64,000 bases of DNA from assembly GCA_050115495.1 (NCBI GenBank), contig JASFQK010000004.1, positions 125,609 through 189,608 on the forward strand, in the 5' to 3' direction. The translations under genes were made by a program, and so were the position numbers. This document shows positions 1-64,000 of the stretch, one piece after another; position 1 is the stretch's first letter, and each line of letters starts with the position of its first letter. Under the pieces are notes generated by a model. It was not told the DNA's origin. It did no database searches and was given only the letters and a program-made list of their open reading frames with translations. The stretch is from Phycisphaerae bacterium. Its GTDB lineage: Bacteria; Planctomycetota; Phycisphaerae; UBA1845; Fen-1342.

Positions 1-1
1 G

Positions 2-1120
2 TTCGTACCAGTGCAGCGCCGCGGCCAGCTTGCCGCCGAGCAGCCGCACGTAGCTCCAGACGTTCGGATGGGTCGCCAGCGTCGTCCACACGGTGGGCAG
101 GAAGTGGCCGTCGCTGTCGGCCATGATCCGCGGGGTATGCTCCCAGCTCACGAAGCCGCCGGCCATCGGCGGGTAATCGACGGTGTTGGCCATGACGAAG
201 GTGACGGCCCCTACGCTGTTGAAGGCGAAGGGAGACACGCCGACCGCGACGTTCCGGGCCACGGCCGGGGCGATGCCGAGCGCCACGCCGCCGAGCAAGG
301 GCAGCAGGCAGCGACAGAGTGCCGCTGGTCGGCGCGCGTGGCCAACAATCAACACGCCGACCACGCCACCGGCGAACAGCACGAACGTCGCCCGCAGCAG
401 CAGGGCCAGGCCGAGCGTGCTGCCGGTCAGCAGCCACCACGCCCAGTGCGAGCTGCGCGAAGCGCGATCGACCAGCAGCGCACTGACCAGCGCGAAAAAG
501 ACCGTCATCGTCGGACGCAGCAGCACCAGCTCATAGAAGAGCAGTGGGCCGCAGAAGACCGCCGCCAGACCGGCGATCCAGCCGGCGACGTCGCCGAACC
601 AACGCCGGGCGAGCGTATAGATCAGGACGTTGTTGAGAATGCCGAGAATCGTCTGCACGACGAAGACGCAGCGCGGGTCCGGCCCGATCAGCCAGTAGAT
701 CGCGGCGATGAAATACGCGTAGAGGGGCTCCTGGTGGAACCGCTTGCCGCCGTACCAGTGGTCCCACAGGGCCCGGCCCTGCTCGGCGGTCATGTCGCTC
801 GTGCCGAAGTGGCTCTGGGCGATGGTGGCGTGCCAGTCGTGGTAGGGGTGCAGGGCGCGGCCGGTGAGCCAGTCGCCGGCGGCGATCGTGCGGGCCCACG
901 TATCGAAGAAGTTCATGTCGCTCACGGCCCAGCGGTGGAGCCACACGCAGGGGCCTTCGTTGAGCTGGACGAAGTACACGGCGCGGACGGCCAGCGAGAG
1001 CAGCACAATCACCAGCAGGGCGAACCGGCCGGAGCGCCAGGCCGAGCGTGTCGCCGGTGGGGCAGGGGGGCCGGCGGGGCGGCTGGCAGGGCACGGGGCT
1101 GGTGGGGCGTCTTGTTGCAT
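2..1120 (-). CDS. Glycosyltransferase family 39/ArnT-like polytopic membrane protein (runs off the left edge)
   Basis: Not in the ORF track; translated by hand from ATG at 1120: MQQDAPP...FALLVIVLLSLAVRAVYFVQL...SDMNFFDTWARTIAAGDW...FHQEPLYAYFIAAIYWLIG...VFVVQTILG...YELVLLRPT. Many TM helices and a D..f...A / PLY pattern typical of GT-C/PMT-like enzymes. Frame open to the window start. Confidence 0.7.
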   Translation of the reverse strand, partial: MQQDAPPAPCPASRPAGPPAPPATRSAWRSGRFALLVIVLLSLAVRAVYFVQLNEGPCVWLHRWAVSDMNFFDTWARTIAAGDWLTGRALHPYHDWHATIAQSHFGTSDMTAEQGRALWDHWYGGKRFHQEPLYAYFIAAIYWLIGPDPRCVFVVQTILGILNNVLIYTLARRWFGDVAGWIAGLAAVFCGPLLFYELVLLRPTMTVFFALVSALLVDRASRSSHWAWWLLTGSTLGLALLLRATFVLFAGGVVGVLIVGHARRPAALCRCLLPLLGGVALGIAPAVARNVAVGVSPFAFNSVGAVTFVMANTVDYPPMAGGFVSWEHTPRIMADSDGHFLPTVWTTLATHPNVWSYVRLLGGKLAAALHWYE

Positions 1121-1229
1121 GTGTCGGCGGCGGCGCGCGTGGCGCGTGCGACGATTCTACGGTTGCGGGGGCACCGGGCAAACCGGGGCGGAGCGCTCCG
1201 CCGTACGAGCCGTCCGGTGGGCGACCGGG

Positions 1230-1258
1230 TTGACAGTCTGCCGCGGCGGTCCTAGCTT
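1230..1258 (+). promoter_or_regulatory. sigma70-type promoter for the lipoprotein-rsfS unit
   Basis: TTGACA(1230-1235)-N17-TAGCTT(1253-1258). Confidence 0.5.
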
Positions 1259-1284
1259 CCGGCTGTTTTCGGGCGAACAGGACC

Positions 1285-1866
1285 TTGCGCGAGAGTGAAC
1301 AGGTGAAGCAAGTGGATCGGGCGAAATGGCGGGCGTCGGGGGTGAGCCTGGTGCTGGGGCTGTTGTGGGGCTGCGTGCCGCCGACCGGGCCGAATCCGAC
1401 GCCTGGTACGCGCGCGAAGCCGGCGTCATCAGCGTCGCCGACATCGCAGCCGACGACCGCACCCGTACGGACCGAGGCACCGCCGCCGTCGGCGGCTCCC
1501 GCCGCTGCGCCAGCGACGGCCGCTAGCGAGGCACAAGCGGCCACCGCCGAGTCGCCCGCCAGTGAAGTGCAGCACCTGATCGCCCAGGCCGCGGAACTGC
1601 AATTCTCCAGCGAGCGGACGGAAGCGCTCTGTGCGCTCGCCCGTCGCTCGGACCTCACCGCCGCGGACGAGACGGCGCTGGTGGAGGCCGCCTGCGGCCT
1701 GGCCTTCAGCGAGCACGTCGCGTCGGTGTTTATCGCTCTTGCTGGCAATCCGCGGCTGACGCCCGAAGGCCGGGCGGTGATCCAGCGGCGGATCGGCTGC
1801 GTCCGATTTGCGCAGCACCGCGAGCAGGTCATGGCGGCGCTGGAGGGGCACGGCGGGGTCCCTTAG
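1285..1866 (+). CDS. Hypothetical lipoprotein with Pro/Ala/Thr-rich linker (start uncertain)
   Basis: Hydrophobic stretch ending LVLGLLWGC (lipobox-like), low-complexity linker, helical C-domain; stop abuts the rsfS start. Confidence 0.55.
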   Translation: MRESEQVKQVDRAKWRASGVSLVLGLLWGCVPPTGPNPTPGTRAKPASSASPTSQPTTAPVRTEAPPPSAAPAAAPATAASEAQAATAESPASEVQHLIAQAAELQFSSERTEALCALARRSDLTAADETALVEAACGLAFSEHVASVFIALAGNPRLTPEGRAVIQRRIGCVRFAQHREQVMAALEGHGGVP

Positions 1867-1867
1867 A

Positions 1868-2320
1868 ATGGCCGGCATGACAGCAAACGCCCCACGACGC
1901 CGGGAGAAACCCGCCGATGATCCATCGGCGGCAGACGATGCGCTGGCCTTCGCCATTGCGGCGGCGCGCATCGCTGCGGACAACAAGACCGCGGACGTGG
2001 AAATCCTCGATTTGCGCGGCCTGAGCGGTTTCGCCGATTTCTTCGTGCTCGGGACGGGCAGCTCGGATCGGCAGATGCACGCGGTGGTGGACTTCGTCGA
2101 GGAGCACGCCAAGGCGGTCGGCCGATCGCCGTTCAAACTGGCCGATTCGCGCTCGGCGCACTGGATCCTGGCCGACTACGTAGACGTGGTGGTGCATCTG
2201 TTCGACCAGCAGCACCGCGAGTTCTACGATCTCTCCGGGCTATGGGGCGACGCGCCGCGTGTGTCGTGGGAGGAGAACAAGCCCGACAAACAAGGTCCGC
2301 TGAGGCCGGAGAACGATTGA
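1868..2320 (+). CDS. rsfS: Ribosome silencing factor RsfS (Iojap)
   Basis: DNKTADVEILDLRGLSGFADFFVLGTGSSDRQMHAV...WILADYVDVVVHLFD...REFYDLSGLWGDAP motifs. Confidence 0.93.
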   Translation: MAGMTANAPRRREKPADDPSAADDALAFAIAAARIAADNKTADVEILDLRGLSGFADFFVLGTGSSDRQMHAVVDFVEEHAKAVGRSPFKLADSRSAHWILADYVDVVVHLFDQQHREFYDLSGLWGDAPRVSWEENKPDKQGPLRPEND

Positions 2321-2363
2321 GCACGCGAAGGCGCTCGCGATCGGCGGAATCGGACGCGGCTGC

Positions 2364-2391
2364 TTGACGTCCCCTCACACCGTACTATGAT
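2364..2391 (+). promoter_or_regulatory. sigma70-type promoter
   Basis: TTGACG(2364-2369)-N16-TATGAT(2386-2391). Confidence 0.55.
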
Positions 2392-2397
2392 TCACTT

Positions 2398-2470
2398 GCC
2401 GGCACGTGGTCCCCCCCCGCCACGTCCGGCGGGGCGTTGAACGCCATTGGCGTTCGACGCCCTCTTTTTT
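2398..2470 (+). ncRNA. Candidate ~73-nt small RNA or leader RNA (C-rich loop hairpin + intrinsic terminator)
   Basis: Starts about 7 nt after the -10 box. Hairpin GCCGG.ACGTGG / CCACGT.CCGGC with loop TCCCCCCCCG, then a 14-bp hairpin and TCTTTTTT. Confidence 0.4.
2432..2470 (+). terminator. Rho-independent terminator
   Basis: GGGCGTTGAACGCC-ATT-GGCGTTCGACGCCC (14 bp, one G-U) followed by TCTTTTTT. Confidence 0.8.
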
Positions 2471-2770
2471 CCCCTCAGACCAACGACGACCATTGGGCAG
2501 GCAGGACGCTAGGCCGATCAGAACTCGCGTTCGCCGGCTTCTCCGCTGACCGGCCACACGCACGGGGGGAGGGGGTGTCCGGCGCGGGCCGCTGGCGGTC
2601 GGGACGGACTCATTACCGGGCATACAACTCGTCGTTATGGGCTGGCGAGCGCACGGTGGCGTCGCAGTTCGTGCGGTCCAGCGGATGCAGTAAACCGCGG
2701 CTGGCCGATCACCGATGTTGTTGTCGGCTGTGCCATGGGGCGTGCAGCCAACGTCCAGGAAGGCGGGGCC

Positions 2771-3292
2771 ATGAGAGCCGATTGCATCAATCCCTTTGTG
2801 GAAAGCCTCTGCGATGTCTTTGCGACCATGCTGGATACGCCGGTGAAGCGGCGTAACCTGGAGCTGGGGCAAAGCAGCATTCTCGCCGAGGGCCGGCACC
2901 TGACTTCGTTGATTGGCATCAGCGGTGAGGTCAGTGGTGTCGTGGCGCTGTGCTTCCCGCACGAAACGGCGCTATCGGTCACCACACGGCTGCTCCACGT
3001 CGAGCGCCCCATAGAGGACGAGGCCGTCACGGATGCACTCGCGGAACTGGCGAACATGGTGGCCGGCTCGGCGAAGGCCAAGCTGAACCTGGCCGTGCCG
3101 GCGACGTTGGGGCTGCCGTCGGTCGTTGAAGGTACGAACTACCGCACGCGCTTCCCCGCCAACACCGCCTCGATCAGTCTCGTCTTCGGCTCCGACGCCG
3201 GCGATTTCTCGATGGAGGTCTCGTTCGCCCAGCCCGGGGGGGCCGCTAAGGCGTCCGCGGGATCGGCGGCGACTCCGCAGCCGGTCGCGTAG
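2771..3292 (+). CDS. cheX: Chemotaxis phosphatase CheX family protein
   Basis: INPFVES...VFATML, SLIGISGEVSG, DALAELANMVAGSAK (E-x-x-N motif), LGLPSVVEG. Confidence 0.88.
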   Translation: MRADCINPFVESLCDVFATMLDTPVKRRNLELGQSSILAEGRHLTSLIGISGEVSGVVALCFPHETALSVTTRLLHVERPIEDEAVTDALAELANMVAGSAKAKLNLAVPATLGLPSVVEGTNYRTRFPANTASISLVFGSDAGDFSMEVSFAQPGGAAKASAGSAATPQPVA

Positions 3293-4778
3293 CCGCGTCT
3301 TTCAGCCTCTCCTGCCAGATATGCGTCTGCTCGGCGTCGCCGGCCGCTACGTAGTAGTCGACGATGCGCTGGATGGCTTCGCGGCTGCGCTCGTGCTGCG
3401 GCCCGCGGCCCTCAAGGATGTATTGATAGCTATCCAGGAGCAGCGGCTCCGCCTCGGCCAGCCGGCCCAGGTGCGTCAGACACCCGCCCAGCAGGCTCTC
3501 CGTGTACGCCGACCACCATTGGTCTTCGTCCACCAGGTTCCGCCGCAAGGCGAGGCACTCTCGCAGAACCGGTTCGGCGGCGGCGTAGTTGCCCTGGGCC
3601 ATCAGCGTCAGGGCTGAGGTCTCGAGCGCCGCGGCCAGTTGCCGCTCGGCACGCTTGGCTCGCCACAGGGCGACGTTCTGGGCACGTTTCTGGTCGACCA
3701 GCTCGGCGCGGGCCGATTGCGCCTCGAGATACAGTATGGTCATCCAGACCGCGAACGTGCTGACCAGCACGAACAGCGCGGCGACGAACGTCGCCGGCAC
3801 GACGTGACGGGCGATCAGCTTGCGCAACAGATAGGCTGCGGTGGCGGGGCGGGCGAGGACCGGTTGGTTGGTGAGGTAGCGGTCGACGTCTTCACCCAGG
3901 GCGGTCGCACTCTGGTAACGAGCGATCGGGTCGCAGGCGAGCGCCTTGGCGATGATGACGCGCAGATCCCCGCGCAGGCTCTCGTGCAGCCGCGGTCCCC
4001 CGTTGCCGTTCGGCCCTTCGCTCCGCGGGCGCGGCAAATGGCCGCTGGCCAGCTCGTGCAAAATCACGCCCAGCGAGTACACGTCCGTGCGCGTGTCGAT
4101 GTCCTCCGGATTGCCGCGGGCCTGCTCCGGGCTCATGTACGGCAGCGTGCCCATCACCTTGCCCGCCTCGGCGAACATCGTGCGCATGGCCTCGTCGGCG
4201 TCGGTGATCCGCGCCAGGCCGAAGTCCAGGATCTTCGGGTTGCCCTCGCCGTCCACCACGATATTGGAGGGTTTCAGGTCGCGGTGAATCACGCCGCGCT
4301 GGTGGGCGTATTGCACCGCCGAGCAGATCCGGCAGAACAGGCTGAGCTGCCCGCGCAGCGGAAGCTGCTGTAAGCGCACGTATTCGATCAGCGGCACGCC
4401 GCGAACGAGCTCCATGGCGAAGTAGTGCTGACCCGCTTCGGTCCGGCCCGTTTCGTACAGCGCGGCGATGCTCGGGTGTGACAGGCGCGCGAGCGTCTCC
4501 ACCTCCTGCCGGAACAGGCGCAGGCGATGCTTGTCCACCGCACCCCGGCTGCGCATGACCTTGAGGGCAACCGTGCGTGGCGGTTCCTTCTGCCGCGCCT
4601 CGTAGATCACGCCCATGCCACCCCGCCCGATCTCCCGCGTGACGGTATAGCCCGGTATGGAGCCCAGCGGCCGCCGCATGGCCGGGGAGGCATTGGCCAG
4701 CGCGGCGGCCTCGCGGCGTGCGGCGGCGATGCGCTGCTGTTCGCTGCTGGCGTTCTGCTGGTTGACTGCTCCCTTCAT
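3246..4778 (-). CDS. Hanks-type Ser/Thr protein kinase with TM helix and C-terminal TPRs
   Basis: IGRGGMGVIY, VALKV, HRDLKPSN, DFGLAR, GTLPYMSPEQ, DVYSLG; TM at FVAALFVLVSTFAVWMTILY; TPR-like GNYAAAEPVLRECL / GRLAEAEPLL. Confidence 0.95.
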   Translation of the reverse strand: MKGAVNQQNASSEQQRIAAARREAAALANASPAMRRPLGSIPGYTVTREIGRGGMGVIYEARQKEPPRTVALKVMRSRGAVDKHRLRLFRQEVETLARLSHPSIAALYETGRTEAGQHYFAMELVRGVPLIEYVRLQQLPLRGQLSLFCRICSAVQYAHQRGVIHRDLKPSNIVVDGEGNPKILDFGLARITDADEAMRTMFAEAGKVMGTLPYMSPEQARGNPEDIDTRTDVYSLGVILHELASGHLPRPRSEGPNGNGGPRLHESLRGDLRVIIAKALACDPIARYQSATALGEDVDRYLTNQPVLARPATAAYLLRKLIARHVVPATFVAALFVLVSTFAVWMTILYLEAQSARAELVDQKRAQNVALWRAKRAERQLAAALETSALTLMAQGNYAAAEPVLRECLALRRNLVDEDQWWSAYTESLLGGCLTHLGRLAEAEPLLLDSYQYILEGRGPQHERSREAIQRIVDYYVAAGDAEQTHIWQERLKDAATRPAAESPPIPRTP

Positions 4779-4841
4779 AGGGGGCTCCGTGTCCCGAAAG
4801 CGCGGGCGTCCGCCGGCCTGCCGCCACGGACCGTCAGGTCG

Positions 4842-5465
4842 TTAGCCGGCGCCGCTCAGGTAGAGTGAGGCCGTGCCCATGGTCTGACGCAGGCAACGAT
4901 GCGCTCGGCTGCGCAGCATGACGACGGCGCCGGGGCTGCGGTTGAGCACGCGGGCCACGTCCGCCGAATGGGCACCTTGCAGGTCGATCATCCGGATGAC
5001 GGTCCGGTACTGCTCGGGGAGTTGCTCGATGGCTCGTTCGAGCTGAACGCGGGCCTCGTCGCGGGCGGCGCAGCGGCTCGGAGAGCTGTGCGTACCGGCC
5101 AGACGTTCGTATAGAACGAGGAACGATTCGTCGTCCGGGCGGGCTTCGACGCGTCGCCGGTTCTTGCCGCGCTTCTCTGCGTCGAGCATGCGCAGGGCGT
5201 CCAGCAGGTTGCGTTGGGCCAGTGTCGTGAGCCAGGCGTGAAACGAACCCGCTCCACGTGGCTCGAAATGTTTGATGTCGAGAAACGCGTCGATGTAGGT
5301 TTCCTGCACGACGTCGTCTATGGAGAGGACCGATTGCCAGCGTGGGGGGATGCTGCCGGCGAGTCGCCGGGCTAAGTCAGGGCCGTGCTGCTCGAGCAAT
5401 TGGGCCAAGGCGTCGGCGTCGCCGGCCACCGCCTGATCGAGCAATTGGTCTTCCGAAGCGTTCAT
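4842..5465 (-). CDS. ECF-type RNA polymerase sigma-70 factor (planctomycete kinase-associated type)
   Basis: GDADALAQLL, DDVVQETYIDAF, FHAWLTTLAQRNLLD, SSPSR linker, LPEQYRTVI...VARVLNRSPGAV region 4; directly upstream of the kinase. Confidence 0.92.
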   Translation of the reverse strand: MNASEDQLLDQAVAGDADALAQLLEQHGPDLARRLAGSIPPRWQSVLSIDDVVQETYIDAFLDIKHFEPRGAGSFHAWLTTLAQRNLLDALRMLDAEKRGKNRRRVEARPDDESFLVLYERLAGTHSSPSRCAARDEARVQLERAIEQLPEQYRTVIRMIDLQGAHSADVARVLNRSPGAVVMLRSRAHRCLRQTMGTASLYLSGAG

Positions 5466-5628
5466 TGTCACCACGCGGGAACCCGGAAGGTGTGGGTCCC
5501 ACCAACCAAGCGTAGCAACGCCCCGGTGGCCCTACAAGCGCAGATAGCTGGAATGGGCGAGGTCGCCGTAATTATAGGACCATAGTACATGGATGCCGCC
5601 GCGGCTCTTGCCGGGATAAAGTTGTCGA

Positions 5629-5675
5629 TTCTTGCGTGGCATGCGATACCGGCCTTCGCTTATAAGGATATGGGG
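5629..5675 (+). promoter_or_regulatory. Conserved upstream motif, copy 1 (shared by the three prepilin-type paralogs)
   Basis: GCGTGGCATGCGATACCGGCCTTCGCTTATAAGGATATGGGG aligns with 7112-7154 and 8606-8648. Confidence 0.6.
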
Positions 5676-5843
5676 TTCTGCGCGAGGTAGACGGCGGCAC
5701 TCGCCCGACTCGCGTCGTGCTCCGTACCTGGGAGGCTGTGAGACGCCGGGAAGGGTCGCCGGCGCAACTCGCTGGACCATTGCGTGTGATGGTCCGATAA
5801 GCCTGCCACACTTCTGTTTGCCGAGGCGCGAAGGAGAAACGAG

Positions 5844-6896
5844 ATGGTCAAATCTAGACGGAGTGCCTTTACCCTGATTGAGCTGCTCGTGGTTGTGGCG
5901 ATCATCGCGCTGCTCATTTCCATCCTGCTGCCGAGCCTGAGCCAGGCCCGTGAGCAGGGCAAGAAGGCCGTGTGCATGTCGAACCTCAAGTCCCTGGCCC
6001 AGGCTTCGCATGCGTACGCGACTGACGACCGGCGGGAGCAGATCGTGCCGTTGCACATCTCGCACGCCAGGATCGCGTCTACCGGATTCGGTTCCGAGTG
6101 GTGCTGGCGGACGGCCGAGCCGTACGCTTACGGCGGTCGCACGCCGACCAAGCCGTTCACCGGCAACGGCGGCAACACGGAAATCATGATGGACGAGGAT
6201 GGCATCTGGGCCGCTCACACCCGCCCGCTCAACCGGTACGTCTACGGTGACATCGACCAGGCGGACTCAAAGAAGCTCGAGATGTACCACTGCCCGTCGG
6301 ACAAGGGCTATCCGGACAACGTCCGTTGGGTGCAGGACGCCCCGAACGACTGCGCCGAGATCCCGCTGTACGACATGCTGGGCAACGGCTACCGCATCAA
6401 TACGTGCGGGATGCTGTGGGTGTCCGGGGCGCAGCGGCAGGCGTCCGTGTCGGTCAGTGCTTGGGGCCACGCGGCCTCGACGATCGACAACCCCTCGCGG
6501 ACGGTTCTCTACTCCGAGCCGCTGTTCTACAACTTCAGCCGGCAGGAGGCTGATGAGGATCCGACGCTCGTTCCCATTGAGGGTTGGCACCGCCGCGTGA
6601 TGTCGGACAACGTCGCCTATTGCGACGGCTCCGGGAAGATGACCCGCGTGGATCAGCTCTCGAAGTTCGACGGCGTGACGATCGGCGCCATGAACGTGAC
6701 GCGGGCTTTCCCGTGGAACTACTTCCTGCGTCGTGGCCGGACGTGGCAGACGGACTGCTACCCATCGCCGGGTGCGCTGTTCCTGGTCTTCGGGCCGACC
6801 GGCGCGCCGATCTTTGACGCTATGGGCTACATTGCCACCTCGGGCTATCGCGGCTGGCCGTTCGACGGCATCCGCCCGAACCTTGCCCCAGATTAA
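5844..6896 (+). CDS. Prepilin-type N-terminal cleavage/methylation protein (DUF1559-like, H-Xn-DG), paralog 1
   Basis: AFTLIELLVVVAIIALLISILLPSLSQARE...CMSNLK; YHCPSD; GWHRRVMSDNVAYCDG; RBS GGAGA. Confidence 0.92.
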   Translation: MVKSRRSAFTLIELLVVVAIIALLISILLPSLSQAREQGKKAVCMSNLKSLAQASHAYATDDRREQIVPLHISHARIASTGFGSEWCWRTAEPYAYGGRTPTKPFTGNGGNTEIMMDEDGIWAAHTRPLNRYVYGDIDQADSKKLEMYHCPSDKGYPDNVRWVQDAPNDCAEIPLYDMLGNGYRINTCGMLWVSGAQRQASVSVSAWGHAASTIDNPSRTVLYSEPLFYNFSRQEADEDPTLVPIEGWHRRVMSDNVAYCDGSGKMTRVDQLSKFDGVTIGAMNVTRAFPWNYFLRRGRTWQTDCYPSPGALFLVFGPTGAPIFDAMGYIATSGYRGWPFDGIRPNLAPD

Positions 6897-6928
6897 GCCG
6901 AGCCTCTGCAACCGCAGTCTGTTGAACG

Positions 6929-6964
6929 AGGCCGCCCGGTTCGTCGCCGGGCGGCTTCTTTTTT
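6929..6964 (+). terminator. Rho-independent terminator after paralog 1
   Basis: AGGCCGCCCGG-TTCGTCG-CCGGGCGGCTT followed by CTTTTTT. Confidence 0.8.
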
Positions 6965-7083
6965 CCATGCGCGTGCGGGCGGGTAGGTCGCACGGACGCG
7001 GGGCGTACCTGTCTGGTGCTGGTTTGATGTTAGTTATTATCGGGCCATGCGCGGCTCGTCGTCGCCGGCCTTTGGCGGGGCCG

Positions 7084-7154
7084 AAAAAAAAATAAAAAGT
7101 GACGGTTCCCGCGCGTGGTGTTTGACGCCCGCCTTCGCTTACGAGAAAGTGGAG
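7084..7154 (+). promoter_or_regulatory. A-tract plus conserved upstream motif, copy 2
   Basis: AAAAAAAAATAAAAA, then GCGTGGTGTTTGACGCCCGCCTTCGCTTACGAGAAAGTGGAG. Confidence 0.55.
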
Positions 7155-7334
7155 CTGTCTGGGGGGGATGGGTACGTCCATCCTACAGACCGCCGCCCGA
7201 ATGTTGTATTCCGGCCGGCGTTAACCTCCACGTGCGGGGCCTGCGTGCCGCCCGGCGGTGCTGCCGTGACGGTCTGCGGGTTGACCCGAGAGGCACAATG
7301 AATCGTGAGCGCCGAAGCGCAAAGGAGAAACGAA

Positions 7335-8390
7335 ATGGTCAAAGCCAAGCGGAGCGCCTTCACCCTGATTGAGCTGCTGGTGGTCGTGGCGATCATCGCG
7401 CTGCTCATCTCCATCCTGTTGCCGAGCCTGAGCCAGGCCCGTGAGCAGGGCAAGAAGGCCGTGTGCATGTCGAACCTCAAGTCGATCGCCCAGGCCTCCC
7501 ACGCCTATGCGGCCGATGACCGGCGCGAGCAGCTCGTCCCGCTGCATATCTCGCACGTGTCCAGCCAGTCGTCCCAGGGTTTCGGGGCCGAGTGGTCGTG
7601 GCGCACGGCCGAGCCGTATGCGTACGGCGGTCGCACGCCGACCAAGCCGTTCACCGGCAACGGCGGCAACACGGAAGTCATGATGGACGAGACCGGCATC
7701 TGGGCTGCCCACACGCGTCCGCTCAACCGGTACGTCTACGGCGACATCGACCAGGCGGATTCGAAGAAGCTCGAGATGTACCACTGCCCATCGGACAAGG
7801 GCTATCCGGACAACGACCGCTGGGTACAGGACGCCCCGCCCGATTGCGCTGAGATCCCGCTGTACGACATGCTCGGCAACGGCTACCGCATTAACACATG
7901 CGGTCTGGTCTTCATCTCGGGAAGCCAGAAGAGTGGCTCCGTGTCGGTCAGTGCCTGGGGCCACGCGGCCTCGACGATCGACAACCCCTCACGGACGGTG
8001 CTCTACTCCGAGCCGCTGTTCTACAACTTCAGCCGCCAGGAGTCCGACGAGGATCCGACGCTTGTTCCCATTGAGGGCTGGCACCGCCGCGTGATGTCGG
8101 ACAACGTCGCCTACTGTGACGGCTCCGGGAAGATGACCCGCGTGGACCAGCTCTCGAAGTTCGACGGCGTGACGATCGGCGCGATGAACGTGACGCGGGC
8201 CTTCGGCTGGCACTACTTCCTGCGTCGCGGCCGCACGTGGCAAACGGACTGCTACCCGTCGCCCGGGGCTGCGATCCAGGTTTACAACGTCAACGGCACG
8301 CTCTACAGCGACATCCTCAGCCATATTGCCCAGTCGGGCTACCGTGGCTGGCCGTTCGATGGTCTGCGGGCGAATACCACGCCGGAGTAG
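7335..8390 (+). CDS. Prepilin-type N-terminal cleavage/methylation protein, paralog 2
   Basis: MVKAKRSAFTLIELL... after AAGGAGA RBS; long blocks identical to paralogs 1 and 3. Confidence 0.92.
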   Translation: MVKAKRSAFTLIELLVVVAIIALLISILLPSLSQAREQGKKAVCMSNLKSIAQASHAYAADDRREQLVPLHISHVSSQSSQGFGAEWSWRTAEPYAYGGRTPTKPFTGNGGNTEVMMDETGIWAAHTRPLNRYVYGDIDQADSKKLEMYHCPSDKGYPDNDRWVQDAPPDCAEIPLYDMLGNGYRINTCGLVFISGSQKSGSVSVSAWGHAASTIDNPSRTVLYSEPLFYNFSRQESDEDPTLVPIEGWHRRVMSDNVAYCDGSGKMTRVDQLSKFDGVTIGAMNVTRAFGWHYFLRRGRTWQTDCYPSPGAAIQVYNVNGTLYSDILSHIAQSGYRGWPFDGLRANTTPE

Positions 8391-8421
8391 GCCGACTCTC
8401 CGAAACCACAGTCTGCTCTAG

Positions 8422-8457
8422 GAAGCCGCCCGGCTTGTCGCCGGGCGGCTTCTTTTT
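8422..8457 (+). terminator. Rho-independent terminator after paralog 2
   Basis: GAAGCCGCCCGGC-TTGTC-GCCGGGCGGCTTC-TTTTT. Confidence 0.85.
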
Positions 8458-8601
8458 GTCTTGGAGGGCTGGTCGGGGCGGAAGCGCAAACGCGCGCAGC
8501 GACCGGCGGGGCGGGTGTGACGGCGACAGTTATCGGGCCTTGTGGGCCATGCTCTGACGCCGAACTCAGCCACGGTGGAGAAGAACGCGTGACACCGGCT
8601 C

Positions 8602-8648
8602 TTCTCGCGTGGCATGCGACGCCAGCTTTCGCTTAAGAGAACGTGGAG
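8602..8648 (+). promoter_or_regulatory. Conserved upstream motif, copy 3
   Basis: TTCTCGCGTGGCATGCGACGCCAGCTTTCGCTTAAGAGAACGTGGAG. Confidence 0.6.
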
Positions 8649-8832
8649 TCGTGTGACGGGCAGACGGCCGCGGCCATCTCGCCCAACGTCGCCGGGAAGT
8701 TCGGTTCCGGTTGGCGACCCGATCCACGAGTGGGGCCTGCGTGTCGACCGGCGGCGTTGCCGGGATGGCGAGCGGGATAGTCCGATAAGTACAGGGCACG
8801 TCATGGGCGCCTTGCCGTAAAGGAGAATCGAG

Positions 8833-9888
8833 ATGATCAGGTCAAAAAGGGCGGCCTTTACTCTGATTGAGCTGCTGGTGGTGGTGGCGATCATCGCGCT
8901 GCTCATCTCCATCCTGCTGCCCAGCCTGAGCCAGGCCCGTGAGCAGGGCAAGAAGGCCGTGTGCATGTCGAACCTCAAGTCGATCGCCCAGGCCTCGCAC
9001 GCCTACGCCGCCGACGACGTACGCGAGCAGCTCGTCCCGCTGCACATCTCGCACGTGTCGAGCACGTCGTCCCAGGGCTTCGGGGCCGAGTGGTCGTGGC
9101 GCACGGCCGCCCCGTACGCTTTCGGCGGTCGCACGCCGACCAAGCCGTTCGTCGGCAACGGCGGCAACGAGAGCGTCATGATGAACCCGAGCGGCATCTG
9201 GGCCGCCCACACGCGTCCACTCAACCGGTACGTCTACGGCGACATCGACCAGGCGGATTCGAAGAAGCTGGAGATGTATCACTGCCCGTCGGACAGAGGC
9301 TACCCCGACAACCCCCGGTGGATTCAGGACGCACCGAACGACTGCGCCGAGATCCCGCTGTACGACATGCTGGGCAACGGCTACCGCATCAACACGTGCG
9401 GCCTGGGCTGGGTCCAGGGCAACCAGGACGCCGGCACCGTGTCGGTCAGTGCCTGGGGCCACGCGGCCTCGACGGTCGACAACCCCTCGCGGACGGTGCT
9501 CTACTCCGAGCCGCTGTTCTACAACTTCAGCCGGCAGGAAATCGACCAGGACCCGACGCTGGTGCCCATCGAAGGCTGGCACCGCCGCGTGATGTCGGAC
9601 AACGTCGCCTACTGCGACGGCTCCGGGAAAATGACCCGAGTGGATCAGCTCTCGAAGTTCGATGGCGTGACGATCGGCGCGATGAACGTGACGCGGGCGT
9701 TTGACTGGACCTACTTCCTGCGTCGCGGCCGCACGTGGCAAACGGACTGCTACCCGTCGCCCGGCGCTCTGATCCAGATCTACAACCCCAACGGCTCGCT
9801 GTTCTTCGACGCCGCCGGCTACATTGCCACCTCGGGTTACCGCGGCTGGCCGTTCGACGGCATTCGCGCGAACACGCCGCCGAACTAG
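8833..9888 (+). CDS. Prepilin-type N-terminal cleavage/methylation protein, paralog 3
   Basis: MIRSKRAAFTLIELL... after AAGGAGA RBS; same architecture as paralogs 1 and 2. Confidence 0.92.
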   Translation: MIRSKRAAFTLIELLVVVAIIALLISILLPSLSQAREQGKKAVCMSNLKSIAQASHAYAADDVREQLVPLHISHVSSTSSQGFGAEWSWRTAAPYAFGGRTPTKPFVGNGGNESVMMNPSGIWAAHTRPLNRYVYGDIDQADSKKLEMYHCPSDRGYPDNPRWIQDAPNDCAEIPLYDMLGNGYRINTCGLGWVQGNQDAGTVSVSAWGHAASTVDNPSRTVLYSEPLFYNFSRQEIDQDPTLVPIEGWHRRVMSDNVAYCDGSGKMTRVDQLSKFDGVTIGAMNVTRAFDWTYFLRRGRTWQTDCYPSPGALIQIYNPNGSLFFDAAGYIATSGYRGWPFDGIRANTPPN

Positions 9889-9922
9889 ACCGGCTCACCG
9901 ATACCACACTCTACTCAAGAGC

Positions 9923-9953
9923 GCCGCCCGGCCCAGCGCCGGGCGGCTTCATT
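9923..9953 (+). terminator. Terminator hairpin after paralog 3 (between convergent genes)
   Basis: GCCGCCCGGC-CCAGC-GCCGGGCGGC-TTCATT; homologous to the other two terminators. Confidence 0.65.
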
Positions 9954-9980
9954 GTATGTGGCGTTGGCGGGCGGCAGTCG

Positions 9981-11675
9981 TCACGACTTCCTCGCCTGCT
10001 GACGGACTGCAATCAGTTCCTTCATCACGATGTGCAGCGTGTCCTTGTGTCCCGCGACGCCGAAGGCATCGTGCAGTTGCATGTACAGGTGATAGAGCTG
10101 CGCGTAGACGCCGGCGCGGGCCTTGTCGGGGCGGAAGACCTTGTCCTTGACACCGGTCATCTTGCGCTGCGCGGCCGGGATCGTCTTGTACACGCCGCCG
10201 ACCACCGCTCCGCAGATCGCCGCCCCCAGCGCACACGACTGCGCCGAGCGGCTCAGCTTCATGGGCCGGTTGCACACGTCGGCGTAGATCTGCATGACGA
10301 GGTCGTTCTTCTCGGCGATGCCGCCGCAATTCACGACCTCCTTCACGCGGACGCCGTATTCCTCGAAGCGGTTGATGATGGTCAGGGCGCCGAAAGCGGT
10401 GGCTTCGATGAGGGTGCGGTAGACTTCGGCGGCGGTCGTGTGCAGGGACTGCCCGACGAGCAGGCCGCTGAGCAGGGGGTCGACGAGCACGGTGCGGTTA
10501 CCGTTGTTCCAGTCGAGGGCCAGCAGGCCGCTTTCACCGGGACGAAGGCGAGCCGCCTGCTGTGTCAGGGCGGCGTGCGTTTCGGCGGGGCTGCGACCGC
10601 TGGGAGCGAGGTGCCCCACGAACCACTGGAAGATGTCGCCGACGGCGGACTGGCCGGCTTCGAGCCCATACATGCCAGGAATGACCGAGCCGGGGACGAT
10701 GCCGCACAGGCCGGGGATGTCGTCCAGGTTCTCGTCCTCGGGCCAGACGGTGACGTCGCACGTGCTGGTGCCGATGATCTTGACCAGCGTTCCCGGTTTC
10801 ACGCCGGCGCCGACGGCTCCGAGGTGAGCGTCGAGGGCGCCGACCGCGACGGGGACGCCGGCGGGCAGGCCGACCTTGCGGGCCAGGGCCGCGGTGAGCG
10901 TGCCGGCGGATTGATCGCTCGTCACGGTCTCTTTGGCGTAATGGTCGCGCAGCTCCCCGAGAGCCGGATCGATCGACGCCAGGAACCGCTTCGGCGGCAG
11001 ACCGCCCCACGCCTCGTGGAACATCGCCTTGTGACCGGCGGCACAGCGGCAGCGGCACATCGTGTCCGGGTCGGCGTTGCCGGTCAGGTACGCCGGAATG
11101 AGGTCCGCCAGCTCGACCCAGCTATACGCGGCCTTGAACACCTTCGGCGCGGTGCGTTTGCAGTGCAGGGCCTTGGACCAGTACCACTCGCTCGAATACG
11201 TGCCGCCGCACTTGCTGAGCAGGCCCTGGCGGCTGCGCTGCGCCTTCTTCGTGATCTCGGCGGCCTCGGCGTAGCTGGTGTGGTCCTTCCACAGCCAGGC
11301 CTGGGCGGAGAGGTCGTTCTTGAACGTATCGTGCAGGGCGAGGGCGACGCCGTCGCGGTCCACCGGGATCGGCGTGGAGCCGGTGGTGTCGACGCCGATG
11401 CCGACGACACGCTGCGGGCTGAAGCCGCGCGTGCCGGCCGCGAGTTGCAGGGCTTTCCTCACCGAAGCGATGAAGCCGCGGATGTAGTCCGCGGGATTCT
11501 GGCGGGCGAGGTTGGGATCACGCGAATCCAGAAGGATGCCGTCCCGGCCGCTCGGATAGGCGTAGACGTGCGTCGCGATCTCGCGTCCGTCGCTCACGTC
11601 GACGATCAGGGCTCGGACGCTGTTCGTTCCGAAATCGACGCCGATGGCGTAGCTGGGAGTCTCCGACTTACTCAC
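9981..11675 (-). CDS. araB: L-ribulokinase (FGGY family)
   Basis: GTG start with AGGAGG RBS; AIGVDFGTNSVRA, GIGVDTTGSTPIPVD, WKDHT, YSSEWYWSK, AAGHKAM, LDWNNGNRT, IEATAFG. Confidence 0.9.
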   Translation of the reverse strand: MSKSETPSYAIGVDFGTNSVRALIVDVSDGREIATHVYAYPSGRDGILLDSRDPNLARQNPADYIRGFIASVRKALQLAAGTRGFSPQRVVGIGVDTTGSTPIPVDRDGVALALHDTFKNDLSAQAWLWKDHTSYAEAAEITKKAQRSRQGLLSKCGGTYSSEWYWSKALHCKRTAPKVFKAAYSWVELADLIPAYLTGNADPDTMCRCRCAAGHKAMFHEAWGGLPPKRFLASIDPALGELRDHYAKETVTSDQSAGTLTAALARKVGLPAGVPVAVGALDAHLGAVGAGVKPGTLVKIIGTSTCDVTVWPEDENLDDIPGLCGIVPGSVIPGMYGLEAGQSAVGDIFQWFVGHLAPSGRSPAETHAALTQQAARLRPGESGLLALDWNNGNRTVLVDPLLSGLLVGQSLHTTAAEVYRTLIEATAFGALTIINRFEEYGVRVKEVVNCGGIAEKNDLVMQIYADVCNRPMKLSRSAQSCALGAAICGAVVGGVYKTIPAAQRKMTGVKDKVFRPDKARAGVYAQLYHLYMQLHDAFGVAGHKDTLHIVMKELIAVRQQARKS

Positions 11676-11916
11676 GCTGTTCAACCTCCTTCGGATGGGC
11701 TGACCCGCAAACGTCACCGGCGCTCGCCGACGCGGCGACAACGTGTGCTTACGTTACCGTGTTTGGCGGCGTAGCGCAAGTCCGCCATATTCGGTGCCGG
11801 TTTGCACGGGCTATCGTGCTTCGCGCCCGCCGGCTGGCTGGCTACGATGCCACCTCGCGGGCGGACGCCGTACGCCGCCCGATTTCGACCGACATCTTCC
11901 CACAAGAGGTACCAGC

Positions 11917-12948
11917 ATGAGTCAGACCGTAGCGCACGTGTCCTCTCGCCGTTGGCTGTTCGGCGTTTCGCTTTCCCTCCTGCTTGTCGGCGGCTGTCCG
12001 ATCATGCCTTGCTGGTTCTGTGACAATCTGATCGAGGAGGCGGTCTGCCGCGTCCGGCGGTCGGAGCTCTGCACGATCGTCTTTCAGGTCAACGGCGTCA
12101 ACGCACTGAACGAGACGACCGGCGTGTATGAAACGCAGTCGTACTCGTTTTTCGCGACCAACCCCGACAACGCCACGGTGTGCTATGAGCTGCTCTACGA
12201 TCTGACGAACTGGACCACGACGGTGTCGTCGATGCCGCTGATGGATGTGGCGTATGAAGACCTGCGTGACGTGACCATGACCGAATCCGAGGCCCGGGCG
12301 CTGTTGGTCGCCGCCGGCTTCGAGGAGGATTTCCTCGGCTGGTCGCTCTACCGGCCGGCGTATGCGGGCATGGAAAGCGCGCTGTACGTCTTCAATTACG
12401 GCGACGAAGTCGTGACCGTGGATACGGAGACGGAGGCTGTCGGCGGGCAGATCGTGTCCACCACGCCGCCGGTCAGCGCCGCTCCCGGCGACGACAGCGT
12501 CAGCCTGGCCATGATTGCTGCCGCCGATACCCGCATCAAGCAGGAGGATCCGGCGGCGATCATCATCTGGGCCGGTGGACGCGTCGGCAGCGGCGAATCG
12601 CTGACCAGCCCCGGCGACACCAACGTCTGGGACTTCGTCGCCGGCGCCCTCGACGCAAATGGCGTCACCGTCTGGCGGCTCTCGTATGACGGCGAGTGGC
12701 AGGTCGCCGAGCTGCCCACGCCGCCGTACGGCATCGTGTTCCTGGATCTGGCGACCCACCTGACGCTCGACGTGGTCGAGGCCTGGGCACTGGTCGTCGA
12801 CGCCGGCTACGACCCGCCGTTCTCGTCGTGGGAGGTGTTCCAGCCGCTGAACGCCACTGCGGAGAATCCGATCTACGTGTTCCCCAGCAGCGCCGGCTAC
12901 GTGATCGTCGACGCCGCTACCGGCGAGGTCTGGCTCGAGACGCGATAA
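11917..12948 (+). CDS. Hypothetical acidic lipoprotein with two PepSY-like internal repeats
   Basis: LLLVGGC lipobox-like; two related halves: ...EARALLVAAGF...WSLYRP...LYVF...VTVDTETEAV and ...EAWALVVDAGY...WEVFQP...IYVF...VIVDAATGEV. Confidence 0.6.
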   Translation: MSQTVAHVSSRRWLFGVSLSLLLVGGCPIMPCWFCDNLIEEAVCRVRRSELCTIVFQVNGVNALNETTGVYETQSYSFFATNPDNATVCYELLYDLTNWTTTVSSMPLMDVAYEDLRDVTMTESEARALLVAAGFEEDFLGWSLYRPAYAGMESALYVFNYGDEVVTVDTETEAVGGQIVSTTPPVSAAPGDDSVSLAMIAAADTRIKQEDPAAIIIWAGGRVGSGESLTSPGDTNVWDFVAGALDANGVTVWRLSYDGEWQVAELPTPPYGIVFLDLATHLTLDVVEAWALVVDAGYDPPFSSWEVFQPLNATAENPIYVFPSSAGYVIVDAATGEVWLETR

Positions 12949-15900
12949 CACACGATCGTGACGCGGCGCGCCGCACGGCGCGCCGCGAAGTCTTCAGCCC
13001 CAGCACGCCCAATAGGCTGAGCGTCAGCAGCGGCAGGCTGACGAAGCCGCATGGCCCGACGAATTGCACGGTGGTCGTCTTGTCCTCGACGACGACCCCT
13101 CCCGGCTCGTTGTCGGTGGCCTGCTCGGCGAGGATCTCGATGCGGGCGCTCGCACTGCGGGCGGTGCTGCCGTCGGTGGACGCTTCGGCCCACAGATCAA
13201 TCTGGCCGCCGTCGAGCACTTGCAGCACGACCGCCACGTCGAGCTCACCCTCCGCCGGCACGGTGCCCACCTGCACGTAGGCCAGTTCGCCCTGGAGCAC
13301 GGCCGATAGCAGGCCGCCGCCGTCGGCCAGCTCGGCGCGGAGGAAGAGCACTTCCGCGGGGACGAGGAGCGTGAGCACGACGTGCTCGGCGGCGATGTTG
13401 CCGGAGTTGCTGAGCCGCCAGATGCAGACGATCTCGTCGCCGATGTCGGCTGCGGTGCTGCTGCCCTGGTGGTCGACGGTCAGGGCGGCGTAGCCCTGTT
13501 CCGTCGAGCTGCGGCGGTTGTTGTCGACGTCGTCGGACTCGGCCACGTTGTTGTCGGCGTCGAGCACGACAACGATGCGCACGTTTTGGCCGTCGAAGAT
13601 CTGCCGGGCCAGCAACTGGTTCCCCAGGTCCACCGTGACGATGTGCGGCCCGGGCTGCACCAGCTCGTCACAGGCCGGCGTATCGGTAAACACATCGTCG
13701 ATCGTGCCGTCGCCGTCGGTGTCGAGCCCCAGGCGGATGACGAAGTCGGGCACGGCCGCCGGGCTGTTGACGGCGTAGACGATGCGCGCGGTGCCGGCTC
13801 CGCCCTGGATGTCCGTGACCAGCGATTCGATGGCCAGGTCGACGGTGAGCGTGGCGGTGGCGGTGTTGTCGTCCTCGTTCGCTTCGCGGATGTCGTCGTC
13901 TGCGTCGAGCAGAGCGACCAGCCGATCGCCGCAGCAGATCGCCTGGTTCAGATCGGGTCGCACGTCTCCCAGGTCGATGGCGTGTACGCCGGGACAACGC
14001 AGGGCCACGTCGTCGACGATCACGCCCGCGAAGGGCACATCCAGCGGCGTTCCATTCCCCGTATCGCGCTCGAGGCCGTAAAGGACCGTGAACGTGCCGA
14101 CCGTCTCGCCGGTGATCGAGTAGGTCAGCGTCGCCGTCGTGGTCGTTGCGACGGCGTTGATGACGATGGCGGCGCCCAGAAGGTCGGGGCCGCTGCTCAC
14201 GCGGAACGGGCTCGAGTCGACCGAGGTCCGGCCCGCTGCCGAGGCCCGCAGGCGGTAGCTGTCACACACGGGAGCGACCGTTACGTTCTGCGTGTCGCCG
14301 AACGTTCCCAAGCCGGCGACCGTGTTCACGGTCGGGGTGCCCTTGAGCTCGCCGCCGCAGCCGTTCGCATCGAGCAGGCTGAGCGTGATCGCCTCGCTGA
14401 CGTTCACCCGGTGGTCGAGGGCGTCGACGATCTCGACCGTAACGGCCAGCGGCGTGGCTACGTTGGTGTCCACCGGTTGCTGCACGAAGCGCAGATGGTC
14501 CGGCGGGCCCGGCGTGAACGTCACGCTGGCCGTCTGCGTGATGACGACGCCGTTGGTATCGTCCGTGGCCCGCAGCGTCACCGTCTTGGGCGTGATCGAA
14601 CGCACGGCGAAGGTCACCACACCCGAAGCGTCCGACGGACCCGACGGGGCGCTGACCGTCACGTCCGCCGCTCCGCCGGCGATCACCGTCAGCGACACGT
14701 CGTGGTCGAACACCGCATGCCCGGCGGCGTTGCGCAGCATCACCGTGATCACCTCGACGTCGGCGCCGTCCGCCACGGCTGTGCCGTCCGCGTTGCCGAC
14801 CGTCGAATTCCCGGCGTGCGTGACGTTGGCGGTGAAGTTGACGTTCGCCGTCTGCGTGATGACGACGCCGTCGGTGTCGTCCGTGGCCTGGAAGGTGACC
14901 AGCTTGGCCTGCGTCGCGCTCACCGTGAACGTCACCACGCCGGCGGCGCTGGACGGGCCGGACGGGGCGCTGATCGTCACGTTGGCCACGCCGCCGGCAC
15001 TTACCGCCAGCGAGACGTTGTGCCCGGCGACGGCGTGCCCCAAGGCGTTGCGCAGCGTGACCGTAATCTGCTCGGTCTCGACCCCGTCCGCCACGGCCGC
15101 GCCGTCCGTCGCCACGACGGCCGAGTTCCCCGCGTCACTGATATTTGGCGTGAAATCGACCAACGCCGTCTGCGTGATGGTGACGCCGTCGGTGTCGTCG
15201 GTGGCCTCGAAGGTGACGCTCTTGGATTCCGTCGAGGAGACGGTGAACGTCACTACGCCCGAGGCGTCGGACGGCCCCGACGCGGTGCCGATCGTGACGT
15301 TTGCCGCCCCCCCTGTGGCGACCGCGAGCGCTACGTTGTGGCCGGCCAGCGGATTGCCGGCGGCGTTCAGCACCGTCACCGTGATGAGTTCGGTATCCAC
15401 GCCGTCCGCGATGGCCGCTCCGTCAGCCGCCGTCACGGTCGCCACGTTCGCGTCGGTGACGTTCGCCGTAAAGGCCACGTCGGCGGTCTGCGTGATGACC
15501 ACGCCGTCGGTTTCATCCGTAGCCTGGAGCGTGATCGTCCTCACCGCGGTCGACGAGACGGTGAATGTCACCACACCGGATCCGTCCGACGCGCCCGAGG
15601 GGGCGCTCACGGTAACGCCGCCGGTACCGCCGGCGATCACGGCCAGGGACACCGTATGCCCCAGGAGCGGATCGTTCGATGCGTTACGCACCGTTACGGT
15701 GATGAGTTCCGTGTCGAGCCCGTCGGCCACGGCACCGCCGTCAGCGGCCACAACCGTCGACGTGTTCGCGTCGACCAGGTTCGGCGTGAAGTCGACGACC
15801 ACCGTCTGCGTGATGACGACGGCGTCGGTGTCATCCGTGGCCTGGAAGGTGACGGTCTTGGTTTCGGTCGAGCTGACGGCGAACGTGACCACGCCGGACG

Positions 15901-18115
15901 CGTCCGACGGGCCCGACGGTGCACCGATCGTGATGTTCGTGGCCCCGCCGGCGATGATCGCCAGCGAGACGTTGTGGCCGGGGACCGGATTGCCCAGGCC
16001 GTTTAGCAGCGTGACCGTGATCGTCTCGGTGTCAACACCGTTGGCGACCGCGCTACCGTCGTTGGTGGTCACGGTGGAGTTGCCCGCATCGGTGACGTTC
16101 TGCGTGAAGTCGACGTCGACCGTCTGCGTGACGGTGACGCCGTCGGTTACGTCCGTGGCCCGCAGCGTCACCGTCTTGGCCTCGGTCGCGCTGACGGTGA
16201 AGGTCGCCACACCCGAGGCGTCCGTCGGACCGGACGGCCCATTGATCGTGACGTTCGCCGAGCCGCCGGCGACGACCGCCAGCAACACGGTGTGCCCGAA
16301 GACGGCGTTGCCGCTGGCGTTTCGCAGGGTCACCGTGATGAGTTCGGCGTCCACGCCGTCGGCTACTGCGGTACCGTCGACGTTGGCCAGCGTCGAATTG
16401 CCGGCGTGGCTGATGTTTGGCGTGAAGTCGACATCCGCCGTCTGTGTGACGACCACGCTGTTCGTGACGTCGGTGGCCTGGAACGTGACCGTCTTCGACT
16501 CGGTGGCGCTGACCGTGAACGTCACGACGCCGCTGGCATCCGACGGGCCGGACGGGGCGCTGATGGTGACGTTGGCTGCGCCGCCGGCGCTCACGGCCAG
16601 TGACACCGTGTGTCCGAAGACGGCGTGTCCGAGCGCGTTGCGCAGCGTGACCGTGATCGTCTCGGTCTCGACACCGTCGGCGACGGCACTGCCATCCGCC
16701 GCTGCGACCGTCGAGTTCCCGGCGTCCGTGATGTTGGGCGTGAACGTGACGCCCGCGGTCTGCGTGATGACCACGCCGTCCGTGTCGTCGGTGGCCTGGA
16801 ACGTGACGGCCTTCGCTTCCGTCGAGCTGACGGTGAACGTCACGACGCCACTGGCGTCCGACGGGCCGGACGGGGCGCTGATGGTGACGTTCGCGGCTCC
16901 GCCGGTGGCCACCGCGAGCGACACGTTGTGCCCGACGAGCGGGTGGTTGGCGGCGTTCAGCAGCGTCACGGTGATCAGCTCGGTGTCGACCCCATCGGCG
17001 ACCGCACCGCCGTCGGCGGCGACGACGGTGGCCGCGCCGGCGTCGGTGACGTTGGGCGCGAAGATCACATCCGCCGTCTGCGTGATGACGATGCCGTCGG
17101 TCTCGTCGGTGGCCTGAAGCGTGACCGTCTTGGCCTCGGTGGCGCTGACGGTGAAGGTGACGATGCCGTCGCTGCCCGATACGCCGGAGGGAGCGCTGAT
17201 GTTCACGTTGGCCGCGCCGCCGGCGATGACCGCCAGTGACACCGTCCGCCCGCTGAGCGTCGCGCCCGCGACGTTGCGCACGGTTACCGTGATGAGCTCG
17301 GTGTCGAGCCCGTCGGCCACGGCCGTACCGTCGGCGGCGACGACGCTGGACGTCCCCGCGTCGGTCAGGTTCGGCGTAAAAGTGATGTCCACCGTTTGTG
17401 TGACGGCGACGCTGTTCGTGTCGTCCGTCGCCTGGAGCGTGACCACCTTCGATTCGGTCGCCGTCACCGTGAACGTCACGACGCCGTTCATGGTCGACGG
17501 GCCGGACGGGGCGCTGATGTTGACGTTCGCCGCGTCGCCGGCAATCACCGCCAGCGACACGTCGTGCCCGAAGACGGGATGACCCAGGCTGTTCAGCAGC
17601 GTGATGGTGACCAGCTCCGTCTCCACGCCGTTGGCGACCGCGGTCCCGTCCACCGTCGCCACGGTGGAGTTGCCGGCGTCGGTGATGTTCGGCGTGAAGC
17701 TCACGTCGGCGGTTTGCGTGATAACGATGGAGTCGGTCAGGTCGATCGCCTGGAAGGAGACGACCTTGGAGATGGAGGAGCTCACGGCGAAGGTGACCAC
17801 GCCGGACGCGTTCGACGAGCCGGAGGGGGCACCGATCGTCACGCCATTAGAACCGCCGGCGGCGATGGCCATCAGCACGTTGTGGCCGACGACCGGCGTC
17901 GTTCCGTCGGCGGCGAGCAGCGTCACGGTGAGCAGCTCAGTGTCCACATTGTCAGCCACAGCCGCTCCGTCAGCCGCCACGAGGGTGGACTGGTCGGAGT
18001 CGGTCTGGGCGCAGGCGCAGGTGAGTGGACCGACGGCGATGAGCAAGGGCCCGATAACCCCGCCAATGCGCCGCGCCGCAGACTGCGCGACAAACCCCGG
18101 AAGTGACCGAATCAT
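12917..18115 (-). CDS. Large surface adhesin-like protein: 11 invasin/intimin Big_1-like Ig repeats, CARDB/DUF11-like domains, C-terminal Cys-Gly/TM/Arg-rich anchor
   Basis: Signal-like N-terminus; ~106-aa repeats ADG..TE.ITVTL.N..G..V.GH.VSL...GPSDASGVVTFTV...T.QATD..DGVVITQTA.V.F; DADNNVAESDD (CARDB-like); C-terminus GPCGFVSLPLLTLSLLGVLGLKTSRRAVRR. Confidence 0.85.
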   Translation of the reverse strand: MIRSLPGFVAQSAARRIGGVIGPLLIAVGPLTCACAQTDSDQSTLVAADGAAVADNVDTELLTVTLLAADGTTPVVGHNVLMAIAAGGSNGVTIGAPSGSSNASGVVTFAVSSSISKVVSFQAIDLTDSIVITQTADVSFTPNITDAGNSTVATVDGTAVANGVETELVTITLLNSLGHPVFGHDVSLAVIAGDAANVNISAPSGPSTMNGVVTFTVTATESKVVTLQATDDTNSVAVTQTVDITFTPNLTDAGTSSVVAADGTAVADGLDTELITVTVRNVAGATLSGRTVSLAVIAGGAANVNISAPSGVSGSDGIVTFTVSATEAKTVTLQATDETDGIVITQTADVIFAPNVTDAGAATVVAADGGAVADGVDTELITVTLLNAANHPLVGHNVSLAVATGGAANVTISAPSGPSDASGVVTFTVSSTEAKAVTFQATDDTDGVVITQTAGVTFTPNITDAGNSTVAAADGSAVADGVETETITVTLRNALGHAVFGHTVSLAVSAGGAANVTISAPSGPSDASGVVTFTVSATESKTVTFQATDVTNSVVVTQTADVDFTPNISHAGNSTLANVDGTAVADGVDAELITVTLRNASGNAVFGHTVLLAVVAGGSANVTINGPSGPTDASGVATFTVSATEAKTVTLRATDVTDGVTVTQTVDVDFTQNVTDAGNSTVTTNDGSAVANGVDTETITVTLLNGLGNPVPGHNVSLAIIAGGATNITIGAPSGPSDASGVVTFAVSSTETKTVTFQATDDTDAVVITQTVVVDFTPNLVDANTSTVVAADGGAVADGLDTELITVTVRNASNDPLLGHTVSLAVIAGGTGGVTVSAPSGASDGSGVVTFTVSSTAVRTITLQATDETDGVVITQTADVAFTANVTDANVATVTAADGAAIADGVDTELITVTVLNAAGNPLAGHNVALAVATGGAANVTIGTASGPSDASGVVTFTVSSTESKSVTFEATDDTDGVTITQTALVDFTPNISDAGNSAVVATDGAAVADGVETEQITVTLRNALGHAVAGHNVSLAVSAGGVANVTISAPSGPSSAAGVVTFTVSATQAKLVTFQATDDTDGVVITQTANVNFTANVTHAGNSTVGNADGTAVADGADVEVITVMLRNAAGHAVFDHDVSLTVIAGGAADVTVSAPSGPSDASGVVTFAVRSITPKTVTLRATDDTNGVVITQTASVTFTPGPPDHLRFVQQPVDTNVATPLAVTVEIVDALDHRVNVSEAITLSLLDANGCGGELKGTPTVNTVAGLGTFGDTQNVTVAPVCDSYRLRASAAGRTSVDSSPFRVSSGPDLLGAAIVINAVATTTTATLTYSITGETVGTFTVLYGLERDTGNGTPLDVPFAGVIVDDVALRCPGVHAIDLGDVRPDLNQAICCGDRLVALLDADDDIREANEDDNTATATLTVDLAIESLVTDIQGGAGTARIVYAVNSPAAVPDFVIRLGLDTDGDGTIDDVFTDTPACDELVQPGPHIVTVDLGNQLLARQIFDGQNVRIVVVLDADNNVAESDDVDNNRRSSTEQGYAALTVDHQGSSTAADIGDEIVCIWRLSNSGNIAAEHVVLTLLVPAEVLFLRAELADGGGLLSAVLQGELAYVQVGTVPAEGELDVAVVLQVLDGGQIDLWAEASTDGSTARSASARIEILAEQATDNEPGGVVVEDKTTTVQFVGPCGFVSLPLLTLSLLGVLGLKTSRRAVRRAASRSCVIASRARPRR
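14510..18005 (-). repeat. 11 intragenic tandem ~318-bp repeats (Ig-like domains)
   Basis: Counted 11 units from TDSDQSTLVAADG to VTHAGNSTVGNADG; boundaries approximate. Confidence 0.85.
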
Positions 18116-18303
18116 CGGGAGTGATTATCGGGTAAGCGGACCCCAGTATTCATAAAACGTGCAGGGTCTTCAATGGGGCGGATTGTTAGTTTTTATGGCG
18201 TAATGGTTTACGTGCGCTTCTCCGCACAAAAAAACGTCGACATCTCATGCCCGGGTTTTGCTCTGTCGCCGGGCGATTCGGGAGCGGTTCACTCCCAGCG
18301 CAA

Positions 18304-18336
18304 GAAGCCGGCCGGGCGTTCGACCCGGCCGGCTTC
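18304..18336 (-). terminator. Hairpin downstream of the aldehyde dehydrogenase
   Basis: GAAGCCGGCCGGG-CGTTCGA-CCCGGCCGGCTTC, a 13-bp inverted repeat; weak U-tail. Confidence 0.55.
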
Positions 18337-18393
18337 ACGTGGATCCCAAGTCGCCGCGGGGCTATCCCGCGCCGCGTCTAGCTCACGTCGGCG

Positions 18394-19962
18394 TTAGTCG
18401 CCGAACTTGATGCCCTGGGCCAGCGGCAGTTCCGTGGACCAGTTCATGGTGTTCGTCTGACGGCGCATGTAGGCCTTCCAGGCGTCCGAGCCGGACTCGC
18501 GGCCGCCGCCGGTTTCCTTCTCACCGCCGAACGCACCGCCGATCTCGGCCCCGCTCGTACCGATGTTGACGTTGGCGATGCCGCAGTCGCTGCCGGTGTG
18601 GGCGAGGAAGCGCTCGGATTCGAGCACGTTCGTCGTGAAGACCGCCGAGCTCAGGCCCTGCGGCACGTCGTTGTGGATGCGGATCGCTTCGTCGATCTCG
18701 CTGATGAGCGTCTTGGTGTCGCCGGCCGCGGGCGCCGTCTTGCCGCCGTAGCCGATGATGTACAGGATCGGGGCGAACGTCTCTTCCTGGACGATCTTGA
18801 ACTCGTTCTTCGCCGCGGCGATGCACGGTTTGACGTAGTGGCCGCCGGGGTATTGCGCGCCGTCGAGCTTCTCGCCGCCGTACAGGATCTCGCCGCCCTC
18901 TTCCTTGACGCGGGCGATCGCCTTCTGCATGTCGCTCACGGCGTCGTGCGTGACGAGCGGCCCCATCAGCGTGCCTTCCTTCAGCGGGTCGCCGATGGGC
19001 ACCGACTGATAGGCCTTCACCAGCCGCTTGATCAGCTCGTCGCGAACCGCGTTGTGCACGATGATCCGCCGCGTGCTCGTGCAGCGCTGGCCGGCGGTGC
19101 CGACCGCACCGAACAGGATGGCCCGCACGGCCATGTCCATGTCGGCGTTCGGCGTGACGATGATCGCGTTGTTACCGCCGAGCTCGAGGATCGTGCGGCC
19201 GAGACGCTTGCCGACGACCTCACCGACGCGGTAGCCCATCTGGCAGCTACCGGTGGCCGACACGAGCGGAATGCGCTTGTCGTTCAGCAGCTTCTCGCCG
19301 ACGGTCGAGCCCTTGCCGACGACCAGCGAGAAGATCGCCGGATCCACGCCGTTGTCCGCGCAGACCTGCTGAGCGATCTTGATGCAGGCGATGCCGGTGA
19401 GCGGCGCTTTGCTGGCGGGCTTCCACAGCACGCTGTCGCCGCAGACGGCGGCGATGGCGGCGTTCCAGCTCCAGACGGCGACGGGGAAGTTGAACGCGCT
19501 GATGACGCCGACGACGCCGAGCGGATGCCACTGCTCGTACATGCGGTGGTTCGGACGCTCGGAGTGCATGGTCAGGCCGTAGAGCTGGCGGGACAGGCCG
19601 ACGGCGAAGTCACAGATGTCGATCATCTCCTGAACTTCACCCTCACCCTCGGGGCGGATCTTGCCCATCTCGAGGGTAACGAGCTCACCGAGCGCCTGCT
19701 TGTACTCGCGCAGGCGGACACCCAACTGACGCATGAGTTCGCCGCGCTTGGGGGCGGGCACGACGCGCCACTTCAGGAAGGCTTCGTGGGCGCGAGCGAC
19801 GATACGGTCGTACTCGGCCTCGGTCACCTGCTTGACCGACCCGATCTTCTTCCCGTCGATGGGCGAGATTACGTCGATGACCGGACCGGAGCCCAGCCAC
19901 TCGCCGGCGAATCCGCCCGGATGGTTTTCGGTGATGTTCAACTGCTTGAGGATGTCCGACAT
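18394..19962 (-). CDS. Aldehyde dehydrogenase family 7 (alpha-aminoadipate semialdehyde/piperideine-6-carboxylate dehydrogenase-like)
   Basis: PAPKRGE, GEGEVQEMIDICDFAVGLSRQLYG, SAFNFPVAVW, LELGGNNA, GTAGQRCT, ETFAPILY, SGAEIGGAFGGEKETGGGRESGSDAWK (ALDH7 hallmarks). Confidence 0.92.
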   Translation of the reverse strand: MSDILKQLNITENHPGGFAGEWLGSGPVIDVISPIDGKKIGSVKQVTEAEYDRIVARAHEAFLKWRVVPAPKRGELMRQLGVRLREYKQALGELVTLEMGKIRPEGEGEVQEMIDICDFAVGLSRQLYGLTMHSERPNHRMYEQWHPLGVVGVISAFNFPVAVWSWNAAIAAVCGDSVLWKPASKAPLTGIACIKIAQQVCADNGVDPAIFSLVVGKGSTVGEKLLNDKRIPLVSATGSCQMGYRVGEVVGKRLGRTILELGGNNAIIVTPNADMDMAVRAILFGAVGTAGQRCTSTRRIIVHNAVRDELIKRLVKAYQSVPIGDPLKEGTLMGPLVTHDAVSDMQKAIARVKEEGGEILYGGEKLDGAQYPGGHYVKPCIAAAKNEFKIVQEETFAPILYIIGYGGKTAPAAGDTKTLISEIDEAIRIHNDVPQGLSSAVFTTNVLESERFLAHTGSDCGIANVNIGTSGAEIGGAFGGEKETGGGRESGSDAWKAYMRRQTNTMNWSTELPLAQGIKFGD

Positions 19963-20246
19963 TCCAGCACCTGCTTTCCGCAAACGCGAGGCTACAACCG
20001 TCCCGCTCCCGCCGGCCGTCCGCCGGGAGCAGCACGGGCGTCATCCGAATCCAGCAGGTTAACACGGGGCGACCGGCGGGCAAAGAGGGCGCCGGCGGCA
20101 GGAGGGGGCGAATTGTGGGGGTTCGGTTAATCCGTCGTGAGACGTTCACGCAAACGCCGTTTCCGGTTATTTTGCAGGTTTGCCGCCGGACGGGCGATGC
20201 CCCGGGCGGGCTGCCGGCCGGCGGGAAGAGCAGCGGGAGAGTTCGC

Positions 20247-21617
20247 ATGTTTCGCAAAGCCGTTCGAGCAGGCGTGGTGTGGGTCGCCGGGCTGGTTCTT
20301 CTCGGACCCGTGGTCGGCTGCGACCGGTCGGCCGACCGGGCCGTGCCGCCCCCAGCCCAATCCCTCAGGAAGCTGACCATCGTTACGCCTCACGGCGACA
20401 CGATCCGCAACGCCTTCGCCGCGGGCTTCTCGAGCTGGTACCTCAAGAAGCACAGCGACCCCGTCCACGTCGAGTGGATTTCCCACGGCACGCCGCAGTG
20501 CGTCGACTACATCCGCTCCGCCCCGACCATGGCCACCGAGGGCGCCCCGTACCACCGGGCGGACGTGTTCTTCGGCGGCGGCGTCACCGACCATGCGCAG
20601 TTGGCGGCCGAGGGCTTCTGCCGGCCCCTGAAGATCGAGCTCCCCGCGAACTACCCGGCCGAGGTGAGCGGCCTGCCGACCCGCGACGAGCAGAATCGCT
20701 GGCTGGCCACCGGCCTGAGTAGCTTCGGTATCGTCTACAACGACCGGGCCTGCCGGCAGCGCGAGGTGACGCCGTCCACGAACTGGGCCGACCTGGCCAC
20801 GCCGCGCTTCTACGGCTGGGTGGCCGTCGCCGACCCGACCGCCAGCGGCAGCACGCGCGAGTGCCTGGTGCTGATCCTCGCCCACCACGGCTGGGACCGG
20901 GGCTGGGGCATGCTCATGCCCATTCTGGGCAACGCCCGGGCGCTCGATGAGCGCAGCGGCAACGTGCTCGCCGCGGTGAAGTCCGGCACGTGCCTGGCCG
21001 GGTTCACCGTGAACTTCGAGGGCATGGCCCTGGCCGTGGAGACCGGCGGCGTCGTGAAGTACTCCGATCCGCCGGGCGGCACGGCCGCGACGCCGGACAT
21101 CATCAGCGTGCTGTCGACCGCCGAGGCTCCAGAGCTGGCCGAGGAGTTCGTGCGTTACGTGCTCAGCGAGGAGGGGCAGGCGCTGTGGGGCGTCAGCCGT
21201 GAATACCGGGCGGCCTACGTGAACGACCTGTACCACTACCCGATCCTGCCGGACATCTACGAGAAGTACGCCGGCAAGATGTCGGTCCGCAACAATCCGT
21301 TGCAGGAGGGCTTCGGCGTCGAGATCGATCCGCAGCGCTCCGAGCAGCTCGGCTGGGCGGTGCGGCTGTTCGTGCAGGCGGCGTGCCGCGACAACCACGT
21401 CGCCCTGCAACGGGCGTGGAAGGCGGCCATCGACGCCGGTCTGCCCGCGCCGGCGGTGGAGCTGCTCACCGCGCCGCCGTGCGATGAGGCGACGGCGCTG
21501 GCGCTGGCGGAGAAACTGGAGAAGGCGGAGTCCGACGAGGCTGATGCGCTGCTGGCCGAATGGTCCGCGAAGTACGCGGCCCGCTACGCTGAAGTGATGA
21601 AGCTCCTGGGCCAGTAG
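20247..21617 (+). CDS. ABC transporter substrate-binding lipoprotein (Fe3+/thiamine/polyamine-type)
   Basis: PVVGC lipobox-like; LTIVTPH, ADVFFGGG, SSFGIVYN, ADPTASGS, AEEFVRYVLSEEGQALW. Confidence 0.8.
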   Translation: MFRKAVRAGVVWVAGLVLLGPVVGCDRSADRAVPPPAQSLRKLTIVTPHGDTIRNAFAAGFSSWYLKKHSDPVHVEWISHGTPQCVDYIRSAPTMATEGAPYHRADVFFGGGVTDHAQLAAEGFCRPLKIELPANYPAEVSGLPTRDEQNRWLATGLSSFGIVYNDRACRQREVTPSTNWADLATPRFYGWVAVADPTASGSTRECLVLILAHHGWDRGWGMLMPILGNARALDERSGNVLAAVKSGTCLAGFTVNFEGMALAVETGGVVKYSDPPGGTAATPDIISVLSTAEAPELAEEFVRYVLSEEGQALWGVSREYRAAYVNDLYHYPILPDIYEKYAGKMSVRNNPLQEGFGVEIDPQRSEQLGWAVRLFVQAACRDNHVALQRAWKAAIDAGLPAPAVELLTAPPCDEATALALAEKLEKAESDEADALLAEWSAKYAARYAEVMKLLGQ

Positions 21618-21673
21618 CGTCCGGGCTCCGTACCGGACGTCTTCGGTAGCGTCGGCCCCCCGTGGCTGACGTC
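21614..21673 (+). repeat. GTAG-type REP doublet (family A)
   Basis: GTAG-CGTCCGG-GCTCCGTA-CCGGACG and GTAG-CGTCGGCC-CCCCGT-GGCTGACG; related copies at 22810, 40382 and 41746. Confidence 0.8.
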
Positions 21674-21760
21674 GATCGCGGGGAATGTCCCGCACGCGCC
21701 ATACGTCCGAGCCGCAATCGGCAGGGAGTAATCACCGTTGCGTTGGGGAGGAACGCGCGA

Positions 21761-22633
21761 ATGGTTGACGAAGAAAGCCCGGTCTGTGGTTGCTGTGGCT
21801 ACATCCTGAGCACGCAGTACCGCCAGGCCGTCGAGGACCAGGCCGAGACGCTGCGCTGCTCCGAATGCGGCGAGGTGCACCACCGCAAGGCGCTGGCCCA
21901 GGACCTGCCCCTGCACTTCGAGGCCGAGCGGCGTTTCGGGGCCATCTTCCGGCGGATGTGGTGGTCGCTCGTGGTACCCCGTCGAACGTACCGGCACGTC
22001 CAGCACTGGTACACGTCCACCCGTTCCGCGCCGCGACACAACGCGCTCTTCGCGTTGGCTCTGGCGGCGTGGTACTTCGTATGCATGCTTGGCTATGCGC
22101 TCGTCGGACTGCTGGATCGGGCGACGATCGATCCGGACTGCTGGTTGTTCTCTGAACGTCGCTTCGCTCCCTGGTCGCGCGAAACGGCCGCGCAGGCGTG
22201 GACGGATCTCAAGGACTCATTTGCGGCCGGCATGCCGCTGCGCATGCTGGGTTTGCTTCTGCTCTTCTTCATCGCGCTGCTGCTCGTGCCGCGTCTGGTG
22301 ATGTTCCTCTCGCCGCGCCGCACGCGCAACAAGTGGCTTCAAGTCATCCGCCGAGCCGTCCTGCTGTTTCAACCTGTGTTTCTTGCGTTTCCGGTCTATC
22401 TAACTGCCACGCTGATCGAGGTCATTGTCGAGTGGAGGAGGGGCATCGGGGACGCGATTCGCTGGTCGTCGTGCCTCCTGTTGTTGATCGTGGCCTGGAC
22501 GTTTTGCCGCGGCGCTGCGATGGCGTTTGTGGACGGAAACAAGAGCGGTTCGGCGGCGCTGCTCGGAGGGTTCCTGGCTGCGTTCACGGTGGGGATCTGT
22601 CAATTCGTCGCGATGTCGGCGTTCTGGTCCTGA
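21761..22633 (+). CDS. Zinc-finger (CxxCGY...CxECG) membrane protein
   Basis: VCGCCGYIL...CSECG followed by about 5 TM segments; GGGAGG upstream. Confidence 0.65.
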   Translation: MVDEESPVCGCCGYILSTQYRQAVEDQAETLRCSECGEVHHRKALAQDLPLHFEAERRFGAIFRRMWWSLVVPRRTYRHVQHWYTSTRSAPRHNALFALALAAWYFVCMLGYALVGLLDRATIDPDCWLFSERRFAPWSRETAAQAWTDLKDSFAAGMPLRMLGLLLLFFIALLLVPRLVMFLSPRRTRNKWLQVIRRAVLLFQPVFLAFPVYLTATLIEVIVEWRRGIGDAIRWSSCLLLLIVAWTFCRGAAMAFVDGNKSGSAALLGGFLAAFTVGICQFVAMSAFWS

Positions 22634-22679
22634 AGCAGCGCTGCATTTGGGCACGCCACACTCCGCGCTGCCTTCGGCG

Positions 22680-22766
22680 GTGTGGCATGCCGAAGCGCAG
22701 CGCCGGCATGTCGTTCGTGACACGACAGGAAGACATGCCGGCGCCTAGGGCTTCAGCATGCCACAC
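22680..22766. repeat. Inverted pair of REP-like units (family B)
   Basis: GTGTGGCATGCCGAAGCGCAGCGCCGGCATGTC ... GACATGCCGGCGCCTAGGGCTTCAGCATGCCACAC; third copy at 40231-40270. Confidence 0.7.
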
Positions 22767-22773
22767 TCTGAAA

Positions 22774-22869
22774 CCGTCCGGTATCCTGGCGCGCCGGGAC
22801 ACGCTACAAGACGTCGGCCACGGGGGGCCGACGCTACGGAAGATGTCCGGTGCGGAGCCCGGGCGCTAC
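22774..22869 (-). repeat. GTAG-type REP cluster (family A)
   Basis: GACGTCGGCCACGGGGGGCCGACGCTAC-GGAA-GATGTCCGGTGCGGAGCCCGGGCGCTAC plus a degenerate upstream unit. Confidence 0.8.
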
Positions 22870-25800
22870 TTGTTCAGCAGCAGGTCGATGAACGGGCCGA
22901 TGTCGAAGTTGTTCACGTCGCCGTCGCCGTTGACGTCGGCGTTCAGGCGATCGCAATTGGGGTACTGGTCGGCGTAGGCCGTCGGGTTCGTCAGGGCCAG
23001 GATGAACGGGCTGATGTCGAAGTTGTTGACGTCGCCGTCACAGTTCAGATCGCCGGGCTGGCCGAAGTGCACTTGTACGACCGTTGTGCTCATGACACCG
23101 GTGCTCAGACTGCCCGCCACGTGTACGCGGCCCGTCGCCGGATCGTGCGTATACGCCATCGGGACACCGTTCTGCATTACCGCCGACACCGTCTCGCCGG
23201 CAGGAATGCGCGCGTACGTGTCGTAGTCGGCGGCGTTGCCGGTGCGGTTGACGAACGTGTGCGTGCAGGCCAGCGGCGTCTCGGCACAGGTGACGTCGAG
23301 CCGGTGCGCGCCCAGCCGCAGGTTGTGGAACGTCATCTCCGTCCAGCCCGTCGGCAACTTCGGCTCGATTCGCAGCGTGTTGCCCGGTGCGTCCGGCGTG
23401 TAGTCGAGGAAGAGCATCATCGCATCGACCAGGAACGACATCGACTCCCACGCGTTCGGCCACGCCGCCTGGAGGAGGAAGTCGCTCTGCCCGGGGTAGA
23501 GGAGGCTGTTCGTCGGGGCGATCTGCTCGGCGCCGAAGCCGATGGGCCCGAGGCGGTCGAGCAGCAGGTCGAGCCGGTAGCGGTGATTGTCGACGTCGCT
23601 GCGGCCGGGGTTGGCGTCCTGCCGCTCGGCGTAGTAGCAGCCGTACCAGAGCGTGCTGAGGAACCACGGGCTGCCGTACGAGTTCGGCGCTGCCGGGTTG
23701 TTCCAGTACGTGTCGCCCCAGTAGCGGTTGATGAGGCCGTCCCACTCGCCCGCCGGGTTGATGACGCTGTGGTAGTCGCCGTAGGTGTCCGGGGCGACGC
23801 CGTTGAGGCGATCGACGACATGCGTCATGAGCGGGTCGGTGCTGCTGTACACGTCGAAGGGGTAGACGGGACCGAGGAACGAGATGTCCGTGTTCTCGCC
23901 GTCCCAGACGAGCCGCGCCGTGATGCCGTTGTGAATGGCGTCGGCGCGGCCGTTGAACAGCGTCGCGTCGCCGGTGTGACCGAGAATGCCGGCGACCGTC
24001 GCCGCATCACGCAGACCGCGCTCGACCGACGCATTCGAGTAGATGAACAGGTCCCACTGGTCTTCCCAGAGGTTGTTGGAGTACATCAGGTCGTACGTGT
24101 CGTCGTAGTAGAGCCGGCTGTCGATGCTGCTGTCCTCACTGGAGGCGCGGGCGGCATCGTAGATCATCGTGTAGTTGTCGCTGAGGAAGCCCGCATCGCC
24201 GGTGACGAGGTAGTGGTAACACGCTCCCCACGGCACGACGGACGTCTCGTCGACCTGCGGCGAGTTCCAGACGATGTAGCCGTCGGTCGTGTACTTCTGG
24301 TACCAGAAGCCCTTGCCCCACGTGTCATCGGCCCGGTAGGCGACGTCGCGCAGGAAGCGGTAGATCTCGGCGGCCTCGGCCGTGTGCGCGGTGCGATCGA
24401 GCGTGACCGCGGCCCAGCCGGCGTCGCGGGGCCAGATGAACGGATACGCGCCGTTGTGCATGCCGGCGATGACGCCGCCGCCCTCGCCGTCCAGATGCAA
24501 CGCCGTGGCCAGCAGACTGCGCTTGAACGTCTCGTCGTACTGGTCGTCAGGGAAATCGATCGTGACGCCGGCGGCGAGCCAGTCGGTCCAGTAATCGTCG
24601 GTCGTCACCTGCGCCGACCACATGCTGCTGCTGAGGAACCAGTCGATGGCAGGGGCGATCTGCCAGTCGTACGTGCTCGTCGCGCCGGCCATTTCGTCGA
24701 AGCCGCCGGCGATGAGCACGTCGATTTCCTTCGTCTGGCCGACGGGCAGCTCGAGCTCGATACCGATCCAGCCCTGGCCGTTGTCGGTGGAGCCGTGGGC
24801 TCGCCAGGAATCGCTGGCGACGGTGCCGCTGCTGCCGCCGACGGTGTCAAGCAGCTTGAGCGAGGCGGCGAGGTAGACGGAGACGTCCTTCTCGTAGTCG
24901 CCGAAACTGGTCGGGTTGTACTCGCCGGCGCCGACGGCCATGCGGTACGTGTTGTCATAGGCGCACATCACGCCGCGCGGGGCGTCGGCGAACATGCCGT
25001 CGTAGGCGTCGCCGCCGTTCAGGGCGACATCGGCGTAGTAGTAGAACTGGACGGTCTTCGCTGCGGCGCCGTTGTTGGTGATGAGGTAGCGTTTGACGTA
25101 GAGCCCGCGGTTCGGCTGTCCGCCCTGATCGAGCGGGAACGTGACGCCCTTCGGGCAGAAGTCCCACTGTTGGACGAGGATGTTGTTACCGTCGGCGGTC
25201 AGCGTCGCCGACGTGGCGATGACGTTCGTGTCGGTGATGTACGCCTGGCTGACGTCGCTGTAGCCGACCGCGTTCTGATTACTGAGCCAGTACGTCAGGC
25301 CGTCGACGCGCAAGCCGCCCATGGCCTGGTTGAGGTTCATCTGGCCGCGGCACTCCGGCGGCAGACCGCCCGGGAACGTGTCGAGCCCGTCTGAATAACC
25401 CTCGTTCTTCGTACCCATGCCGTTGGCGCAGCCGGCGGAGGGATAGTAGATGTCGTACACCGTGCCGTTCTGGTCGAGCATGACGTTCATGTAGTTGTTG
25501 CCGACGACGCCTTCCTCCTTCCAGAGGGAGACGGGCGGATAGCCCTGGTCGGGATTCGCCGAACCGGCCCCGGCGCCGGGCCAGGGCAGCGTGCCGCCGC
25601 CGGGCGCGACGGTGTACATCCACACGGTGGCGGGTGCTGCGGGGTTGTCGCACGTGCCGTCGGCGCAGCCGTAGTTGTTACCGAAGACCTCGGCGCCGCC
25701 GCCGTTGTGCCACGAGCTGACCTTGTATTTCACGACCGTGTCGGCGGGGGCCCCGGGGATCTGGGCCAGGCACCAGTCGATGTTGTCCGGCGAATGCGGC

Positions 25801-26126
25801 TCGTTGCGGACCCACGACGCCCAGACAACCGACGTGGTCCCGGTTGGCGTGCCGTACGCGCCCTGCGGCGTCGAGCCGTCGGTCGTGTAGTAGACGACCG
25901 TGTCGGTCCAGTAGAACGAGTAGCCGAGGCGGACCCAGATATCGACGGGGACGCTGTCGGGCGGGTCCTGCGGGCTGCGCATGGTCACGCCGGCGGCCTC
26001 GCCGTACACGTCGTTGGCCGGCACGTGCTCGACGAAGTCAGCCGTGGCCCACGCCCGCGGCGGCGTGACGACGACGAGGATCACGATGCCCAGAATGACC
26101 GCGCCCAGCTTGATGTTGCGTCGCAT
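22866..26126 (-). CDS. Secreted glycoside hydrolase family 15-like (glucoamylase/glucodextranase-like) with C-terminal dockerin-like domain
   Basis: Signal peptide (…RAWA); N-terminal Ig/CBM-like region ([17 protein letters not shown]); [27 protein letters not shown]-terminal [17 protein letters not shown]...[14 protein letters not shown]. Confidence 0.75.
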
Positions 26127-26339
26127 GCTCTCTCCCTGTCCTGGCAACCGGCCGCCGACGCAGCACCGGCCCCATGCGGCCGGCCCGACGGCGGACGAAG
26201 CACCCCTCATTGTAGCGGGCCACCCCCCGCCGACGCTGGCCGTTTTCAGCGATTGTCGCCGGCTGGCGGCCTCTGGCGGTGTTTGGCGTGTTTACGCGGT
26301 GTCTGATCCGGAACCGGCAGGGGGGGCTCGTTCGCGGAC

Positions 26340-27209
26340 CTACTCGAATACGTGTAGTTCGACGATCACTCCATCCTGGACCTTCACGTAGTACACATAA
26401 CGGGAGTGGTTTGTGTATAGCCACGTGCCATGTGTCTTGGGTGGGTTCGAGTTTCCGTAGTGGGCTGGCAGCCGTGAGAACAGGCTCTCGGCACTGTCGC
26501 CGACGTGAACGTCCTTCAGCACTCGGCGGAGTACCCACTCGCGCGTGTCGCTGCTGCTGACGCGGAACGCGAAGTCCGGTGCGACGCGGCACGTGATCGG
26601 CCAGCCGATGGCCAGCCATGCCAGAATGACGCCGGGGCCGAGCAGCCACAACCTCCCCACGGAATCCGGCATCATGCCTACCGCCGCCCGCACGGAGTGG
26701 CGGCGAAGCACCAGGCGCGCGGCCAAGCCGGCACCGCCGCCGACCATCGCGGCCCAGATGCTCAGCCAGACCCGTGTCTCGAACAACACACTTGTTCGAA
26801 TCTGCCAGCCGCAGGCCAGCCACAGCCACGCAATGGCCCAGACCGCCCCGATCAGCGGCGTGAGCACCGTGGATCTCAGCAACCGGAGAATGCGCGAGCT
26901 GAGCAGCAACGGCAAGACCAGCACCAGCCACCACGCCGCCGTGACGAGTGCTGGTTTAGAGAGCAGCGTTCCCTCTGTGCCGTATGCGAAGCCATGGTCA
27001 TAGCCGTACGCGACGGTGTTGATGGCATGGCCGATGGCCCAGCCGAGAGCGGCACCAGAGGAAGAAGCGGCGATGACCGGCGCCCGCTGGAGTCCGCGCG
27101 GACTGTCGGCGAACGTGGTCGCATCATGCTCGTCGAACGCCGCGCCGCACTCGGGGCAGCGTGTCGCCGGAAGCTGATCCAACGGGTAGCCGCAGTCGAT
27201 GCAGTACAT
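26340..27209 (-). CDS. Zinc-finger (CxxCGY...CPECG) membrane protein
   Basis: MYCIDCGYPLDQLPATRCPECGAAFD then several TM segments. Confidence 0.7.
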   Translation of the reverse strand: MYCIDCGYPLDQLPATRCPECGAAFDEHDATTFADSPRGLQRAPVIAASSSGAALGWAIGHAINTVAYGYDHGFAYGTEGTLLSKPALVTAAWWLVLVLPLLLSSRILRLLRSTVLTPLIGAVWAIAWLWLACGWQIRTSVLFETRVWLSIWAAMVGGGAGLAARLVLRRHSVRAAVGMMPDSVGRLWLLGPGVILAWLAIGWPITCRVAPDFAFRVSSSDTREWVLRRVLKDVHVGDSAESLFSRLPAHYGNSNPPKTHGTWLYTNHSRYVYYVKVQDGVIVELHVFE

Positions 27210-27302
27210 GCCCCACTCCACCCGATCGGGCAAACCAGGAACCGGGAGGGCATTCTACACCAGGAGTGCGCCGGCGTGGTGTCCCTGACGCCCGTTGCCT
27301 GC

Positions 27303-28472
27303 TCAGGACCGGCTGACCGTCACGCGGATGTCGTGGTCGCCGAGTTCCGTCAGGTAGCGATCGACGGGCACGCACACTTCGAGCGGATGGGCGCCGGGGG
27401 CGATCAGTTTGCGGGCTTGCATGTACGCGACCAGCGCCGTCGGAAACGCCGTCGCTCGTTCCATCGCCGTGAAGCCGGTGCGTTCATCGTGCCGGTCGTA
27501 GAGGTCGTACTGGATCGTCTGCGGGCGCGACTCGTGTCGGCCGATGACGGTGCAGCGCAGGACGATGCAGTCCCGTACGTGCGGCAGCCGCAGCCGGTCC
27601 TCGAAGAGTTGTCGCAGAATCGGCCGCGGGGCGAGCGTCCGCCCATCTTCGAGCGTCACTTCCGGCTCGAAGCAGCCGAGGGCGAACAGGGCACGGATGA
27701 TGGCGAAGTGCCCCGGGTAGCGCACCGTCTTGTAGTCGTACGATTGCAGCCGGCCGGCGAACGTCTCCGGGGCCGTGCTGGTCGCGCCGGACGTCACCGC
27801 CGCCTCGCAGTGCCCGAGCGGCGGCGGGAAGTCGATCGCTTCGAGCTCGCTCAGCGCCGGCACCGCGGCCGGCCGGCCGCCGCGCAGAAACTCGGCGTGT
27901 CCGCTGTACTCGTTGATCAGCCCGTCGAAGTTGAACGTCATCTGGTAGCCGAGCGGTCCGACCGGCTCCTGCGGCAGGCCGCCGCAGCGCAGGTGCACGT
28001 GCTCGGGCTCGTCCATTGCGGCGACGCCGTGCGCAGCCAGCAGGTTGCACAGGCCGGGGGCCAGGCCACAGTCGGGTACGACGCTGACGCCGCGACGCTG
28101 GGCCTCCTCGTGCCGGGCCATTTGCTGGCGGACGACGTCGGTGTTCCCGCCGAGGTCGCAGAAGCTCGCGCCGGCGGCGAGGGCGGCATCGGTGATCTGG
28201 ATGTTGTAGCGGTAGGGGGCGGCGGAGAGGACGACGTCGGCGCCGGCGACGGCTTGGTTCAGCTCGGCCGGCCGGCGAATGTCACACGTGCGGGCCTCAA
28301 ACCGGCACACGCTGTCCGGCAGCAGCTCTCCCAGCCGGGTGACGGCCCGCCGGGCGACGTCGCCGTCCACGTCGGCGAGGACGACCTGCTGGGCGTCACA
28401 CGTACGGGCGAGATCATAAGCGAGGGCCGTACCCTGGCGGCCCGCGGCGATGACGGCGTAGCGATACGACAC
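27303..28472 (-). CDS. Saccharopine dehydrogenase/lysine 6-dehydrogenase-like oxidoreductase
   Basis: GTG start with GGAG RBS; Rossmann-type VIAAGRQG, VLSAAPY, FCDLGG, PDCGLAPGL, CGGLPQ, GLINEY, YKTVRYPGH, TAMERATAFP. Confidence 0.88.
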   Translation of the reverse strand: MSYRYAVIAAGRQGTALAYDLARTCDAQQVVLADVDGDVARRAVTRLGELLPDSVCRFEARTCDIRRPAELNQAVAGADVVLSAAPYRYNIQITDAALAAGASFCDLGGNTDVVRQQMARHEEAQRRGVSVVPDCGLAPGLCNLLAAHGVAAMDEPEHVHLRCGGLPQEPVGPLGYQMTFNFDGLINEYSGHAEFLRGGRPAAVPALSELEAIDFPPPLGHCEAAVTSGATSTAPETFAGRLQSYDYKTVRYPGHFAIIRALFALGCFEPEVTLEDGRTLAPRPILRQLFEDRLRLPHVRDCIVLRCTVIGRHESRPQTIQYDLYDRHDERTGFTAMERATAFPTALVAYMQARKLIAPGAHPLEVCVPVDRYLTELGDHDIRVTVSRS

Positions 28473-28780
28473 GGCGATACTCCACTGATGCTCAAGCGGA
28501 CCCACTCAGCCACGGCCACTCCGCGCCGGTTCCGCGAGTTCGGCCAGTGTACGCTGATGCGCGGGCGGAACGAAGGGGGAAAGGCAAATGCCGAGTTGGG
28601 CGGGTCGATCGCGGACCCGGGGGCCAACCGTAAACCGACGAGCACACCGCTCGATCCGCCTGCCCGGGACGCACAGCGGCCTGACGGGGCGCCGGCTCTT
28701 CGCCGAATAGCGCTCCCACCAGGCCGCCATGGTCCTTGGTTGACGTCAGCGGTTAGATGGAGATCCGGTGCATCTCAGGC

Positions 28781-30301
28781 CTACGCCACCGCCCGGCCAC
28801 CACGCCGACGAGCCAGCAGCAACCCACCAAGCGCCAGCATCGCCACGGTCGACGGCTCCGGCACCTGCATCAGGAACAGCCGCTCGTACGACGTGCCGGC
28901 GTCCATCGGCAGTGTGCCGTCGGCGTCGTAGTAGCCGATGCCGGTAATCCAGCCGTCGTCGCTGATCGCGGCTGCCCACGACAGGACCCAGGGGCTGTCC
29001 GGATCGAGCAACGAGTTGAGGTCGACCAGCACATCATCCGGCGTCCACATGACGGCGTGATTGCGAAGAGCAGGGTAGTCTTCGGTGTAGGTCATGGAGC
29101 TACCGACGATGTAGCCGTCGCTGTTGATGTCATTCACCGTGGCCGAACCCTGTCCGTCGCTGTTCTCGTCGAGAACCGCAAGTTCGATCGGGTCCGTACT
29201 TCCGGCATCCCAACGCACGGCGCGAGTGCCACGGCTGGCACCGGTTGGATCGTACTTCGCCGAGGTGCCCGCGATGATCCCGGCATCGTTGATGGTCATT
29301 GCGGTCGAGGTACCCATGCCGCTGCCATCGGTTCCCAGGCAGCCCAGGTCCGTCGCGGTCGTGCCGCCGGCATCCCACCGAACGGCTCGGACGCCGAGGT
29401 AATCGCCCGAGTCGTAGAGACTTGCTTCCCCGACGATCGTACCGGAGTTGTTGATGTCCGTGGTTTTGGCGTCCGTCGAACCGTAGCTGCTTAACCCGAG
29501 GTTGCCGAGTTCGATCGCCGCCGTGTTGTCCGCGTCCCAGCGGATGGCACGAAATCCGCACATCGATCCGTCAACCCACTTCGCCCCTCTCCCGACGATC
29601 GTTCCGGCGTCGTTCATGCGCATCGCGTAGTTGTATGTGCTGCCGCTGTTGTTGGTACCGAGCGTTCCCAATTCGGTTACAGCGGTGCTGCCCGGCGCCC
29701 AACGCATGACACGCCAACCTCGGTCCATGCCATCCGTGTACTTCGAGCCGTGCCCGGCGATCATCCCGCTGCTGTTCACGGCAACGGCTTGATTGAACGA
29801 CCAGCCGGAGGCGTCCGTGCCGAGCGACTCCAACTCAACGGCCGTCGTGCTACCCGGATCCCAGCGCACGGGGCGGTTACCGCGCTCCTGCTGGGAGGAG
29901 TTGTACATCGAGGCATTGCCGACGATCGTTCCGGTGCCGTTCGTGGCGTATGCGAAGCTGTTGTAGTGGCCGTTGGCGTCAAAGCCGAGTCCGCCAAGTT
30001 CGCTGTAGCCGTTGGCGTCCCAGATCAAACCGTGTTTGCCAATACCCGAGCCGTTTACTGCGCGCTGAATGGCGGCGACGCCGTAACCGCTGCCGGCTGT
30101 GTACCCGGGACGCATGGCGAGCTCCGGCATGAAGTAGCCGTCAAAACCCACCGGATCGAGCGAAGGTCCGGGATGGAACAGCGACTCGGCGAGGGTGGGT
30201 GAGGCGCCAAGTGCAAGGGCGGCAATGGCGCCTCCCATCAGGACACGAGCAACGATACTCGACAACGGACTCACGTGTGGGTGGGTCAGGGAGCGACTCA
30301 C
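28781..30301 (-). CDS. PEP-CTERM surface protein with HAF-like extracellular beta-propeller repeats
   Basis: AGGAGG RBS + GTG; signal peptide; about 6 repeats RAVRW.....LG.LG...S.A..IN..G.I.G; C-terminal VPEPSTVAMLALGGLLLARRR. Confidence 0.88.
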   Translation of the reverse strand: MSRSLTHPHVSPLSSIVARVLMGGAIAALALGASPTLAESLFHPGPSLDPVGFDGYFMPELAMRPGYTAGSGYGVAAIQRAVNGSGIGKHGLIWDANGYSELGGLGFDANGHYNSFAYATNGTGTIVGNASMYNSSQQERGNRPVRWDPGSTTAVELESLGTDASGWSFNQAVAVNSSGMIAGHGSKYTDGMDRGWRVMRWAPGSTAVTELGTLGTNNSGSTYNYAMRMNDAGTIVGRGAKWVDGSMCGFRAIRWDADNTAAIELGNLGLSSYGSTDAKTTDINNSGTIVGEASLYDSGDYLGVRAVRWDAGGTTATDLGCLGTDGSGMGTSTAMTINDAGIIAGTSAKYDPTGASRGTRAVRWDAGSTDPIELAVLDENSDGQGSATVNDINSDGYIVGSSMTYTEDYPALRNHAVMWTPDDVLVDLNSLLDPDSPWVLSWAAAISDDGWITGIGYYDADGTLPMDAGTSYERLFLMQVPEPSTVAMLALGGLLLARRRGGRAVA

Positions 30302-30436
30302 TGAACTCCTCCTCTGCCCCTCTCCAGGGGCATTCTGCCAGAGACTGCGAGGGGCTGGCTTTCCCGTCCTCAGCCGACTGACCGCCTCACATGGTTGCGA
30401 GTCTACCGAGCGAGTCAGGGCCGAATCAACAGGAAA

Positions 30437-30461
30437 TGAGAATATTTTAAAAATATCCTCA
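30437..30461. promoter_or_regulatory. AT-rich palindromic operator candidate between divergent genes
   Basis: TGAGAATATTTT-A-AAAATATCCTCA: 12-bp arms, 1 mismatch. Confidence 0.6.
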
Positions 30462-30535
30462 GATCTGCATTGCGTTCCGGCCGGATTCGCGTAGGTTTAC
30501 TGGTATCTATGTATGTCCTAAACTGTGCACCGGTT

Positions 30536-31771
30536 ATGGAAATCGGCCCCAGACCTCTGGATGGGCGGGCGCGGGCTTTGCAGGCCAGTGCGATCGAGGT
30601 GGGTGGACGCCTGCGCTCGGCCATCGCCGACCTGCTGGATCGGCTGGCGGCTACGGGGGCCAGCAAGCAACAGCGCATTCAGTCGGCCTTGGACCTCAGC
30701 CAGTCGGTCACCAGTCGCCTGATCGCCTCCGTTCGGGTGGATGACCCCCTGGCCACGCTGGCGAGCGCCCCGGCTCCGGAGGGGTTGCGGAAGATGCTGC
30801 GCGGCGCGGCACGGGCGGGGATCGAGCAGGATTACCTGGATCAGTTGGATGCCGCCATCACGGACGTCGAGGGGTTGCTGGATGGCGAGATTGGCAACCG
30901 GCATTTCCTGGATGCTCTGCTGAGCGAGTGGGTGCCGGACTCGCGAGCCAGCTACGAACTGCGTCACAAGGCCGCCGGCTTCCGCACGATGACGGCGGTG
31001 CGCGGCGTGCAGGCGCGGGCGGTGATCGTGTCCGTCATCATCTATCCGGGCGGCGATGCGAGGGCCTACGATGCCATCGGGTTCGATGCACTGATCGGTT
31101 GTCGGCGTCTGCGTCCCAGCGCGGTTCTGCGCACGCTGACATCGCACCTGGCGCCCGCCACGTCAGGTTTCACCGTTTGCGGTGTGGACGACCGTCCGAT
31201 CACGGACATGCACAATACGTTCATTCCTGAATTCTCGACGATTCCGTGGGAGAGTCTGCAGTCACGGCGATACGACACGTTCATTGAGACGACAATCCAG
31301 GATCTGCCGCTTGGCAAAGGCAGGGGCGCCGATCTGGTCACGGGGCAGCGTTTTCACCATGCTCACCGGGTCTTCCGCGACGGCGGACCGCCCACCGCCG
31401 GGATCGGCGGACAGGCAGAACCGCCGGCCGAGGTTTTCCTCGTGGATGCCCTGCTGGACGATGATGTGTGGCCGGGTCAGAAACCGGAGCTGCGGCTGTT
31501 CGACACGGTCGTCCGCGGTATCACGCATCCGGACAATCCCCTTCGTCAAGCCGATCGGCTGGATATGCTCGAGTCCATCGTGTACCTGGGACGCGGCCTC
31601 GGCAACTTCCGCATCGCCGAGTTCCCTCGTTATTCAGAGCTCGTTCAGTATGGCTGCGACAAAGTCGGCCGGGATCCGCAACGGCTCCGTGGTTTTCGCT
31701 GCAAGATCCGCTATCCCATCTACGGCAGCCAGATCGGCTTGGCGTTTCCGTTGCCGGAAGCGCAGCCGTGA
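30536..31771 (+). CDS. Hypothetical cytoplasmic protein, possible regulator (start uncertain: 30509 or 30536)
   Basis: Long ORF with no signal peptide or TM; N-terminal helical segment QQRIQSALDLSQSVTSRLI resembles an HTH; divergent from the PEP-CTERM gene. Confidence 0.6.
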   Translation: MEIGPRPLDGRARALQASAIEVGGRLRSAIADLLDRLAATGASKQQRIQSALDLSQSVTSRLIASVRVDDPLATLASAPAPEGLRKMLRGAARAGIEQDYLDQLDAAITDVEGLLDGEIGNRHFLDALLSEWVPDSRASYELRHKAAGFRTMTAVRGVQARAVIVSVIIYPGGDARAYDAIGFDALIGCRRLRPSAVLRTLTSHLAPATSGFTVCGVDDRPITDMHNTFIPEFSTIPWESLQSRRYDTFIETTIQDLPLGKGRGADLVTGQRFHHAHRVFRDGGPPTAGIGGQAEPPAEVFLVDALLDDDVWPGQKPELRLFDTVVRGITHPDNPLRQADRLDMLESIVYLGRGLGNFRIAEFPRYSELVQYGCDKVGRDPQRLRGFRCKIRYPIYGSQIGLAFPLPEAQP

Positions 31772-32487
31772 GGAAGGTCTGCTGACCGGCCGGGCTGTTG
31801 CGTCATCCCTGGCCGAACGCTGTGCTGCACCTGGGCCAGCGTGTGCGGAGGTCGATCCAACGGGTTTCCCCGGTCGATGGAGTGAGCCCCGACTCCGGTG
31901 CCGGCAGTCGGGTTAGGCGCGACCGCCTTGCGCCGAGCCCGCAACCCTAGCCGGTGTACCCTGATGCAGCGGTAGAACGAAGGGGGTGCAGCGAGCTCCG
32001 AACAGCCCGGTTCGCGGAGCTGCGGCGTCCTCGCTTCCCTCAGTTCCGGAAGAACGGCTGGTGGTAGCCCATCACGCGGTGTTGGGTTTCGCGGCGACCG
32101 AGTCCCGGGGGGACGACTGAACGCCCCGCCACGCGGCACCGCCCCCCGGCGCGACGAGTTGCAGATCGCCGACCGTGCGTTACGGATCGTCTCAGACAGG
32201 ATAAGGACGTTCAGCTTGGTGTGTGACGAGGAAGCAGAATGTCCCCTGTTCCGGTGAACCGACGGCTGTGGGAAGACCGCCGCGTGTGGGGCACGCGCAG
32301 TCGGCGCAACCGCGCCGGGGTCCGTGTTAACACAACACATGTATCCTCTGTCGCAGAGCCGCCGACAGTCATAACAGATTGCGGATGATGGATGCTTGCG
32401 GTAGGGTATGCGCGCATCAGTGGTGCGGGCCACCGATCACTTCGATTCCCCGTCCGGGGATGCACTTGAGCCAAAGGAGGAATAGTC

Positions 32488-33321
32488 ATGTCAAAGCCAT
32501 ACCGCATCGCGCGCCTGGGCTGGCTGCCCGATCCGTTGGACCACCGTGATCTGCGTGTCCAATCGGCGACGGTGAAGACGGCACTGGAGAGAACCGCGAA
32601 GTTCGCGGCGAAGGGGGCCATCAAGGCCCGGGCCACTACGAAGTTGCCGCCCAGCGTCGACCTGTCCAGCGAATGCACGCGGATCGAGAACCAGGGTGAG
32701 ATCGGGTCGTGTACAGCCCACAGCGTCGTCGGACTGCTCGAATACCTGTGGAAGCAGACGTACGGCAAGGCGGTCGATGCCTCACGTCTGTTTGTCTACA
32801 AGGCTACACGCAACCTGCTGGGCTGGACCGGAGACACCGGCGCCTTCGTGCGCAGCACGATCAAGGCGGTACGGCTGTTCGGGGCCTGCCCGGAGGATTA
32901 CTGGCCCTATGACGAGCCGGCCTTCGACAACGAGCCGCCCGCGTTCTGCTACGCCTTCGCGCAGAACTTCAAGACGATCATCTACTACCGTCTCGAGGAG
33001 AAGGTGGACGCCCTGCGCGCCTCGCTGGCCCAGGGTGTGCCCTTCGCCTTCGGCTTCACGTGCTTCGAGTCGCTGTTCAACCCGGATGTGGAAGAGACCG
33101 GCGTGATCCCGTTCCCAGGGCCGAATGAGGCCGTCATCGGCGGTCACGCCATCATGGCCGTCGGGTACGAGCAGGCAAAAAAGCGTTTCATCATCCGCAA
33201 TAGCTGGGGCCGCGGCTGGGGTCGCAGGGGCTACGGCTACCTGCCCTATGCGTACGTCGAGCAGGGCCTCGCCGACGACTGCTGGTGCATCGTGAAGTCG
33301 CAGTACGAGGGGCTTGAGTAG
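32488..33321 (+). CDS. Papain-family (C1A) cysteine peptidase, xylellain-like
   Basis: AAGGAGG RBS; GWLPDPLDHRD, LPPSVDL, NQGEIGSCTAH (Gln/Cys), GGHAI (His), IRNSWG (Asn), GYGYLPY. Confidence 0.93.
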   Translation: MSKPYRIARLGWLPDPLDHRDLRVQSATVKTALERTAKFAAKGAIKARATTKLPPSVDLSSECTRIENQGEIGSCTAHSVVGLLEYLWKQTYGKAVDASRLFVYKATRNLLGWTGDTGAFVRSTIKAVRLFGACPEDYWPYDEPAFDNEPPAFCYAFAQNFKTIIYYRLEEKVDALRASLAQGVPFAFGFTCFESLFNPDVEETGVIPFPGPNEAVIGGHAIMAVGYEQAKKRFIIRNSWGRGWGRRGYGYLPYAYVEQGLADDCWCIVKSQYEGLE

Positions 33322-33564
33322 ACACGCCGCGGAGACATACGGACGCGTCGTTTTCCCGAAGTGCCCTGCGGGGGAGAAGGGGACTTGCGCCCATTCCGCA
33401 ATGAAAAAGTAGAATGTCCCCTTTTCTTTGTGTCCCCTTCCCGCTTGCGGGATCGCAGTGCGTGATTGGGCCCGCCGTGCGGCGGATGATTATTAGCTCG
33501 GCGGATGAGGAACTGGGGGGACCGCCAGCGCGGTTATTAGCTGGCGCAGCTCGGGAAAAATGAG

Positions 33565-33593
33565 TTGACGAGATTACAGAGGACACGTATACT
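33565..33593 (+). promoter_or_regulatory. Near-consensus sigma70 promoter of the RCC1-repeat gene
   Basis: TTGACG-N17-TATACT. Confidence 0.7.
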
Positions 33594-33770
33594 TAATCGC
33601 TCAGGAGATGAGAAAATAATAAGTAAGGTGCGCCGCCGGCCGTCTTGAGGCAGACCCCTGTGGATTTTCGGTCGCTGGCGCGCTGATGTGAGTGGAACGA
33701 GGCATAACGGATGCCGCCGAACGTGGAACGGGGGATGGGCCCGACGGGCTCAGGGTGGAGGAAAGTCTTG

Positions 33771-35777
33771 ATGAAAAGAACAGCCGTCGTAGCAGTGTGT
33801 GCGTGCCTGGTGCTGGGTCTGCTCGGAGCAACCGCCGCTCCAGCCCAAACCGTGGAGGGAAGGGTCCACTCGTGGGGCACGCAGGTTGTCGGGCCCGATC
33901 ATTCCCAGGGCATCGCGCGAATCTCCGCCGGTCTCTGGCATACCATGGCGCTTCGGGACGACGGTACGCTGGTTGGCTGGGGCTGGAATAGCTACGGTCA
34001 ATGCGTCGTGCCGGGCGTCAATGCCGATTTTATCGACGTCCAAGCTGGAGCGAACCACAGTATCGCCCTGAAGAGCGATGGCACGGTCGTTGTCTGGGGC
34101 GGCGAGTTGTACGGCGAGAACGCCACGCCCTCGCCGAACGAGGACTTCATCGCCATCTCGACCCACAGCAACCACAACCTCGCCCTCAAGTCCGATGGGT
34201 CGATCGTTGCCTGGGGTAACAACGCCACCGGCCAATGTGACGTGCCCGAGCCCAACACCGATTTCATCGCGATCGCGGCGGGGCATGGACACAGCCTCGG
34301 CATCAAATCGAATGGATCCATTGTCGCCTGGGGCGCGGGTGACGAACCGGGCGAAGGCTACGAACAGTGCGTCGTCCCGACGGATCCACCCAACGAGAAC
34401 TACGTCGCCATCGCCGCCGGCGGCGGCCAGAGTGTTGGTCTGAAGGCCGACGGCTCCGTGGTGATGTGGGGCTACGACGTGCTCGGCATGGGCAATATTC
34501 CCGAGCCGAACAGCGGCTTTGTTGCGATCGGTTGCGGCTGGGTGCACAACGTTCTTCTGCGTGACGACGGCACGGTCGTGGCGCTCGGCGCCGGACAGCC
34601 CGGCGACCCATACGGCCTGCCGCGCTATGGTCAGTGCAACATCCCGGAACCAAATGCCGACTTCGTCGACGTTACGGCGGGGCCGTACACGAGCGTCGGC
34701 CTGAAGTCCGACGGCTCCATGGTGATGTGGGGCCTGAACGAGGACGGCGAGTGCGACGTGCCGGCGCCGAACGCCGACTTCGCCGCGGTTTCCGGCGGCT
34801 CGGGCCACACGCTCGGCCTGCGTGACGACGGGTCGATTGCGACGTGGGGAATGAGGAGCCGGGGCATGTGCGACTTCGACCCGCAGACCACGGGCTATGT
34901 CGCGGTCTCGGGTGGCAACTACCACAGCCTTGCGTTGACGTCCGACGGCGAGATCGTCGCGTTGGGCGCCGGCCAGGACGCGAGCGGTTTCCCCAACCAC
35001 GGGCAGTGCATGGTGCCGTCGCCCAACACGGACTTCGTCGCCATCGAGGCAGGGAGTGTGCACAGTCTCGGCTTGAAATCCGACGGGACGGTCGTGGCCT
35101 TTGGTGACTCGCAATATGGGCAGACCACGGTGCCGTCGCCCAACGCGGACTTCGCGGCCATCGCGGCCGGTGCCTGGCACAACCTCGGTCTGAAGACTGA
35201 CGGCACCGTCGTGGCCTGGGGTGCCGGTGGTCCCGGCATGTCGGGTTCACCGCACTACGAGCAGTCGGTCGTGCCGGTGATCACGGGCGAAGTCGTCGCG
35301 ATTGCGGCCGGTTGGCATCACAGTCTTGCCCTGAAGTCGGATGGATCGATCGTGGCCTGGGGCCTGAACGAGCTCGGTCAGTGTGATGTACCGGCACCGA
35401 ACGCGGACTTCGTGGCCATCGCCGCGGGGTACGCCCACAGTGTGGGCCTGAAATCGGACGGATCGATCGTGGCCTGGGGTGACAACCAGTACGGACAATG
35501 CACGGTCCCGGAGCCCAACAACAACTGGGTGGCGATTGACACCGCCAGCAACTTCACCCTCGGCATCAAAGGGCCTGGCTTCCCGCTGGGCGACCTCAAC
35601 TGCGACGGGGCCGTCGACAACTTCGACATCAGCCCCTTCGTCCTGGCCGTGACCAACCCGACGGCCTACGCCGACCAGTACCCCGATTGCGACGTATTCA
35701 ACGCCGATATCAACGGCGACGGCGACGTGAACAACTTCGACATCAGTCCGTTCGTGAGTTTGCTCACCGGCGGCTAA
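33771..35777 (+). CDS. Secreted RCC1/BLIP-II repeat beta-propeller protein with C-terminal dockerin-like domain
   Basis: Signal peptide; about 14 repeats [31 protein letters not shown]-terminal [17 protein letters not shown]...[17 protein letters not shown]. Confidence 0.9.
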
Positions 35778-35868
35778 TCACCCCGCCGAGGTAACGGGCC
35801 TTCCGGCCCTTCGATTCGACTCCCAAGCGGCGGGCCCCGGCCCGCCGCTCTCTTGCGCCGCCGCTTCT

Positions 35869-36150
35869 GGTCCCGGCAGGACGGCTGATTGCAGCCCAGC
35901 AGGAACCGCCGGAACCCCGGCCGGCGCCCCTCTCGTTCTTAGTCCCGGCCGGACGAGTGAACGGCCCGCCGTGCGGAATTGGGGCGTCCTCGTTCCTCTC
36001 CGTCCCGGCGGGATCGCTGCTGGCAACCGCGCGTGCAGGGTTGAGGCGTCCCCGCCCCTCTTAGTCCCGAAGGGACGACTGATTGTAGCCCAGCACGAAG
36101 TGCTGGGTCTCGCGGCGCCCCCTCTCCCCCCGAGTCCCGGCGGGACGACT
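35869..36150 (+). repeat. Cluster of AGTCCCG-N-GGGACGACT palindromic repeats (REP-like family C)
   Basis: GTCCCGGCAGGACGGCTGATTGCAGCCC, AGTCCCGGCCGGACGAGT, AGTCCCGAAGGGACGACTGATTGTAGCCCAGCACGAAGTGCTGGG, AGTCCCGGCGGGACGACT; another copy at 32101-32121. Confidence 0.65.
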
Positions 36151-36331
36151 ACGCCCCGCCGCGCGTCAGCCCTCTCAGCGTGAGGAGTTGCAGATCATGG
36201 ACCACGCGCTGCGCGCCGTCTCGGAGAAGGGGGGCACTCGATGTCTCACGCGGCGACAGAGCACAACTTGCCCGACTCTCCCCATGACATACGCGCTGCA
36301 CCCGCGAAGCTGACACGTGGCCGAGTGCATG

Positions 36332-38089
36332 CTATGTCACGACTTTGAATCCCCAGGCCTTCCACGTTGAAGAGTGCTTCACGAAATGGCCTTCCGGCAG
36401 CGCTACAAGGAGCACGTGACGCGCTCTGGTCATCGCGACGTACGCCAGGCGCCTGTCCTCCGAGTTGTCGTTCTGCTGCACCGCTGTTACCACGGCATTC
36501 CAGAACTTGGCGCTGCCAATGACCAGCACCGCGTCGATGCTCTCTCCCTTGACCTGGTGAATCGTGTCCTGTCGAATCAAGGGAAAAGCGTCCCGTGCCT
36601 CGAATAATGGTAGCGCCATCTGCTCGTTTGTGAGCCCCTTCTTGTTGATCTGATTCCCCAGCTTTGCGTTACACGTGACGCCGAGTTCCTTGATGAGCGA
36701 CGTCACACCTGTTCTGACGCGGTCGATCCACTGCGTGCCGAGCTGAGAGACTGGCGCAAGACGCTCTGGGTCTTTCATGAATCGCCACATTGACAATGCC
36801 GCGGCGATCGCCCTTGGCGAGTCCGGCGTCTCGTCTAGTTCGGTCCAGAGCGGATCATCGCCTGCCAGATCGCGTACGAGTCTCACCACGATTTGAAATG
36901 CCCCACGATAATCACGGCGCCCATCGCGGAGAAACGCCGCGGTCGCAAGCTCCTTCGCCTTGCCTTGCAGCTTTCCGTAGTTGACTTTGCCTCGGATTGA
37001 CTCCAGCTGGCTGTGGGCTCTGCAGAGCACTGCGCTGGCATCCAAAGCAAGTCTGGCCCGCTTGGTCAGCGCTTCGAACACCTCAAGCGCGTCATCGAAT
37101 GTCGGTGATCCTGTCTTGACAATGAACGCACCACGTGATTCACATCCGGCATTCCCACTGCCAGTGAATGCCGGATTTCCACCGACGTGCCGGGCCGCCG
37201 CTGCGATCGTGTTATTGCAGCGGAACGACTGGCTCAGTGGTTTCTCTGGAATGGACCACTTGGCCTTCAGGTTAGGCAGCGACGTAGCGTCAGCCATACT
37301 GAATTCGAAGATGCATTGATCTGGGTCGCCGATAAGTGTGACTTTCGCCCCCTTCTCGCGGATGAAGTTCAGTAGCACCAGCAGCCAAGCGTTGCAGTCC
37401 TGTGCCTCGTCTACGACAATCTCAGGGAACCGTCTTGCCAGTAGCCGCGCGAGGTGAGGTCGATCGAACAAGAGCTTGCAGGCCCAGAAGACGCGCTGTG
37501 CATGCGTGTAATAGCCGAGAGAGAGCAATTCCCGCACGCAGGCTCCCGCAGCGCGATCGAGATCCTTGCCTCCGTATACCCTTGTCGTTTTGAACCGCAA
37601 CTTGTTGTTGTCCGGGTATGGAACAATGTCCCAGGCAGGGATCGGTATCCTCCGTCGTTCCGTCGCATCCATCCACGCCTTCAGCTTCCCGTTACCCCAA
37701 TCGCCTGGGCGTGGCCCTGGAAACAGGCGTGGCCGCCTCAGGTCGCCGGTGAGCAGATGGCCGAACGGTGCGAGCACGTAGCGTTCGACAAAAGAGTCAA
37801 ACGTGCCGACATAGTTGGGATCCGATAGAAGATCCCGTCGTCCAATGGCCGCAGTCGCCGCTTGGAACTCGCGGATAGCCACGTTTGTGAATGATAGGAG
37901 CGCAAGGCCGCCGGCCCGGTACGGCCAATTGGCACCACGCCAGATGAACCTGCGACACGAAGTCCACGTCTTGCCGCTGCCAGGGGCTGCCCGCAAGAGA
38001 AACTCGAGCTCTTCAGCGAAAATCGCCTCGCGCTGCTGTTCGGTCGGGTCTTGAGAGAGGATAGCCTGACGCAGGGCTTGAGTTATCAT
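36332..38089 (-). CDS. gajB: UvrD/PcrA-like helicase, Gabija GajB-like
   Basis: AAPGSGKT, LSFTNVA, GTFDSF, VVDEAQD, IGDPDQCIFEF, SFRC, TIHQVKGES, LAYVAMTRAR; ATGA overlap with the upstream OLD nuclease. Confidence 0.8.
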   Translation of the reverse strand: MITQALRQAILSQDPTEQQREAIFAEELEFLLRAAPGSGKTWTSCRRFIWRGANWPYRAGGLALLSFTNVAIREFQAATAAIGRRDLLSDPNYVGTFDSFVERYVLAPFGHLLTGDLRRPRLFPGPRPGDWGNGKLKAWMDATERRRIPIPAWDIVPYPDNNKLRFKTTRVYGGKDLDRAAGACVRELLSLGYYTHAQRVFWACKLLFDRPHLARLLARRFPEIVVDEAQDCNAWLLVLLNFIREKGAKVTLIGDPDQCIFEFSMADATSLPNLKAKWSIPEKPLSQSFRCNNTIAAAARHVGGNPAFTGSGNAGCESRGAFIVKTGSPTFDDALEVFEALTKRARLALDASAVLCRAHSQLESIRGKVNYGKLQGKAKELATAAFLRDGRRDYRGAFQIVVRLVRDLAGDDPLWTELDETPDSPRAIAAALSMWRFMKDPERLAPVSQLGTQWIDRVRTGVTSLIKELGVTCNAKLGNQINKKGLTNEQMALPLFEARDAFPLIRQDTIHQVKGESIDAVLVIGSAKFWNAVVTAVQQNDNSEDRRLAYVAMTRARHVLLVALPEGHFVKHSSTWKAWGFKVVT

Positions 38090-39786
38090 CGCCGACGCCC
38101 TCGGGGAATCACACCTAGGAATCGAAAAGCGTTGCGGATGTAGGTGGGCACGGCCCCAGACCGCAGGTTGTTTCCGTCGAGCATCAACGCGAGTTCCTGC
38201 GCAAACTGCCCCTTCGATACTCGCTTCTCGAGGAAGGTATCGAGGAACTTGGACGCCTTGGCGTCCGCGGACTCGATGGTCGCAATGTCGTTAGCTAGCG
38301 CCTCGCCGATTTGTGGATGAAGCACCTTGAACGCGGCAATCATGTATGGCAGCATCTCCGGTTGCCGTGCCAACTCATGCTCAAATGTGATCGCCGACAT
38401 CTCGACGCAGAGGTTCGCTATGTTGTTCTCGTGCTTCTTCAGGTTCTCTGCGGTTGCAGAGGGAGCTTTCCCGATTGACTTAGCGTCACCGTCGGTGAGG
38501 ATCGCGACAGGGACGCGCAACCACTTCTCGCCAAACAGCGGTAGGAAGGCGTCGAAATTGATGCCGGCCGCGTTGACCACGGTCACGGCGGACTCTCGCA
38601 AGCAGCCTCCCACGATCTTCGCCAGAATCGGCATCAGTAGCGCTTCCGCGATTCCCTCGACCATCAGAATCCTGCGAGCGAAGAACAGCTCGGCACGCGT
38701 AGCATCGAGAAAGCGCTGTAGTTTCTTCTTGGTGTCCTTGTCGATGCCGACGTTACCAATGGGAACCGCCTTCACGCGGTCGTCTACGTCGTGCACCACC
38801 ACAACCGAGTCAATGGGAGCCTGGCTCGCGAGGATCGGCGAATGGCTGCTGGCAATGACCTGGACTTCCTTGTCTTGTGGATCCGCCGCGACAGCCGCGA
38901 GGTGACGCAGAAGAAGCACCTGAAGGTGTGGATGAAGGTGGGCCTCGGGTTCTTCGACGAGAATCGCGCGGTGCGAGAAGGCCGCGCTCTCGCGGAGCGT
39001 TCCGAGAGTAGCTGCGGTAAACACGAGGTTGTTGTAGCCGAGGCCGTTCAACGTGAAGGGGAGTCCCTGGATCTTGGGCTGGAGCCCGGCAATGATCCGC
39101 CGAAAGACCGGGTCCGCGAATATCAGGTCGGTCGTTTGTGTCAATTCGCTTCCCGCGATCGCACTCAAGTGCAGGTTGATGTCGCTCTTGGCGGTTTCGA
39201 CTGAGTTCAAGGCGCGGATTTGGTCGTTCGCCTCTTTGGCAATTTCCTCGAATGCTCCGTGCTCGGCCTCCGGGGTGAGGCAGTCGACCAAGCGAGAGAC
39301 CTGAGAATGCTGACCGGGGCGGAGTCCGCGTTCCGGGTCGCGAAGTGGCTGCAAGTAGATCGTGGCGAACCGGTCGTAGTGCCTTGATGAGAGCGCGCCA
39401 CCTTCTGTTTCACCTCCCCACATCCGCACATTGCAGCGGCGCGTGGCCTTGTTAAACTCGACTCGGGCATTGACCTGCATCTCGAACCTGCCGTCACCCA
39501 TGTCAACGAGGCACTCCTGAAAATGCACTTCGTCTTCTTCTGTGAGGTTCGTGAATCGGCATGAGATCTCGATGGGCGCGAAGTCCGTGCCCGCACGGAA
39601 GTCGTCCTCGGTGAGATGGAGGGAATCGAAGTCGCGGCTCGAAAAGAGGATGATCCGCAGAGCGTCGATGATGGTTGTCTTGCCGGAGTTGTTCTCCCCG
39701 ATGAGCACAGTCAACCCACGCGGGAAGTCCACGTTGAATCTCTCGAATCTGCGGAAGTTGTGGATACTGAGGTGTCTGAGCCACAT
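38086..39786 (-). CDS. gajA: OLD-family ATP-dependent endonuclease (ABC ATPase + TOPRIM), Gabija GajA-like
   Basis: IHNFRRF, IGENNSGKTT, PLRD, NGLGYNN, VEEPEAHLHP, SSHSP, LFFA..ILMVEGIAE, ILTDGD, TFEHEL, KGQFAQEL. Confidence 0.85.
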   Translation of the reverse strand: MWLRHLSIHNFRRFERFNVDFPRGLTVLIGENNSGKTTIIDALRIILFSSRDFDSLHLTEDDFRAGTDFAPIEISCRFTNLTEEDEVHFQECLVDMGDGRFEMQVNARVEFNKATRRCNVRMWGGETEGGALSSRHYDRFATIYLQPLRDPERGLRPGQHSQVSRLVDCLTPEAEHGAFEEIAKEANDQIRALNSVETAKSDINLHLSAIAGSELTQTTDLIFADPVFRRIIAGLQPKIQGLPFTLNGLGYNNLVFTAATLGTLRESAAFSHRAILVEEPEAHLHPHLQVLLLRHLAAVAADPQDKEVQVIASSHSPILASQAPIDSVVVVHDVDDRVKAVPIGNVGIDKDTKKKLQRFLDATRAELFFARRILMVEGIAEALLMPILAKIVGGCLRESAVTVVNAAGINFDAFLPLFGEKWLRVPVAILTDGDAKSIGKAPSATAENLKKHENNIANLCVEMSAITFEHELARQPEMLPYMIAAFKVLHPQIGEALANDIATIESADAKASKFLDTFLEKRVSKGQFAQELALMLDGNNLRSGAVPTYIRNAFRFLGVIPRGRRR

Positions 39787-40230
39787 CAGGGTGTCCTCCG
39801 TTGACGAACGCAGCGTTCTGCCGCTGCCACCTGTCGATGGCGGACGAGTGCTGCCACGTGACCCACTAGTGCCCAGAACGTGCGCCGCGGCGATCGCGAC
39901 AGCCTATTTTGGTGTGCCATCTAGGTAGCAATGTGTACGTTACAGCGCCAAGAGGGAGTACGACAAGAGCTGGCCGACGGGGACGGACAGTCCAGTTCCT
40001 GGAGACGAGGCAACAGCCCTATCGGGTCGGCCGCGTGGCCAGCTCCTGCAACCGGTCTCGGTCATCGCGTGAACCGACTGCATCCTCGCCAAACCGCACC
40101 AGAAGCCGCCAGAATCCGCCAGAACGCGGCAGAATCCGCCAATCTTCGGCGCGGCTCCGTCGCCGCGCGTGTTTGTTGCGTACACTGAATGCTGTGGGCC
40201 GAGTGCGGGTGAAGAGGTCCTGACGGGAAA

Positions 40231-40270
40231 GGAAGACATGCCGGCGCCTTAGGGCTTCGGCATGCCACAC
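40231..40270. repeat. REP-like family B copy
   Basis: GGAAGACATGCCGGCGCCTTAGGGCTTCGGCATGCCACAC, near-identical to 22728-22766. Confidence 0.7.
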
Positions 40271-40381
40271 GTTGCGCGAGAGCAGTGGAACAAGGGATCA
40301 GGTGAGCAGGTGAGGGAAACTCCCGGTGCCTGGGCAGGCTGGGATGCGCTGCTTCCGGCTCACGGCTCAAGGCCCGCTGAA

Positions 40382-40473
40382 GACGTCGGCCACGGGGGGC
40401 CGGCGCTACGGAAGACGGCCGGCACGGAGACCGGCCGCTACGGAAGACGTCCGGTACGGAGCCCGGACGCTAC
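40382..40473 (-). repeat. GTAG-type REP triplet (family A)
   Basis: Three units, each a hairpin ending in GCTAC (GTAG on the minus strand), separated by GGAA. Confidence 0.8.
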
Positions 40474-40484
40474 AGGCTCACGGC

Positions 40485-41048
40485 TCAGGCGCGGCTGTCC
40501 CAGGTGGGATCGGTGACGCCGGCGAGCTTGTTCTGGTAACGGGCCAGGACGAACAGGGCGTCGGACAGGCGGTTCAGGTAGGGCACAACGTGCGGGCCGA
40601 TGGGCTCGGTGTCGGCGAGGGCGATCACCAGGCGCTCCGCCCGCCGGGCGACGGTGCGGGCGACGTGAAGCTGGGCGGCCGCCGGCGTGCCGCCGGGAAG
40701 AAGGAAGTTCGTCAGCGGCGGGAGCTGGGCCGTGATGTCGTCCATGAGCAGTTCGAGGGCTTCGATGTGGCGAGGCTCGATCCGCGGGCCGGGGCAGCGG
40801 GCTTTGTCCGCCTCGGGCACGCACAGATCGGCGCCGAGGTGCAGCAAATCGTTCTGAATTCGGCGGAGCGGGGCGACGAGCTCCGGTGCCGGGTCGGCGG
40901 CGAGGACGACGCCGAGGTGGGCACTCAGCTCATCAACGGTGCCGTAGGCGACGAGGCGGGGGGCGGTTTTGGACAGCCGCTGGCCGGAGCCCAGGCCGGT
41001 GGAGCCGTCGTCGCCGGTACGGGTGTAGACCTTGGTGATTCTGGGCAC
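40485..41048 (-). CDS. pduO: ATP:cob(I)alamin adenosyltransferase (PduO type)
   Basis: GTG start after GGAGG; KVYTRTGDDGSTGL, AYGTVDEL, IQNDLLHLGADL, FLLPGG, ARTVARRAER, YLNRLSDALFVLAR. Confidence 0.93.
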   Translation of the reverse strand: MPRITKVYTRTGDDGSTGLGSGQRLSKTAPRLVAYGTVDELSAHLGVVLAADPAPELVAPLRRIQNDLLHLGADLCVPEADKARCPGPRIEPRHIEALELLMDDITAQLPPLTNFLLPGGTPAAAQLHVARTVARRAERLVIALADTEPIGPHVVPYLNRLSDALFVLARYQNKLAGVTDPTWDSRA

Positions 41049-41268
41049 GCGTGGACCTCCACAAGCTGGGGGACGCAACGTCTGATATCGTAGCCGTCCG
41101 TGGAAAACGGGGACAGCCACCTCGCCGAGGACGGGGGCTACTAAGGTAGCCGCTCCGCTGGCCGATTGAACCTACCGGGGTCTGCTGTTGTGGCGGCGTG
41201 CGCGGGCGCCGTCGCCGCGAGGCAGGGTTCGATAAAGACGGCCGGCCGCCGGCGGCCGCAACGGAGGC

Positions 41269-41715
41269 ATGGTGATGGACGGTTGGCGAGAGTCGTTTCT
41301 GGATAAGCTGAACCGGGCGCAGATGCACTGGGTCAGGCAGTTCGAAGAGGCGCTGGACAAGCACTTTGTGCCGGTGTTCACGGAGTTCAAGAGCTTCCTC
41401 GTCGACAACGGTTTCCGGCTGTCCATGCCGCTGAACGAGCAGGGCCGGCGGTCGTTCAAGTTCGAGCTGGCCGAGAACGCGTACCTGCTGCTGATCTTCC
41501 GGTCGGCGGGCGTGGGCGAGTTCGAGCTGCGGTCGGAGAGCTTCGTGCCCGGCTGCGAGCCGGTGTTGTCGAAGGTCGTCGCTCGCGTGGCGGACCTGGA
41601 GCGGACGTGGGTTACGGAGCGGTTGCAGGCGGCGTTGGGCGGATTCGTTGATTCGCTCGCCGGCGTCGAGCCGCCCACCGTCCCCGATCCGATCGAGGAC
41701 GTCGTCACGGTGTAG
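41269..41715 (+). CDS. Hypothetical protein
   Basis: GGAGG RBS; GC3-rich codon usage; globular-looking 148-aa sequence. Confidence 0.7.
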   Translation: MVMDGWRESFLDKLNRAQMHWVRQFEEALDKHFVPVFTEFKSFLVDNGFRLSMPLNEQGRRSFKFELAENAYLLLIFRSAGVGEFELRSESFVPGCEPVLSKVVARVADLERTWVTERLQAALGGFVDSLAGVEPPTVPDPIEDVVTV

Positions 41716-41745
41716 TCCGCCGGCGCGGCGCTTTGTTCGGTATTC

Positions 41746-41829
41746 GACGGCCGACACGGAAGTCGGCCGCTACGGTGGCGTGCGGAGCGTTTGCGGTATT
41801 CGACGTTGGCCACGGGGGGCCAACGCTAC
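41746..41829 (-). repeat. GTAG-type REP doublet (family A)
   Basis: GACGGCCGACACGGAAGTCGGCCGCTAC and GACGTTGGCCACGGGGGGCCAACGCTAC. Confidence 0.78.
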
Positions 41830-41894
41830 GGAAGGCGCGGGCGGGGCGCGGGGGCGGCTGGTCAAACGGGGGCGGGTGGATTAACATCCCTTTC

Positions 41895-42017
41895 GTGTCC
41901 GAGGTTGAAGGTCGGGCCGGTGCAGTGCGCCGGTCGGACAACGGGTCAGGGTCGGAAGGCAGCAGCCCACCCGGCACGGCCCACGTGCATCGCAAACCTG
42001 GCCGGAGCCTCGGACAC
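41895..42017 (+). ncRNA. ffs: Signal recognition particle RNA (small bacterial SRP)
   Basis: Domain IV motif GGTCAGGGTCGGAAGGCAGCAGCC (GGAA tetraloop, CAGG/AGCA internal loop); terminal stem GTGTCCGAGG...CCTCGGACAC; classic position upstream of dnaX. Confidence 0.9.
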
Positions 42018-42140
42018 ATTTTTTTGCTCGTTGACGGCCCGCGGGCGACTGCGGGCTGATTGGGGCTTTGCCGCTTCGGGGCAGGGGCTCCGGCCGCCGA
42101 TCTCGGCAGGCCGGGGCCGCGTTCGGATCGAGACTCTCTC

Positions 42141-43730
42141 GTGGCCTACACCGTCCTGGCACGCAAGTACCGGAGCCGCACCTTCGAGGAGGTGATCGGT
42201 CAGGAGCCGATCGCCACCACGCTGGTCAACGCCATCAAGGCGGGGCGGATCCACCACGGGTACCTGTTCACGGGCACGCGCGGGGTCGGCAAGACGAGCA
42301 TGGCCCGTATCCTGGCGAAGGCCCTTAACTGCCTGAAGTCGGAGGAGCCGACGGTCGCGCCCTGCTGCGAGTGCGACGCATGCTCGGCGATCGCCGAGGG
42401 GCGGGACATCGACGTGGTCGAGATCGACGCGGCCAGCAACACCGGCGTCGACAACATCCGCGAACTGCGGAGCAACACGGCGTATCGGCCGGCCCGGGCG
42501 CGGTTCAAGATCTACATCATTGACGAAGTGCATATGCTCTCGACGGGGGCGTTCAACGCCCTGCTGAAGACGCTCGAAGAGCCGCCGGAGCACGTCAAGT
42601 TCGTGCTGGCGACGACGGAGGTGCAGAAGGTCCCGGCGACAATTCAGAGCCGCTGTCAGCGGTTCACATTCCGGAACATCGGGCCGGAAGCGATTGCGGA
42701 TCGGCTGAAGGAGATCGCCAAGGCCGAGGGGGCGAAGGCCGACGACGCAGTTGTGCGGCGGGTGGCGCGGCTGGCGAACGGGTCGATGCGCGACGGGTTG
42801 AGCATCCTCGACCAGTTGCTGTCGGTGTCGCCGAAGAAGCTCACGGCGGACGTGCTGGACGAGATCCTGCCGCCGCCACAGGACGAGCAGATTCTGGCGC
42901 TGCTGGGGCATGCGGCGGAGGGGGATGCGGGGGCGGTGCTGCAGGACGTGGAGGCAGTGCTGGGGCAGGGGCGCGGGCTCGAGGTGTTCTGCGCCGAGGC
43001 GACGGCGGTGGTGCGGATGCTGATGCTCGTGCGCGCTTGCGGGCCGGATGCGCCGATGATCGACGTGCTGGCGGGGGCGCGGGACGAGTACGTGGCGCTG
43101 AGTCGGCGATTCGAACTGTCGCAATACGTGCAGATGATCGGGATGCTGGAGGAGCTGCGGCGGAATGTGCGCTTCAGCGGTGCCGGGCGGGCGTTGACGG
43201 ACGCCGTGGCGGTGCGACTGGCGCATATGCACGCGTGGGCACCGATCGAGGAGCTGCTCGGGCAGGTCGCCGCCGATGGTGGTGGGGCGGACGAAAAAAA
43301 AAAGTACACGGTCGATAGCATAGGACAGCGGACGGTACCGGCGGCGGCAGTGGCTGCGCCTGTGCCGATTGCTCCGGCGCCGGTGCGTGCGCCAGCGCCA
43401 CCACCGCCCGCGCGAGTGGCTCCGGCAGCGCGGGTGCAGGCGGAGCCGGAGGTAGCGCGTCGGGTGCCGGTGCCGGCGGCGGAGGATGTTCCGCCGACGT
43501 ACGGGCCGGATGTGGACGACGAGCCGTGCGCGGTTCCGGATGATTACACGCCGGGTGAGGTGGAGTCGCCGCCGGCGGTGCGGACTATGCCGAAGGGCGC
43601 GGTCTCCAGCAGCGAGCGGGCCAGGATCCTGAAGGATCCGATGGTGCAGCGGCTGATGGACCTTTTCGATGGTGAGCTCGTGTACGTGGAGCGCCGGCCG
43701 CAGGCGCCGGCGGGCGAAACGACGGAGTAA
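42141..43730 (+). CDS. dnaX: DNA polymerase III subunit gamma/tau
   Basis: LARKYRSRTFEEVIGQ, GTRGVGKTS, C4 zinc site, EIDAASN, IIDEVHML, NALLKTLEEPP, SRCQRF, GSMRD. Confidence 0.97.
   Translation: MAYTVLARKYRSRTFEEVIGQEPIATTLVNAIKAGRIHHGYLFTGTRGVGKTSMARILAKALNCLKSEEPTVAPCCECDACSAIAEGRDIDVVEIDAASNTGVDNIRELRSNTAYRPARARFKIYIIDEVHMLSTGAFNALLKTLEEPPEHVKFVLATTEVQKVPATIQSRCQRFTFRNIGPEAIADRLKEIAKAEGAKADDAVVRRVARLANGSMRDGLSILDQLLSVSPKKLTADVLDEILPPPQDEQILALLGHAAEGDAGAVLQDVEAVLGQGRGLEVFCAEATAVVRMLMLVRACGPDAPMIDVLAGARDEYVALSRRFELSQYVQMIGMLEELRRNVRFSGAGRALTDAVAVRLAHMHAWAPIEELLGQVAADGGGADEKKKYTVDSIGQRTVPAAAVAAPVPIAPAPVRAPAPPPPARVAPAARVQAEPEVARRVPVPAAEDVPPTYGPDVDDEPCAVPDDYTPGEVESPPAVRTMPKGAVSSSERARILKDPMVQRLMDLFDGELVYVERRPQAPAGETTE
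43294..43323 (+). promoter_or_regulatory. dnaX slippery A10 tract with stops in both shifted frames
   Basis: GAC GAA AAA AAA AAG TAC; -1 frame stop TAG at 43316-43318, +1 frame stop TAG at 43321-43323. Confidence 0.75.
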
Positions 43731-43733
43731 GAC

Positions 43734-44084
43734 ATGTTTGGAAACCTCGGGCAACTCGCCCAGTTGATGAAGAACGCCGGCCAGATCAAGCAGAACATGG
43801 CCGAGATGAAGGAGCGGATGGCCACGGCCCGCTTCACCGGCGAGGCCGGCGGCGGTCAGGTGCAGGCCACGGTCGACGGCAAGGGCGAGGCCGTCGGCGT
43901 CAAGATCGATCCGGCGCTTGTCGCCGCCGGCGATATCGAGATGCTGGAAGACCTGATCTGTGCCGCCATGCGCGACGCGGTGCATCGCAGCCGCGAGGCC
44001 ATGCAGAAGGACATGGAGGCTGCGATGGGCGGCATCGACCTTGGCCCCATGAAGAGCATGCTCGGTGGCGGACCTTTGCCGTGA
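43734..44084 (+). CDS. ybaB: YbaB/EbfC nucleoid-associated protein
   Basis: GEAGGGQVQATVDG, VKIDP, DIEMLEDLICAA; lies between dnaX and recR. Confidence 0.93.
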   Translation: MFGNLGQLAQLMKNAGQIKQNMAEMKERMATARFTGEAGGGQVQATVDGKGEAVGVKIDPALVAAGDIEMLEDLICAAMRDAVHRSREAMQKDMEAAMGGIDLGPMKSMLGGGPLP

Positions 44085-44686
44085 CGGACGGATCGTTGAC
44101 GGGGCCGCTGCAGCGGCTCATCGATGAACTGAAGAAGCTGCCGGGGATCGGGGCGCGATCGGCGGAGCGGATTGCGTTCCACCTGCTCAAGGCGGAGCGG
44201 GAGGAGGCGCTGGCCCTGGCGAAGGCCGTCATCGCCACGAAGGACGAGATTCGACCGTGCTCGCGGTGTTTCAACCTCGCCGATGGGGAGCTGTGCCACA
44301 TCTGCGCGGATCACCGGCGGGATCAGAGCCAGGTCGTCGTGGTCGAGCAGCCGAAGGATCTCATCAGCCTGGACGCGACCGGGCTGATCACCGGCGTTTA
44401 TCACGTGCTGATGGGGCATATCGCTCCGCTCGAAGGGGTCGAGCCGGGTGATCTGACCATCGATGCCCTGGTCGCGCGCGTGCGCTCCGGAGATGTGCGC
44501 GAGGTCGTGCTGGCCACCAACCCCACGCTCGAAGGCGATGCGACGGCGCTGCATATCAGCAGCCTGCTCGCCGACACGGGCGTGAAGATCACGCGTCTGG
44601 CCCGCGGTATCGCCCCCGGGTCGCAGATCGAGTTCGCCAACCGCTCGATGCTCGAAGAGGCGCTGCGCGGGCGGCGGGAATTCTGA
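44081..44686 (+). CDS. recR: Recombination mediator RecR
   Basis: LPGIGARSAERIAFHLL, CSRC...CHIC, YHVLMG, ATNPTLEGDATA, ITRLARG. Confidence 0.97.
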   Translation: MTDGSLTGPLQRLIDELKKLPGIGARSAERIAFHLLKAEREEALALAKAVIATKDEIRPCSRCFNLADGELCHICADHRRDQSQVVVVEQPKDLISLDATGLITGVYHVLMGHIAPLEGVEPGDLTIDALVARVRSGDVREVVLATNPTLEGDATALHISSLLADTGVKITRLARGIAPGSQIEFANRSMLEEALRGRREF

Positions 44687-44699
44687 GCGGAGCCGGCGG

Positions 44700-45251
44700 A
44701 TGAACGCGGCGGGCCGAAGCGGCGGTGGCGGGGAGCTTTCGGCCGAAGCGCTGCGCGAACGGCTGGGCTACGACGATGCCCGGCTCGTCGCCGAGTGCGA
44801 GGTGCATACGTATCGGGCCAGTGGGCCCGGGGGGCAGAAACGCAACAAGACGTCGTCGGCCGTGCGGCTGCACCACGGTCCGAGTGGGCTCATCGCGAAG
44901 GCGGAAGAGAGCCGGTCGCAGCATGAGAATCGGGCGAAGGCGCTGCGGCGGCTGCGGGAGAGGTTGGCCGTGCAGGTGCGGCAACCGCTGCCGGAGCGGA
45001 TCGAGTGGCCGGAGGGCGTGCGGATCGTCGATGGGGCGCTGAAGGTGGGCTCGGGGAATCGGGCGACGCATCATGTCATTGCCCTGGCGCTCGATGCGCT
45101 TGAGGCGGCGGGGGGGCGGTTGTCCGAGACGGCGCAGCTTCTGGGCGTAACGTCGTCGAGCCTGACGCGCTTCCTGGCCGAGCATCACGCGGCGTGGGCG
45201 GAGGCGAATCGGTTGCGGGCGGAGCGGGAGCTTCCGCCGCTGAGGGCGTGA
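44700..45251 (+). CDS. Peptide chain release factor-like (RF-1 domain) protein
   Basis: RASGPGGQKRNKTSSAVRLHH, EESRSQHENR; C-terminal HTH-like GGRLSETAQLLGVTSSSL. Confidence 0.85.
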   Translation: MNAAGRSGGGGELSAEALRERLGYDDARLVAECEVHTYRASGPGGQKRNKTSSAVRLHHGPSGLIAKAEESRSQHENRAKALRRLRERLAVQVRQPLPERIEWPEGVRIVDGALKVGSGNRATHHVIALALDALEAAGGRLSETAQLLGVTSSSLTRFLAEHHAAWAEANRLRAERELPPLRA

Positions 45252-45301
45252 GCGCGGGTCGCTTTGACGGGTGGGGGTGGGGCCAGTACCGTGTCGCGGT
45301 C

Positions 45302-47158
45302 ATGTTGTCTTCTCGCGGGCAGCGACAATTGACGAGATTGGTGCAGCGGCGCGCCGGCTGGCGGATTCTGGCGGCCGTTGTTGCGTTTGGGGTGCTGGCC
45401 GCGGTGAGTTTAGCGGCGACGCCGACCGATGCGGCGCCGGTAGTCGCTACGCAATCGGCCGCGGCGCCGGCGGTGGCTACGCAGTCGGCTCCGGCTCCGG
45501 CGACGATGCCTGCGGGGCCGGGGGGCTTCTACGGCATCTGGGTCGTTGTGCCGCCGTTGGTCACGATCATCCTCGCCATCTGGCTGCGGCAGGTGGTGCC
45601 GGCGCTGGCGGTCGGCGTGCTCGTGGCGGCGACGATGCTGGCGTGGTACGACGTGCAGCCCGCCTCGGTGGCCGGCGTGGCCGCGGTGGCGGTGGGTGGC
45701 GTGACGCGGGCGACCGAGGGGTTCCTCATTGGTGCGCTCGCCGACAGCCAGCACATGAAGATCGTCGTCTTCACGCTACTCATTGGCGGAATGGTCGGCG
45801 TGATCGGGGCCAATGGCGGAACGCCGGCGATCGTGCACCACGTGGCCCGCTGGGCGTCGAGCCGGCAGCGCGGGCAGGTGACGGTGTGGCTGGCCGGGCT
45901 GATCGTCTTCTTCGATGACTACGCCAACGCGATGATCATCGGGCCGTCGATGCGGCCGATTTGCGATCGGCTGCGCATCAGCCGGGCGAAGCTGGCCTAC
46001 ATCGTCGATTCGACGGCGGCCCCCGTCGCGTCCATCGCCCTGATCGGCACGTGGATCGGGGCTGAGTTGAGCTACATCCAGGACGGGTTGAGCGAGCTGC
46101 ACGATCGGCCGGCGTTTCTGGTGTCGATGACCGCCTACCAGGCGTTTCTCCGCAGCATCCCATATCGCTTCTACCCGATCCTAGCGCTGGTGATGGTGGT
46201 GCTGGTCGGTGCACTCGGTCGCGATTTCGGCCCAATGCGGCGTGCTGAACGCGACGCGCAGGCGGCTCCCGAGGAGGGAACCACCGGCGGCGCGGCCGAG
46301 GTGCAGCCGGGCCGCGTGTGGTATGCACTGGTGCCCGTGGCGGTGTTGGTGTGCGGAACGCTCGCGCTGCTGGTGATCACCGGTTGGCCGGCGGGCGGGC
46401 TGGCCGCCGTGCAGGTGCCGCCGGAGACGCCACGCTGGATCGGCGTGATGGCGGAGATTCTGTACGAGTGTGATTCATACAACTCGATTCTGTATGGTGC
46501 CTTGGCTGCCGTGGTCGTCGCTGCCGGCATCTCGCTGGTGACGCGGGCGCTGAGCCTGGCGCGTACGGTCGAGAGCGCCATGGCCGTGATGTCGCGCATG
46601 CTGCCAACGGTCGTCGTGCTGGTGCTGGCGTGGGCGTTGTCGGCGGCGGTGCAGGCGTTGCAGCTCGGCGAGGTGGCGACGGACCTGCTGAAGCAGGGCG
46701 GGTTCGCGGCCCGCTGGCTGCCGCTGCTGGTGTTTGGGACGGCGTGCGTGGTTTCTTTCGCCACGGGCACGTCGTGGGGGACGATGGGCATTCTCTGCCC
46801 GGTGGTGGTGACGATCGCCGCCGGGTTGCTGGGAGCGGTGCCGGCGGGCGAGGCGGAGCCGCTGTTCTACGCGTCGGTGGGGGCGGTGCTGGCGGGGGCG
46901 GTTTTCGGGGATCACTGCTCGCCGATCAGTGATACGACCGTGCTGTCGTCGCTGGCCAGCGAGTGCACGCTGGAGAAGCACGTCTGGACACAGATGCCGT
47001 ATGCCCTGGTCGTGGCGGTGGTCTCAACGCTGTCGGGCGAAGTCCTGTGCCGCTGGCTCGACTGGCCTGCCTGGGGGGCGTTGCTGATTGGGACGGCGGC
47101 GCTGGCGGCGATCGTGTTGGTGATCGGTCGGCGGCCGGCGCCCGCTCACGCGGGGTGA
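45302..47158 (+). CDS. Na+/H+ antiporter NhaC family protein
   Basis: FFDDYAN, KLAYIVDSTAAP, FATGTSWGTMGI, GAVFGDHCSPISDTTVLSS, HVWTQMPYA. Confidence 0.9.
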   Translation: MLSSRGQRQLTRLVQRRAGWRILAAVVAFGVLAAVSLAATPTDAAPVVATQSAAAPAVATQSAPAPATMPAGPGGFYGIWVVVPPLVTIILAIWLRQVVPALAVGVLVAATMLAWYDVQPASVAGVAAVAVGGVTRATEGFLIGALADSQHMKIVVFTLLIGGMVGVIGANGGTPAIVHHVARWASSRQRGQVTVWLAGLIVFFDDYANAMIIGPSMRPICDRLRISRAKLAYIVDSTAAPVASIALIGTWIGAELSYIQDGLSELHDRPAFLVSMTAYQAFLRSIPYRFYPILALVMVVLVGALGRDFGPMRRAERDAQAAPEEGTTGGAAEVQPGRVWYALVPVAVLVCGTLALLVITGWPAGGLAAVQVPPETPRWIGVMAEILYECDSYNSILYGALAAVVVAAGISLVTRALSLARTVESAMAVMSRMLPTVVVLVLAWALSAAVQALQLGEVATDLLKQGGFAARWLPLLVFGTACVVSFATGTSWGTMGILCPVVVTIAAGLLGAVPAGEAEPLFYASVGAVLAGAVFGDHCSPISDTTVLSSLASECTLEKHVWTQMPYALVVAVVSTLSGEVLCRWLDWPAWGALLIGTAALAAIVLVIGRRPAPAHAG

Positions 47159-47221
47159 CCTGGCTGAGCAAGGGGGGCGACCCGCTGCACGCGAGCCCGG
47201 GGTGGGATATGATTCCGACAC

Positions 47222-48247
47222 ATGGCTCCGCCGGAGAAGAAGACAAGGCGTGAACCGGGCGACGCGCGCATGACGCTCGGTGAGCATCTCGATGAGCTGC
47301 GGACGTGTCTCGTGCGCAGCCTGATCGTGCTCGTCATCACGGCCCTGGCGTGCATCTGGCCGTCGAAGTACCTGTTGGCGATTCTCACCCGCCCGGTCGT
47401 GTTGGCTCTGCGGGCGCACGGTCAGCCGGATAGCCTTCTGGCCACGAGCCCCGTCGAGAGCATCGTCGTCTACATCAAGGTCGTACTGATCGCCGCCCTG
47501 ATCATCGCGGGGCCGGTCATTCTGTATCAGTTCTGGAGTTTCGTCGCCGCCGGGCTGTACCCGAAGGAGAAGGCCTGGGTCTATCGGCTGGTGCCGGTGA
47601 GTGCCGCGCTGTTCATCGTCGGCGTCGTGTTCATGTACTTGTTCGTGCTCGTGCTGAGCCTGAATTTCCTGGTGGGTTTCAGCGACTGGCTGCGGTTGCC
47701 GGACGCGAAACCGGGGCTCTACGAGCGGATAGTGTTGGGGCTGGGGGACGATGAGGGGGCGACGTCGCAGCCGGTTACGCCGGAATTGTGGCCGACTGTT
47801 CCGCTGCTGACTGAGGACCCAAAGGACCCGCCGCCCGGCGCCATATGGTTCAACGTCAGCGACAATCGGCTGAAAGTTCACGAGCGTCGGCACGACGGCC
47901 CGCGGACGTACTCGTACCAGTTTCAGCGGGACGATCGGCGGGCGATGGTCACGACGCACTTCAAGATCGGCGAGTACCTGAGCTTTGTGCTGGTGCTGAC
48001 GATCGCGTTCGGGCTGGCGTTTCAGTTGCCGCTGGTCGTGATCTTCCTGGTGCGGTCGGGACTGGTTTCGGTGCAGACGTTCCGGCGATATCGCAAGCTC
48101 GTGATCCTGGCGATCGTGTTCATCGCGGGCTGCCTGGCCCCGCCGGACTTGTTGAGCCATATGTTGTTATCGGGCCCGATGATCCTGTTGTTCGAGATTG
48201 GGCTGTTCATCGCGGCGCGGAAGAAGCGGGCGCCGGCGGAGGCGTGA
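47222..48247 (+). CDS. tatC: Twin-arginine translocase subunit TatC (with enlarged periplasmic loop)
   Basis: MTLGEHLDELRTCL, SPVE, YQFWSFVAAGLYPKEK, FGLAFQLP, PPD, MILLFEIG. Confidence 0.93.
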   Translation: MAPPEKKTRREPGDARMTLGEHLDELRTCLVRSLIVLVITALACIWPSKYLLAILTRPVVLALRAHGQPDSLLATSPVESIVVYIKVVLIAALIIAGPVILYQFWSFVAAGLYPKEKAWVYRLVPVSAALFIVGVVFMYLFVLVLSLNFLVGFSDWLRLPDAKPGLYERIVLGLGDDEGATSQPVTPELWPTVPLLTEDPKDPPPGAIWFNVSDNRLKVHERRHDGPRTYSYQFQRDDRRAMVTTHFKIGEYLSFVLVLTIAFGLAFQLPLVVIFLVRSGLVSVQTFRRYRKLVILAIVFIAGCLAPPDLLSHMLLSGPMILLFEIGLFIAARKKRAPAEA

Positions 48248-48290
48248 TTCGGCGGGCGCCGCCGCGTGGGTTTGGTGGGGGGCGGGGGCC

Positions 48291-48319
48291 TTGACGTGTT
48301 GGGGGGGATTGCGTAACTT
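48291..48319 (+). promoter_or_regulatory. sigma70 promoter of the tRNA pair
   Basis: TTGACG-N17-TAACTT. Confidence 0.6.
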
Positions 48320-48366
48320 TGATGTTCTGCCGATAAGGCGAGCGGGTCGGCGGAGCCGCCGGCACG

Positions 48367-48439
<73 letters not shown>

Positions 48440-48467
48440 CTGTCCGGATAACTGAATAGACCGTCCT

Positions 48468-48540
<73 letters not shown>

Positions 48541-48657
48541 TTCTTCGCAAACCACGTCGAGCGTTACGCTTGGCGTACCTGATCCAGGGGGTTCAGCGCG
48601 GCAAACCGAGGGCTTTTGCGCGGAGCACGCTCCGCGCAACGCGCAAAGGATCGCGCA

Positions 48658-48800
48658 ATGCCCCGTCAATCCACCCCGCCCGCCTACCGCAAACGCCTGA
48701 TCCGCGGCCGTGAAGTCGCCGTCGTGACACTCCGGGACCGGGAAACCGGTCGCCGGCGGGATTACTGGCTTGGGGCGTCGGAACGCCTGAGAGCCGGGCC
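48658..48800 (+). pseudogene. Truncated N-terminus of a planctomycete-type site-specific integrase
   Basis: MPRQSTPPAYRKRLIRGREVAVVTLRDRETGRRRDYWLG resembles the arm-binding N-terminus (P.YR...AVVTL...RD.YLG) of tRNA-targeting integrases; about 120 nt downstream of tRNA-Ala; no catalytic domain follows. Confidence 0.55.
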
Positions 48801-48845
48801 GCGTACGCCCGGCTGCTGCACGGCTGGTTCGGCAACATTGCCCGC

Positions 48846-49130
48846 GTGCTGCTTCCCGGGCGGGCGGCGTACATCCGGGGCGGCTGCGCCAACGTCGCCG
48901 ACTACGCGCCGGTGCGGATGGCCGCCGGGCTGTACTTCTCCCAGACGATCATCTGGGTGAAGGAGCACCCGGTCCTCACCCGCAAGGACTTCATGGGCAA
49001 CCACGAGTGGTGCTTCTGCACGTGGCGCGAGGGCGCCGCCCACGTCTTCCTTGGGCCGAACAACGCGACCGACGTCTGGTCAGTCAAGAAGGTCAACCCG
49101 CAGTCGATGGTGCACCTGACTGAAAAGCCT
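48846..49130 (+). pseudogene. Internal fragment of an N6/N4 DNA methyltransferase (phage/ICE type)
   Basis: GLYFSQTIIWVKEHPVLTRKDFMGNHEWCF..W.EGAAH...NATDVWSVKKV...HLTEKP; lacks the DPPY-type motif and the SAM-binding FxGxG motif. Confidence 0.7.
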
Positions 49131-49207
49131 CAGAATCCCACGTCCGCCGCAGGGGGCGAACGCTATAGCTTTGTCAACCCATTTGCACGCGGTTGTGCAA
49201 CGGGGGC

Positions 49208-49235
49208 TTGCAACGCGTGCCGAAAACGGTATGAT
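49208..49235 (+). promoter_or_regulatory. sigma70 promoter of the LysW operon leader
   Basis: TTGCAA(49208-13)-N16-TATGAT(49230-35); predicted start site about 49242-43, coinciding with the leader-peptide ATG. Confidence 0.6.
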
Positions 49236-49242
49236 GCTTCGC

Positions 49243-49311
49243 ATGATGAGCCGTTTGACCACCAAGAAGCCGCAGAAAAACGCCAAGCGCAAGCAGAGCG
49301 CTGCCGGCTGA
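49243..49311 (+). CDS. Lysine-rich attenuator leader peptide (22 aa)
   Basis: MMSRLTTKKPQKNAKRKQSAAG*: 5 Lys codons in a 10-codon stretch, including tandem AAG AAG; not in the ORF track. Confidence 0.7.
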   Translation: MMSRLTTKKPQKNAKRKQSAAG

Positions 49312-49341
49312 AGGTGTGGTCTTACGATATTCTGAACCCAC

Positions 49342-49373
49342 CGACGCCGGCTCCGGTCGGCGTCGTTCTTTTT
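49342..49373 (+). terminator. Attenuator terminator
   Basis: CGACGCCGGC-TCCG-GTCGGCGTCG-TTCTTTTT; its 5' arm can instead pair with 49303-49320. Confidence 0.8.
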
Positions 49374-49422
49374 CCCCACGAACGAACGTCAGCGGCCGAG
49401 CCCGTCGGTAAAGGAGATTCCG

Positions 49423-49533
49423 ATGGTGCCTTTTGCTGAGACGAGTCGGTGGCAGAGCCATAGCCCCGCCGTCAACACGCCTGCCAAGTCCAAGCCTCTC
49501 AAGCGCCAGCCGGCGGTCGCGCTCTGCGACTAG
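49423..49533 (+). CDS. Small ORF (36 aa) with strong RBS, possibly a gene remnant
   Basis: AAGGAG-N6-ATG; MVPFAETSRWQSHSPAVNTPAKSKPLKRQPAVALCD*. Confidence 0.3.
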   Translation: MVPFAETSRWQSHSPAVNTPAKSKPLKRQPAVALCD

Positions 49534-49644
49534 CCGGCCCTCCCTGACTTCCAACCTGAGTGCCTGAGACAGACACCGAGCACGGGCGGATCGGCCGCCT
49601 GTGGTCGTTGGCCGACTACTTCGCAACGAACAAGGAGCGCAACC

Positions 49645-49809
49645 ATGACCGCGTGTGTGATCTGTGGTGGAACCGTGCCTGTGCCCGCCGACGCCATCCC
49701 GGGTGAGCTGATCGAGTGTGCCGAGTGCGGCGGCGAGCTGGAGATTGTCGCTGTCGACCCGCTCGAATTGGCCGAGGCTCCGACGGAAGAGGAGGACTGG
49801 GGGCAGTAA
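49645..49809 (+). CDS. lysW: Amino-group carrier protein LysW/ArgW with atypical C-terminal EDWGQ
   Basis: [63 protein letters not shown] (54 aa, two CxxC, acidic); missed by the ORF track. Confidence 0.93.
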
Positions 49810-49882
49810 CCCGCCGGCGCCAGCCGGCTCCGCACCGGCCTGGCAAGACCATCGGCGGTCGTTCCCCATAGAGGATACAAGT

Positions 49883-50743
49883 ATGATCAGAGTCGGTTTT
49901 CTGCATTCCATCATCCGCAAGGACGAACGATTTCTGCTGGAGGAACTGCGCGATCGGCCGGACGTTGAGGTGGTGTTGATCGATGATCGCACGCTGGCCT
50001 TCCATCTCGGTCGCGACCGCCACGATCTGCATGTGCTGCTGGGACGCTCGCTTAACCGGTCCCGCGGGCTGTACGCGTCCCGCCTGTTCGCTAGCGCCGG
50101 TGTACCCTGCGTCAACATGCCCACGACAGCCGCCGTCTGCGGCGACAAGCTGCTCACCTCGGCAGCCCTGGCGGACCAGGGTGTGCCGCAGCCCGAGGTG
50201 CGCGTCGCGTTCACCGCCGAGTCCACCCTGCGGACGCTCGACGAAATGGGCTACCCGGCGGTGCTCAAGCCGGCGGTAGGCTCGTGGGGTCGGCTCCTGG
50301 CCAAGGTAAACGACCGCGACGCAGCCGAGGCACTGCTCGAACACAAGACCGTGCTGGGCTCGTACCACCACTCGATCTTCTACATGCAGCGGTACATCGA
50401 GAAGCCGTGCGGCCGCGACGTCCGCAGCTTCGTCGTTGGCGACGCGTGCATTGCGGCGATCTGCCGCACGTCGGCGCACTGGATCACCAACACAGCTCGT
50501 GGCGGGACGGTCTCCAACTGCCCGCTCACCGAGGAGCTGTGCGAGCTTTCGCTGCGGGCAGCCCAGGCGGTAGGCGGCGGCGTGGCCGCGATCGACCTGT
50601 TCGAGACCAGCGACGGGCTGCTCGTCAACGAGGTGAACGACACGATGGAGTTCAAGAACAGCATCGACGTCACCGGCGTGAACATCCCGGCCCGGATCGT
50701 CGACTACGTGCTGGACGTGGCGCGGAGGGCTGAACATGAGTAA
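49883..50743 (+). CDS. lysX: Alpha-aminoadipate--LysW ligase (RimK-family ATP-grasp)
   Basis: [61 protein letters not shown]. Confidence 0.93.
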
Positions 50744-51782
50744 GATCAACGTCTCCATCGTGGGTGGGTCCGGCTACGTCGGTGGCGAGCTGCTGCGGTT
50801 GCTACTGGCTCACCCGCACGTCGAGGTGCGGCAGGTCACATCGCAGCGGCTGGCGGGCCGGTCGGTCGGCAAGGCGCATCCCAACCTGCGCGACCGCACG
50901 AGGCTGGCGTTCTGCCAGCTAGACGCGCTGGAGCCTTGCGATGTTCTGCTGTTGTGCCTGCCGCACGGGCAGGCGATGGACGCCATCGACGAGTTCTGCG
51001 CCAGGGCCGGCTGGATCATCGACCTCAGCGCGGACTTCCGCCTGCGGAGCCCGGCCGACTGCGACAAGTGGTACGGCTACGCGCATCGCCGGCCGGAGTT
51101 GCTCGGCGAGTTCGTCTACGGTATCCCCGAGCTGCATCGCGACGCCATGCGCGCTACGACGCTCGTCTCCAGCGCGGGCTGCAACGCGACCGCCACGATC
51201 CTCGGCCTGTTCCCACTGTTCAAGCACGGTCTGGTCGAGACGCGAACACCGGTGGTTGTCGAGGTCAAGGTCGGCTCGAGTGAAGCCGGGGCTACCGCCA
51301 CGTCGGGTTCACATCATCCCGAGCGTGCTGGTTGCGTGCGTTCCTTCATGCCGACGGGCCATCGGCACACAGCCGAAATCGTGCAGGAACTTGGTGGCGG
51401 CCGCGACCTCACCGTGCACCTGTCGGCCACCACGCTGGACCAGGTGCGTGGCGTGTTGGCCACGTGCCATGTCGAGCTGCGCGACGACCTCGACGAGCGC
51501 GACATCTGGCGCGTGTACCGCGAGACCTACGGCGAAGAGCCGTTCATCCGCATCATCAAGGAGCGCGACGGCATCTACCGTTACCCCGAGCCGAAGCTGC
51601 TGGTGGGCACGAACGGTTGCGACATTGGCTTCGAACGCGATCCGCATTCGCGACGGCTGGTCGTGCTCAGCGCGATTGACAACCTCATGAAGGGCGCGGC
51701 CGGCCAGGCCGTGCAGGCCCTGAACATCATGCACGGATTCGACGAAAGGGCCGGCCTGGAGTTCCCCGGCCTGCATCCCTGA
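50736..51782 (+). CDS. lysY: [LysW]-aminoadipate 6-phosphate reductase (ArgC family)
   Basis: [69 protein letters not shown]. Confidence 0.93.
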
Positions 51783-51783
51783 C

Positions 51784-52425
51784 GTGTGCCGACTGCTGGT
51801 AGTTAAATCGACGTCCCCGTTTGCGTGTGAACCGCATCTGTGGGCCTTCGCGCACATCGCCGCACACAGCCCCGAATATCAGGGTCACGGCTGGGGCTGG
51901 GCCAGGCTCGACGGCCACGGGTACTGGCACGTGCACCGGAGCATCCGGCCCATCTGGGAGGATGACCTGGCCTCCTGTCCGGATACCACGCTGTTGATTG
52001 CCCACGCCCGCAGCGCGTTTCGCAACCAGGGCATCGCCGTCGAGAACAACATGCCGTTTCACGACAAGCGCTGCGTCTTCGCCTTCAACGGCGAGCTGCA
52101 CGGCGTCCGCCTCCGCCAGCCGGGCCGAACCGGCGCCGAGAAGATCTTCAACCTGATCCGGCGTGGCGACCGCGGCGATCTCCGGGCGGCGCTCGCCACC
52201 GCGGCGGCGGCGATCACGCGGCACACGCGCTACGTCCGGGCCATGAACATCGTGCTGTCGGACGGATACTCCGTGCACGTGCATTCGGCGTTCAACGAAG
52301 ACCCGGACTACTTCACGCTGTTCACGCGTTCAACCGAACTGGGCTTCATCGTCTGCTCGCAGCCGTACGCCGGCGGCGGCGAGTGGACCCCAATCCCGAA
52401 CCATACCCTGAGGACCTTCACATGA
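51784..52425 (+). CDS. Class II glutamine amidotransferase/Ntn-hydrolase (YafJ/EgtC/Dug3-like)
   Basis: (M)CRLL N-terminal Cys nucleophile, GHGWG, IAHARSA, ENNMPF, FAFNGEL, GAEKIF, MNIVLSDG, CSQP; tightly coupled to lysY (1-nt gap) and lysZ (ATGA overlap). Confidence 0.88.
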   Translation: MCRLLVVKSTSPFACEPHLWAFAHIAAHSPEYQGHGWGWARLDGHGYWHVHRSIRPIWEDDLASCPDTTLLIAHARSAFRNQGIAVENNMPFHDKRCVFAFNGELHGVRLRQPGRTGAEKIFNLIRRGDRGDLRAALATAAAAITRHTRYVRAMNIVLSDGYSVHVHSAFNEDPDYFTLFTRSTELGFIVCSQPYAGGGEWTPIPNHTLRTFT

Positions 52426-53246
52426 TCGTGATCAAGATCGGCGGCGGAGCCGACATCAACCATCGGGCGATCTTCGAAGACCTGCGCCGACTGCTGGACC
52501 GGGGCGAACGGGCGATTGTCGTCCACGGGGCCAACCACGAAATGGCCGAGCTCTCCGCCCGGCTGGGACACGAGCCCTGCTTCGTCCGCTCCGTTTCGGG
52601 ACAGGAGAGTCGCTACACCGACGCCGCGGCCATGGAGATCTTCCAGATGGCCTACTGCGGCAAGGTCAACAAGACGCTGGTCACGCTGTGCCAGGCCCTC
52701 GGCATAAACGCGGTTGGCCTGGCCGGCCTGGACGGCCGGCTGCTGCTCGCGCGGCGTAAGCAGGCTCTACGCGTCGTTGAGGCCAGCCGCCGCCGGATCA
52801 TCCGCGACGATCTGAGTGGCAAGGTCGAATCCGTCAACACGGCGTTACTGGACCTGCTGTTGGGCCACGGCTATCTCCCGTTGATCTGCCCACCGGCACT
52901 CGGCGACGAATCCCAGGCCCTCAACGTCGATGGTGACCGGGCCGCAGCCATGATCGCGGCAGCCATGAAGGCCGAGCGTCTCGTTATCTTCTCGAACGTG
53001 CCCGGCCTGCTGCGCGACAAGGACGACGAGGCGACGCTGATCTCCGAGATCGCGTATGCCTCCATCGGCGAATGCGAGCGGTTCGCCCAAGGTCGCATGA
53101 AGAAGAAGATCATGGGCGCCGCCGAGGCGCTGTCACTGGGCGTCGGCGCGGTCGTCCTCGCCGACGGGCGCACCACGCGGCCGTTGGAAGATGCTCTGAA
53201 TGGACGGGGCACCCTGATTCATCGAACTAATACGAGGTTACCATGA
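52422..53246 (+). CDS. lysZ: [LysW]-aminoadipate kinase (ArgB family)
   Basis: MIVIKIGGG, VVHGA, SVSGQESRYTD, GKVNK, GLAGLDG, LNVDGDRAA, SNVPGLLRD, GRMKKK. Confidence 0.92.
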   Translation: MIVIKIGGGADINHRAIFEDLRRLLDRGERAIVVHGANHEMAELSARLGHEPCFVRSVSGQESRYTDAAAMEIFQMAYCGKVNKTLVTLCQALGINAVGLAGLDGRLLLARRKQALRVVEASRRRIIRDDLSGKVESVNTALLDLLLGHGYLPLICPPALGDESQALNVDGDRAAAMIAAAMKAERLVIFSNVPGLLRDKDDEATLISEIAYASIGECERFAQGRMKKKIMGAAEALSLGVGAVVLADGRTTRPLEDALNGRGTLIHRTNTRLP

Positions 53247-54397
53247 ACGTGAGCGAACTGGCCCGAACATATGAACTGGACGTCTACGCGAAACGCAACG
53301 TGACGCTGGTACGCGGTGCGGGCGCCAGGCTGTGGGACGCCGCCGGCCGCGAGTACATCGACTGTGTCGCCGGCTTTGGCGTCGCCAGCATTGGCCACTG
53401 CAATCCGCAGGTCGTTGCGGCGGTCTCTCGCCAGGTCGAGCGACTCGTGACCTGCCCGGGCAGCTTTGACAACGATGTGCGGGCTCGGCTCTGTGAGCGA
53501 TTGATAGGCATCACGCCATCATCGCTCAGCCGTGTCTTCCTGTGCAACTCGGGAGCCGAGGCGATTGAGGCCGCCATCAAGCTCGCTCGGCTCACGACCG
53601 GGCGGACCGATTTCGTTTGCGCTACGCGCGGTTTCCACGGCCGCACGTTCGGCGCGATGAGCGCCACGCACAACCCGAAGTACCGGCAGGACTTCGAGCC
53701 CGCCGTGCCCGGCTTCAGCTTTGTACGGTTCAACGATCGTCAGGAACTGGAGGCGGCCGTGACCGATCGTACGGCCGGTGTGATCCTCGAAATCGTGCAG
53801 GGCGAGGGCGGGGTCCGCGTCGGCCGGCCGGAGTTTTTCCGGGGGCTCGACACCTGGTGTGCGCAGCGCGGCGTGCTGCTCATCATCGACGAGGTGCAGA
53901 CCGGCTTCTGTCGGACCGGCAGGATGTTTGCGTCGCTACACTACGACCTGCGGCCGGACATCCTCTGTCTGGCCAAGTCGATTGCCGGCGGATTGCCCAT
54001 GGGCGCCGTGCTGTGCTCCGATGCCGTCCCCACGCTGCGTGGCAAACATGGCTCGACCTTCGGCGGCAATCCGCTGTGCTGCGCCGCCGGTCTCGCGGCC
54101 ATCGAGTTTATGCAAGCGGAGCGACTCGACGTCCAGGCGGCGGAGAAGGGCGCCTATCTGATGAATGCGCTGCGCCAGTGCTCGCTCGACAGCGTGCGCG
54201 AAGTCCGCGGCCTGGGTTTGATGGTGGGCATCGAGTTGCGCCACCGGGTCCAGCCCGTGCTGGTGGATCTCATGAAGCGCGGCGTTCTTGCCCTGCCTGC
54301 CGGCCAGACCGTGTTGCGGCTGCTGCCGCCGTTGGTGATTACGCACGCCGAGCTTGACCGCGTGGTGGAAGTGCTGGTGTGCTCGCTGCGGCGGTGA
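53243..54397 (+). CDS. lysJ: [LysW]-aminoadipate semialdehyde transaminase (ArgD family, PLP class III)
   Basis: YIDCVAGFGV, NSGAEAIEAAIK, FHGRTFG, VQGEGG, DEVQTG..RTG, LAKSIAGG, HGSTFGGNP, RLLPPL. Confidence 0.92.
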   Translation: MNVSELARTYELDVYAKRNVTLVRGAGARLWDAAGREYIDCVAGFGVASIGHCNPQVVAAVSRQVERLVTCPGSFDNDVRARLCERLIGITPSSLSRVFLCNSGAEAIEAAIKLARLTTGRTDFVCATRGFHGRTFGAMSATHNPKYRQDFEPAVPGFSFVRFNDRQELEAAVTDRTAGVILEIVQGEGGVRVGRPEFFRGLDTWCAQRGVLLIIDEVQTGFCRTGRMFASLHYDLRPDILCLAKSIAGGLPMGAVLCSDAVPTLRGKHGSTFGGNPLCCAAGLAAIEFMQAERLDVQAAEKGAYLMNALRQCSLDSVREVRGLGLMVGIELRHRVQPVLVDLMKRGVLALPAGQTVLRLLPPLVITHAELDRVVEVLVCSLRR

Positions 54398-54519
54398 GAG
54401 TGCGACGGAGGTCCTTGGTCTTCATCGCAGGGATGATAGGGACGCGCGTTTCGCCCGACAGCGCCGCCGGCAACCGGCCCGTGCGAGGCCCGATGCCGGC
54501 GCTCGCACCACGGGCAGTG

Positions 54520-54702
54520 TCACTCCGGGTCCTCAGAAGCGGTCTGTTCCTCCAACCGCTTCAGCAGCACCCGGGCGAAGCCGGTCTCGAGGACACCCGC
54601 GCGGTTGAGAGCGACGCACTTGGTGAATGCTTCGCGAGCGGCGGCGCGGTCACCTTCGAGCAACGCCTGGCGGCGGGTCGTTTCTTTCTGGCGGGGCGGC
54701 AC
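54520..54702 (-). pseudogene. Possible C-terminal TPR fragment
   Basis: ALLEGDRAAAREAFTKCVALNRAGVLETGFARVLLKRL looks like a terminal TPR helix pair; no upstream body. Confidence 0.3.
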
Positions 54703-54736
54703 TTAGGGCGGGGTCCAGCGAGCAATGAGGGGGCGG

Positions 54737-56587
54737 TTACATCGTGACCGCCGGCAGGGTCACGGTTTGTCCCACCGCCGGCACGGGGAACGGGACGTAC
54801 TGGCCGTCTCGCCATTGCAGCCAGCGGAAGAGAGGGGAGTCGAGGTCCATGAGGAAGTGGAAGGTCGCTTCGGCGGGTCGGCCGTCGTCGGTGATGGCGG
54901 TGATCTCCACCGCCGCACAGAGCAGTTGGACGCGCTGGCCCTCGGTCGCGGGCGTGCGATCTCGGTACAGGCGGTCCAGTGTCTCGGTGGTCCGACGCTG
55001 GTTGAAGAGGATCTCGGCCATCTCGGCGTGGCTGAAGGGGCTGCCGAGCGGGGCAAAGAACCCGCCGTCCGGGCGGACGAGCAGCGTGGTTTCGTCGTGT
55101 CGTCGGATCTCGATGGGGCGGTTTCCTGAGCCGAGCACGAAGGTCGGGCTCAGATAGGGCTGGTCCCCCAGGAGGCGGGTCAGCGCGCCGTAGGTCAGCG
55201 TGGCGTAGGTCGGCGAGTTCACGATCAGGACGGTTTGGAAGCCGGCGCGCGGGGTTGGTGGGAGGCTGGCCGCCGCCCGGGCGACGGAACGGCCGATCTC
55301 TTGCAGCGCTCCCGGGGTGCGGATGAAATGGAGCGGCGACAGGACGAGGTGAATGAGGAGCAGGGTGAGGCAGAGGGCACGCGTGGCTGCTCGCAGGGGG
55401 AACAGGGCCCGCGACCGAGGGCTCTCGCGTACGACCGCTCCGACGAATTGGGCGAGCAGTCCCATTGCACCGATGCCCACGAACAATAGCAGGCGGTCTG
55501 CGGGATAGGCGGCGCAGGCCGGTAGCAGTGATAAGAGCATGCCCAGGGCCCAGAAACGGGCGAGGCGATCGTGCCGCAACAGGCGGGCGATCGCTGCGGC
55601 GATGAGCGCGAGCACTACCATCGTCACCAGCCACGTGTTGAGGGCCGCCAGCGGCGAGAGCGACCACCGGAGGTCGGACGGGATCAGCCATTGCCAGGCG
55701 AGCAGGTTCGGAGCGCGGGCCAGGACGGCCTGGGCGAACGTTGCGGGTTCTGCACCGGGATCGATGTACCACGCCGAGCCGGCGGTGCCGTAGCCGAGCT
55801 GCTTGTAGACGATCCACCAGGTGACGCCGACGAACACGCAGGGGGCCAGACACGCCAGGCGACGTGTCCGGGTGCTGCGGTCGAGGAAGAGCGCGTACGC
55901 GAACAGGTAGGCCGCGACAGCGACGGCGCTTTCCTTGGAGAGCAGGGCCAGCGCGAACGTCAGCGCGGCCAGGATGGCGCCGGGCCACCAGTGGTCGCGC
56001 CGCCAGCGGTCGTACGCGATCAGGGTCAGCAGTCCAAAGAATACGCTGAGCAGTTCGTTGCGGTTCGCGATCCAGGCGGCGGATATACCGTGGCCGTCAT
56101 CGACGGCGTACAGCAGAGCGGCGAGGCCGGCGGCCCAGGTCGGGCCAAGCAGTCGCCGGTAGAGAAACGCCGCCGCCACGACGACCGCTCCGTACCAGAT
56201 GAAGGAGTGCGCGTGCATGAACGCCGGTCGCTCGGGCCAGAGCTGGTAGTCCAGCCAGTGGGTGAAGCCGGTCAACGGTCGGAAGAACGCGATACGCAAA
56301 TGCTCGTCGGACCACCAGGGCAGGATGCCCATCGACCGGGCGAGCCGATTCGCCGCCGGATCGCCCTCGATGAAGACGAACAGCTCCGCGGCGGAGCGGG
56401 TCAGCATCGGGAACTCGGGGCGGGTCAGCGCGGCGCGATGAAAGTCGTCGTCCAGCAGCCAACCCATCCGCAGGGCGGGCAGGCACAATAGCATCGCCAG
56501 CAGCGCCAGTACCCAGGGCAGATGGCGGTGCTCCAGGCAGCGGCGCAGGCCGGCGGCGATTCGATGGAGTTTGTCGTCGAGCCGCAT
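54737..56587 (-). CDS. Polytopic membrane protein, GT-C glycosyltransferase-like
   Basis: LLDDDF after TM1, FFRPL, WIANRNELL, LLSKESAV, DRLL; about 11 TM plus a periplasmic C-domain. Confidence 0.7.
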   Translation of the reverse strand: MRLDDKLHRIAAGLRRCLEHRHLPWVLALLAMLLCLPALRMGWLLDDDFHRAALTRPEFPMLTRSAAELFVFIEGDPAANRLARSMGILPWWSDEHLRIAFFRPLTGFTHWLDYQLWPERPAFMHAHSFIWYGAVVVAAAFLYRRLLGPTWAAGLAALLYAVDDGHGISAAWIANRNELLSVFFGLLTLIAYDRWRRDHWWPGAILAALTFALALLSKESAVAVAAYLFAYALFLDRSTRTRRLACLAPCVFVGVTWWIVYKQLGYGTAGSAWYIDPGAEPATFAQAVLARAPNLLAWQWLIPSDLRWSLSPLAALNTWLVTMVVLALIAAAIARLLRHDRLARFWALGMLLSLLPACAAYPADRLLLFVGIGAMGLLAQFVGAVVRESPRSRALFPLRAATRALCLTLLLIHLVLSPLHFIRTPGALQEIGRSVARAAASLPPTPRAGFQTVLIVNSPTYATLTYGALTRLLGDQPYLSPTFVLGSGNRPIEIRRHDETTLLVRPDGGFFAPLGSPFSHAEMAEILFNQRRTTETLDRLYRDRTPATEGQRVQLLCAAVEITAITDDGRPAEATFHFLMDLDSPLFRWLQWRDGQYVPFPVPAVGQTVTLPAVTM

Positions 56588-56620
56588 GCTGTGGACTTGC
56601 CTTTTCGCGCCGCGTCGGGA

Positions 56621-57166
56621 TCAACCTCGCAGCGCTTCGGCCAGCGATGGGCACTCGTGGCGGAGCAGGGAGTACAAGACGCAGTCCGCGTATGCGCCGC
56701 GAGAGAAGCACAACTGCCGCAGCGTGCCCTCCAGCTTGTAGCCGCACTTCTCGGCGACGCGCCGGGCGGCGACGTTGGTCACGTTGGTGCCGAGTTGCAG
56801 ACGTGGAATGGGCTTGAGGGCGAACAGGTAGGCGGAGAAGATGCGCAGCGCCTCGGTGGTGTAGCCCTTCCCGCGGTCTTCCCGGCGGAACACGACGAAA
56901 CCGACTTCGTACCCGGACTGGTACGTCGGCTCTCTCATGAACATGATGTGGCCGAGCAGGCGGCCGCTCTTGTCGGTGAAGAGCATGCGGCCCAGGGCAT
57001 CGCTCCAGCCGCCGGTCTCGCTGTAGTGTTTGCGAAACACCGCGGGGCAGCGCAGGTCGACGGGAGCGAACTCACCCATCTCGGCATAGGTGTTTTCCAG
57101 CTTCAGGAACTCGTCCACGTCGGCATCCGTGAACAGACGGAGGATGACGTTCGGGCCTTCCAACAT
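56621..57166 (-). CDS. GNAT family N-acetyltransferase (RimJ/RimL type)
   Basis: VILRLF, EVGF, RGKGYTTEAL, NVAARRVAEKCGYKLEGTLR. Confidence 0.9.
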   Translation of the reverse strand: MLEGPNVILRLFTDADVDEFLKLENTYAEMGEFAPVDLRCPAVFRKHYSETGGWSDALGRMLFTDKSGRLLGHIMFMREPTYQSGYEVGFVVFRREDRGKGYTTEALRIFSAYLFALKPIPRLQLGTNVTNVAARRVAEKCGYKLEGTLRQLCFSRGAYADCVLYSLLRHECPSLAEALRG

Positions 57167-57205
57167 GACGCTCTCCTCGCTTTGGTGATGCTCCCGGACC
57201 ACCCG

Positions 57206-57490
57206 TCACACCGAATCATCGGCCAGGTGAGCCCAGGACGAGGGTTTTCCAAGTGCCGCCCGCAGTTGCGGATGATCACGCCACGCCGGCATGTTCGACA
57301 TGTACGCCAGCACGTCGCGCTCCGCCTGTCGCCGGTCAGTCGCCCGCTTGCTGGTGAGGAAGAAGGCGACCATTTTGTCGAAACGGTCGTCGAAGCGTTG
57401 CAGGTTTCCGTCGGCGTCGACGCAGTGCTCGCAGTAGGGGCCGGTCGGGATCGGCATGCCGCAACTCTGGCACTTGGGCGAATCACCCAT
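57206..57490 (-). CDS. Zinc-ribbon domain protein
   Basis: CQSCGMP...YCEHC...G.L...MPAW. Confidence 0.8.
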   Translation of the reverse strand: MGDSPKCQSCGMPIPTGPYCEHCVDADGNLQRFDDRFDKMVAFFLTSKRATDRRQAERDVLAYMSNMPAWRDHPQLRAALGKPSSWAHLADDSV

Positions 57491-57534
57491 TCTTTGCTCC
57501 TGTGTGCGTTTCGTGTCTCCGGTACTTTGCCTGC

Positions 57535-60069
57535 CTACTCATATTGCAGGGCCCGTGTGATCGTCAGTCGCGCGGCGCGCCGCGCCGCCGGCAGGGAGGC
57601 CAGCACGGCCACGCCGACGGCCATGGCGGCACAGCCGAGCAGCAGCGTCGGCTCCAGTACGTAGGCAATTCGCGCGCCCGCGATCGCCAGGTGCGTGCGG
57701 ACCGCGGCATAGCTGACGAGCACGCCCAGCAGGATACCGGGAATCGTGCTGATCACGCCGATCGCCAGGGCCTGGGCGATGAACATCCGGAAGACCTGCC
57801 GGCGTTTCATGGCGATGGCACGGAGGATGCCGAGCTCACGGGTTTGTTCGAGTGCGTTCATGGTCACGCAGTTCGTGACGCCGAGGGAGGCGACCACGAA
57901 CACCAGCGCCAGGAGCACGCAGGCGGAATTGATCACCCCGGCAATCATCCGGTCACACGTGCTTGTGAAACTGGTCCGGGAATAGACGATCAGACGGTGC
58001 GCGTTGCAGAAGTCGCGCAGACTCCGCTCCACGCCGGCGCGGTCGTCGGGGTCGGCCACCACGTAGATGTACCGGACGCCCTGCATGTCGAAGAGCTGCC
58101 GGGCGCGATCCCACTCGACGAGCACCAGCAGGCCGCCGGCGGTGTATTCCGGCGTCAGGCCGGTGATGCGGAAGGAGCGCGGGCCCCGGCGGGTTTCGAT
58201 CGAGATCTGATCACCGGGTTGGAGTTGGGCACGCTGCGCAAGCCCGGTTCCGATGACGACTTCGCCACGACGCAGGCCGGCGCGCACCTTGTCCTCGTCG
58301 CCGCCCACGATGCGGAAGCCGGGATCCTCGCCGGGCGCGCAGGTGCGGGCGAACACGATGACCTGCTGCCCCGCGGCGCGCGTGGCGAAGACGGTGCCCT
58401 TGCCCACGTGGTGAACGCCCTCGAGATCGGCGATGCGATCCGCGCAGCCTTCCGGCATCGTGACTGGCAGGAACTCCGTGCCGGACAGCGCGGTGGGCAC
58501 CACGAGGAAGTCCAGGTTCGCGAAGGTACGGACCATCCACTCGCGCGTGTTCCGGAGCGAATTGAGTATGGCGTTGCCGAAGCCGCTCGATAGCATGACG
58601 GAGATCAGCAGCACACCCACGACCAACGACGTCCTGGTCGGATGGCGGCGTAGCTGACGGATCGCCAGACTCGCCTCGATGCCCAGAATCGGTCGCAGCA
58701 ATCGCTCGACCACGTGCCACAGCGGTCCCAGTGCCACGGGGACGGCCAGGGCGCTGCCCACGAGCACGAGCGCCATGCTGACTGGCATCAGGATGGCCAG
58801 CGTGGCATTGGACAGGCGGCCGGTGAGAATCGCGATGAAGATCAGGGCGAATACGGTCAGCAGGCCGAGACCCAGATAGCCTGACCAGCGGCGGGCGTGC
58901 ATGGCGCCTGACGATTTCGTTTCGGGCCGTCCGGAGAGCTCCGCCAGCGGCGAACGGCGCCCGGCCGTGCGGGCCGGGAAGTAGGTTGAGAGCAGGGCCA
59001 CGCCGGGACCCACGAGTGCAGCCAGCACCAGCGGCCCCGCTGACAGCCGGAGTTGGGGAACGACGGGATCCGAGAACTGGGCCATCATGCGCGTCATCGC
59101 CCATGCGGCCGCCAGGCCCAGGGGAATGCCGATGATCGTGCCGATGACGCCGAGCGCCAGCGCCTCTGACAGCAGCAGATGTGTGACCTGCCGGCGCGTC
59201 GCCCCCAGCGAGCGGAGAATGGCGAGCGACCGCCGGCGCTCGCCCAGGCTCATCAGGAACGAGTTCAGGATGACGAATGCGCCGGCGACGAGGGACGTGA
59301 CACTCAGGGCGGTCAGCATGAGCTCCGTGTTCGCCAGCGTCTCCTGCGCCAGGGCAGCCCGCGATGCGGGCACCTGGACGGTCAACCCCGCGGGCAATCG
59401 CCGCGAGACTTCCTGCGCGACCTGCTCGCGGTCCGCCCCGTCCGCCAGAACCAGGTCCAGGCTGTTGATCTGGCCTTCGAGCCGATGGAGCCGTTGGGCG
59501 GTGGCCAGCGGCATGATCGCGACGGCGCCGCCGTTGACGGCCGCCACCCCGCGCGGTGCCAGTAGCCCGGTGACCCGTAGCTCGGTGGCACCGGACGGCG
59601 ACAGCAACTGGAGAGTCGCGCCGACGTTCAGGCCCAGCGACTCGGCGAAACCCTGCTCCAGCAGCACCTGCGCATCGTCCGTCAGCAGCTTTCCTCGACG
59701 AACCACGTAGTCGCGGGCGCGATCGTCGCGCGACATCTCGACGCCGAGGGCGGTGACGGGGACGGGGCCGGACGATCCCTGGATCGCGGCGGTCGACTGG
59801 ATCGCCGGGACGGCGGCCGTGACGCCGCTCACGGATTCGAGCGCGGGGCCGATGTCCGGGGAGAAGCCACCTTGTCCGCAGGGCACGACTTCCAGCGCCG
59901 CTTTGCCGGCCAGCGCCTCGAAGACGCCGCGCTGCGCCTGGCGCATGCTTTGCAGCGTCAGGGGAATGGCCACCAGCGCCTGAACGCCGATCACAATGCC
60001 GAGCAGCGTCAGCACGGAGCGTCCGGGCCGGCGGCGTACTTCCCGGAGCATGTAGCGGGTCAGGATCAT
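57535..60069 (-). CDS. ABC exporter permease (duplicated MacB/FtsX-like)
   Basis: RRPGRSVLTLLGIVIGV; ERRRSLAILRSLGATRRQV; second repeat EQTRELGILRAIAMKRRQV; PARRAARL..ALQYE. Confidence 0.92.
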   Translation of the reverse strand: MILTRYMLREVRRRPGRSVLTLLGIVIGVQALVAIPLTLQSMRQAQRGVFEALAGKAALEVVPCGQGGFSPDIGPALESVSGVTAAVPAIQSTAAIQGSSGPVPVTALGVEMSRDDRARDYVVRRGKLLTDDAQVLLEQGFAESLGLNVGATLQLLSPSGATELRVTGLLAPRGVAAVNGGAVAIMPLATAQRLHRLEGQINSLDLVLADGADREQVAQEVSRRLPAGLTVQVPASRAALAQETLANTELMLTALSVTSLVAGAFVILNSFLMSLGERRRSLAILRSLGATRRQVTHLLLSEALALGVIGTIIGIPLGLAAAWAMTRMMAQFSDPVVPQLRLSAGPLVLAALVGPGVALLSTYFPARTAGRRSPLAELSGRPETKSSGAMHARRWSGYLGLGLLTVFALIFIAILTGRLSNATLAILMPVSMALVLVGSALAVPVALGPLWHVVERLLRPILGIEASLAIRQLRRHPTRTSLVVGVLLISVMLSSGFGNAILNSLRNTREWMVRTFANLDFLVVPTALSGTEFLPVTMPEGCADRIADLEGVHHVGKGTVFATRAAGQQVIVFARTCAPGEDPGFRIVGGDEDKVRAGLRRGEVVIGTGLAQRAQLQPGDQISIETRRGPRSFRITGLTPEYTAGGLLVLVEWDRARQLFDMQGVRYIYVVADPDDRAGVERSLRDFCNAHRLIVYSRTSFTSTCDRMIAGVINSACVLLALVFVVASLGVTNCVTMNALEQTRELGILRAIAMKRRQVFRMFIAQALAIGVISTIPGILLGVLVSYAAVRTHLAIAGARIAYVLEPTLLLGCAAMAVGVAVLASLPAARRAARLTITRALQYE

Positions 60070-60815
60070 GGCGACGGCTCCAGTTCCTTCAGCACGTCGC
60101 CGGCGCAGCGGCCGCGGGGCAGCGTCTGCTCGTCCGCGATCCGGCCGTCGCGCAGCGTGATCAGCCGATCCGCCATCGCGGCGTGACCGGCATCGTGCGT
60201 CACCATCACCACCGTCTGACCTTGTTCGTCGACGAGTCGGCGCAGCAGGGCGATGATCTGCTCGCTGTTGCGGCTGTCCAGGTTGCCCGTCGGTTCGTCG
60301 GCCAGCAGCAGCGCGGGGTCGGTGCACAACGCTCGGGCCAGGGCCACACGCTGCTGTTCGCCGCCGGCAAGTTCGCCGGGATGGTGGTCCTTCCGGGCGG
60401 CGATGCCCACGCGGTCCAGGGCGACGCGAGCCCGCTCGTTGGCCTCTGTTTCGGGGACGCGATCGAGGACGAGCGGTAGGGCGACGTTTTCCTGGGCGGT
60501 GAGAACGTGTAGCAGGTTGAACGCCTGGAAGACGAAGCCGACGTATTTCCGCCGGAGCTGCGTGATCGAATCGTCGTTCATGCCGTCCAGCGGGCGGCCG
60601 GCGACGCGCACCGTGCCGGCGGTGGGTTCGTCGAGCCCGCCGAGCAGATGGAGCAGGGTGCTCTTGCCGGATCCGGAGGGGCCCGTGATGGCGACGAACT
60701 CGCCAGGCATGACGCGCAGGTCGATGTCGCGCAGGGCTTCGACGCGGGCGTCGCCCTCGCCGAACACGCGCGTCAGTCCGCACGCTTCGACGGCGACGGT
60801 GTCGGTCACGTTCAT
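60066..60815 (-). CDS. ABC transporter ATP-binding protein (LolD/MacB type)
   Basis: GPSGSGKST, GFVFQAFNL, LAGGEQQRVALARAL, ADEPTGNLD, VTHD. Confidence 0.95.
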   Translation of the reverse strand: MNVTDTVAVEACGLTRVFGEGDARVEALRDIDLRVMPGEFVAITGPSGSGKSTLLHLLGGLDEPTAGTVRVAGRPLDGMNDDSITQLRRKYVGFVFQAFNLLHVLTAQENVALPLVLDRVPETEANERARVALDRVGIAARKDHHPGELAGGEQQRVALARALCTDPALLLADEPTGNLDSRNSEQIIALLRRLVDEQGQTVVMVTHDAGHAAMADRLITLRDGRIADEQTLPRGRCAGDVLKELEPSP

Positions 60816-61345
60816 GGTTGTACCTCCTGTCGGAGCATCTCCTCGCAGCCCTCCAGCCACTTGGCGAAGGCTTCGAGCCGCAGGACGGCGAGGTCCAGCA
60901 GCAGGACGATCTGGAGCGGCTCGCCCGTTTCGCGGGCCTTCGCTCGGGCCTGCGTCACGTCGTGCAGGCGGGCCAGGCAGGCCCGTCTTTCGACCTTCAG
61001 CACCTCCAGCGGCCGGCCGTCGGCCATCCGCCGGGAGAGCATCAGCTTGATGAACGTCTCGTTGCGGACGTCCAGGTTCTGTGGAGCCGGCGTGTCGAGC
61101 CATTCGCGGAGCTGCCGGCGGCCTTCGTCGGTCAGGGTGTAGACCTTTCGGTCGGGCCGATCGTCCTGGCTGACGCGGTCCTGCTCGACGCAGCCGTCCC
61201 GTCGCAGGCGGTCGAGTGTCGGATACACCTGGCCGAAATTGAGCTTCGCGGTCGGTGCGAGGCATTCGTCGTACAGGGCTTTCAGCTCGTAGCCGTGCCG
61301 GGGTCCTTCGGAGAGCAGGCCGAGGATCGCGTTTCTGAGAGACAA
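60812..61345 (-). CDS. PadR family transcriptional regulator
   Basis: LRNAILGLLSEGPRHGYELK, GQVYPTLDRL, RKVYTLTDEGR...WL. Confidence 0.93.
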   Translation of the reverse strand: MSLRNAILGLLSEGPRHGYELKALYDECLAPTAKLNFGQVYPTLDRLRRDGCVEQDRVSQDDRPDRKVYTLTDEGRRQLREWLDTPAPQNLDVRNETFIKLMLSRRMADGRPLEVLKVERRACLARLHDVTQARAKARETGEPLQIVLLLDLAVLRLEAFAKWLEGCEEMLRQEVQP

Positions 61346-61373
61346 TCCGTATTACCTCACTGCCGATGGCGGC

Positions 61374-61439
61374 TTGACATCGGAGCCCCGGGAGATATAT
61401 TGCAAGTATATATATAGCCGGTGTATGCCCCCTCGTCAA
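61374..61439. promoter_or_regulatory. Overlapping face-to-face sigma70 promoters with a central AT-rich operator candidate
   Basis: Minus strand: TTGACG(61439-34)-N17-TATATA(61416-11). Plus strand: TTGACA(61374-79)-N16-TATATT(61396-401). ATATATTGCAAGTATATAT lies between. Confidence 0.65.
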
Positions 61440-61557
61440 GGCAGTTTGTGGGTCGGGAATATTCGGCTTTGGCCCGCCGAATAGCGGATTGGATAGGCGT
61501 GACGCGGGGCAGCAGGGTTGCGCCCCGCTGGCGGCGCGAAGGAAGGAGTGCAGTGTG

Positions 61558-62427
61558 ATGAACGAGCCCGCGAGTCGGGAAGTGCATGAGGCCAATCGGC
61601 GTTCGTGGAACGCCGCCACGGCGGCCCACAACAGCCATAAGCGCGATCAGGCGGGGCACTTGCGCCGCGGCGGGACCACGCTGTTCCCCGAGGAGACGAG
61701 TCTGCTCGGCGACGTCGCCGGCCTGCGGCTCGTTCACCTGCAGTGTAACTCGGGGCAGGACACGCTGAGCCTGGCCTGGTTGGGGGCGGTGGTGACGGGC
61801 GTTGATATCAGCGATGAGGCCATCGACTTCGCGAGGAAGCTTTCCGCCGACTCGGGGCTGCCGGGCACGTTCTGCCGGGATGACGTCCATGATTGGCTGG
61901 CGGCGGCAGGGGAACGCGGCGAGCGGTATGACGTCGTGTTCTCGTCTTATGGGAGCATCTGCTGGCTGTCAGATATCAAACGCTGGGCGGAGGGTGTGGC
62001 CGGCGTTCTCGCGGACGGCGGTCGTCTGGTCGTCATCGACTTCCACCCGGTGGCGCTGATGTTCGACGAGCACTTCCGGCTGGCGTACCCGTACTTCAGT
62101 CCGGACAAGCCGTACAAGTGGGACGACGGCGTGTCGGATTACGTGGGCCGGGCGGGAGCACCGCTGGCACCGTCGGGCTTTGAGGAGGGGGTACGCGATT
62201 TCGAGAATACGCACCCGGCGTATGAGTTTCAGTGGCACCTCAGCGCGATCCTGACGGCGGTGATCGGCGCGGGGATGCGAATCGAGCAGTTTCACGAGTA
62301 CCCGTTCTTCAACGCGGCCAAGCTGTACGAGACGATGCGGGAGGGGTCCGGGCGGCGGATGTACCTGCCGGACGGGGTGCCGAGCGCTCCGCTGATGTTC
62401 GGGCTGGTCGCTGCGCGGGAAGGGTAA
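61558..62427 (+). CDS. Class I SAM-dependent methyltransferase
   Basis: ANRRSWN, HLQCNSGQDTLSLA, GVDISD, YDVVFSSYGSICWL, DFHP. Confidence 0.9.
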   Translation: MNEPASREVHEANRRSWNAATAAHNSHKRDQAGHLRRGGTTLFPEETSLLGDVAGLRLVHLQCNSGQDTLSLAWLGAVVTGVDISDEAIDFARKLSADSGLPGTFCRDDVHDWLAAAGERGERYDVVFSSYGSICWLSDIKRWAEGVAGVLADGGRLVVIDFHPVALMFDEHFRLAYPYFSPDKPYKWDDGVSDYVGRAGAPLAPSGFEEGVRDFENTHPAYEFQWHLSAILTAVIGAGMRIEQFHEYPFFNAAKLYETMREGSGRRMYLPDGVPSAPLMFGLVAAREG

Positions 62428-62537
62428 GTCCGGGCGGCGCTTTGAGCGTTCCAATGACCACGTGAAGAACCGGGCGGGGGCGGGCTCGTATAAGGGACTG
62501 GCGGGGTCGGGATGGGGCCACGCGTTGGAGGCAGTCT

Positions 62538-63749
62538 ATGACGCAGAGCGAGCCGGGTGGTTCGGTGGAAGCGACGCTGAGTGAGCCGAGCGGGCGGACG
62601 CCGAGGAAGCGACGGTTGCGGTTCTGGCTCGTGGTGGCGCTGCTGGTGGTCGGCGTGGTTTGTGCGGTGCAGTACTGGCGGCGGGGGAGGCCGTACGTGC
62701 AGTTGCCGCCGGCGTTTGAGGGGGATTCGACGGCGTTGAAGAGCACCGTGATTGTGCCGACGCTCGATACGCCGGTGCCGGAGGGCAAGAGTGCGGTCTG
62801 GTGCGCGGCGTTCGAGTTGGCGTGGACGCGGCTCAAGGAGGACGTCGTCAAGGATGCGATCAAGGTTGCTGGCGCCGGGGTTGTCGCCGATCGTTTGAAC
62901 GCCTCGACGGTTTCGGCGGACGACCTGACGCCGGAGGCGTACTACGCGACTGCAGGCGTCGTCTCCGAGGCGTTCATCGGCAGCGTGCAGCAGGAACTCG
63001 CGGATCGCTTTCCGGGAGAAACGCCGCCGGAGATGGACCACGAGGACGTGCTGGCGGCGCTGGCGTATCTGAAGGTTTCTGTGCCTTTCACGATTCCGTT
63101 CTTCGACAATACGGCGGAGTTCGTGTTCAACGATGGCGGCGGCGGGCAGACGGCGGTTACGTCGTTCGGGATCCGGCCAAACGATGAGTACGCGTACCGT
63201 CGCCTGCGCGAGCAGGTGCGGGTTCTCTATGCGAAACCGCCGGATTCTCCTTCCGGCGGCCTGGCGAACGGCCGCATGACGCATGCCGAGTTCGCGATCG
63301 ACCCTTGCCGCACGACGGAGCCCTTCCAGATCGTGCTGGCGGTGGTGCCGCGGGGCGACACGCTGGCGGCGACGCTTGCGGACCTGGAGTCGAAGATCGA
63401 GAACTGGTCGCCGAAGTACAATGTTGAGTTCGGATTGCGCGATGTCCTGCTGATCCCGAACACAGTCTGGAAGATCACGCATCACTTCGACGAATTGGAG
63501 GGTCAGAGCCGGTTACTGCTGAACCCCGGCTTCGACACGCTGTGGATCGAGACGGCCATGCAAACGATCGAGTTCAAGCTCGATCGCAGCGGGGCCGAGC
63601 TGGATGCCCAAGTCGGGCTGAAGGCCCGGCCGATTCCGACGGACTACGTCTTCGACCGTCCGTTCCTGATTTACATGAAGAAGCGCGGGGCGGAACATCC
63701 GTTCTTCGTGATGTGGGTGGACAACGCGGAGTTGCTGGTGAAGTCGTAG
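62538..63749 (+). CDS. Membrane-anchored serpin-like protein
   Basis: N-terminal TM; C-terminus QTIEFKLDRSGAEL...YVFDRPFLIYMKKRG...PFFVMWVDN resembles the serpin s5A/RCL/s1C/s4B-5B signature. Confidence 0.55.
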   Translation: MTQSEPGGSVEATLSEPSGRTPRKRRLRFWLVVALLVVGVVCAVQYWRRGRPYVQLPPAFEGDSTALKSTVIVPTLDTPVPEGKSAVWCAAFELAWTRLKEDVVKDAIKVAGAGVVADRLNASTVSADDLTPEAYYATAGVVSEAFIGSVQQELADRFPGETPPEMDHEDVLAALAYLKVSVPFTIPFFDNTAEFVFNDGGGGQTAVTSFGIRPNDEYAYRRLREQVRVLYAKPPDSPSGGLANGRMTHAEFAIDPCRTTEPFQIVLAVVPRGDTLAATLADLESKIENWSPKYNVEFGLRDVLLIPNTVWKITHHFDELEGQSRLLLNPGFDTLWIETAMQTIEFKLDRSGAELDAQVGLKARPIPTDYVFDRPFLIYMKKRGAEHPFFVMWVDNAELLVKS

Positions 63750-63788
63750 CCGTAGAGCGGGCCGTACCTGCCAACCGCTCAGCAAGAG

Positions 63789-63810
63789 GTAGGGCGGGTT
63801 CCACCCGCCG
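63789..63810 (+). repeat. Single GTAG-type REP-like hairpin
   Basis: GTAG-GGCGGG-TTCCA-CCCGCC. Confidence 0.45.
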
Positions 63811-64000
63811 CGGCGTTCTACGTCGGGCGCTGCACGTCGAGTCGGCGGCGTCCTGGCCTGTGAACGCTCGGCGGGCAGAGCCCAATGGTACTAACCTTGT
63901 CACGCGGCTCGTTTCTTGGTGTTTGCTCGTGGTGGTGGAGCGGTGGGCAGCTTGCTGGGGCGTTTCAGCTTGCCGTGGCCTTTGTTTTTGGTTTTCGTGT

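Follow-up and report, generated by a model that had tools for sequence, protein, structure and literature searches.

The leader attenuators of the enterobacterial thr, trp and phe operons are textbook systems. These attenuators and that of the his operon share with the locus described here a short ORF with codons for the cognate amino acid, a set of protector, antiterminator and terminator helices, a U tract, and a biosynthetic operon behind the leader. The locus lies in a 64,000-nt stretch of a Phycisphaerae genome (the window; positions refer to it unless a contig is named). It differs from the classical attenuators in that it is predicted to sense Lys and to be leaderless, in that its cognate codons are scattered instead of forming a run, and in that it matches no Rfam leader: a covariance-model scan of positions 47000-52000, with E values up to 5, gave no leader family, lysine riboswitch or T-box. 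For lysine itself, Thermus thermophilus reportedly carries a leader-peptide attenuator in its lysine (aminoadipate) cluster, before homocitrate synthase, an account attributed to Tsubouchi et al. in 2005. The Thermus attenuator would thus resemble the present one in the Lys codons of its leader ORF and in the LysW-pathway operon behind it, whereas here lysW is the first gene, no homocitrate synthase was found, and the RNA scaffold is one common to his leaders.

Swapping codons in the his leader of Salmonella changes attenuation, according to the accessible part of the source (PMC4046918). ORFs at the 5' end of the transcript with codons of the regulated pathway, as predicted here, are also described from Deinococcus deserti and mycobacteria. 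The accessible part of the Deinococcus report (PMC4007540) gives 14 leaderless leader peptides, none of them Lys-rich and none before a LysW operon, and that of the mycobacterial report (10.1101/834739) gives leaderless polycysteine ORFs that control translation and not termination. The origin of leader peptides is left open in the available passages of PMC2965389, where repeated emergence from random sequence is set against transfer, attenuators are said to hop between genes, and no sequence similarity is found between Firmicute and proteobacterial His leaders. Three further sources (PMC12998189, 10.1101/2021.12.28.474397 and PMC4833913) are general accounts of the pathway or of leader genes; their available passages include none on control by a Lys attenuator.

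The leader region of the window consists of the following elements.

49208..49235, + strand: sigma70-type promoter with −35 TTGCAA, 16 nt and −10 TATGAT; transcription start predicted at or next to 49243
49243..49311, + strand: leader ORF of 22 codons with Lys at codons 8, 9, 12, 15 and 17, without a Shine-Dalgarno sequence and predicted to be leaderless
49257..49275, + strand: segment 1, the 5' side of the protector, pairing with 49301-49321 when no ribosome is loaded
49301..49321, + strand: segment 2, spanning the stop codon; its partner is segment 1 in the protector and 49336-49351 in the antiterminator
49336..49351, + strand: segment 3, which forms the 3' strand of the antiterminator and shares bases with the terminator's 5' arm
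49342..49373, + strand: intrinsic terminator, a 10-bp stem at 49342-49365 followed by the U tract TTCTTTTT
49411..49533, + strand: Shine-Dalgarno sequence AAGGAG (49411-16) and an ORF of 36 codons (49423-49533), at the position where hisG starts behind homologous leaders
49581..49603, + strand: 9-bp hairpin without a U tract

The preliminary description of this DNA had placed a promoter, a Lys-rich leader peptide, a terminator and a competing antiterminator here, and all four are recovered where it put them. A promoter pattern scan finds the −35 hexamer at 49208-13 and the −10 hexamer at 49230-35, the sole promoter-like site in 48000-50500, against 0.2 expected in shuffles. Similar hexamers stand at equal distance in the homologous leaders described below; the strict pattern is present in 12 of 21, and in those 12 the promoter-to-ATG distance is 5–10 nt. 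The ORF runs from ATG 49243 to TGA 49309-11 and encodes the peptide MMSRLTTKKPQKNAKRKQSAAG. Inspection of the sequence reveals no Shine-Dalgarno motif before this ATG, which is 7 nt past the −10 box. Based on the conserved promoter-to-ATG distance, we infer a transcription start on or beside ATG 49243, so that translation of the ORF would begin on a leaderless mRNA. A second in-frame ATG lies at 49246. The upstream ATGs at 49231 and 49234 were considered as leader starts and are not preferred, being in or beside the −10 box and lacking a ribosome site.

The five Lys codons are more than chance would give: against a Lys background of 2.8% in eight genes of the window, the probability of at least 5 Lys in 21 codons is 2.6e-4, and each of the other two frames contains a single Lys.

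The terminator folds with −20.8 kcal/mol (z −3.5). In the homologous leaders, 98% of its cells are paired and three pairs show compensatory change, a level reached in 2 of 500 shuffles. The antiterminator, which pairs 49303-08 with 49346-51 and 49313-20 with 49336-42, folds with −22.6 kcal/mol (z −3.4). Its pairing is conserved, with 83% of cells paired, and its covariation is not above shuffles (77 of 500 as high). A third helix, the protector, absent from the preliminary description, pairs 49257-63 with 49314-21 and 49268-75 with 49301-09. It is the fold favored by the untranslated RNA, in which the antiterminator has a probability of 0.28, and it completes the classical 1:2, 2:3 and 3:4 layout; the three helices are mutually exclusive.

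We compared the folds available at successive ribosome positions, the ribosome being modeled as a mask that extends 12 nt beyond the A-site codon. With the ribosome on Lys8, Lys9, Lys12 or Lys15, the 5' arm of the terminator gains 10–13 kcal/mol by upstream pairing; the gain is 6.0 kcal/mol on Lys17, the edge of the useful sensing zone in this folding, 2.7 on the stop codon and 3.9 without a ribosome. The cognate codons exceed the stop codon by at least 4 kcal/mol in 21 of 22 homologous leaders, L314 and L316 (not located by the pattern) and L188 being left out of this comparison. By a cruder measure, which is confounded by weak local pairing, 5 of 18 leaders reach the stop-codon threshold. 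In the full transcript at equilibrium the terminator dominates at most ribosome positions, so that read-through must rest on the order of folding, namely on kinetics. Dependence on folding order is usual for attenuators.

These folds suggest a switch of the following kind. A ribosome held on Lys8 to Lys15 would cover segment 1, and segment 2 would then capture the 5' arm of the terminator; the antiterminator would win kinetically, as it is able to form before the 3' arm of the terminator is made. A ribosome at Gln18 or beyond would cover segment 2, and without any ribosome the protector helix would sequester it, either state freeing the terminator. Slow Lys decoding would accordingly lock the arm into the antiterminator, and the polymerase would proceed, while fast translation or none would leave the terminator free, and a scarcity of charged lysine tRNA would be what admits RNA polymerase into the lysW operon. 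It had been proposed beforehand that a ribosome reaching the TGA masks the antiterminator and that stalling at Lys codons frees it; the masked folding agrees with this, as does the match between sensor codons and pathway in 25 strongly scoring homologues. We predict with high confidence that the window leader is a Lys-sensing transcription attenuator, and very likely a functional one.

The sensor need not be read as specific for Lys on folding grounds. Any stall at codons 1–15 frees the antiterminator in the masked folding, and specificity therefore comes from codon content only. Thr6-Thr7, Arg4 and Pro10 could signal as well, and the leader might be a multivalent or general sensor of translation that responds to Thr, Arg or slow ribosomes, before an operon that may also feed ornithine; in Thermus, glutamate adducts are also substrates of the LysW enzymes (PMC12998189). 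However, only Lys is enriched among the codons of the leader ORF, the Thr codons are explained as part of protector segment 1, and the genome has a separate arg cluster. We hold such a broad sensor to be very improbable and keep to Lys as the signal.

The closest relative of the leader within the genome is found before the his operon. Over 45 nt, the window-leader terminator shares 91% identity with the terminator at G000:C22:4288-4332, which belongs to the following leader.

G000:C22:4144-4322: own his-operon leader, with promoter, ATG 9 nt past the −10 box, nine His codons, and hisG behind

Both leader ORFs have the same ..AG-stop ending. Genome-wide, 618 terminator-like sites were called by script, and two of them combine a promoter, a near-start ATG, a short ORF and a terminator; these are the window leader and the his leader on contig C22.

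His-rich leaders also precede hisG at nine loci of the family besides the own one. In the survey of hisG leaders, that of L132 has diverged, that of L135 is cut off, and the loci from other families in the sample are mostly without a His-rich leader; a hisG family match itself is present in only 10 of 36 family relatives and in none of six same-genus genomes. A pattern search located the scaffold before two DAHP synthase genes and one chorismate mutase/prephenate dehydratase gene as well, and there the leader ORFs are rich in Tyr, Trp and Phe. Aromatic versions of the scaffold were seen at L154, L162, L150, L204 and L327.

We built a covariance model, R1, from 13 leaders of other genomes (10 his and 3 aromatic), with the own genome left out. 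Within the own genome, R1 matches exactly two sites: the his leader scores 61.8 bits and the window leader 56.7 bits. The latter match is full-length (model positions 1-95 of 95), and the next best within the window scores 16.4 bits. Among 72 family genomes, R1 gives 21 matches of at least 39 bits, comprising 17 his leaders, 3 aromatic leaders and 1 Lys leader; 13 of the 21 are training rows, and the remaining 8 are 7 his leaders and the window leader. A 150-genome sample of the order adds five strong matches, all of them His leaders before hisG. All 26 strong matches thus divide into 22 His runs before hisG, 3 aromatic leaders before aro or phe genes, and 1 Lys leader. Two others, with weak scores of 25 and 30 bits, likewise belong to aromatic leaders, and most of the rest below 35 bits are ordinary gene terminators. 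At L205 (G069:C299; 24 bits), a short ORF ending in PDPGSG is accompanied by a strong terminator and has a transporter-like gene behind it; this may be one more leader of the kind.

The codon content follows the operon. Among the 22 leaders tabulated, all 17 family his leaders carry 4–9 His and 0–1 Lys, and the four aromatic leaders carry 5–8 Phe, Tyr or Trp and no Lys; the window leader has 5 Lys and 0 His, placed in the same register before the stop as in its homologues. The geometry is common to them as well. In the homologues, the stop lies about 31–43 nt before the terminator and the next start, in most, 39–57 nt past the U tract; the window values (−10 to ATG 7 nt, stop to terminator 31 nt, U tract to next start 49 nt) are within the ranges of the scaffold. 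The Phycisphaerae his and aromatic attenuators share with the window leader the promoter placement, an ORF of 19–26 codons, the ..AG-stop, segments 2 and 3, the terminator stem and the distance to the next start codon, and they differ from it in the sensor codons and the regulated operon. These likenesses suggest that the scaffold is an uncatalogued attenuator family with exchangeable sensor codons. The family appears to be new: a literature search, which most subscription journals lay outside, returned no description of a Phycisphaerae attenuator scaffold, nor of Lys leader attenuators.

The relation between the window leader and the own his leader should be noted, since it bears on where the Lys sensor came from. 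In alignments with 20 partners, the own his leader is the best for the whole leader (122, the next being 116) and for the variable tail (36 against 26), and it ranks first, narrowly, for the spacer past the terminator. The 36-codon ORF has a strong ribosome site and sits where hisG or aroF starts in the homologues; like the homology to the his attenuator, it is absent from the preliminary description. For its peptide, the best partner is the N-terminal extension of the hisG product of this genome, AETSRWQSHSPAVNTP aligning with AEISQTQANPPAENRP (score 38). This score was reached in 1 of 300 shuffles, compared with 20 or more of 300 for each of the other 19 partners; after the 20 comparisons the match stands at about 0.07, and at the DNA level 55 of 1000 shuffles score as well. 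The ORF is likely a decayed stub of the hisG start. Given this likeness of leader, spacer and ORF, and given how widely the His form occurs, we favor a duplication that took in the promoter, the attenuator and the start of hisG and was followed by codon replacement. The copied block would have begun at the promoter and ended about 100 nt inside hisG; its hisG part would have decayed into the 36-codon ORF before lysW. It is likely, as judged from these comparisons, that a his attenuator was copied before an acquired lysine operon and that its His codons were then replaced by Lys codons; we consider a local origin, from the own his leader, to be fairly probable.

The 36-codon ORF was also considered as a second, tandem Lys attenuator of the kind seen in Anaerolineae, and this reading is regarded as unlikely: the ORF, with 3 Lys in 36 codons (P 0.077), is not enriched, and the pairing of the arm of the downstream hairpin, which is without a U tract, is independent of the Lys codons. 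The Gln, Asn and Arg codons among the Lys codons, one step from His, were not taken as a trace of the conversion, since they also occur in unrelated Lys leaders.

The same lysine sensing might have been built on a scaffold from another source, either an aromatic leader or a donor in which the scaffold already preceded lysW, or the likeness might be due to convergence. In its middle part, the window leader aligns better with two leaders of DAHP synthase genes, one of them from the same genus (scores 42 and 35), than with the own his leader (score 27), and a DNA tree of the leaders gives it no firm placement. Moreover, the closest LysX (72–73%) is encoded on the metagenome contig L227, behind a Lys/Arg leader that ends in RRCKRTKRVFG and has a similar terminator stem, and stems of the ACGCCGGC type end ordinary genes in the group. 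However, the leader of L227 scores only 6.8 bits against R1, which makes it a doubtful second member of the scaffold, and ordinary terminators score 35 bits or less, against 56.7 for the window leader. R1 finds no aromatic copy in the own genome, whereas the own his locus is favored by the tail, the spacer and the following ORF alike. Fifteen other Lys leaders of the class differ in sequence, so function does not force the scaffold. An origin outside the his leader is accordingly rated as unlikely, and descent from the his attenuator remains our preferred reading.

The operon behind the leader contains the following genes.

49645..49809, + strand: lysW, carrier protein, ending in EDWGQ; match below the model cut-off
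49883..50743, + strand: lysX (TIGR02144, 330 bits, cut-off 275.6)
50736..51782, + strand: lysY/argC-type reductase gene
51784..52425, + strand: gene for an EgtC-like protein with a class II amidotransferase fold, below cut-offs, standing where lysK is missing
52422..53246, + strand: lysZ, [LysW]-aminoadipate kinase (351 bits, cut-off 223)
53243..54397, + strand: lysJ/argD-type aminotransferase gene; LysJ model match below cut-off

The operon looks lysine-directed, and the earlier view that it is lysine- rather than arginine-biosynthetic is supported on three counts: the genome has its own acetyl-type arg cluster, it has no lysA match, and LysX and LysZ pass models named for lysine. The arg cluster, on C19, contains argG over its cut-off and separate paralogues of lysY, lysZ and lysK, along with argF, argH and carB, which were read from ORFs and not from the family scan. 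The absence of a lysA match applies to an assembly that is 92% complete, and 56 of 71 family relatives do have a lysA match; dapB and dapF are present in the genome. The operon also looks acquired, judging by gene content and phylogeny. No lysX over cut-off occurs in the 71 family relatives, and a search of 60 relatives for a LysX orthologue gave none, the best identities (32–39%) being partial or RimK-like matches. In a quick LysX tree of 107 rows, the LysX of the window belongs to a mixed-phylum clade of 47 rows (99 SH-aLRT), which is separate from the other class members that have Lys leaders.

The EgtC-like gene and the carrier protein were compared across 80 lysX loci. No locus has both the EgtC-like gene (35 loci) and lysK (13 loci), though kin among these loci are not independent, and the operon of the window has no lysK; the EgtC-like protein likely replaces LysK. 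The LysW of the window ends in Gln and not in the substrate-carrying Glu. The same ending is found in 22 of 76 LysW parsed from these loci, 20 of them with an EgtC-like gene, and Glu and Gln endings alternate within the clade that carries this gene. The EgtC-like protein may deamidate the LysW carrier. An isocitrate/homoisocitrate dehydrogenase-like gene and two aconitase-like genes are located at G000:C16:62383-72683, and the search of the 92% complete genome turned up neither a homocitrate synthase gene nor another HMGL-like one.

The region upstream of the leader begins with tRNA genes.

48367..48541, + strand: tRNA-Phe and tRNA-Ala, upstream of the insertion

Past tRNA-Ala (48595-49130), there is a repeated element, 75–85% identical to copies behind several other tRNA genes; the same tRNA-linked element is also found upstream of the own his leader. 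The next 320 nt match part of an ORF on C34 with 92% identity. This ORF, which looks like that of a DNA methyltransferase, has no NCBIfam match.

A copy of the his leader at such a place might be dead or dying, a constitutive terminator with A-rich drift before an operon that is weakly expressed or driven from elsewhere. The leader is a single instance, mobile-element debris lies nearby, and the upper pathway gene was not found in the genome. Against this, the promoter, the reading frame, the place of the stop codon, the U tract and each of the three helices have been kept. No His codon is left, whereas five Lys codons occupy the sensor register in frame, and drift would not match the operon behind. 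We give decay very little credence, even less than a general sensor, and return to a working Lys attenuator derived from a his leader.

Lys leaders as such are not confined to this genome. The 80 lysX loci come from named genomes, and in 19 of them a short Lys-rich ORF is accompanied by a terminator; in 16 of these the pair lies directly before lysW, and nine have tandem Lys leaders, mostly in Anaerolineae. The tandem units of leader and terminator before lysW were seen in Chloroflexota (L066, L072, L074, L075, L084, L086, L087, L094 and L097). Within the class, 400 genomes were searched; of 17 others with lysX, 15 have a Lys-rich ORF and a terminator before lysW, the terminators being identified by script in 12 and by eye in 3. 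These leaders, from other families (L209, L211, L213, L214 and L216-L226), are mostly leaderless-looking and use at least two other RNA scaffolds. L041 and L042, the Phycisphaerae operons closest in gene order, have no such leader. The preliminary description knew of Lys-codon attenuation of a LysW pathway in Thermus and not in planctomycetes. Novelty of the taxon does not hold, Lys leaders before lysW being common in planctomycetes of this class; what is novel is the probable origin from a his attenuator.

The scaffold of the window leader was not recovered from these loci. R1, run over 177 other lysX loci, gives no full-length match above 18 bits, and the best match of any kind (19.3 bits) is to a terminator only. 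As to conservation of the Lys codons in orthologous leaders, these 177 loci gave no orthologue on the scaffold of the window leader. By sequence, the leader appears to have every testable feature of the ribosome-mediated attenuator class except conservation in orthologues.

The textbook mechanism and the wide occurrence of Lys leaders before lysW limit how surprising the locus is. The new elements are the attenuator family with its exchangeable sensor codons and the probable conversion of an attenuator from His to Lys within one genome. Taken together and in this hedged form, a predicted Lys-sensing attenuator with a likely origin as a his copy is a reading that we hold with considerable confidence. 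We lean, less strongly, toward the wider view that a leaderless Phycisphaerae cassette has been re-specified at least twice, from His to aromatic and from His to Lys, and that the hisG stub still stands before lysW in the latter case. The scaffold family would represent a compact, apparently leaderless amino-acid sensor, the specificity of which is set by about five codons, and it could guide the annotation of his, aro and lys operons in planctomycetes that have been little studied. Its paralogous leaders, still recognizably similar in sequence despite different sensor codons and with one pair of them in one genome, make duplication followed by codon replacement directly testable. If the proposed history is true, it shows how a pathway that has just been acquired comes under end-product control, through a few codon changes in a part taken from the host.

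Follow-up and report, generated by a model that had tools for sequence, protein, structure and literature searches.

The closest described system is the LysW (AmCP) lysine route of Thermus thermophilus, Sulfolobus and Thermococcus. It is established for these families that LysX joins 2-aminoadipate to the γ-carboxyl of the carrier's last residue, and that LysZ, LysY and LysJ turn the loaded adduct into LysW-γ-lysine; the same steps would take place in the Phycisphaerae operon described here. The product is then freed by LysK ([LysW]-lysine hydrolase, TIGR01902), an M20 metallopeptidase. The known carriers end in the Glu of an EDWGE tail, and PMC10433800 reports that the LysW E54A mutant is auxotrophic. 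In another setting, the ergothioneine amidohydrolase EgtC (PDB 4zfj, 4zfk and 4zfl; TIGR03442), a stand-alone Ntn domain, hydrolyses a γ-glutamyl amide, as stated in PMC5790434. In actinobacteria, the small protein Pup is encoded with a terminal Gln or Glu and ligated via its γ-carboxylate, and one enzyme, Dop, both deamidates and cleaves the γ-glutamyl isopeptide (PMC8599861).

The Phycisphaerae operon lies in the window, the whole 64,000-nucleotide stretch of DNA that was analyzed. It shares with the Thermus-type route a zinc-ribbon carrier, a lysine-type LysX, LysZ, LysY and LysJ, all in one operon, but it has no LysK, contains an Ntn cysteine hydrolase, and encodes a carrier ending in Gln rather than Glu. 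All six genes are on the plus strand, beginning with lysW (49645..49809), which encodes a 54-residue zinc-ribbon amino-group carrier (PF21344, 56.2 bits, cut-off 27). Next come lysX (49883..50743), for the ATP-grasp LysW:aminoadipate ligase (TIGR02144, 330 bits, cut-off 275.6), and lysY (50736..51782), for the LysW-aminoadipyl-phosphate reductase of the ArgC family, assigned from TIGR01850 (382 bits) and operon position. The hydrolase gene (51784..52425) encodes a 213-residue, stand-alone class II amidotransferase fold recognized from its motifs and fold model. It is followed by lysZ (52422..53246), for the [LysW]-aminoadipate kinase (NF010659, 351 bits, cut-off 223), and by lysJ (53243..54397), for a class III aminotransferase whose best model is LysJ NF042418 (444 bits, below the cut-off of 700) and which passes the TIGR00707 cut-off. 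While 73 bases separate lysW from lysX, the junctions from lysX onward measure -8, +1, -4 and -4 bases, and the gene order and tight coupling put forward in the original prediction therefore hold. The six reading frames are intact and their catalytic residues conserved. LysX, a RimK homologue by profile search, aligns to T. thermophilus LysX (3vpd) with the lysine-type signature F-I-T-NS, as tabulated in section 6 of PMC12998189. An Rfam search over 48000-55000 returned two tRNAs and no riboswitch or other family.

The carrier ends in EEEDWGQ, its last codon CAG (49804-49806) being followed by the stop TAA (49804..49809), as originally read. A contig from run X2, a separate study (depth 2.4), spans 49712-49890 with 0 differences and thus reads CAG, not GAG, independently; run X1 was left out as independent evidence, as it may be the source of the assembly. 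The two close homologues, 83% and 72% identical, both end in WGQ, and together with the independent contig this rules out a sequencing error. The protein otherwise looks like a LysW: it falls below the cut-offs of TIGR01206 and NF041070, but has the zinc ribbon of PF21344, Cys residues C4, C7, C25 and C28 are invariant, and these and the tail align with 20 homologues. What it lacks is the encoded C-terminal Glu of EDWGE, which deamidation would restore.

The hydrolase gene has a GTG start followed by Cys-Arg-Leu-Leu, so that predicted removal of Met would expose an N-terminal Cys nucleophile. This Cys2 is kept in 119 of 120 homologues, and R76, N102 and G103 in all 120; G117 is also invariant in the alignments. 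We take N102-G103 to form the oxyanion hole and R76 to bind substrate, as in GlmS and PurF. The structure model (pLDDT 94) has the four-layer Ntn fold, and its best Foldseek match is EgtC (E 7.6e-13, TM 0.79, 20% identity), followed by GlmS and PurF domains. Profile scores are lower: Pfam GATase_4 gives 21.8 bits, just below its cut-off of 23, and the EgtC model TIGR03442 gives 54.2 bits against 218.65, which means that the family assignment rests on fold and motifs. It is on these that the class II amidotransferase identity first proposed stands, the Pfam cut-off being missed. The protein is nevertheless not an EgtC, since it fails that model's cut-off and has lys rather than egt neighbors; its proposed substrate is also a protein tail, and the Asp of EgtC's D-S/T motif is replaced by Gly. 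In class II amidotransferases, the Asp of D-T/S-E binds the free α-amino group of glutamine. In a comparison made at motif level only, 152 of 164 sequences of the hydrolase family have a G-A-E type motif, as against D-T-E in the genome's own PurF and GlmS. The protein thus departs from ammonia-donating amidotransferases, and as a peptide-bound Glx has no free α-amino group, the change from Asp to Gly was counted in favor of the LysW tail as the putative substrate. By profile search, the hydrolase has no M20 match; its fold and chemistry are unrelated to those of LysK, although it would catalyze the same reaction at the same step of the route.

No LysK passes the cut-off in the Phycisphaerae genome, the best TIGR01902 match reaching 100 bits against 163. 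This match is the ArgE of a separate acetylated-arginine cluster (argG-argC-argF'-argB-argE-argH), and the search for a lysK elsewhere in the genome thus yielded no candidate above cut-off. None of the genome's 8 Peptidase_M20 matches is on the window's contig, in agreement with the original report that the window has no M20 LysK. As the genome is 92% complete, this absence alone is no proof. Wider sampling extends it. In 25 genome loci collected with the hydrolase as bait, a lysX, lysY, lysZ or lysJ gene adjoins the hydrolase in every case, and no genome passes the LysK cut-off, although 22 of the 25 have M20 matches below it. Among 69 genomes chosen on LysX alone, most of the sampled genomes being incomplete, 23 have the hydrolase without LysK, 44 have LysK without the hydrolase, none has both, and 2 are unclear. 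The predicted co-occurrence of lysK absence with the hydrolase is therefore borne out, with no LysK in any of the 48 hydrolase genomes of the two sets. One of these is a single closed archaeal chromosome of 1.16 Mb (L011/G010), which has 0 Peptidase_M20 matches and an operon arranged as lysW(E)-homocitrate synthase-homoaconitase L/S-dehydrogenase-lysX-lysY-hydrolase-lysZ-lysJ. In four further loci (L082, L183, L203 and L205), a divergent hydrolase subfamily follows lysJ, which is the lysK slot. On the LysX+LysY tree, release type switches no more than 3 times; few events thus underlie the exclusion, and an independent-pairs test of LysK against hydrolase (3 pairs) is not significant.

Most hydrolase genomes have other M20 peptidases, and promiscuous release by one of them could occur. 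The hydrolase might then only mature or repair the carrier, converting Gln to Glu and removing mis-loaded amines, while an ArgE- or DapE-type M20 enzyme releases lysine. The Phycisphaerae genome does have ArgE and 7 further M20 matches, and acetylated arginine intermediates are also substrates of LysK (PMC12998189), which makes cross-activity within the M20 family real. We nevertheless consider this explanation improbable: the closed archaeal chromosome carries the hydrolase operon with no M20 peptidase, the missing LysK of 48 out of 48 hydrolase genomes is left unaccounted for, and carriers that need no maturation are found in roughly half of the hydrolase operons or in more than that. An ordinary Glu end occurs in 9 of 20 hydrolase loci of the LysX-baited set and in 19 of the 21 hydrolase-baited loci with a visible LysW, and the idea of a dedicated Gln maturase, one of the options first raised, does not survive on its own.

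The complex model bears on release by the hydrolase. LysW and the hydrolase together score 0.70, and the best control 0.19, the controls being unrelated proteins with no other class II amidotransferase among them; of 157 solved pairs, 116 reach the mark applied, as do 2 of 215 mismatched pairs. At least 94% of contacts are shared among runs, with a partner pLDDT of at least 82. LysW residues 48-54 are predicted to contact Cys2 and residues 76-79, 101-112 and 116-121 of the hydrolase, so that the tail is modeled on the active site; conservation is 84% in the interface columns and 63% in the others. An acidic tail may, however, dock in any class II amidotransferase groove. The mutual exclusion, the closed genome without M20 peptidases and the complex model together lend strong support to the earlier suggestion that LysK has been replaced, and the 213-residue hydrolase is probably a non-orthologous substitute that releases lysine. 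No such replacement was found in the searched literature. By EgtC-type chemistry, Met1 would be removed, Cys2 would attack the γ-glutamyl amide, lysine would leave, and water would hydrolyze the thioester to yield a LysW ending in Glu. In a terminal Gln the amide is the same and the leaving group is ammonia; hence the same active site would most likely convert new LysW(Q) into LysW(E) before its first loading. Dop, for which we claim no homology, is a working analogue of such a dual role, but it has a glutamine-synthetase fold, depends on ATP/phosphate and serves protein tagging, whereas the hydrolase has an Ntn fold and belongs to a lys operon.

In the LysX-baited set, Gln-ended carriers occur in 11 of 20 hydrolase genomes and in none of 44 LysK genomes, which suggests that the hydrolase probably deamidates the carrier in the Phycisphaerae organism. 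Hydrolase lineages, with a tree length of 12.0, show 9 changes between Glu and Gln, while bacterial lineages with LysK, with a length of 11.6, show 0 (about 0.002 under equal rates, by hand calculation). Gln could drift in because the hydrolase would convert it before loading. With Gln in only 11 of 20 hydrolase operons, it is secondary to the release role. On balance, we favor a hydrolase that does both; this is the likeliest reading of the Phycisphaerae operon from sequence comparison, since Gln arises repeatedly where the hydrolase is present, whereas no sampled bacterial lineage with LysK has acquired it.

The coupling of Gln to the hydrolase that had been predicted is not strict and fails both ways: Glu occurs in hydrolase loci, and 30 archaeal loci, those of Nitrososphaeria and a Freyarchaeote among them, have both LysW(Q) and a true LysK but lack the hydrolase within 7 kb. 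The hydrolase is therefore not the sole maturation route. A class I amidotransferase-like gene, named by eye, was considered as the archaeal deamidase, but it is near the lys cluster in only 2 of the 30 loci. Among the members listed, 90% clusters mix the two ends, with 14 Gln and 1 Glu in Nitrosopumilus and 1 Gln and 11 Glu in Freyarchaeota; the Atlas clusters returned were class II amidotransferase and LysW ones only. These archaeal loci and mixed clusters favor an explanation in which the hydrolase replaces LysK, Gln becomes Glu through an unlinked deamidase or a slow non-enzymatic imide route, and the link with Gln reflects lineage history. Non-enzymatic C-terminal cyclic imides are reportedly treated in one paper (PMC11725857). 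Such an explanation is unlikely given the 9 versus 0 changes over similar tree lengths, and glutaminase activity is ancestral to class II amidotransferase domains.

It is far less probable that Gln is itself the working residue, either through Ntn transamidation between LysW-Gln and aminoadipate or through a RimK-like LysX acting on the α-carboxyl. In its favor, amines can in principle resolve Ntn acyl-enzymes, RimK is a homologue of LysX, and archaeal LysX proteins beside LysW(Q) depart from otherwise invariant positions. In Gln-type hydrolase operons, however, LysX keeps its invariant residues and matches the T. thermophilus signature, Glu and Gln alternate among close relatives, and a single release would in any case leave a carrier with a Glu end. 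A compensatory change for Gln carriers was also sought: no LysX column differs by at least 0.55, and the five hydrolase columns that differ by at least 0.5 are outside the invariant positions and may be clade effects.

If release by the hydrolase is correct, it fills the last step to lysine (ornithine in some genomes) in 23 of the 69 LysX genomes, about a third, gives a function to a family now labeled "predicted glutamine amidotransferase", and adds a second unloading chemistry for amino-group carriers, which natural-product pathways also use. LysW is often encoded with Gln in place of the supposedly essential terminal Glu, and this also applies to the abundant ammonia-oxidising archaea; there, the carrier on the lysine side nearly always ends in Gln and the one on the arginine side in Glu. 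More speculatively, amino-group carriers may undergo an undescribed maturation, in which many LysW proteins would be Gln-ended pro-carriers activated by the enzyme that also unloads them. A dual role like that of Dop might then have arisen two times, once in bacteria and small archaea through the Ntn hydrolase and once in ammonia-oxidising archaea through LysK or another deamidase; in the latter, the Gln/Glu difference would gate the lysine branch separately.

The Phycisphaerae operon could also be a recently acquired and possibly idle island whose carrier was inactivated by Gln. LysX is found in 0 of 18 family relatives and the hydrolase in 0 of 30 relatives, the upstream DNA has tRNA genes and part of a methyltransferase, and no (HMGL-like) homocitrate synthase was found in the genome. 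Against this, none of the six frames is disrupted, catalytic residues are conserved, and Gln is common to both close homologues and to whole clades, such as one gammaproteobacterial cluster in which all 15 members listed have it. A further point against idleness is that no lysA was found in the genome, although 5 of 18 incomplete relatives lack this gene too. An idle island thus seems quite improbable. As for aminoadipate supply, the genome has a homoaconitase above cut-off and a dehydrogenase-like gene on contig C16, with a homoaconitase-like gene also present in relatives without LysX, while in five other loci (L011, L182, L209, L212 and L215) the full supply set is within the operon.

The lys operon comprises six intact genes on the forward strand, in the order first noted, and family scans name all but the fourth: lysW (49645-49809, PF21344), lysX (49883-50743, TIGR02144), lysY (50736-51782, an ArgC-family reductase), the gene for the 213-aa Ntn hydrolase (51784-52425), lysZ (52422-53246, a [LysW]-aminoadipate kinase), and lysJ (53243-54397, a LysJ-like aminotransferase). 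When aligned, LysX carries the F-I-T-NS signature, as in the T. thermophilus lysine type, and the section 6 table of PMC12998189 assigns this signature to lysine-type LysX. The carrier indeed reads EDWGQ at its end: a contig from a second study spans the Gln codon with zero differences, and WGQ is also the end of both close LysW homologues found. A 615-aa membrane-like protein (54737-56587, reverse strand), with no match in Pfam or PHROG, converges on lysJ.

The hydrolase operon is a real and widespread variant of the LysW pathway, and genome comparison gives good support to the replacement of LysK, the usual M20-family releasing enzyme, by the hydrolase. LysX was used as bait over three phylum samples: 401 genomes from the window's own phylum, 301 from Acidobacteriota (the phylum of G024), and 301 from the phylum of G010, the genome carrying locus L011. 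Matches of at least about 260 bits, two of them kept although just below the cut-off, define a set of 69 genomes, with three centre genomes and one unpublished genome left out of the count. The hydrolase occurs without LysK in 23 of them and LysK without the hydrolase in 44, none has both, and two are unclear: G211 has neither gene, and the LysK of G368 is partial, lying at the edge of a contig. By this comparison, the hydrolase would stand in for LysK as proposed. Of the 30 own-phylum genomes that lack the hydrolase, 6 have weak partial matches to its profile (E 1e-4 to 1e-10) outside the lys locus, which were read as other class II domains. On a FastTree phylogeny of LysX+LysY (99 rows, restricted to loci where both lysX and lysY are complete), the release type changes only three times, and an independent-pairs test has no power; the exclusion is clean, yet founded on few events.

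In genomes picked by hydrolase homology, lys genes adjoin the hydrolase in all 25 genome loci, which span many phyla, with the hydrolase directly between lysY and lysZ in 18. Not one of these genomes reaches the LysK cut-off, though weaker M20 matches are present in 22; no ORF from the 52 fetched hydrolase loci exceeds 150 bits against a LysK profile, and Pfam detects no M20 peptidase among 97 of the 122 selected neighbour ORFs. On the chromosome of archaeon GW2011_AR15 (L011), the whole aminoadipate route and the hydrolase lie within one operon, and this genome has no M20 matches. The absence of LysK noted for the window appears to extend to its genome (G000, 92% complete), where none of the 8 Peptidase_M20 matches is on the window's contig and the sole match to TIGR01902, the LysK family model, is below the cut-off; that match was rejected as LysK, being an ArgE-like gene within an acetylated arginine cluster. 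Hydrolase operons at L003, L009, L010, L211, L214, L215, and L216 have a second lysX-family gene, or one immediately preceding the hydrolase, an arrangement that suggests use for both lysine and ornithine. LysK-type operons without lysJ, in the order lysW-X-Y-Z-K, were seen at L040 and L047-L051.

The hydrolase begins with Met-Cys-Arg, and among its best 120 homologues Cys2 is kept in 119 and R76, N102, G103, and G117 in all. Its model (pLDDT 94) best matches EgtC (TM 0.79, 20% identity), followed by other class II amidotransferase domains. Its score against the EgtC profile is 54 of the 219 bits required, and identity with EgtC itself was rejected. At the place of the D-T-E in the PurF and GlmS encoded by G000, 152 of 164 hydrolase-family sequences have G-A-E or a near variant, the remaining 12 falling outside the motif pattern used. 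The Asp of this motif binds glutamine by its free alpha-amino group; loss of the Asp would fit a glutamyl substrate residue with its amino group tied up in a peptide bond.

Structure prediction supports binding of LysW by the hydrolase. Modelled with LysW, hydrolase residues 2-213 give a score of 0.70; the best of a set of controls containing no related amidotransferase gives 0.19. Among solved complexes 116 of 157 attain the mark, as do 2 of 215 mismatched pairs, counts that apply only approximately to alignments built here. Contacts agree between runs by at least 94%, partner pLDDT is at least 82, and LysW 48-54 is modelled on Cys2 and on residues 76-79, 101-112, and 116-121. Since a profile search of solved structures lists no LysW-bound relative, recall of a similar complex is unlikely.

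Most probably, the hydrolase would cut the gamma-glutamyl amide joining the last residue of LysW to lysine, via a Cys2 thioester. The same chemistry would, with fair probability, deamidate LysW(Q) ahead of its first use, making carrier maturation by the hydrolase a likely, if unproven, step. Dop deamidates PupQ and also strips Pup from targets (PMC8599861); the putative role of the hydrolase, a protein unrelated to Dop, would likewise combine deamidation and removal. The auxotrophy given for argW E54A of Natrinema in PMC10433800 supports a requirement for Glu at the carrier's end, and no report of an E-to-Q carrier mutant was found in the literature searched. That literature, which leaves much primary LysW work outside its scope and whose supplementary alignments could show Gln ends, describes neither a LysK-replacing hydrolase nor a Gln-ended LysW, in agreement with the novelty first claimed, and the variant is apparently unpublished; EDWGQ is absent from the 40 matches listed out of 348.

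The predicted coupling of the Gln end to the hydrolase stands in part, failing at archaeal loci. In the LysX-baited set, 11 hydrolase genomes have a Gln-ended LysW and 9 a Glu-ended one (in 3 it lies off the fetched DNA), against Glu in 44 of 44 LysK genomes; in the hydrolase-baited loci the ends are 2 Gln, 19 Glu, and 4 not seen. With Gln-pattern-picked rows removed, hydrolase lineages show 9 E/Q changes over a tree length of 12.0; bacterial LysK lineages, with a length of 11.6, show none, and no LysX alignment column tracks Gln-ended LysW. A metagenome pattern scan for Gln-ended tails gave at least 119 stretches, 80 with flanks; among the matches listed, a script counted 64 of these as LysW(Q) and 16 not. 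Within the same listed matches, 19 of the 64 are of the EEDWGQ type, with hydrolase present and LysK absent in all 6 long enough to judge, and 45 are of the GEDWGQ type, with the hydrolase at the locus in 0 and LysK above 150 bits in 30, the others being short or cut stretches. All four scanned LysK proteins beside GEDWGQ carriers pass TIGR01902, and three such carriers belong to clusters named Nitrosopumilus, Nitrosotalea, and Freyarchaeota. Because GEDWGQ loci have LysK without the hydrolase and hydrolase operons occur with Glu, the Gln end neither needs the hydrolase nor is needed by it, archaea being judged at the locus. The simplest extension to this archaeal exception, a speculative one, is that LysK there would also hydrolyse the Gln amide.

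Nitrososphaeria-type clusters, with cluster names seen only for L060 (Nitrosopumilus) and L093 (Nitrosotalea), have two carriers, the upstream one Glu-ended and the one directly before lysX-lysK Gln-ended (L060, L064, L072, L076, L084, L093, L096, L098, L120, L128, L134, L135, and others). Both are visible in 15 fetched loci. Among the cluster members listed, the second carrier ends in Gln in 14 of 15 and the first in Glu in 15 of 15. L097 and L103 have a single lysW(Q)-X-Y-Z-J-K operon; the cluster of L097 is named Freyarchaeota, with Glu ends in 11 of the 12 members listed. Archaeal LysX beside LysW(Q) (7 tree rows) deviates at L158, G159, F183, T204, and A236 (window numbering), positions invariant or nearly so across 69 Glu-carrier LysX rows, which may be clade divergence or adaptation.

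As for other lysine genes, dapB and dapF were found in G000 and lysA was not, at 92% completeness; lysA is likewise missing from 5 of 18 family relatives with incomplete genomes, so its absence is weak support. Neither homocitrate synthase nor any HMGL-like synthase was found in the genome. Contig C16 (L177:4384-13250) encodes a fungal-type homoaconitase over the cut-off, which 2 of 5 LysX-free relatives also have. The same stretch carries a homoisocitrate-dehydrogenase-like gene and a second aconitase in which the large and small subunits are fused. Since LysX occurs in 0 of 18 family relatives and the hydrolase in 0 of 30 relatives, the operon looks laterally gained. Just upstream of lysW, at 48367-48541 and 48846-49436, the genes for tRNA-Phe and tRNA-Ala are followed by a fragment of a DNA methyltransferase (phrog_498). 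Given that relatives lack the operon, these neighbours suggest lateral acquisition at a tRNA site. Upstream of lysW at L002:3-4617 and L007:1-3138, on the same strand, are Amidohydrolase_2 and class III aminotransferase genes, joined in L007 by an aldehyde dehydrogenase gene, a possible catabolic source of aminoadipate.

Follow-up and report, generated by a model that had tools for sequence, protein, structure and literature searches.

The lysW gene described here lies in a 64,000-nucleotide stretch of DNA from a Phycisphaerae bacterium (the window), and the amino-group carrier that it encodes ends in glutamine (Q) where the known chemistry calls for glutamate (E). Whereas the canonical LysW pathway has LysK, the operon headed by this gene has none, and carries instead a gene for an unrelated hydrolase, a stand-alone class II glutamine amidotransferase domain of the Ntn type (Ntn in the following). 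This enzyme very probably replaces LysK, and it is probably also the deamidase that turns the encoded glutamine into glutamate. The reading is based on sequences, gene order, mutual exclusion between Ntn and LysK, enrichment of Q-ended carriers in Ntn operons, fold and conserved catalytic residues.

To our knowledge, no terminal residue other than Glu has been considered for LysW, and no releasing enzyme other than LysK. In the known pathway, according to passages in PMC10433800 and PMC12998189, LysX couples the substrate, through its amine, to the Glu at the end of LysW, and the last step falls to the hydrolase LysK. A search of open-licence papers in PMC and of bioRxiv, a body of text that mostly does not extend to subscription papers and meeting abstracts, returned no EDWGQ, no Gln-ended LysW and no LysW-linked glutamine amidotransferase; the main text of the GapMind 2026 preprint (10.1101/2024.10.14.618325) names neither lysK nor an amidotransferase nor EgtC.

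The carrier gene and its terminal codon

The first-pass annotation, made from the letters of the window alone, had proposed an unannotated LysW of 54 residues ending EDWGQ, and this is confirmed by the open reading frame (Table 1) and by the Pfam profile PF21344 (LysW), which the protein matches with 56.2 bits at a cut-off of 27; with the NCBIfam profile TIGR01206 it scores 48.9 bits, slightly below the cut-off of 53.2. The translation starts MTACVIC and ends EEEDWGQ, with CxxC pairs at residues 4-7 and 25-28 and with 13 Asp or Glu and no Lys or Arg; the strong ribosome binding site (AAGGAG, Table 1), the two zinc motifs and the acidic character noted earlier are all found. The protein is thus an acidic zinc ribbon of the size of a carrier, in an operon with LysX, LysY, LysZ and LysJ, but since EDWGQ is encoded, and not the free-Glu terminus EDWGE, it is filed as a LysW variant rather than as a plain member of the family. 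In all six frames of the 5.97-Mb assembly (92% complete), DWGE or DWGQ followed by a stop codon occurs only in this lysW, from which follows that the assembly contains no second, Glu-ended copy. A scan for promoters and terminators gave nothing that clearly exceeded shuffled sequences.

Table 1. Features of the lysW operon, numbered from the first nucleotide of the window
Feature	Position	Strand	Basis
Shine-Dalgarno-like AAGGAG, 7 nt 5' of the lysW ATG	49632..49637	+	sequence
lysW, amino-group carrier, 54 aa	49645..49809	+	ORF from ATG at 49645 to TAA at 49809; PF21344, TIGR01206
terminal Gln codon CAG at the Glu position	49804..49806	+	genome sequence; run contigs
lysX, ATP-grasp LysW ligase with ITNT (Asn-Thr, lysine-type) signature	49883..50743	+	TIGR02144, 330 bits, cut-off 275.6
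lysY/argC-type reductase, overlaps the end of lysX	50736..51782	+	TIGR01850, 382 bits
Ntn hydrolase, a stand-alone domain of the class II glutamine amidotransferases with the EgtC fold, 213 aa beginning Met-Cys	51784..52425	+	PF13230, predicted model, co-occurrence
lysZ, [LysW]-aminoadipate kinase, start codon overlapping the end of Ntn	52422..53246	+	NF010659, 350.9 bits, cut-off 223
lysJ/argD-type aminotransferase, final gene of the operon	53243..54397	+	profile scores

The codons GAG and CAG are one G-to-C change apart, which would favor an error in sequencing or assembly, or else a mutation private to this genome, as the origin of the terminal glutamine. When read support at 49804 is judged on assembled run contigs, as distinct from raw reads, two contigs are identical to the window across the codon: one from run X1, possibly the source run of the assembly (identical over 49400-52500, depth 23), and one of 179 nt from run X2 of a different study (identical over 49712-49890, depth 2.4). 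The first-pass annotation would have been overturned by close relatives that all end EDWGE; the two nearest homologues of the carrier, P0002 (83% identity) and P0003 (72%), both end EDWGQ, and Q is widespread and recurrent. A metagenome scan for EEDWGQ followed by a stop, a pattern that misses carriers ending GEDWGQ or AEDWGQ, gave 72 LysW among the 119 matches listed, i.e., at least 72 more Q loci. With a contig from an independent study, Q-ended homologues and these metagenome loci, error and private mutation are rejected with near certainty.

Among the best 150 of 334 LysW cluster representatives, 116 tails end WGE, 16 WGQ, one WGD and 17 otherwise. The description of the tail as a single Glu-to-Gln change is correct in that the glutamine is real, but understated, in that the LysW family has arrived at Q repeatedly as an alternative to E. 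The WGD tail (EEEDWGD in P0169) is the sole one that is neither E nor Q among the 133 of these that end WG-x.

The operon and its Ntn hydrolase

The genes follow each other, tightly packed, in the order lysW, lysX, lysY, Ntn, lysZ, lysJ, and no lysK was found after lysJ or elsewhere in the operon. The earlier statement that the other genes are intact agrees with their open frames, with the profile scores of LysX, LysY, LysZ and LysJ, and with the retention of 58 of 59 LysX and 87 of 89 LysY columns that are conserved in operons with Glu-ended carriers. The first-pass annotation, which is supported overall, overlooked the probable deamidase gene three genes downstream of lysW and the absence of lysK.

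The operon starts about 1.1 kb past a tRNA-Phe and a tRNA-Ala gene, has a G+C content like that of the genome, and is patchy in its occurrence: none of 60 relatives has LysW, and of 200 members of the class one has the Ntn gene. Between the tRNA pair and lysW, at 48660-49140, there are broken frames which we take to resemble the start of an integrase and a DNA methyltransferase; Pfam and NCBIfam searches over 48846-49436 gave no match. The frames are perhaps the remnant of an element that carried the operon in.

The product of the Ntn gene scores 21.8 bits against PF13230, below the cut-off of 23, and belongs to a family with 3158 database matches and 531 genome loci. Its predicted structure (pLDDT 93.7) has EgtC as best structural match (TM 0.78-0.83; Z 27.1, rmsd 1.7 Å over 200 residues), followed by the glutaminase domains of GlmS and PurF, with Z values of 20-27 across EgtC, GlmS, PurF and GFAT, and an Atlas search returned GATase_4 clusters only. 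EgtC (PDB 4zfj/4zfk/4zfl; TIGR03442), like Ntn a stand-alone class II domain, is an Ntn hydrolase of ergothioneine biosynthesis that hydrolyses a gamma-glutamyl amide. Ntn is not a member of the EgtC family: the two are 21-22% identical, Ntn scores 54.2 bits against TIGR03442, where the cut-off is 218.65, its genes stand among lysW-pathway genes and not ergothioneine genes in 80 of 80 loci, and its substrate would be the C-terminus of a protein.

All of 120 Ntn sequences share Cys2, His74-Ala-Arg76-Ser, Asn102-Gly103 and Gly117 without variation. A Cys after the initial Met, an Asn-Gly oxyanion motif, a carboxylate-binding Arg and the Ntn fold are thus present, as in class II amidotransferases. 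Equivalent residues form the glutaminase site of GFAT-1, for which a passage in PMC7000685 gives Cys2, Asn123, Gly124 and Arg95. An hhalign alignment with the genome's own GlmS, which is weak (probability 0.8%) and is read only at the anchored motifs, pairs HARSA with HTRWA, FNG with HNG, and TGAE with TDTE, so that the invariant Gly117 stands opposite the Asp of TDTE. In GlmS this Asp binds the free alpha-amino group of glutamine. Insofar as this weak alignment is a guide, a glycine here would fit a glutamyl group whose alpha-carboxylate is free while its alpha-amine is held in a peptide bond, as in the last residue of a protein.

A proposed single hydrolysis for maturation and release

To see how a single enzyme could serve two purposes, consider residue 54 of the carrier. 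Encoded as glutamine it is a gamma-glutamyl amide of ammonia, and the loaded form, LysW-gamma-Lys, is a gamma-glutamyl amide too, from which follows that maturation of the carrier and release of the product would be the same hydrolysis. If an enzyme of EgtC/glutaminase fold sets lysine free, it should also take ammonia off Gln54, and so convert new LysW-Gln into loadable LysW-Glu once per carrier, which would then cycle as LysW-Glu. It is fairly probable that Ntn hydrolyses the gamma-amide at residue 54 in this manner, so that lysine is set free in each cycle and ammonia only once, from newly made LysW-Gln. Both activities, and the binding of Ntn to LysW, are inferred. Since all carriers would be Glu-ended after one turnover, there should be little constraint on whether E or Q is encoded where Ntn is present, and Ntn should be kept with E-ended carriers, because release is always needed.

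The lysine route of the genome

In this genome (92% complete) the best score against TIGR01902 (LysK) is 100.3 bits, the cut-off being 163.1, and no protein exceeds it. The sole M20/TIGR01902 match scores best as acetylornithine deacetylase and sits on contig C19 in an arginine operon of the acetylated type, which is separate from the lysW operon. Genes for a homoaconitase (752.7 bits, cut-off 529.9) and a homoisocitrate-dehydrogenase-like protein are present, as is dapB; neither lysA nor the HMGL-like family (homocitrate synthase, LeuA) gave a match, and for the latter the cause is possibly an assembly gap or another source of homocitrate. Contig C16 of this genome (G000) carries, despite the absent HMGL-like match, a second aconitase-family gene as well as the homoaconitase. 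From the homoaconitase, the separate arginine operon, and the lack of lysA and of a LysK over cut-off follows that the LysW route looks needed here. The need is not universal, as a genome of the same order that carries Ntn also has lysA.

According to passages in PMC10433800, the lysine type of LysX in Sulfolobus is marked by Asn-Thr, a motif which by itself does not fix specificity. The ITNT signature of the present LysX makes lysine, rather than ornithine, the likely product of the operon.

Association of Ntn, LysK and the carrier terminus

Among the best 80 of 531 Ntn relatives in GTDB genomes, every locus adjoins lysX, lysY, lysZ or lysJ, and none contains LysK. A lysW is seen in 58 of these loci, with 46 tails in E and 12 in Q; a profile search for lysW in the other 22, many of which end at contig edges while others are split, found none. 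At L022, L026, L037, L045, L076 and L080, Ntn, in some cases with lysZ, and lysJ stand apart from lysW-lysX-lysY, and from this follows that Ntn stays together with the genes for the last steps of lysine synthesis.

Mutual exclusion extends to whole genomes. LysK exceeds the TIGR01902 cut-off in 0 of 50 Ntn genomes (a subset of the 80 with all 12 Q genomes included) compared with 4 of 14 control genomes, and a full-length Ntn match occurs in 0 of 38 LysK genomes (one partial match, 38.6 bits), in a search that detected two of two divergent-Ntn positive controls. For the comparison of operons, control loci were anchored on LysW in 201 genomes of the phylum of G077, on LysX in 251, 101 and 251 genomes in the phyla of G071, G068 and G067, and on LysK in 301 genomes of the phylum of G061, the LysK control being sampled outside Chloroflexota, Deinococcota, Thermoproteota and Asgard archaea.

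Sorting of 141 genome loci that were not chosen for Q gave 21 Ntn operons with Q, 56 Ntn operons with E, 30 LysK operons with E, no LysK operon with Q and no operon with both enzymes; kept out of these counts are 24 Ntn loci and 7 LysK loci in which no lysW was detected, and three E loci whose available stretch contains neither of the two enzymes. Two of the 7 LysK loci (L266, L267) have, upstream of lysX, carriers that lack all four zinc cysteines (ISPITG...DDPETG) and keep EDWGE. Five further loci stand outside the sorting: one Ntn with E, three E where neither enzyme was reached, and one LysK without lysW. Q tails are thus found in 21 of 77 Ntn operons versus 0 of 30 LysK operons (Fisher p 7e-4, with kin that are not independent), and the LysX- and LysW-anchored subsets by themselves contain 9 Ntn with Q, 10 Ntn with E, 13 LysK with E and no LysK with Q.

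Of the Q-anchored metagenome loci, 18 reach the position of Ntn, and all 18 carry it. In four the enzyme is divergent (29-32% identity) and is the last gene, after lysJ, which is where the retrieved LysK operons have lysK. None of the 72 loci has LysK; 54 of them break off within 3 kb, before lysZ and lysJ. When 36 short Q loci with a piece of LysX are assigned by that piece, 35 are nearest to LysX of the Ntn type and one (L144) to the LysK type.

These counts bear on the alternative that Ntn only replaces LysK, while the glutamine is removed by a more general route, i.e., by another amidase or by a side activity, perhaps one that is also present in systems of the LysK type. Such a route would account for the carriers around the LysW of Ca. 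Caldarchaeum (Sulfolobus-type LysW/ArgW; P0145, P0279-P0302), 18 of 25 of which are Q-ended, and for the lack of any Ntn alignment column that cleanly separates Q from E operons. The latter is also what an ancestral Ntn that already accepts Gln would give, since no Q-specific adaptation would then be needed; with the distribution of Q over Ntn and LysK operons, and a class II glutaminase fold that is the obvious gamma-amidase for Gln, a general route is unlikely. The rule that Q occurs only with Ntn holds for the bacteria sampled and for the sampled archaea with small genomes, and may not extend to all organisms; elsewhere LysK or another amidase may do the deamidation, so that Q may not depend on Ntn everywhere.

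Scans of viral contigs for a LysX or GEDWGQ-carrier context gave nothing useful. Two IMG/VR contigs have lone LysW-like ORFs ending EEEDWGE (L287:6403-6555 and L288:10001-10138), possibly phage-borne carriers, and in the stretches examined there is no match to lysX, lysY, lysZ, lysJ, Ntn or LysK.

The amide of the glutamine could also be used directly, if an acyl intermediate on Ntn (or LysX) passed the carrier to the amine of aminoadipate and LysW-Glu were skipped in the first cycle. A gamma-glutamyl thioester is an intermediate in the reactions of class II enzymes, and Ntn has the fold of an amidotransferase. Yet LysX is intact in Q operons, with a mean retention of 0.975 over 59 conserved columns, one of which differs between Q and E, and most Ntn operons encode E, which makes direct transfer very unlikely.

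Deamidation could, furthermore, be the only task of Ntn, with release left to an unlinked M20 enzyme, for which the ArgE-like protein on contig C19, at 100 bits against TIGR01902, would be the one candidate in the genome. The affinity of this protein to acetylornithine deacetylase and its place among arginine genes speak against that division of labor, as do the 47 of 50 Ntn genomes without a match at E 1e-25 and the 56 Ntn operons whose E-ended carriers need no deamidase, and it is assigned only a slight probability.

Changes between E and Q in the phylogeny

An IQ-TREE phylogeny of LysX and LysY with 106 rows, computed without the Q-anchored set, contains 14 changes between E and Q (13 without the sequence from the window), all on Ntn branches and counted without an established root or direction of change. 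The enzyme type changes twice between Ntn and LysK, and one of these changes is forced by supported branches. The branch lengths are 16.9 for Ntn and 9.8 for LysK, so that at equal rates about 7.5 changes should fall on LysK branches, where none is observed (p ~0.003), a contrast that is essentially one between two clades. With only one or two enzyme swaps independent contrasts cannot reach significance, and another clade-wide trait could be what permits Q, instead of Ntn.

If Q-ended carriers were inactive products of relaxed selection, their patchy operon, and the presence of lysA in the genomes of some carriers, would be easily understood. Lys and Gly are one transition away from Glu codons and Gln requires a transversion, yet the 77 Ntn operons have E or Q tails only, with both CAG and CAA as Gln codons, EDWG stands unchanged in all of 54 aligned carriers, and there are entire subclades with Q. 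That only E and Q occur in spite of easier mutations, and that LysX and LysY of Q operons are conserved as in E operons, argues against decay, as the first-pass annotation had supposed, and relaxed selection is therefore highly improbable. One-time deamidation by Ntn would account for the repeated switches to and from Q on Ntn branches and for the lack of tolerance of any third residue.

Discussion

With the LysW/ArgW systems of Thermus thermophilus, Sulfolobus, Thermococcus kodakarensis and Natrinema the present operon shares an acidic zinc-ribbon carrier with EDWG and the genes for LysX, LysY, LysZ and LysJ. The carriers of known structure (PDB 3wwl, 5k2m and 3vpb) are E-ended in all three cases, unlike the one described here. 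LysK (TIGR01902, NF003367), for which Ntn would carry out the same release step, is an M20 metallopeptidase; the two enzymes, which exclude each other in operons and genomes, are unrelated in fold and chemistry, with a metal centre in LysK and an N-terminal Cys nucleophile in Ntn.

A similar logic is known from protein degradation. Pup is a small protein which, depending on the species, is encoded with a terminal Gln or Glu, and Dop, an enzyme of carboxylate-amine-ligase fold in actinobacterial pupylation, not only deamidates the Gln but also cuts the isopeptide bond of the gamma-glutamyl group. The pair LysW and Ntn would resemble Pup and Dop by analogy, no homology being claimed, with an Ntn fold in place of the ligase fold and with amino-acid biosynthesis in place of degradation.

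We lean, with modest confidence, towards a so far undescribed branch of lysine biosynthesis in many bacterial phyla and small-genome archaea, in which a gamma-glutamyl amidase with a Cys nucleophile stands in for LysK and matures a Gln-capped pro-carrier, so that the logic of Pup and Dop would have been reinvented, possibly with loading gated by the capacity to unload. If this is true, a function would be assigned to a family with more than 3,000 database relatives, and an apparent gap at the last step of lysine synthesis would be closed in many uncultured lineages. The exchange of a metallopeptidase for an Ntn hydrolase would be a non-homologous replacement, and a maturation step would be added to the biology of amino-group carriers.
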